Shown: piece after piece, positions 1 through 14,020 of the stretch | Numbering within the stretch: the first letter of the stretch is position 1 | Layout: the number at the start of each line of letters is the position of its first letter | Origin: a virus | Taxonomy: Duplodnaviria > Heunggongvirae > Uroviricota > Caudoviricetes | DNA length: 14,020 bases | Virus record (IMG/VR): IMGVR_UViG_2737471843_000003 | Location: 1 to 14,020 of that record | Reading direction: 5' to 3' (one strand) | The notes under the pieces: model-generated | Database searches by the model: none | Seen by the model: the letters and a program-made list of their open reading frames with translations, nothing else | Told to the model about the DNA's origin: nothing | Program-made: the position numbers and the translations under genes

Positions 1-342
1 ATGATGAAAAAAAGTATTCTGACGTTTCTGTTACTCACCAGTTCTGCAGCGGCGCTGGCTGCACCGCAGGTGATTACCGTCAGTCGTTTTGAAGTGGGTA
101 AAGACAAATGGGCGTTTAATCGCGAAGAGGTGATGCTGACTTGCAGACCGGGTAATGCTTTGTATGTCATTAACCCAAGTACCCTCGTGCAGTATCCTTT
201 AAACGATATCGCACAAAAGGAAGTTGCCAGTGGGAAGACTAAAGCCCAACCCATTTCGGTGATTCAGATTGATGATCCTAACAATCCCGGCGAAAAAATG
301 AGTCTGGCACCGTTTATAGAACGAGCTGAAAAACTCTGTTAA
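1..342 (+). CDS. yebY: Small secreted protein with N-terminal signal peptide, DUF2511/YebY-like
   Basis: ORF track 113 aa. The N-terminus [23 protein letters not shown] looks like a Sec signal peptide with an AxA cleavage site. I recognise the sequence as E. coli YebY from memory, not from a search. A hairpin plus T-run follows the stop. Confidence 0.6.
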
Positions 343-371
343 TTACCTAAAATAGCCTTTTGATTTCCAAT

Positions 372-413
372 AAAAAAACCGCCTCAGTTCTTTCACCAGA
401 ACGGGCGGTTTTT
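372..413. terminator. Rho-independent terminator downstream of yebY, A-run / GC stem / T-run, potentially bidirectional
   Basis: AAAAAAACCGCC at 372-383 pairs with GGCGG at 404-408, with an inner GTTC/GAAC pairing, followed by TTTTT at 409-413. The A-run on the other side would make it usable from the minus strand as well. Confidence 0.6.
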
Positions 414-469
414 AACATTTCAGCTGATGACCACCACGCTTTTTATTGACCATTTTGCACGCAAACTGG

Positions 470-500
470 AAAACCTGGCGTCGTCATCTATTCTTAAAGG
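470..500 (+). promoter_or_regulatory. Sigma-S-type promoter for sdsR
   Basis: A -10 element TATTCT at 489-494 preceded by C at 488 (the -13 C typical of sigma-S promoters), placed 6 nt upstream of the proposed SdsR 5' end at 501. No convincing -35 element. Confidence 0.45.
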
Positions 501-569
501 GCAAGGCAACTAAGCCTGCATTAATGCCAACTTTTAGCGCACGGCTCTCTCCCAAGAGCCATTTCCCTG

Positions 570-603
570 GACCGAATACAGGAATCGTATTCGGTCTTTT
601 TTT
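570..603 (+). terminator. Intrinsic terminator of SdsR
   Basis: GACCGAATAC (570-579), loop AGGAATC, GTATTCGGTC (587-596), then TTTTTTT (597-603). Read directly from the sequence. Confidence 0.75.
581..603. other. Putative attL core, the last ~23 bp of sdsR
   Basis: A tyrosine integrase gene ends 130 bp downstream. The terminal 23 bp of ryeB/sdsR has been reported as a recurrent phage attachment site in Salmonella and E. coli. The exact crossover cannot be determined from one junction. Confidence 0.4.
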
Positions 604-640
604 AATTGTATTTAAAATCAATTAGTTGCAAACGTCTCCC

Positions 641-670
641 CGAAATTACTCGAAATTTACTCGAATTTCT
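641..670 (+). repeat. Three tandem 10-11 bp direct repeats, candidate arm-type integrase binding sites
   Basis: CGAAATTACT (641-650), CGAAATTTACT (651-661), CGAATTTCT (662-670), read directly. They sit between the putative core and the int 3' end, like the P'1-P'3 arm sites of lambda attP. Confidence 0.4.
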
Positions 671-734
671 GTATTCCGGTCTTTTTTGGTTATATCACAA
701 CCAAAACACATTTAACAATCCATTTACGTTAAAA

Positions 735-1811
735 TCAGAGCAGTAAGTACGTTTTTTCTCTCTCATCAAGATACATTTTTGTTGTCTTCTCCGATGTGTG
801 GCCAAGTAGACGTTGAGCAAATTCTTCCCCACATGTTTCTTTGTACAATCGTCCAGCCAGGCTTCTGATCTCGTGAAAAGTTGGTGGGTTTTCACTGAAC
901 TGGATACCTGTTAATTTTCTGGCTGCGACAAATTTTTTTGTCAGGCCGTCCGGGTGAATGCTGCCGTCAGGGCTGTTTTTTCTAATCCCGGCACTGATTA
1001 GAAAATCTCCCCGGCTTACCAGGCGGCACCGTTCAACTACTGTACCAAGACGTAAACCAGCGACCGGAAGGCTGAGTGACAGGGGGATAGCAATCATCAT
1101 TCCTGTCTTAATTTGCCTGATGTGAAGACGATCATCATAAATATCACTGAACCGCATATTCGTTATGTCTTCGCGACGTTGTCCTGTTACAAGGGCTAAG
1201 TCCATAGCTAATGGGAACCATGCCGGAAGTTGATCTGCTGCCTCCCTGATGCAGTTGTATGTCTTTAGTTTCAGCCGTTCTCTTGTAACTACTATTTTCG
1301 GTGCTCTTGTTGGCGTTACTGGATTTTGAGATATACGCCCTTCAACAATGGCTTCGCGGAACATATCAGATAACACAGAACGCATTGATCCTGCCATCGT
1401 GTTTTTCCCTCCTTCAATCCACAAATCAAGAAACTCGGCAATATGGCGAGTGGTTATTTCTGTCAGTAAGATCCCTCCTAATTTTTCTTTTATTGTTTCC
1501 AGTTGATTTCCCCGAATTTTATAAGTATTTCTGGACACTTTTCTCCTTATAAGAATCGTTTTGTAACGTTCAATCCAGTCTGCCATAGTAAATGAGTCGA
1601 ACCCTTTAAGTTTTTCAATTAAGGCAGCAGGAGAGTAGTTTTTGTATATATAATGATTTGCTTCAATTGCCTGCGCGATTGCATCTCTTCTTGAAATTTT
1701 ACCTAGTGTAAATTCTTCTTTCGTAAGAGGGTTGCGCCAGTAATATGCTTTGTCCCTCCTTCGATATGTTAAGTTCCTAGGCAAATTGGGATCGTATTTT
1801 TTCCGCTGCAT
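735..1811 (-). CDS. int: Tyrosine recombinase, lambda Int-family integrase
   Basis: ORF track 358 aa. The N-terminus resembles the lambda Int arm-binding domain. The C-terminus carries the catalytic signature [11 protein letters not shown]...[15 protein letters not shown] (R, HxxR, Y). Its start overlaps the xis 3' end. Confidence 0.9.
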
Positions 1812-2058
1812 GTTTTAACTTCTCCAGTAACGGACTGTCTCTCCCTTGTCGCCCATTAGGCTGATGGTGTGTTATATCGGTATCAACCTTATTTGGGTTG
1901 ATATAGAAAGCCTCCGGAACCACCCTGTAACTCCTCCCGTGTAGTTCAGGTGCAGGATAAATGTTTCCATTCCTTGCCCATCGTCTCAGCGTTGATATTG
2001 ATGGTGGGTTATCCGGATATCTGAGTTTTCCCCACGTTTTGAGTGTCACAAGATTCAT
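1777..2058 (-). CDS. xis: Excisionase (Xis-like)
   Basis: The pattern VTLKTWGKL...STLRRWARNGNIYPAPELHGRSY resembles the lambda Xis winged helix. It overlaps int by 35 bp. I prefer the start at 2058 (AGAGG 7 nt upstream) over the track start at 2064. Confidence 0.7.
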   Translation of the reverse strand: MNLVTLKTWGKLRYPDNPPSISTLRRWARNGNIYPAPELHGRSYRVVPEAFYINPNKVDTDITHHQPNGRQGRDSPLLEKLKHAAEKIRSQFA

Positions 2059-2080
2059 TGCCATACCTCTTACGATATGA

Positions 2081-2109
2081 CCGCCAGTAAATATACAGAA
2101 TACTGGCGG
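2081..2109. promoter_or_regulatory. Perfect 9-bp inverted repeat upstream of xis
   Basis: CCGCCAGTA (2081-2089), 11-nt spacer, TACTGGCGG (2101-2109). It lies about 20 bp upstream of the xis ribosome-binding site with no adjacent T-run, so a protein-binding site or RNA hairpin is more likely than a terminator. Confidence 0.3.
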
Positions 2110-2164
2110 ACGTGATTGATTTTTAATAATCAGCTATGAAGTTATAATTTGGATATAATGCAAC

Positions 2165-2353
2165 TCACGAGGGCCGAAGTTTCTCGCAATTAAAATTTAT
2201 CAGCTTTACTTTCTGCTCTCTGGAAACGCCTGCTTCTTTTTTCCCCGAGAGCATTTTTTCGCATTCTGATTTAGTTAGTTTAGATTTTGAATATCTTGTC
2301 CAGTTAGTAGGAGTGCCACCTTCCTTTTCAATAGTGGCGGTAATTTTATACAT
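2165..2353 (-). CDS. Small hypothetical phage protein, 62 aa, at the Rac ydaC position
   Basis: In frame with track ORF 2165..2425. An internal ATG at 2353 is preceded by GGAGG with 5-nt spacing, and overlaps the lar stop by 8 bp. The family is not confidently recognised. Confidence 0.5.
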   Translation of the reverse strand: MYKITATIEKEGGTPTNWTRYSKSKLTKSECEKMLSGKKEAGVSREQKVKLINFNCEKLRPS

Positions 2354-2540
2354 GAACACCTCCATTATTATTTCCAGTGGTTCGTTTATTCCATCGTTCG
2401 AGTGCTTCTTTTTCACTTCCACCATAGCCGGTTCGGGATTCGCATCCGTTACACTTCGCGCGGTAATATCCTGAAATGGCTTTCACCGTTACTGATGGAC
2501 AACCACAAAAAGGGCATGGTTTGACTTTTTCATACCGCAT
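2346..2540 (-). CDS. ralR: Lar-family restriction alleviation protein (RalR-like)
   Basis: Track ORF 2346..2555. The CPFCG...CNGCE zinc-ribbon-like motif and ALERWNKR are typical of the Lar family. A start at 2540 gives 64 aa, the Rac RalR length as I recall it. Confidence 0.7.
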   Translation of the reverse strand: MRYEKVKPCPFCGCPSVTVKAISGYYRAKCNGCESRTGYGGSEKEALERWNKRTTGNNNGGVHV

Positions 2541-2603
2541 TGTCTTTTCTCTCATATAATAAAGTTTTGTGATGGCGGTGAGGCTACACCGCCAAAGTCA
2601 ATA

Positions 2604-3707
2604 TCAGGAGCCGATATATTCTGGTTTCATATCTGTCAGTGTCGTTTTATACGCCTCATATAATTCACCCAGATGTGGTCGTGCAGCATTCAGCGTATTT
2701 TCCAGAGCAGTAAATTTTTGTTCTGCTTCTGGATCACCTGATGAAGGCAGGTCATTTATCATCTTCTCGATACTGGCAATAGCATTGAGACGGTGATGAC
2801 GCCGAACCACTTTTCCTTTAAGCTCGGCAAAGAATTCGCCGATCTGGTTTTTCTGATCCTCTATCTCTTGGCGTAATGCAGTGGTTTCCTCAGTCGTGGC
2901 CGCGCTTTCTATACGCTGCCGGAATTCATCAATCCACGCTTCGTCAATACGCTGTTCGATGGTTTCTGTTCGCTGCTCGCTTACCTCGCTATAATTCTGT
3001 ACCGACACAGGATTGATGATTTTTTCCTGTGGCTCTTCCAGTTCGTCCGGGGTATACACGCCCAGGATGACGTCAGGACAATAAAGGCGAGCCCAGTATT
3101 TCAACGCCAGATAGGCGAGCTGTTGTTTCGGGTTTGAGGTCCATAAAGGAGAATTACGCGTAATCACGCTGGAAAGAAACACCGGTTCTCCCCAGGTAAT
3201 CTCACTTTCACCGCGAAGAACTGCACCAACTCGAACTGAGAGACCATACTCATCTTCACTGGTCCAACATGGGATCGTTTCTTTTTTCTCATAGATTCCG
3301 CCTCCTTTGGCCGTTTTCTTAACGATCTCCACTCGGGTGCGAGAGCATTTCTCCCAGTCTCCCTCGTACTTGTAATGGAAGCGACCTACAATTGCACTTG
3401 AGCTAGAGATCACAGCGTTAACCAGTTGTGCTTCATAACCCAGAACTCCGTTTACCAGGTGTGTTTTCTGAGCCACAGCGTAGGGGTTCATGCCCCATTG
3501 CATAGCTTGCATGATGATTGCCATGCAGTCGGCAGGATTTCCGCGAAGGTGATCGGGAACTGTGACGGTGGCCTGTGCCATCAACCCGGCTACTGCCTGA
3601 AGTTGCGTCAACGCCTGAACGTTAAAAATAGTGTTACTGGCAGAAATGGTATTTGGTGTCTGCTCTGTCGTGATGATATTGGTATTTTGCATGGTCAGGT
3701 TCTCCAT
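2604..3707 (-). CDS. Single-strand annealing protein, RecT/Redbeta superfamily, partner of RecE
   Basis: ORF track 367 aa. The core ADCMAIIMQAMQWGMNPY...VNGVLGYEAQLVNAV fits the RecT/Redbeta pattern. It sits immediately downstream of recE with a 1-nt stop/start overlap. It is clearly not the canonical 269-aa K-12 RecT sequence. An alternative start at 3692 has GGAG upstream. Confidence 0.7.
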   Translation of the reverse strand: MENLTMQNTNIITTEQTPNTISASNTIFNVQALTQLQAVAGLMAQATVTVPDHLRGNPADCMAIIMQAMQWGMNPYAVAQKTHLVNGVLGYEAQLVNAVISSSSAIVGRFHYKYEGDWEKCSRTRVEIVKKTAKGGGIYEKKETIPCWTSEDEYGLSVRVGAVLRGESEITWGEPVFLSSVITRNSPLWTSNPKQQLAYLALKYWARLYCPDVILGVYTPDELEEPQEKIINPVSVQNYSEVSEQRTETIEQRIDEAWIDEFRQRIESAATTEETTALRQEIEDQKNQIGEFFAELKGKVVRRHHRLNAIASIEKMINDLPSSGDPEAEQKFTALENTLNAARPHLGELYEAYKTTLTDMKPEYIGS

Positions 3708-6700
3708 TAAGCCAGATGCAGTGCTTCAAGACGACGAAGATCAAAGTCGTTTAATTCGTCGGTATAACTTTCGGTAATCGGTGCTGGCCAGTTGTTTGTC
3801 TCCAGGGCTTCGTTTATCTGGCGTAGCGTCCGGCGATATTCCTGTCGACCAAGTTCAAGGAGTTCCTGCGAGGCTTCCACGACTGCCACCCAGTGATAGC
3901 CAGCATCTTTGTTGACGAAGATCCAGAAAAATTTGTCCAGGTTTGCCACATCGCAATACATTGCGGCGCTGAGGTGATAATCACGCTCAATAATTTCACG
4001 GTGCAGGCGATCTTTAAGTCGTTCCTGCCGCACATAACCGAGGCTGACTGACTTCACGTCAGCGCAAATGCTTTCGTATGGCAGCCGGATTTCGATATCA
4101 GGACGGACCCTGATTTCCAGCCCGGTTTCTTCATCAAACCCGAAATAGCTGATTTCAGATTTGCGATCCGGGTGGTTGAGTAGCCTTGCTGCATCGGTAT
4201 TGTTTTGCAGTGCCGCGTGAATATTTTTTGCCTGTTCATACATATCCGGACTGATAAACGTTTTCCCGGCGTTTTCTTCTTGCTGGCGTTTTTGCCAGTC
4301 CTCCAGTGTCACCAGTTCCGGGCGAATTTTCCGTGCGATTTCGGTTAATTGCTCTTTTGTGCCACTGATGTTGTAAGGCAAAGATTTAGCACGTTCTTTT
4401 TTTGCCAGTTCTGGATCTACAGTTTCAATTTGATCCAGAAGCTGCTCCCGTGCTCCACTGGTTTTCAACAGAGGAGGGAGGCTTGCGTTGTATTCTTTAA
4501 TACAGGCTTTCATTGCTGATGCTGTGTGTTTTTCCCCCTCAGGAATACGCCGAAATTCCACCGGAAGCGAACCGTAAAGGATGCCTGTTTCTTCGGCCCC
4601 AGCACTTACAGACAGTGGCTGTATAAGAGTGCTGTTGTAGCTTTCGATCCACTCTTTCATCTGCTCTGGTGTCATCAGTGCTGGCAGACTGGCATTGTGT
4701 TTTTTAATGATGGCGATCAGTTCGTTAGAAGTAGTAACCACATATTCAGGAACCGGTACCGGAATGGCATATTCATCTGCGAATTTATCCGTTTCCAGAA
4801 CATAGCTGTGAATGATCCGCCCACGCAGCAGTGCGTCACTTTCCTCGTTCGGAATAGTTCCGGCAATGTGCCGCCCGTGGTAATACATCAGGCTGATACG
4901 GGCATCCTTCAGCATCGTGCTGCTTATTCCGTTGGCGGAGTGATAAACCTCGTTCGGGAGGTTTTCATAGCGGCCTGGCTCGAAATATGACGGCCACATG
5001 ATTTCAGTTGCTACAGGAGCTGACGCTTCGCCAGTTTCATCACTGCAATTGCGATGCGGATCGCTGTCAGCATTCTCATTGTGCTGATGTTCAGCGCCTT
5101 CCATTTCCTCCGGATCTTTTTCCAGAGATTCATCCAGATTTTCTTCATTAAATGTTTCCTGATACGTTGCGTCGCCCATCGCCGCGCCACAATCAGGGCA
5201 GTTGCCCCCACCGATCTGACCGCAGGCGGTGCAGACTTTTTCCGGTTCTTGTTGCTCTTCTGGTTCAGGCTGTTTCGTTTCTGGCTCGTTTTGTTGCGTA
5301 TTTGGGCTGTTTTGTTCCGCTTTCTTGTCGTTCTGTTCCGTTTCTTGCTGGTTCTGGTTCACAGAGTCGAGGGTTTCAATCCCCTTAACCCATTTCGGAT
5401 CGTTCGGGTCGCTAATCCCTTCAACAAATTCTCCGCGAGAGGCAGCCAGTAATTTGTCTGCATCGACAGGATTTTTGGGCGGAATGTTTTTCCGGGCTTC
5501 ATGGAGTTCTGCCCGCAGTTTCTGATATTTCGCATCAACAGAATTTACCTGTGACTGAGCATCCAGCGGCTGCGTGTTCTGATGATGTTCAGTTGCATTC
5601 GGTTCCACTGTTTCAGCCGTTGCCTGTTCATCTGCCATTGCGCCAGATGGTTGTGGTTTTTCTTCATCGTCCTGTTTTCCTTCTTCTGTTACTCGCTGCG
5701 GCATCGGGGCAGAGGAGCGACCGCAGGCAATATCCACGATTTCCGGATCAGGGTTGGCATGATCGGTTTCAGTCAGTACTTTGTTCAGATATTCAGTGAC
5801 GTGTGCGGGGATGACCTCGATCCCAATTGGTGCTTCTTTCACGGACGCAACCACGATGGCGCGGGAATAATCCAGCCCGCCAGGCATGGTGATGAATTTG
5901 TCGCGGAAAACAGAAAAGGGTGGTTTATTTTCAGCGATAATTTCCTCAATGCGTTTAGCGTGTGCCGGATGAAGGTTATAAATGTCCACGTCCATTGAAC
6001 GGGCCAGTACGCCAGTGGCTACATCGCGTGCCAGTGACGTCAGATCGTGGACGAAACCTTCGCCGCGATCGGTGAGGTTCCCGCCGCCAGCATTAGCACC
6101 GGAAGCCGTGCGAGTGATGCGTGAAACACGATTTCCTTTCATCCACTCTTTTGTCAGCAGACCGCGATCGGTGTAGTCTGCGTCCAGGTATGCTTCGAAA
6201 AAAGCAGTCATCAGCCCCAGACTTGAATTGCCTGGATTAGGGAAAACTTTGTCAGTATCACGAACCAGTCTGTGAAGATCGCGAATCTCCAGCGGGTCGA
6301 GCAGGCTGGTTTTGTGGGAAACAGCTAGGGCAGTAACAGCTGGTAGTTCTTCGGCCCGTGCAATATGTAATGTCTGGAGTTCGTCGCGTGAAACGTGCGT
6401 TACCGGTTTTTCGCTGCCGTGTTGAGCAAGCCAGCGAATGGGCAGCTCTTGGCCAGAAATCGGGAGTAGCATATTCTCCTCAATCTCAGTCATGTCTTCG
6501 CCATTAACATTGGTATTGTCAGTGCTGTCTGGTTTGTACTGCGCAGAGGATGAGGGCGCGATAAATACCATTGTGATGCCATCTTCCCCGCCTTTTTCGT
6601 AACGGTTGCAGAATTCCGTATCAAATACGCCTTCTGGTGGAAGGTCATCAACAACGGGCAAATTGACGCGAACAGGTTTTTTAAAGTCATCTTCATCGTA

Positions 6701-6856
6701 GCCAGCATCGTCAATCGCAACAGCACCACGGGAGATGGCAATGGATAATTTTTTCGCTTCAGCCCAGTAGAAACCGCCTTTAATACCGAGACGTTTTCTT
6801 ACTTTGTCATTTTTTGCTTCGTAATACAGTGGGTAAACTTGTTTATCGGTGCTCAT
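3707..6856 (-). CDS. recE: Exonuclease VIII (RecE-family 5'-3' dsDNA exonuclease)
   Basis: ORF track 1049 aa. The C-terminal domain carries PD-(D/E)xK-type residues (RPDIEIR...CADVKS) and long stretches I recognise as RecE-like. It is about 180 aa longer than the 866-aa K-12 RecE as I remember it. Confidence 0.85.
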
Positions 6857-6926
6857 TGTTTTTTAACCTCAACTCAGATTAAAATTACTGCGAGTGATGA
6901 ATAAATGTCCCTGGTTCTTCACTCAG

Positions 6927-6957
6927 GCCTGCACAGTGTGCAGGCTTTCTTTTTTTC
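6927..6957 (+). terminator. Perfect hairpin with T-run in the racC-recE intergenic region, terminator-like only on the plus strand
   Basis: GCCTGCACA (6927-6935), G, TGTGCAGGC (6937-6945), then TTTCTTTTTTT. On the minus strand, which is the operon strand, the hairpin is preceded by an A-run and has no U-tail. Confidence 0.35.
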
Positions 6958-7231
6958 AGATTTCACCTTTTAATTTCATTGCAATCAGAGTTGCCAGAAA
7001 TTCGGCTTTTTTTTCTGCGGGCAGATTCTTTCCTATGTGCACCAGACACATTTTTTTAACACCATCGTTAAGTGTTTTAACGTTGCCTGATGGACCGTCG
7101 ATATCAACCACAGTGAATGGGGTTTCTTTATTTTCTGTCTTAATCACGTAGCCAATACGCTTTCCTTCCAGGCTGACTTCGTGAACAATGTCATCGGTAG
7201 TTACAACAGTGGCTTCATAACTGGTAATCAT
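6956..7231 (-). CDS. racC: RacC-like protein, 91 aa
   Basis: Track ORF 6956..7279. The ATG at 7231 is preceded by AAGGAG with 6-nt spacing and gives 91 aa beginning MITSYEATVVTTDD, recognised as Rac RacC. Confidence 0.75.
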   Translation of the reverse strand: MITSYEATVVTTDDIVHEVSLEGKRIGYVIKTENKETPFTVVDIDGPSGNVKTLNDGVKKMCLVHIGKNLPAEKKAEFLATLIAMKLKGEI

Positions 7232-7305
7232 GTTTTTCTCCTTAATTAAGGTTGAGCGAATCTCTGCCATTTCTGGCATAAATTCAGTTTCGAATAGTCA
7301 ATTAA

Positions 7306-7476
7306 TTAAAGTTCGTGTGCCATCTGGTCTTTTTCGGCACAGATTTCACTACAATATTTTTTCATTTCCGTCGTTGGTATAACTCCACGCATGAAATGAA
7401 GTGGTCTTGTAATGATTTTGCTTTCTTCAATTTCTTTATTGCAAAGGTGATAAGCACATTTTATTTTCTTAGTCAT
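7306..7476 (-). CDS. ydaE: Small Cys-rich protein, 56 aa, YdaE-like
   Basis: Not in the ORF track because it is under 60 aa. Hand translation gives [56 protein letters not shown]. Its ATG overlaps the kilR TGA stop (ATGA). Its size and position match Rac ydaE. Confidence 0.6.
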   Translation of the reverse strand: MTKKIKCAYHLCNKEIEESKIITRPLHFMRGVIPTTEMKKYCSEICAEKDQMAHEL

Positions 7477-7697
7477 CACCATGACTCCGCCTTTACAGGT
7501 AAACCATCACGACCGAGGAAGACTTTAATCATGCGGTCAGTAATGCATGTTTTTGTGGTCAGGTTACGAATATAAAGTTTTCGCTTTTTAATATTGTTTG
7601 CCGAGGCGATATATGTCCGACCTTCATGAAGAACATAATCGCCAGGAGTCACACACTGACGTGGTATTTCATCAGTTCCGAAGTGATGAGCAATCAT
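7476..7697 (-). CDS. kilR: KilR-like cell-division inhibitor, 73 aa
   Basis: Track ORF 7476..7709. The ATG at 7697 is preceded by GGAG and gives a 73-aa protein beginning [15 protein letters not shown], recognised as Rac KilR. Confidence 0.75.
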
Positions 7698-8106
7698 AAT
7701 TATCTCCATTTTTACAAATGAATTTTGTCGATGCGGTGCCTGGTGCCTCCAGGTGACGTTAACCAGTTAACAATTAACGCCGGATATTTCACCCATAACT
7801 CTGCTACGAAGGACAATAGCTTTTTAACTGTTCCGCGTGCGCTTAGCCGCATTCACCGCATCACAAAATTCACTTTAAAAAGGGGCGGCAGGGCAGCCAC
7901 GGAGTAGAACTGATGCCGCCAAAGACTACACACAGCAATGTCGTTATTTACAACCGGAGGCGCACTCCCACCATTTAAATTTAACAGACAAAACCGACTC
8001 TTTATGAATACCGGAAATGCGCCTTCGTGTTGTGCGCCTGTCTTTTTACCACTTCAGGCTCGGTGGTATACTGGAGTTCTCACACAACCAGTAATAAGGT
8101 ATTCCT

Positions 8107-8301
8107 ATGGATAATAAAGACAAAGCCTGTCTACTTGCTTTAGCTTTCAGCATCAGATCGCAGCGAGAAACAACTCATCAATAATTTTTCTCGGAAATCG
8201 AGAATGCTGAGAATGAGTTTTTGTCACTACTCAATGAACGTGATGCTAAAAAAAGCGCCGATTCACTTAAGGCTTGGGCGAAACTAGGCTCTTCAAAATA
8301 A
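8107..8301 (+). pseudogene. Small ORF interrupted by an in-frame TAA: 25 codons, stop, 38 codons
   Basis: ATG at 8107 gives MDNKDKACLLALAFSIRSQRETTHQ, TAA at 8182-8184, then in the same frame FFSEIENAENEFLSLLNERDAKKSADSLKAWAKLGSSK ending at TAA 8299-8301. An extended -10 (TGgTATACT, 8064-8072) lies upstream. Its 3' end overlaps the convergent 72-aa gene. Confidence 0.3.
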
Positions 8302-8485
8302 TTGCTTCTGTAGCGGCATGAACAACTGTTTTTGCCGCCTCTTCAACTTCCTTGTCTGGACGACCAGCCTTTACTTTTTCTGCAATGACCTCCAGCACAG
8401 TTGGAAGAACCTTGCTAATAAGCATGGCTGCCACATCTTTGCTGCACAATTGACCGTTAATAACAACCAGATCTTCACCAACCAT
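8267..8485 (-). CDS. Hypothetical small protein, 72 aa
   Basis: Track ORF 8267..8542, whose first codon is TTG. The internal ATG at 8485 is preceded by AAGGGGA. It is the first gene downstream of the candidate pL-like promoter. Function unknown. Confidence 0.45.
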   Translation of the reverse strand: MVGEDLVVINGQLCSKDVAAMLISKVLPTVLEVIAEKVKAGRPDKEVEEAAKTVVHAATEAIILKSLVSPKP

Positions 8486-8660
8486 CTTTTTTCCCCTTAA
8501 CGCCGGGTGGCGGAACGTTTTATCTACTGCGCTTTGTATCAATCAACAACTGCCGTCATGTTCGTATGCCTCAGGCTGGCTACTTAGCCCTATTCAGTGG
8601 CTGGATAACTCGAGGTATTGTCCTGCCGTTCTCTGGTGGGGCGTTGTTTGGATATGGCAA

Positions 8661-8689
8661 ATGCTCACATATCGTGAGTGTTTTGTCAA
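8661..8689 (-). promoter_or_regulatory. Candidate pL-like leftward promoter with an operator palindrome in its spacer
   Basis: On the minus strand: TTGACA (plus 8684-8689), 17-bp spacer, GAGCAT (plus 8661-8666, weak -10 with TG upstream). The perfect palindrome CTCAC-N5-GTGAG at 8664-8678 overlaps the spacer and -10 and matches the operator motif found between the repressor and ydaS. Confidence 0.4.
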
Positions 8690-8730
8690 CTCAATATGTG
8701 AACAATGTTGCTTTTGGATTTTTGATGGAC

Positions 8731-8765
8731 AAAAAAAAGCCCTCGCTAATAGCGAGAGCTTTTTG
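8731..8765. terminator. Rho-independent terminator downstream of the repressor gene, bidirectional shape
   Basis: A8 (8731-8738), GCCCTCGCT (8739-8747), loop AAT, AGCGAGAGC (8751-8759), then TTTTT. One mismatch in the stem. Confidence 0.6.
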
Positions 8766-8790
8766 ATTGGAATCGAGGGAGATTAAAGGC

Positions 8791-9180
8791 TTAGGAGGAT
8801 TTTTTCTGTTGCCTGCTTCTTAGATATTTTTCCACATACTCATCAAGCTCTTGAAGACGGATTTCGAACAGATCAATCATGCGTGCTTGTTCCGATCCTG
8901 GGAGCTGATTAAACAGTTCTAGCATTTTTTTCTGGTTATCATTTAACCACGAGTAAGTGTTTTCCTGTTCACCGAACATTAATTCTGCGGGGGAAATGCC
9001 TAGTACCTGGCCGAGGATGATCGCATCCTCAGCCCCCACACTCCTGGTGCCAGCTTCGTAGTTAGCAATACGAGAAGAACCTGACCAACCACATAGTTTT
9101 GCCAGGTTTCCCATACTTAATCCTCGATTTAGGCGAGTGGCTTTTAGTCGCTCGCCTATTTGTTCTGCAATGGTTTTCAT
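8791..9180 (-). CDS. XRE-family HTH prophage repressor (cI/RacR-like), 129 aa
   Basis: Track ORF 8791..9285. The HTH region is LSMGNLAKLCGWSGSSRIANYEAGTRSVGAEDAIILGQVLGISPAEL. I prefer the ATG at 9180; the track start at 9285 is a TTG that would overlap the ydaS start. The gene is divergent from the Cro-like gene. Confidence 0.8.
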   Translation of the reverse strand: MKTIAEQIGERLKATRLNRGLSMGNLAKLCGWSGSSRIANYEAGTRSVGAEDAIILGQVLGISPAELMFGEQENTYSWLNDNQKKMLELFNQLPGSEQARMIDLFEIRLQELDEYVEKYLRSRQQKKSS

Positions 9181-9274
9181 AGCTCCGATTTTATCACGAT
9201 GTGTGAAATTAGCGGTACTCACATATCTGTAGTTGATCTTGCTCACGAAATGTGAATAATAGAAACAGGAGGTA
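9181..9274. promoter_or_regulatory. Divergent promoter/operator region with three operator-like sites at ~24-bp spacing
   Basis: TCACGATGTGTGA (9194-9206), CTCACATATCTGTAG (9218-9232, half-site match) and TCACGAAATGTGA (9243-9255). Rightward promoter: TTGATC (9233-9238), 16 bp, AATAAT (9255-9260). Leftward -10 TAAAAT (plus 9188-9193) sits 7 nt from the repressor ATG. Confidence 0.6.
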
Positions 9275-9277
9275 ATG

Positions 9278-9520
9278 ATGAACAAAATTTCAACATATCG
9301 AAAACAGCTTGGGCTGTCTCAAAGACAACTTGCTGTTCAGTTAGGGTGGATACAAAGCCGACTGGCAAATTACGAAGCAAATTTTCGTACCCCTGGGCTA
9401 GAGGAGTGCAGAAAAATTGTTTCTACCCTTAATCGGCTTGGCGCTCATTGTGGACTTGACGATGTATTCCCCCCAGACGGTAAGCATAGCGAAAACAGCA
9501 TAGGAGCGGTTGATTCATGA
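9278..9520 (+). CDS. ydaS: Cro-like HTH protein, YdaS-like
   Basis: Track ORF 9275..9520. AGGAGG at 9267-9272 favours the ATG at 9278. The HTH region is LGLSQRQLAVQLGWIQSRLANYE. It is the first gene of the rightward operon and its stop overlaps the ydaT start (ATGA). Confidence 0.7.
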   Translation: MNKISTYRKQLGLSQRQLAVQLGWIQSRLANYEANFRTPGLEECRKIVSTLNRLGAHCGLDDVFPPDGKHSENSIGAVDS

Positions 9521-9939
9521 AAATCAGGCATGAGCATATCGAATCAGTGTTGTTGGCCCTGGCAGCCGAAAAAGGGCAGGCGTGGGTCGCTAACGCAATT
9601 ACTGAAGAATATCTGCGCCAGGGGGGCGGCGAATTGCCCCTTGTACCAGGCAAGGACTGGAACAATCAGCAGAATATCTATCACCGTTGGTTGAAAGGTG
9701 AAACGAAAGCGCAAAGGGAAAAAATTCAGAAACTGATCCCTGCGGTTCTGGCAATTCTTCCGCGCGAGCTGCGTCACCGACTCTGCATCTTCGATACCCT
9801 GGAACGCCGTGCATTACTGGCGGCGCAGGAAGCGTTGAGTACGGCAATTGATGCGCATGATGATGCAGTCCAGGCCGTTTACCGGAAAGCACATTTCAGC
9901 GGTGGTGGGTCGCCCGGCGATTCTGTCGTAGTGCATTGA
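9517..9939 (+). CDS. ydaT: YdaT-like protein, 140 aa, reported as a toxic prophage protein
   Basis: ORF track 140 aa. I recognise the sequence MKIRHEHIESVLLALAAEKGQAWVANAITEEYLRQGGGELPL as Rac YdaT from memory. It is translationally coupled to ydaS. Confidence 0.75.
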   Translation: MKIRHEHIESVLLALAAEKGQAWVANAITEEYLRQGGGELPLVPGKDWNNQQNIYHRWLKGETKAQREKIQKLIPAVLAILPRELRHRLCIFDTLERRALLAAQEALSTAIDAHDDAVQAVYRKAHFSGGGSPGDSVVVH

Positions 9940-9983
9940 TTGAAATTAATCGTGCCGGATTGTTTTGTTCGGTATCAGTTAAA

Positions 9984-10004
9984 TGTAACGCTGCGAGCGT
10001 TACA
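9984..10004. promoter_or_regulatory. Perfect 21-bp palindrome 12 bp upstream of the ydaU-like start codon
   Basis: TGTAACGCT-GCG-AGCGTTACA with 9-bp perfect arms, read directly. The same core recurs inside the downstream gene. Confidence 0.45.
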
Positions 10005-10016
10005 AGGTGAAAACAA

Positions 10017-11153
10017 ATGGCTTCAAACTGGATAAAGCTCGAGGTTATTACGCCGGATAAGCCGGAAATATTCAGGCTTGCTGAGATTCTGAATATTGAT
10101 CCAGATGCCGCATTAGGGAAGGTTATTCGCTTCTGGGCATGGGCGGATCAACAAATGATAGACGGTAATGCAGATTGTAACGCTCGCGGCGTTACAAAAA
10201 GTGCAATAGATCGCATCACTTTTATGGCTGGTTTTGCTGATGCGTTAATTCAGGTTGGATGGCTGGTCGAAAATGACGGTGGGCTTTCTCTACCTAACTT
10301 TGAACGTCATAACGGAAAAAGCTCTAAAAAACGGGCGGTTACAAACGAGCGAGTTACAAAAATACGCGAACTGAAACGAAAAGGTAACGCTGGCAGCGTT
10401 ACACAAACGGATCAAAAAGCGTTACCAGAGGAAGAGGAAGAGGAAGAGGAAGATCTAAATACTGATCTAACCCATCCCAAACCCTTCCCTTCCGGAAGGG
10501 AGTTTCGGGATTTTGTGGCTGGAGTGCTTGAGGGGAGATTATCTGGCGGTACTGCAGCGGAATTTTGTAATTCTGCGGTGGTGGCGTTGCAGGCCGCTGG
10601 CCTGGATGTCTGTCGTGAGTATCCGGTACCAGAGCGTGGAGACGGTTGCGGAGGTCGGATTGATATCGTCGTGACTGACAGGAACGGTGTCCGGTGTGGG
10701 ATCGAACTTGACCGAAATTCTCCACGACAAAAATCACTGCTCAAAATCGGCGCTGTTGAAACCGGGATATGTGTCTTGCGGCGCAGTGATATCGCAAGGC
10801 ACACCGAGCAGGGAATTCTGGTTATCGGTGGGGCTGTTCGCCAGAAAAAATTTGACCCGTTGTCAGTTGATCTGCCCGACTGGTTGCCAGAAACACTCTG
10901 GCATGAGTGGGTCCAGTTCAGGCAGGCATTGCGAAAACCGATTCGAACGGAGCAGGGCGCTAACGGGGCGATACGGGAACTGGAAAAATTCCGTCAGCAG
11001 GGGTTTACACCTGAGCAGGTGATTCGACACAGCATCGCCAATGAATACCAGGGCCTGTTCGCGCCGAAAGGTGTTCGGCCTGAGACGTTGCTCCGACAGG
11101 TTAACACCGTCTCGTTGCCGGACAGTGCGATCCCGCCAGGCTTCAGGGGGTAA
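10017..11153 (+). CDS. ydaU: Replication initiator / replisome organiser, YdaU-like, with a poly-Glu linker and an extra central domain
   Basis: ORF track 378 aa. The N-terminus MASNWIKLEVITPDKPEIFRLAEILNID...VIRFWAWADQQ resembles the DUF1376 N-terminal pattern of lambdoid initiators. It sits just upstream of the DnaC-like gene. It is longer than the 285-aa K-12 YdaU as I recall it. Confidence 0.75.
   Translation: MASNWIKLEVITPDKPEIFRLAEILNIDPDAALGKVIRFWAWADQQMIDGNADCNARGVTKSAIDRITFMAGFADALIQVGWLVENDGGLSLPNFERHNGKSSKKRAVTNERVTKIRELKRKGNAGSVTQTDQKALPEEEEEEEEDLNTDLTHPKPFPSGREFRDFVAGVLEGRLSGGTAAEFCNSAVVALQAAGLDVCREYPVPERGDGCGGRIDIVVTDRNGVRCGIELDRNSPRQKSLLKIGAVETGICVLRRSDIARHTEQGILVIGGAVRQKKFDPLSVDLPDWLPETLWHEWVQFRQALRKPIRTEQGANGAIRELEKFRQQGFTPEQVIRHSIANEYQGLFAPKGVRPETLLRQVNTVSLPDSAIPPGFRG
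10176..10425. repeat. Iteron-like array of GTTACA-core repeats inside the initiator gene, candidate ori
   Basis: TGTAACGCTCGCGGCGTTACA (10176-10196); direct GTTACAAA half-sites at 10338-10345 and 10353-10360; palindrome GTAACGCT-GGC-AGCGTTAC (10384-10402); half-site AGCGTTAC (10418-10425). A-rich stretches lie between them. Confidence 0.45.
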
Positions 11154-11159
11154 CAGACC

Positions 11160-11906
11160 ATGAAAAATATTGCGACAGGAGGCGTTCTGGAGCGTATCCG
11201 CAGACTGACCCCACCACATGTAACCGCCCCATTCAGAACGGTTGCGGAGTGGCGCGAGTGGCAACTTGCTGAAGGGCAGAAACGTTGCGAGGAGATCAAC
11301 CGCTTGAATCGTCAGTTGCGGGTGGAAAAAATCCTGAATCGCTCTGGCATCCAGCCGTTGCACCGCAAATGTTCGTTTGCGAATTACCAGGTGCAGAACG
11401 ACGGCCAGCGATACGCGTTAAGCCAAGCGAAATCCATCGCCGATGAACTGATGACCGGGTGTACAAATTTTGCGTTCAGCGGAAAACCTGGTACCGGGAA
11501 GAACCATTTAGCGGCAGCTATCGGGAATCGCCTGCTGAAAGACGGTCAGACAGTGATTGTGGTTACCGTGGCTGATGTTATGAGTGCCCTGCATGCCAGC
11601 TATGACGACGGGCAGTCAGGCGAAAAATTTTTGCGGGAACTGTGCGAAGTGGATCTGCTGGTTCTTGATGAAATTGGCATTCAGCGCGAGACGAAAAACG
11701 AGCAGGTGGTACTGCACCAGATTGTTGATCGCCGGACAGCGTCGATGCGCAGCGTGGGAATGCTGACAAACCTGAACTATGAGGCCATGAAAACATTGCT
11801 CGGCGAGCGGATTATGGATCGCATGACCATGAACGGCGGACGCTGGGTGAATTTTAACTGGGAGAGCTGGCGTCCGAATGTCGTCCAGCCAGGAATTGCG
11901 AAGTAA
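11160..11906 (+). CDS. ydaV: DnaC/IstB-like AAA+ helicase loader, YdaV-like
   Basis: ORF track 248 aa. Walker A motif [15 protein letters not shown] and Walker B LLVLDEIG are present. It lies immediately downstream of the initiator gene. Confidence 0.85.
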
Positions 11907-11928
11907 TTTTTACCGGGAGAAAAATTTA

Positions 11929-12690
11929 ATGGAGACTGTTTTTGACGCACTGAAAGCAATGGGAAAAGCCACATCCTTAGAACTTGCTGCGCGACTTGGT
12001 ATCAGTCGTGAAGAAGTGCTGAACGAACTATGGGAACTGAAAAAAGCTGGTTTCGTTGATAAAAGCGCGTACACCTGGCGTGTGGCTGATAACAACGTTC
12101 AGCAGGAACAGCCAGCGCCGGAAGAACAGCCGGAAGAAACCACCACGGCAACAGTAGCGAAAATCTCAGAGTGCGATTTAACCGCGACGATTGAACAACG
12201 CGGACCACAAACGGCGGATGAGCTGGCTGCGTTGTTCGGTACCACATCACGCAAAGTAGCTTCAACGCTGGCAATGGCAATCAGCAAGGGGCGTCTGATT
12301 CGCGTAAATCAGAACGGTAAATTTCGTTACTGCATACCGGGCGATAATTTACCAGCAGAGCCGAAAGCTGCATCGGTAACGGAAACTGATGGTAAGGCCT
12401 TTCCTCAGCCCGCAGGTGTTGCGTTACCAGTACAGGAAGCGGCAACACAGGAAGATATTAAAACAGAAACTGTGGCGGACATTGTGCAGTCGCTGCCATC
12501 GTTCACCGAAACGCGAGCGGATGACCTGATTTTACCATCGCTGCATATGGCAAACCGCGAACTGCGTCGGGCGAAAAGTCATGTCCAGAAGTGGGCGCGA
12601 GTCTGCGCCGCGCTGCGGGAGCTGAACAAGCACCGGGATATTGTTCGACAGATTACTGATTCTTCCCGCCGTGTTGTATCGGAAAAGTGA
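11929..12690 (+). CDS. Hypothetical phage protein with two winged-helix-like segments
   Basis: Track ORF 11878..12690. Two ATG starts are possible: 11878 (GGAGAG upstream, overlaps ydaV) and 11929 (GGGAGA upstream). The segments [30 protein letters not shown] and [30 protein letters not shown] look like winged-helix folds. Function unknown. Confidence 0.55.
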
Positions 12691-12705
12691 TTGCCGGAGG
12701 CACTT

Positions 12706-13128
12706 ATGGCAAAAGTATTTACACAAGAAGAGCGGGAAAAAATTAAAGGGCAGGTTGTTGAGCTAGTACGCCGGAGTGGGCGCGAGACGTTACGGCAACT
12801 GGAAGCCAAGACAGGTGCGACAAGATATCTGATGAGCGTTCTCGCCAGAGAGCTTGTTGCCAGTGGCGATGTATACAACTCTGGTTACGGGTTATTTCCG
12901 TCTGAACAGGCCCGTAAGGACTGGCAAAACGCCCGCAAAAAACTCTCCAGGGCAAAGGTGAAAAAAACGGTTGTGGTTGATCCTGACCTTATCTGGTCAT
13001 TACCAGACGGAGAAATACGCCGCTACGACAGGCGCCTGAATATAATCTGTCGCGAGTGCCGGAAGAGCGAAGCTATGCAGCGTGTACTGGCTTTCTATCA
13101 GGGTAATTTTCAGGAGGTAGCGCAGTGA
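12706..13128 (+). CDS. Hypothetical phage protein, 140 aa
   Basis: Track ORF 12691..13128, which begins with TTG. The ATG at 12706 is preceded by GGAGG with 5-nt spacing. Its stop overlaps the GTG start of the methyltransferase gene. Confidence 0.55.
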   Translation: MAKVFTQEEREKIKGQVVELVRRSGRETLRQLEAKTGATRYLMSVLARELVASGDVYNSGYGLFPSEQARKDWQNARKKLSRAKVKKTVVVDPDLIWSLPDGEIRRYDRRLNIICRECRKSEAMQRVLAFYQGNFQEVAQ

Positions 13129-13598
13129 GTGCACCGGCAACCATTCTTGATATGTGCTGTGGCAGTCGCATGTTCTGGTTCGATAAGAATGACGACCGGG
13201 CGATATTTAGCGATATCAGAAAGGAAGAGCACACATTGTGTGATGGACGACGCTTGATTATCAGTCCTGATCTGATAGCTGATTTTCGTGCACTACCATT
13301 TGCAGACGCATCTTTTTCGATGGTTATATTCGACCCTCCGCATCTTGAGCGTGTTGGTGATAACGCCTGGATGGGAAAGAAATATGGACGGCTGAATAAA
13401 GATACCTGGCGTGATGATTTGCGGCAGGGATTTAAAGAAGCCTTTCGTGTGTTGCGTCCATCCGGCGTTCTGATTTTTAAATGGAATGAAACGCAAATAC
13501 CTGTTCGCCAGATATTGATACTGACCGACAGAAAACCTGTTATCGGTCAACGAACAGGAAAAAACGATAAAACCCACTGGATTATTTTTATGAAATAG
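13125..13598 (+). CDS. Small SAM-dependent amino-methyltransferase, DPPH motif, RsmD/N6-adenine-MTase-like fold
   Basis: ORF track 157 aa. Motif I-like ILDMCCGSRMF and motif IV-like IFDPPH occur in the order typical of N6A/N4C/m2G amino-methyltransferases. The GTG start has AGGAGG 7 nt upstream. No target-recognition domain is evident. Confidence 0.65.
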   Translation: MSAPATILDMCCGSRMFWFDKNDDRAIFSDIRKEEHTLCDGRRLIISPDLIADFRALPFADASFSMVIFDPPHLERVGDNAWMGKKYGRLNKDTWRDDLRQGFKEAFRVLRPSGVLIFKWNETQIPVRQILILTDRKPVIGQRTGKNDKTHWIIFMK

Positions 13599-13744
13599 GC
13601 ATCCAGTGAGTAGGTTCGTAAGGTTACAGATACGTATATCTGAATAATTAAATTTAGTTCTGTAAATAAAATTTAATCCTTAATCGGAGGGATTTCTGCA
13701 CCCTCAAATCATCAGGAGGCCGCCCGAAAGGGCGGTAGTGAAAA

Positions 13745-14020
13745 ATGACTGAATTAACCAAAGAGCAATTAATCGAAGAGGCCAAATTAAAAATAGCGAT
13801 TGCGAAATGCCACCCCAATTCAGGGTTGGCACGAGTAGAGGGTGAGTTATTCAAAATTGCTCTGGCATCACTGGAGCAGAATGCACTATCGGGCAACTCT
13901 CCGCTTATTCCTGGTGAAGTGTTGTCCGCAATCCGGGAGGTTGCCAGGATTCGCGCCGATTTCGATGATTTTGACGGTGACAGGCGAGGTATCGGTGATT
14001 GTCTGGATGAGGCCGAGCAA
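13745..14020 (+). CDS. Hypothetical protein, 5' partial ORF running off the window end
   Basis: ATG at 13745 and an open frame to 14020 (92 codons, MTELTKEQLIEEAKLKIAIAK...). It is missing from the ORF track because it has no stop within the window. The upstream signal is weak. Confidence 0.45.
   Translation, partial: MTELTKEQLIEEAKLKIAIAKCHPNSGLARVEGELFKIALASLEQNALSGNSPLIPGEVLSAIREVARIRADFDDFDGDRRGIGDCLDEAEQ

Follow-up and report, generated by a model that had tools for sequence, protein, structure and literature searches.

The replication-initiator gene lies on the plus strand at positions 10017-11153 of the window, that is, of the whole 14,020-nt stretch of viral DNA that was analysed. 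The list of open reading frames and its translation give a protein of 378 aa (stop codon included in the coordinates), and an AAGGTG ribosome-binding site stands 8 nt 5' of the ATG. The protein matches phrog_2509 ('replication initiation protein') with E = 5e-86, and phrog_2509, phrog_1347 and phrog_6451 each account for one of its three parts. On the 5' side the gene is flanked by a YdaT-family gene (YdaT_toxin) and on the 3' side by a gene for a DnaC/IstB-like ATPase, within the Rac-like prophage order int-recT-recE...repressor-cro-ydaT-initiator-ydaV. The latter gene (11160-11906, plus strand) encodes a YdaV-like AAA+ protein of the DnaC/IstB type (Pfam IstB_IS21, E = 1.5e-19; Bac_DnaA), is labelled ydaV by RefSeq in near-identical loci, and presumably provides the helicase-loader partner of the initiator. 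Based on the coverage by the three phrog families, the homology to DnaT and the prophage gene order, the open reading frame is probably a four-part replication initiator belonging to a Rac-like lambdoid prophage, with a candidate origin inside its gene and a nuclease-fold module. It joins the lambda O-like initiator class through the phrog_2509 match; Pfam Phage_rep_O gave no match in the protein. A full-length AlphaFold model computed without an alignment had a pLDDT of 44 and was uninformative.

The N-terminal domain and its basic arm (residues 1-137; 10017-10427, plus strand) form the presumed origin-binding part, defined by the phrog_2509 match, which covers residues 1-150. This part had no Pfam match, and DUF1376 (PF07120) was absent even at E <= 1, whereas the same Pfam model detects K-12 YdaU with E = 2.7e-26 and the L004 allele with E = 7e-25. 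A BLASTP comparison of the N-terminus with that of K-12 YdaU gave E = 13. The C-terminal domain (residues 286-378; 10872-11150, plus strand), on the other hand, is common to K-12 YdaU, and the last 255-258 nt of the gene are ~93% identical to K-12 ydaU at the nucleotide level. The earlier note had called the protein YdaU-like, a description that holds for the DnaT-like C-terminal domain and the Rac ydaT-ydaU-ydaV order; membership of the whole protein in the YdaU family was rejected because DUF1376 is absent. In summary, K-12 YdaU shares with the window protein the Rac-like position after ydaT and before ydaV, the near-identical C-terminus and a 17-nt hinge element, GATCTAAAnACnGATCT, and differs in its unrelated N-terminus, its different binding-site repeats and its lack of both the poly-Glu tract and the central module.

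The C-terminal domain matches PDB entries 2ru8 'Primosomal protein 1' (E = 1.8e-4) and 9zbt 'DnaT' as well as phrog_6451 'primosomal protein'. The alignment places residues 286-378 opposite DnaT 92-179 and extends through the ...VNTVS-PDS-IPPGFRG tail at the C-terminus, which is near-identical (...PDSxIPPGFRG). The overall match to DnaT is nevertheless weak (NCBIfam DnaT scores 15.7 against a cut-off of 201 bits), and the initiator lacks the N-terminal half of DnaT, which serves oligomerisation. Judging by homology, it is presumably through the DnaT-like C-terminus that the YdaV loader and DnaB receive the complex.

Three perfect 19-bp palindromes of the consensus GTAACGC-N5-GCGTTAC are found in and just 5' of the gene. 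Palindrome 1 (9985-10003), a candidate initiator-binding site or auto-operator, precedes the ribosome-binding site, palindrome 2 (10177-10195) lies within the N-terminal coding region, and palindrome 3 (10384-10402) is followed by a half-site, GCGTTAC (10419-10425, plus strand), which ends 2 nt (CA, 10426-10427) before the first GAGGAA at 10428. By chance, 0.32 such palindromes would be expected, and three were reached in 0 of 200 shuffles; GCGTTAC occurs 10 times in the window, with 7 occurrences in 9985-10425 (1.05 expected). A possible fourth, weak palindrome at 10576-10591 was dropped, as it fails the pattern search at 3 mismatches. The palindromes are type-specific: all five type-A loci have them, at matching positions, and no type-B (DUF1376-type) locus does; in the DUF1376-type gene the corresponding place is taken by AAGCAGATGTTCAA iterons of its own. 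Palindromes 2 and 3 are also kept in Klebsiella phage ST11-OXA245phi3.2, whose gene is ~70% identical overall; palindrome 1 is not conserved there.

The 19-bp palindromes, which lie within the coding sequence of the non-DUF1376 N-terminal domain and shortly before it, would most likely be the sites that this domain recognises. Because they are type-specific and so placed, the palindromes point to a lambda-like candidate origin; like ori in the lambda O gene, it would be part of the initiator gene itself. In lambda, O is modular, the ori sites lie in the O gene and the partner gene is adjacent. The window gene resembles this arrangement in its modular initiator (a presumed origin-binding part at the N-terminus, a flexible hinge and a C-terminus that would recruit the helicase-loading partner), in having repeated dyad-symmetric sites within the gene for the initiator and a strand-asymmetric segment after them, and in the adjacent gene for a presumed helicase-loading partner. 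It differs in that its protein has a DnaT-like C-terminus and no Phage_rep_O domain, that its partner is a DnaC/IstB-like ATPase and not lambda P, and that three palindromes ~190-207 bp apart plus half-sites replace the four tightly clustered iterons of lambda. To our knowledge, lambda O has no nuclease-fold domain.

The basic arm is followed by an acidic hinge. The earlier note had read GAGGAA repeated four times at 10428-10451 (plus strand) as eight glutamates, and in the 378-aa frame these are indeed Glu138-Glu145, followed by Asp146. Tandem Repeats Finder reports a period of 6 with 4.5 copies and 100% matches over 10427-10453, a perfect hexamer array of 24-27 nt that is far beyond chance in 14 kb. 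These 27 nt are also the longest homopurine run of the window, the next longest measuring 14 nt. The note's proposal that the repeat could change length in 6-bp steps without loss of frame is borne out by natural alleles with two, three and four units. The 38 long (module-bearing) E. coli alleles have two units in 7 genomes, three in 23 and four in 8; in a sample of 60 out of 693 genomes, three units were counted in 51, four in 5 and two in 1, with 3 partial or unclear cases; the Klebsiella phage has 4.5 units. The allele of E. coli E9 differs from the window gene by a single repeat unit and otherwise shows 0 mismatches in 1131 nt. The invariant copy number across strains that would have spoken against slippage is therefore not what the survey found. 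The natural variation shows that the hinge gains and loses 6-bp units by replication slippage with the frame kept.

Directly 3' of the repeat lies the 17-nt element GATCTAAATACTGATCT (10452-10468), which contains two GATC sites and encodes DLNTDL. It has 15 of 17 nt in common with K-12 ydaU despite the unrelated N-termini, and the homology stops directly 3' of it. The element is the left breakpoint both of a long/short polymorphism and of an exchange of N-terminal cassettes: L004, which combines DUF1376 with the central module, is similar to the window on either side, the sole difference being a ~510-nt N-terminal/iteron cassette.

As defined by alignment, DNA junctions and phrog_1347, the central module spans T152-Q276 (10470-10844, plus strand) and consists of a leader, THPKPFP, and a PD-(D/E)xK-fold domain whose globular core occupies residues 160-271 (10494-10829, plus strand; alpha-alpha-beta-beta-beta-alpha-beta(-beta-beta)). 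The extra domain announced by the earlier note is therefore real, while the end proposed for it, 10800, falls 44 nt short. Its absence from YdaU, as stated in the note, is seen in the alignment with the 285-aa K-12 protein. The alignment also shows the module missing from the common 262-aa allele of the window gene, where ~11 residues (PLNPPRQKRAS) replace it. This short form makes up ~655 of 693 E. coli alleles (~94%) and occurs in isolated phages such as vB_EcoS-666R9; the 38 long alleles represent ~6%. The module is dispensable for basic initiation, given that most E. coli alleles of the initiator (~94%) do without it. Long and short alleles are otherwise 94-97% identical, and presence or absence concerns one precise site. 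The term "inserted domain" is uncertain as history: many unrelated initiators carry the module in their hinge, and the hinge of the short alleles is similar to the leader motif of the module, so that short alleles may be deletion derivatives. The MAFFT pairing of the short hinge 'LNPPRQK' with the module helix 'RNSPRQK' was judged coincidental, as the leader motif 'THP(N/K)PP' fits better. An intein, for which a first Cys/Ser, a terminal His-Asn and a Cys/Ser/Thr at +1 of the downstream extein were the criteria, was rejected, since the junctions ...TDL|THPKPF... and ...AVRQ|KKFDP... have no splicing residues. The locus offers a compact natural case of three layers of initiator modularity, namely a putative origin-specificity cassette swapped at the 17-nt junction, an optional hinge domain and a hinge length varied by slippage.

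No Pfam or NCBIfam family covers the module. Its sole match is phrog_1347 ("unknown function"), with E = 9.5e-22 when the full-length protein is the query and 6.1e-22 when the module is searched by itself, and stand-alone homologues reach 1e-46 to 3e-55. A structure model of the module (pLDDT 92.8), with which the viral structure library agrees, contains the alpha-beta-beta-beta-alpha-beta core of the PD-(D/E)xK superfamily. The faint resemblance to this fold that the earlier note had seen in GRIDIVVTD (residues 213-221) and GIELDR (residues 228-233) is thus substantiated by the model, in which the module has a PD-(D/E)xK nuclease fold; the domain is moreover conserved and under purifying selection. 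A Foldseek search of the module against the PDB returned no E-value <= 1e-3. The profile PF18741 (REase_MTES_1575) scores the window protein at 12 bits (E = 0.23) against a gathering threshold of 38.2, and matches 24 of 60 homologues, none of which reaches the threshold (best E = 2.4e-4); further weak homologue matches include the PD-(D/E)xK families Hjc, Mrr_cat, BamHI, UPF0102 and NucS_C, all below their gathering thresholds.

The signature residues of the module, E201, D216 (10662-10664), E230 (10704-10706), D232 (10710-10712), K239, S240 and K243, show 87-100% conservation across 138 members, 81 of them embedded and 57 stand-alone, which share <= 50% identity. D216 and E230 are conserved at 97-99%, the position of the canonical Lys is taken by Asp232 (99%), and K239 and K243 in the helix are conserved; P0105, a stand-alone member, carries Asn in place of D216. 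Compared with the known members of the superfamily (NucS, AF1548/Mrr-like, BamHI/BstYI/OkrAI, Hjc, PF18741), the module shares the core, the canonical Asp at the start of beta2 and the Glu in beta3, and the AF1548 profile alignment pairs D216 and E230 with D...E(CK). It differs in its E-x-D motif followed by a conserved helix R-x-K-S-x-x-K, in an invariant RGDG loop before beta2, and in its occurrence in replication modules instead of restriction, repair or defence contexts. BamHI uses E-x-E, and triads of the type D...E-x-(D/E), with an acidic third residue as in the module, are catalytic in BamHI-type enzymes. By this analogy, Asp in place of the canonical Lys would be compatible with catalysis, and any activity is putative.

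The module is not confined to one kind of initiator. It is embedded in initiators with unrelated N-termini (Phage_rep_O of the lambda O type, DUF1376, HTH_36/DnaD_N and wHTH), and its homologues inside initiators form 296 clusters at 50% identity. In three unrelated N-terminal classes it always follows the junction motif NTDL|T(H/Q)PKPFP. A word-indexed homologue search returned almost only near-identical fragments, and its profile version added only stand-alone enterobacterial members. In E. coli, Salmonella, Xenorhabdus and Stx2a phages, the stand-alone form, a 120-125-aa first gene ahead of helicase and primase, is flanked by cI-cro-cII-like genes on one side and by genes for a DEAD helicase and a Toprim primase on the other. 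It keeps this position across genera and in ~100 Stx phage records. ORF35 of Stx2a phage P13374 and its counterparts in TL-2011c and phi191 belong to the same family, phrog_1347, and like the window module to lambdoid early-right operons; there the domain is free-standing (~125 aa) before a DEAD/ResIII helicase and Toprim primase, whereas in the window it is fused into the initiator before a DnaC-like loader. The module family is an uncurated one tied to phage replication modules, either embedded or stand-alone, and a well-conserved PD-(D/E)xK family without any Pfam or NCBIfam model. No publication on the domain emerged from a literature search on YdaU, MTES_1575, oriJ and initiator-nuclease combinations. 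A role as an anti-phage defence nuclease was rejected in view of the replication context and of the PADLOC defence models, which gave no match for the window protein and only E = 0.047 for a stand-alone homologue.

Several other readings of the hinge region deserve consideration. The repeat tract may matter mainly as DNA, a homopurine flank of low stability beside the initiator sites that would stand in for the A+T-rich segment of lambda ori, the glutamates being a tolerated by-product. This is possible, if somewhat doubtful. The tract starts 3 bp after the last half-site, no homopurine run in the window is longer, and the 30-mer of lowest stability in 9900-11200 begins within it, at 10441. 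Furthermore, the stretch CAAAAAGCGTTACCA(GAGGAA)4GA, ~45 nt comprising half-site and repeat, is 100% identical between E. coli and the Klebsiella phage, including the alternating GAG/GAA synonymous positions, compared with ~70% elsewhere in the genes. Lambda ori itself lies in the linker-coding part of O, where in-frame deletions can spare O function. The tract is, however, only 50% A+T, and its stability minimum is shallow (-34.0 vs -34.3 kcal/mol elsewhere). Slippage alone homogenises tandem repeats, so that identical units do not prove a constraint at the DNA level. No such tract stands at the equivalent place in DUF1376-type genes, and the low-complexity hinges of distant initiators, some of them acidic, use different codons. 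That the long allele is a gene broken by a junk insertion, by comparison, can be given hardly any credence. It is what RefSeq implies, since PGAP annotates long alleles as two incomplete CDS pseudogene fragments and leaves 3448-3816 of L001 unannotated. Yet a single uninterrupted frame of 374-399 aa runs through all seven long alleles examined, and full-length proteins of 376/378 aa of the window initiator type are in GenBank. With the module's pN/pS of 0-0.13 (11 synonymous vs 0 nonsynonymous differences between the window and L007), the confident fold prediction and the 296 homologous clusters, a pseudogene is refuted, and RefSeq systematically annotates as pseudogene fragments what are functional long alleles.

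As to what the module does, the near-invariance of its acidic cluster D...E-x-D and of its Lys/Ser/Lys suggests a metal-dependent site for binding or cleaving DNA. The mechanism tentatively preferred is an accessory nuclease or nickase held at the origin by the initiator, optional in the hinge, which would act on opened or branched origin DNA. The module could instead have ceased to be a nuclease and serve as a structural spacer, oligomerisation or DNA-binding domain that aids initiator assembly at the origin. The Asp at the catalytic Lys position of (D/E)xK is in line with this, as are the module's place exactly at the flexible hinge, where it can be left out, and the common dimerisation of PD-(D/E)xK domains; but it is in metal-dependent active sites, more than in interfaces, that one typically finds four acidic residues plus R/K/S kept nearly invariant, as they are in the 138 members, and the catalytic triads of BamHI-type enzymes likewise make such a scaffold unlikely. 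Lower still is the probability that the module is a selfish homing-type nuclease cassette in a permissive hinge, cutting module-less alleles near the 17-nt junction and spreading by repair. Such a cassette would account for the precise presence/absence in nearly identical alleles, the sporadic distribution (~6%), the association of the same module with three unrelated N-terminal classes behind one junction motif, and the small free-standing homologues in the same genomic neighbourhood; the insertion also alters the sequence directly right of the conserved 17-nt element, as would be expected of a recognition site that straddled the junction. L004, however, is explained by an N-terminal cassette exchange that involves no mobility of the module. 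The conserved position of the stand-alone form is unlike that of typical, sporadic homing genes, the deep divergence inside initiators suggests long-term residence, and neither a target-site duplication nor intein motifs were found at the module.

Should the accessory nuclease at the origin be active, it would be a new enzymatic component of lambdoid replication initiation and a concrete candidate for origin recognition or processing in some temperate phages, including the Stx2a-converting phages of outbreak strains. A more specific and distinctly speculative version, which we regard as improbable, sees in the phrog_1347 domain an unrecognised replication-initiation nuclease, tied to the origin through the initiator or acting alone before a helicase-primase pair, that nicks DNA in a site- or structure-specific way at the origin or beside it, perhaps in the conserved GATC-bearing hinge element. 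Nicking of this kind would offer a route to a 3'-OH primer or to a switch from theta to rolling-circle replication. The stand-alone phrog_1347 protein would then be the missing origin-recognition factor in the non-O/P replication module of Stx2a phages.

Within this replication initiator, the central domain, a member of a conserved, uncurated family found inside or beside phage replication initiators, is of more interest than the repeat. Repeat and domain are both encoded by a 378-aa ORF (10017-11153, + strand). By its Pfam matches, the window is a Rac-like lambdoid prophage. On the - strand are the integrase (735-1811), RecT (2604-3707), RecE/ExoVIII (3707-6856), and an HTH repressor (8791-9285); the + strand encodes a Cro/YdaS-like protein (9275-9520), YdaT (9517-9939), the initiator, the DnaC/IstB-like AAA+ protein YdaV (11160-11906), DUF1627 (11878-12690), and DUF977 (12691-13128). 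In this gene order, the ORF occupies the usual initiator position of lambdoid phages, and it is matched by phrog_2509, 'replication initiation protein' (E = 5e-86). Elsewhere in the window, the RecE/ExoVIII-like ORF (- strand) contains an imperfect 21-nt tandem repeat (5270-5356, 4.1 copies, 74% matches) that would encode an in-frame 7-aa repeat.

The earlier description of this initiator as YdaU-like holds for its C-terminus but not for its N-terminus. The last 255-258 nt of the gene are ~93% identical to K-12 ydaU, and a DnaT-like C-terminal domain (10872-11150) is present in both proteins; residues 286-378 are homologous to the DnaT C-terminal domain (PDB 2ru8, 9zbt), including the tail ...PDSxIPPGFRG. 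Pfam DUF1376 matches K-12 YdaU with E = 2.7e-26 but has no match in the window protein or its short allele, and BLASTP between the two N-termini returns E = 13. The initiator as a whole does not fit the YdaU family; its N-terminus is here named type A and the DUF1376 N-terminus type B. Over its last ~19 residues, the DnaT-like domain is very similar to the end of the host's own primosomal protein, DnaT, which suggests that the phage may copy the interface by which DnaT hands over to the helicase. The DnaT-like domain presumably recruits YdaV and DnaB.

The extra central domain reported in the earlier note was recovered by alignment, in which K-12 YdaU lacks it, and the faint resemblance to a PD-(D/E)xK-type fold noted for it was borne out by structure prediction together with structure and profile matches. 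HMMER, run exhaustively against 1.84 billion representative proteins, returned 296 clusters at E <= 1e-3, and an AlphaFold2 model built from 60 aligned domain segments reached pLDDT 92.8 and pTM 0.86, with the topology alpha-alpha-beta-beta-beta-alpha-beta(-beta-beta). Matches tabulated for this model (values in brackets) are TIP26 (8.6), NucS (8.0), AF1548 (7.9), the Upx restriction enzyme (7.7), XisH (7.2), Bax1 (7.2), Can2 (7.1), BamHI (6.7), Hjc (6.7), McrC (6.6), and Vsr (5.3). Foldseek against the PDB pointed weakly in the same direction (best E = 2.4e-3), and a viral structure library returned the phi191 homologue first, followed by viral PD-(D/E)xK nucleases. In a profile search of PDB sequences, AF1548 was matched at E = 0.022, with D216 and E230 paired with its D...E(CK). 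Pfam REase_MTES_1575 matched 24 of the 60 homologues, all below threshold, and their other weak Pfam matches included Hjc, Mrr_cat, BamHI, UPF0102, and NucS_C. No curated family for the domain was found in Pfam, NCBIfam, or PADLOC, the sole family covering it being phrog_1347 ('unknown function'), and no study of it was found in the literature. Across 81 embedded and 57 stand-alone members, E201, R207-G-D-G210, G213, D216, E230, D232, R237, K239, S240, K243, and R255 are 87-100% conserved, and the window protein retains all of them. The module is a member of a conserved, uncurated PD-(D/E)xK family.

By sequence comparison, the module is translated and under purifying selection: a single open frame is kept in all seven long alleles examined, pN/pS in the module is 0-0.13, and between the window and another long allele (L007) the module shows 11 synonymous but no nonsynonymous changes. 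Even so, the NCBI PGAP annotation in RefSeq splits each long allele (L001 3001-4131, L002, L004-L007) into two 'incomplete' pseudogene fragments, with the module unannotated. This labelling as pseudogene debris is a mis-annotation, the frame being intact; proteins of the long type are deposited in GenBank as 376/378-aa 'hypothetical protein' entries.

Embedded copies occupy the hinge of initiators whose N-termini are unrelated to one another. These N-termini include Phage_rep_O, as in P0007 (module 78% identical), Proteus P0038, and Providencia phage PSTCR7lys, as well as DUF1376, HTH_36/DnaD_N, and other winged-helix domains; the C-termini also differ (e.g., Phg_2220_C). A low-complexity hinge and the leader motif NT(H/Q)PxP(F/P)P usually precede the module. 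On its own, the domain is a protein of 120-125 aa whose gene comes first in a helicase-primase replication module: it follows cI-cro-cII-like genes and precedes those for a DEAD/ResIII helicase and a Toprim primase. This arrangement was seen in prophages of E. coli, Salmonella, and Xenorhabdus and in the Stx2a-converting phages P13374 (ORF35, L014 3926-4303), TL-2011c, and phi191. All stand-alone homologues compared (L014, L009-L013, L017-L018) are annotated 'hypothetical'. Both positions consistently link the family to the beginning of phage replication modules.

The module is optional. In the common allele (L003, 262 aa), ~11 residues replace T152-Q276 (10470-10844), so that the variable segment measures 376 nt in long and 36 nt in short alleles. 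DNA homology between them ends directly 3' of a 17-nt element, GATCTAAATACTGATCT (10452-10468), and restarts at AAAAAATT (10845). This element, which carries two GATC sites for Dam, with an AGATCT at the left edge, shares 15 of 17 positions between types A and B despite their unrelated N-termini and marks the mosaic junction. The module is carried by 40 genomes, 38 of type A and two of type B. One type-B carrier, L004, is 96-100% identical to the window in the cro-ydaT region and 95-100% identical from the module through the C-terminus into ydaV (its first ~240 nt). Across 9278-11400, the difference in the E. coli prophages L004 and L005 is confined to a ~510-nt N-terminal/iteron cassette of DUF1376 type, with the right crossover within the 17-nt element. 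Since both flanks match and the cassette alone differs, the simplest history is exchange of an origin-specificity cassette at this junction rather than movement of the module, L004/L005 being a clean natural swap. Mosaics of this kind are documented to arise when Rad52-like recombinases recombine in a relaxed manner (PMC3945230), and the window prophage encodes such a recombinase, RecT. The hinge of short alleles, P(L/P)NPPR(G/Q), is similar to leader variants in distant long forms (e.g., THPNPPR(R)G), a hint that short alleles derived by module loss.

The module presumably binds or cuts DNA. Its motif is D...E-x-D, not D...E-x-K; the active-site residues of BamHI are D94/E111/E113, and by this analogy an acid in third place would still allow catalysis. 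The leading reading, although held at less than even odds, is an accessory nuclease or nickase tethered to the origin; a non-catalytic scaffold or DNA binder is rather unlikely. A selfish homing-type cassette is more doubtful again; no target-site duplication was found at the long/short junctions. Some other role takes up the remaining probability. The 17-nt element is a possible origin element, recombination hotspot, or nuclease target.

As the earlier note had it, (GAGGAA)x4 at 10428-10451 encodes eight glutamates (Glu138-Glu145), and the motifs it quoted are found at residues 213-221 (GRIDIVVTD) and 228-233 (GIELDR). Tandem Repeats Finder scores 10427-10453 as a perfect array of period 6, and the repeat forms a 27-nt homopurine run, the longest in the 14-kb window (runner-up 14 nt). 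The predicted slippage in 6-bp steps was also observed, the copy number varying among related prophages. The type-A hinge occurs in 693 of 5,426 complete E. coli genomes; among 60 evenly spaced samples of these, 51 have three units, five have four, one has two, and three are partial or unclear. The 38 long type-A alleles have, from match lengths, four units (8 genomes), three (23), or two (7), and translation confirmed E8, E6, and E4 versions. In E. coli strain E9, the gene matches that of the window at 1131/1131 shared positions, the sole difference being one GAGGAA unit, a direct trace of recent slippage. The homologue of Klebsiella phage ST11-OXA245phi3.2 (256 aa) has (GAGGAA)x4 plus GAA, which makes nine Glu, so the tract is of long standing in type-A initiators. 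The repeat is thus an ordinary hinge varying by slippage, although its place beside probable origin sites is notable.

These sites are three perfect 19-bp palindromes, GTAACGC-N5-GCGTTAC, at 9985-10003 (abutting the initiator's ribosome-binding site), 10177-10195, and 10384-10402, with a half-site GCGTTAC at 10419-10425, 3 bp ahead of the repeat. None of 200 shuffled sequences had three such palindromes. They are kept at the same positions in 5/5 type-A loci and are absent from the type-B loci compared; these binding-site-like sequences are specific to the initiator's N-terminal type. The Klebsiella phage retains the second and third palindromes, and CAAAAAGCGTTACCA(GAGGAA)4GA is 100% identical between it and the window against ~70% for the remainder of the alignment. 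The 30-mer of lowest stability in 9900-11200 begins at 10441, the minimum being shallow. In lambda, ori is situated within the stretch of O that codes for the linker, where in-frame deletions leave the O protein functional. By analogy, the palindromes are probably the initiator's binding sites, marking the origin, and the hinge-coding DNA would be part of it; the first palindrome could also act as an auto-operator of the initiator gene. At the equivalent place in K-12 ydaU (L008 1750-1841), upstream of the 17-nt hinge element, lie four to five AAGCAGATGTTCAA direct repeats, whose adjacent clustered copies are spaced 33 bp. They are candidate iterons of oriJ, the active but repressed origin carried by Rac (PMC3945230), for which no sequence-level mapping was found in the literature. 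Between the second and third palindromes of the window, a 14-nt tandem repeat, AAACGAGCGGTTAC (x2.2, 10329-10360), contains two degenerate GTTAC half-sites, GCGGTTAC and GAGTTAC, which may be extra weak initiator sites.

Follow-up and report, generated by a model that had tools for sequence, protein, structure and literature searches.

Organization of the locus

The question raised by this locus is whether three genes that follow the helicase loader of a prophage act as one system, and what the methyltransferase encoded by the last of them modifies. On the plus strand of the window, which is the whole 14,020-nucleotide stretch of viral DNA that was analyzed, ydaV (11160-11906) encodes a DnaC-like helicase loader (NF009043, E = 1e-153; phrog_50). 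It is followed at 11929-13598 by the three tightly packed genes described in the first-pass annotation, all of which were confirmed as open reading frames of the plus strand. Gene A (11929-12690), of the YdaW type, encodes 253 amino acids and starts at an ATG 22 nt past the ydaV stop codon. Gene B (12706-13128), of the LygF/DUF977 type, encodes a protein of 140 amino acids (pI 9.9) and starts 15 nt past the gene A stop codon at an ATG with GGAGG upstream; the program-made list of open reading frames has its start at a TTG at 12691. Gene C (13125-13598) starts with a GTG after AGGAGG and encodes a minimal orphan amino-type SAM methyltransferase of 157 amino acids (pI 9.3). The reported overlap of genes B and C was read directly on the plus strand at 13125-13128, where GTGA contains both the TGA stop codon of gene B and the GTG start codon of gene C. 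An E. coli region with 95% identity is annotated in RefSeq with the same three gene lengths. GC content is 50-52% in genes A and B and drops at the B/C border to 44% in gene C.

Downstream of gene C, a plus-strand gene without a family match begins at 13745 and runs off the window at 14020. At the other end of the prophage, where a Lar protein had been proposed, we found the restriction-alleviation protein Lar/RalR (2346-2555, minus strand; PF14354, E = 4e-14, 53 bits against a cut-off of 28.6), with the RalA antitoxin sRNA (RF02694; 2169-2347, plus strand) alongside.

The YdaW-LygF pair

Profile searches with all three proteins gave matches far beyond chance, namely to PF07789 for gene A (E = 7e-100), PF06163 for gene B (E = 1e-29) and phrog_954 for gene C (E = 4e-86). 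The families of the three genes are already catalogued and common, and the genes do not form one system. The gene A product matches DUF1627 (PF07789) with 331.6 bits against a cut-off of 28.1, over profile positions 1-155 and residues 88-242 of the protein, and also phrog_630 (E = 2e-131). Its winged helix lies at residues 4-46, where HTH_20 and HTH_Crp_2 both match just over their cut-offs. An hhalign comparison aligned residues 75-248 of the gene A product with the whole of the gene B product (probability 90%, E = 1.6e-6). Judged by these profiles, gene A consists of an extra winged helix joined to a DUF977-like module, which is its DUF1627 part, and genes A and B are paralogues that form a conserved pair; gene B directly follows gene A in all 76 close IMG/VR loci. 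A statement of the DUF1627-DUF977 paralogy was not found in the literature searched. The ydaW gene of the E. coli K-12 Rac prophage, which we take to be a pseudogene, has family and position in common with gene A, whereas the copy here is intact.

The gene B product matches DUF977 (PF06163) with 103.4 bits against a cut-off of 22.1, and phrog_142, labeled "Ren-like exclusion protein" (E = 5e-48). The earlier identification of a winged-helix protein (gene A) and an amino-methyltransferase (gene C) stands, but what had been called simply a small protein is itself a winged-helix protein, this fold having been assigned to DUF977 (PMC2686095), and it carries a Ren motif. This motif consists of 20 amino acids at the C-terminus, 12 of which (60%) are identical between the gene B product and Ren of phage lambda (E = 4e-7). 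In addition, lambda Ren, the protein by which the phage escapes Rex exclusion, is encoded directly behind the helicase-loader/replication genes, as gene B is here. Nevertheless, Ren has 96 amino acids as against 140 and no Pfam match, DUF977 included, and the similarity beyond the C-terminal motif is not significant; function is not securely transferable from Ren. Of the 5426 E. coli genomes, 3982 contain gene B. In the literature searched, lygF turned up only as a Salmonella marker gene name, and a PADLOC scan of genes A and B for membership of defence systems returned only weak HTH similarities. By analogy, the YdaW-LygF pair probably serves phage-versus-phage or host exclusion, or the control of replication. 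No functional study of the families of genes A, B or C was found in the literature searched.

A predicted minimal amino-methyltransferase

The phrog_954 match of gene C, which carries the label "DNA methyltransferase", covers residues 5-157, and the PADLOC models PDLC03288 (MTase_II) and PDLC03730 (oMTase) match with E = 4e-73 and E = 5e-50; the methyltransferase labels of PHROG and PADLOC are predicted annotations. By its features the protein belongs to the class I (Rossmann-fold) SAM-dependent methyltransferases: strand beta1 is followed by a glycine-rich motif I, and beta2 ends in an acidic residue. In the AlphaFold2 model (pLDDT 94.8), all 157 residues form a single compact domain. It is a Rossmann core pared to the minimum, without helices ahead of residue 82, and this agrees with the earlier remark that a target-recognition domain is lacking. 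The described order of motifs was also borne out. Motif I, the SAM-binding loop after beta1, is LDMCCGS at residues 8-14 (codons at 13146-13166, plus strand); the model has a strand at residues 7-9, D9 is invariant, and C12 and G13 reach 90% conservation or more. Motif IV is DPPH at residues 70-73 (codons at 13332-13343, plus strand), the catalytic signature of exocyclic or protein amino-group methyltransferases, and stands right after strand 64-69 (beta4) of the model. DPPH is invariant among 60 relatives with 40-81% identity, as are D9, D30, R32, E105, R108 and W120. Because catalytic and cofactor residues are invariant in these 60 relatives down to 40% identity, the conservation implies that gene C encodes an active enzyme under selection, and we predict with high confidence that this enzyme is a minimal Rossmann amino-methyltransferase.

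The absence of an adjacent nuclease was likewise confirmed. The next open reading frame (from 13745) has no Pfam match, and none of the maps of the eight genomes that carry a protein identical to that of gene C has a nuclease nearby. The neighbours of gene C are a DUF977 gene and an open reading frame without a Pfam match, which is not the arrangement of a type II restriction-modification system. Across 80 viral loci of gene C relatives the neighbours are highly varied and include only one HNH-type and three MmcB-like genes. Longer relatives (200-318 amino acids) were considered as possible carriers of a hidden recognition domain and rejected. Their N-terminal extensions are unrelated to one another. 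A recurrent form of 248 amino acids has an 88-residue C-terminal tail without a Pfam match, and the other extensions look like read-through into neighbours, for example DUF551 or DUF6291. Of 5426 complete E. coli genomes, 947 contain a member of the gene C family, and grouping the public sequences of this family at 50% identity gives 2086 clusters. The copy in E. coli O157:H7, which is 97.5% identical, is a pseudogene and lies behind an unrelated gene.

Gene C is an independent cassette

The first-pass annotation had treated the three genes as a block with a joint role, and this was not upheld: genes A and B are a conserved pair, and gene C is a separate cassette in a slot that is filled in this way in a minority of phages. 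In the 5426 E. coli genomes, gene A occurs in 1330 and gene C in 855; genes B and C are contiguous in 481 and all three genes occur together in only 34. Upstream of gene C relatives we counted 45 families or clusters over 78 viral loci, and downstream 47 clusters over 67 loci. A DUF977-like gene was directly upstream in only 14 of the 78 loci, a count that includes divergent 96-residue DUF977 proteins recognized by a Pfam scan. Conversely, behind genes for proteins 94-100% identical to that of gene B there are 12 other cassettes, whereas the methyltransferase stands there in only 3 of 74 loci. In 11 of these 74 related loci, the slot behind gene B is occupied by the tRNA-queuosine enzyme QueH. 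Further cassettes seen in the slot are DUF4406 and zinc-ribbon proteins, and the gene from 13745 on sits directly behind DUF977 in five other loci. Homology to phage records breaks at the gene borders. Among 80 related loci, 42 likewise have 4 nt in common between the methyltransferase gene and the gene ahead of it, irrespective of what that gene is, and therefore the GTGA overlap is not specific to the B/C pair but is generic operon packing. Gene C is an independently mobile single-gene cassette, and the "three-gene block" is a mosaic adjacency of a Ren-like pair and a hot slot that swaps single-gene cassettes.

With moderate confidence, we regard the region as the start of the accessory ("nin-like") segment behind the replication genes of a Rac-type lambdoid prophage, with two separable parts. 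On the gene maps, the block lies behind the replication genes and ahead of Q. A scan of 11000-14020 for promoters and terminators returned nothing above shuffled expectation.

Comparison with known methyltransferases

The closest precedents for gene C are prophage-borne. M.EcoGII (PMC5778455) and Hia5 (PMC3299994) are non-specific DNA adenine methyltransferases that stay silent in the lysogen and are presumed to counter restriction, M.EcoGII during lytic growth. M.EcoGII and M.EcoGI of an E. coli O104:H4 prophage, the group of Hia5, Hin1523 and Nma1821, and gene C are alike in being prophage orphans with no nuclease partner and with an amino-methyltransferase motif IV. In the M.EcoGII and Hia5 groups, weak or absent selectivity goes together with a poorly defined recognition region. 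However, M.EcoGII has 349 amino acids as against 157, and the gene C product has about half the size of the non-specific DNA methyltransferases known so far. M.EcoGII (beta class) and Hia5 (Dam-like) keep a DNA-binding/recognition region, belong to recognized DNA-methylase families and have DPPY, whereas gene C has DPPH with motif I ahead of it, no extra region and no match to a DNA-methylase model.

The beta-class N6A/N4C methylases (PF01555; TTHA0409, PDB 2zie) align with gene C from motif IV through "RVLxPGG-L", and the resemblance of this stretch to PF01555 methylases and 2zie is weak. In the beta class, motif I follows motif IV with a recognition domain between them, whereas motif I of gene C is N-terminal and there is no such domain. 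PF01555 matched 18 of the 60 relatives, all below threshold (best E = 1.2e-3). Gene C itself matched no DNA-methylase model of Pfam or NCBIfam (PF01555, PF02086, PF02384 and PF05869 among them), and no recognition domain was found.

The RNA m2G methyltransferases Trm11, TrmN/Trm14, RsmC and RsmD, which are associated with THUMP or Trm112, have the same fold as gene C and are among its best structural matches. These enzymes carry a D/NPPY/F motif IV, which is of the same type as that of gene C, and (D/N)PP(Y/F/H) is well established in RNA m2G/m6A and protein methyltransferases. Gene C differs from them in having no THUMP or duplicated domain, in E-values of 0.3-1.5 and in its phage rather than housekeeping setting. 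Neither the PDB nor the literature searched yielded a relative of gene C whose activity has been measured.

Function of gene C and alternative explanations

Our best guess, to which we give a probability of about 40-45%, is that gene C has an anti-restriction role in lytic replication. The block would be transcribed with the rest of the early rightward operon, either in lytic growth or upon induction, and the enzyme would be made while the phage genome is replicated. It would methylate adenine N6 or cytosine N4 of the phage DNA with little sequence selectivity, and the resulting protection against restriction in the next host would be partial and broad. In the lysogen, gene C would be silent. 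The points counted for a DNA substrate were the PHROG and PADLOC labels, the weak PF01555/2zie resemblance, the basic pI of 9.3 and the prophage methyltransferase precedents. Those counted against it were that the searches yielded no relative of measured activity, that no DNA-methylase model matches, that motif IV also occurs in RNA and protein enzymes, as noted in the work on Hia5 (PMC3299994), and that the O157:H7 copy is a pseudogene. One prophage was seen to carry this gene together with a 350-residue PF01555 methylase; if each of the two enzymes had DNA as a broad target, their activities would overlap in part.

A less likely explanation, though a substantial one, is that gene C encodes an RNA methyltransferase that would place marks such as m2G, m6A or m4C on the tRNA or rRNA of the host and thereby tune translation or shield these RNAs from nucleases of the host or of rivals. 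Among solved structures, the nearest folds are those of generic or RNA methyltransferases, with DNA methyltransferases ranking lower; structural scores nevertheless differ little among methyltransferase classes and the rankings track core size. When the protein itself and a profile of 60 sequences were compared with the PDB, the sole match below E = 0.01 was the uncharacterized PH0226 protein (1ve3, E = 1.7e-5 with the profile), and the profile's contacts with Trm11, RsmD (2ift) and the UPF0020 m4(2)C synthase that would speak for RNA were not significant (E = 0.3-1.5). One E. coli homologue bears the RefSeq name "TRM11 family", and the presence of QueH in the same genomic slot also fits a tRNA target. 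Against this, gene C has no THUMP, PUA or other RNA-binding domain and matches no RNA-methyltransferase family model, including PF01170 (Trm11/UPF0020) and PF03602 (RsmD). Only one or two of the 60 relatives match models of these types, with E above 0.04, and the PHROG and PADLOC label is that of a DNA methyltransferase. It is improbable that gene C instead encodes a host-takeover or anti-defence enzyme acting on amino groups of proteins or on small molecules, for instance on a host factor or on a nucleotide that signals in defence, since its invariant DPPH is normally absent from Methyltransf_11 enzymes, its product is basic and lies amid DNA/replication accessory genes, and no specific family match was found.

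The GTGA overlap, the lack of a recognition domain in gene C and the basic winged-helix nature of gene B would fit a translationally coupled, two-part, sequence-specific methyltransferase in which gene B provides the DNA-recognition subunit. A DUF977 gene is directly upstream in all eight genomic places of the identical gene C protein, genes B and C adjoin each other in 481 of the 855 gene C-bearing E. coli genomes, and the fold neighbours Bud23, Trm11, Trm9 and KMT9 need the small activating partner Trm112. We nevertheless consider such a partnership doubtful. Relatives of gene C with 60-85% identity lie behind the 45 upstream families, with a DUF977-like gene in only 14 of the 78 loci, and the O157:H7 copy also has an unrelated gene before it. 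Moreover, genes for proteins with 94-100% identity to the gene B product occur with no gene C in 71 of the 74 loci, and the same holds for about 3500 E. coli genomes. The 4-nt overlap is also generic, and the extensions of longer gene C relatives are not DUF977. As a general rule, gene B as the specificity partner of gene C was rejected on the basis of the neighbour statistics of the 80 viral loci, the E. coli genome counts and the extensions of relatives. Orphan methyltransferases can regulate genes, as is generally known, and gene C could on that ground work in the lysogen as an epigenetic regulator, a role offered as the alternative in the first-pass annotation. Of the explanations considered it is the least probable, because no promoter-like site was seen within or before the block, gene C lies in a repressed early operon, and an enzyme without further domains is unlikely to mark specific sites. 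Also counted against it, silent prophage methyltransferases left no unexplained motif in the reported methylomes of E. coli lysogens (PMC6602927, PMC5778455).

Implications

In conclusion, the practical value of these findings is modest, and some interest lies only in the target of gene C. It is conceivable, at odds well below even, that gene C is the smallest self-sufficient nucleic-acid amino-methyltransferase known, with near-zero sequence preference on DNA or on DNA and RNA, and a portable anti-restriction cassette in about one-sixth of E. coli genomes and many enterobacterial temperate phages, or else that it has a Trm112-like need for an unrecognized small partner. A half-size non-specific DNA/RNA methyltransferase would be of interest to those who employ M.EcoGII or Hia5 for footprinting, and would represent a widespread phage counter-restriction device. 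Should the substrate of gene C turn out to be RNA or protein, the enzyme would represent a novel kind of tool by which phages take over their hosts.

Results

The window is a Rac-type lambdoid prophage inserted beside yebY, with genes in the order integrase, excisionase, Lar/RalR with the RalA sRNA, RecT, RecE, KilR, DicF, a repressor and Cro-like pair, YdaT, a YdaU-type initiator and YdaV, a DnaC-like loader (11160-11906). The RalA sRNA (2169-2347, + strand; RF02694, 221 bits) adjoins the ORF of the restriction-alleviation protein Lar (2346-2555, - strand), and Lar thus doubles as the toxin in the type I toxin-antitoxin system RalR/RalA. The SraC/RyeA and SdsR/RyeB sRNA genes (463-607, both strands) lie between yebY and the integrase, and a DicF sRNA copy is found in the early-left region (7883-7934, - strand). 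In the YdaU-type initiator (10017-11153, + strand), nine consecutive glutamates and then one aspartate separate the replication-initiator part at the N-terminus from a C-terminal part that resembles DnaT; E. coli S163-2 has this gene as two pseudogene fragments.

Three genes follow the loader: gene A, encoding a YdaW-type protein (11929-12690, 253 aa; PF07789, E 7e-100), gene B (12706-13128, 140 aa; PF06163, E 1e-29) and gene C, a methyltransferase with a GTG start (13125-13598, 157 aa; phrog_954, E 4e-86). The tight packing and GTGA stop/start overlap noted in the first-pass annotation are both present, with gaps of 22 nt before A and 15 nt between A and B, a 4-nt overlap between B and C, and a Shine-Dalgarno sequence at each start. 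Profile searches, which that annotation had proposed, placed every protein in a catalogued family; with such strong matches all three are real genes and ordinary family members. E. coli S163-2 matches positions 11100-14020 at 95% identity, and RefSeq there names the genes 3' of ydaV "DUF1627 domain-containing protein", "DUF977 family protein" and "class I SAM-dependent methyltransferase", their lengths equal to those of A, B and C. A strong GNRA-loop hairpin, CCGCCC-GAAA-GGGCGG (13720-13735, + strand), lies 5' of the gene after the methyltransferase, between its AGGAGG (13714-13719) and ATG (13745). Folding would put this Shine-Dalgarno sequence at normal spacing from the ATG, with a local fold z-score of only -2.05.

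The gene A product carries a winged helix at its N-terminus (HTH_20 and HTH_Crp_2, barely over cut-offs), followed by DUF1627. Gene B encodes a DUF977 protein, named LygF in phage records after a marker locus of Salmonella to which no function is assigned; profile methods have given DUF977 a winged-helix fold (PMC2686095). By hhalign, residues 75-248 of A align over the full length of B (probability 90%, E 1.6e-6). The A profile is shallow (Neff 1.5), and the alignment rests mainly on the winged-helix part; on this basis A and B are paralogues, and A is a DUF977-like module with an extra winged helix joined to it. B follows A in all 76 close viral loci that carry A and extend far enough downstream; these are all at least 92% identical and so not independent samples. 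B is much the commoner of the two, in 3982 of the 5426 complete E. coli genomes against 1330 for A. The only lead on the role of either gene is the similarity of B to lambda Ren: B is placed by PHROGs in a family named "Ren-like exclusion protein" (E 5e-48), shares with Ren a 20-residue C-terminal motif (12/20 identical, E 4e-7), and has the position, beyond the loader gene, that Ren has beyond P in lambda. To our knowledge, the mechanism of Ren is not known.

The first-pass annotation had read the three genes as one block, a reading that gave way to a mosaic in which a conserved Ren-like pair, A-B, adjoins an independent cassette, C. Across 80 viral loci, the genes directly upstream and downstream of C relatives fell into 45 and 47 sequence clusters, respectively, and a DUF977-like upstream neighbour was present in 14 of 78 after sensitivity correction. 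Among complete E. coli genomes, C was found in 855, contiguous B and C in 481, and all three genes in only 34. Where B was 94-100% identical to that of the window, the methyltransferase came next in 3 of 74 viral loci; at least 12 other kinds of cassette took its place, including a zinc-ribbon protein (24), QueH (11) and DUF4406 (3). In the active phage Rac-SA53 a DUF4406 gene (rac19) occupies this slot, likewise with a 4-nt overlap, while an O157:H7 copy of C, 97.5% identical and a pseudogene, follows yfdR and an unrelated ORF. C has a lower GC content (0.44) than A and B (0.50-0.52), and homology with phage records stops at gene borders. As the earlier reading had it, C has no nuclease beside it: none was a regular neighbour in the 80 loci or in eight genome maps.

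IMG/VR loci L086-L165 show a hot slot immediately downstream of DUF977, filled by one or another single-gene cassette, several of which are enzymes related to nucleic-acid modification; the zinc-ribbon protein has 138 aa, and QueH is epoxyqueuosine reductase. In GCA_974490455.1, one prophage encodes both the identical 157-aa methyltransferase and, after the Q gene, a 350-aa PF01555 DNA methylase (L248 11662-12474), the latter matched to M.EcoGI/II on size alone; the two enzymes are probably not redundant.

Relatives of C number at least 7480 in a search of 5.8 billion proteins, and representatives at 50% identity, scanned in full, formed 2086 clusters. The conserved core spans about 150 residues; longer relatives have mutually unrelated N-terminal extensions, or C-terminal tails that lack a family match or resemble read-through neighbouring genes. 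One long form (248-250 aa; e.g. P0011, P0014 and P0022) recurs in Leclercia, Citrobacter, Klebsiella and metagenomes with a conserved 88-aa C-terminal tail without Pfam match, and is either a genuine fusion or two genes merged in the annotation. The reported order of motif I (LDMCCGS, residues 8-14) and then DPPH (70-73) was recovered. Invariant across 60 relatives (40-81% identity) are D9, D30, R32, P48, D70-P-P-H73, E105, R108, W120 and P138; the set takes in the cofactor site and the catalytic motif that an active amino-methyltransferase should have. AlphaFold2 on the family alignment gave a confident single domain (pLDDT 94.8, pTM 0.89) with DPPH directly after strand 64-69, leaving no room for a target-recognition domain, in agreement with the first reading. 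Unusually, the model lacks any helix ahead of residue 82: where helix A would be there is a loop with the conserved SRMFWFDK, and a beta-hairpin (34-46) takes the place of helix B.

Discussion

The substrate class of C cannot be fixed by computation; context and precedent make DNA the most likely. Among Pfam families C reached only the generic Methyltransf_11 and Methyltransf_25, and no NCBIfam model scored over its cut-offs. That C acts on proteins or small molecules is improbable. PHROGs labels the family DNA methyltransferase, and two full-length PADLOC models match C ("MTase_II", E 4e-73; "oMTase", E 5e-50). These models presumably derive from REBASE entries, so the family would already be in REBASE as putative DNA methyltransferases. 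From motif IV through RVLxPGG, C aligns weakly with beta-class DNA methylases (2zie, E 0.8), and PF01555 matches weakly in 18 of 60 family members (best E 1.2e-3); such weak signals point toward a DNA methyltransferase, as do the labels. Foldseek ranked RRP8, Bud23 and Trm11 best for the model, with M.BceJIV, M.TaqI and a rotifer N4C enzyme only from rank 33, and a viral structure library gave mixed matches. RNA is a serious rival substrate, if on the unlikely side.

A two-part enzyme dependent on B has a low probability. The missing helices may expose one sheet face of C, which could mean oligomerisation or a partner; the GTGA overlap, considered as a sign of a B-C partnership, was rejected, since in 42 of 80 loci start and stop overlap by 4 nt regardless of the upstream gene, which reflects ordinary operon packing. 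No promoter-like or terminator-like site in 11000-14020 rose above chance. In the maps of eight genomes with the identical protein, C has the replication genes on one side and the Q antiterminator on the other, with Hok, RusA and DUF968 as its company; this is the nin-equivalent region. In lambdoid phages this region is transcribed from the early rightward promoter; C should thus be produced during replication and be silent in the lysogen, where a regulatory role is very improbable. The same expression pattern has been found by experiment for the prophage enzyme M.EcoGII (PMC5778455), which, like Hia5-type enzymes (PMC3299994), is prophage-borne, orphan and non-specific; these precedents differ in being about twice the size of C and in keeping a DNA-binding region.

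In conclusion, the best-supported reading, to which we give a probability of about 40-45%, is that C would methylate replicating phage DNA with little sequence selectivity and so lower restriction in the next host. The link to Lar, at the other end of the prophage, is only circumstantial. The remaining interest of C is as a very common, very small and uncharacterised methyltransferase with a reduced fold.
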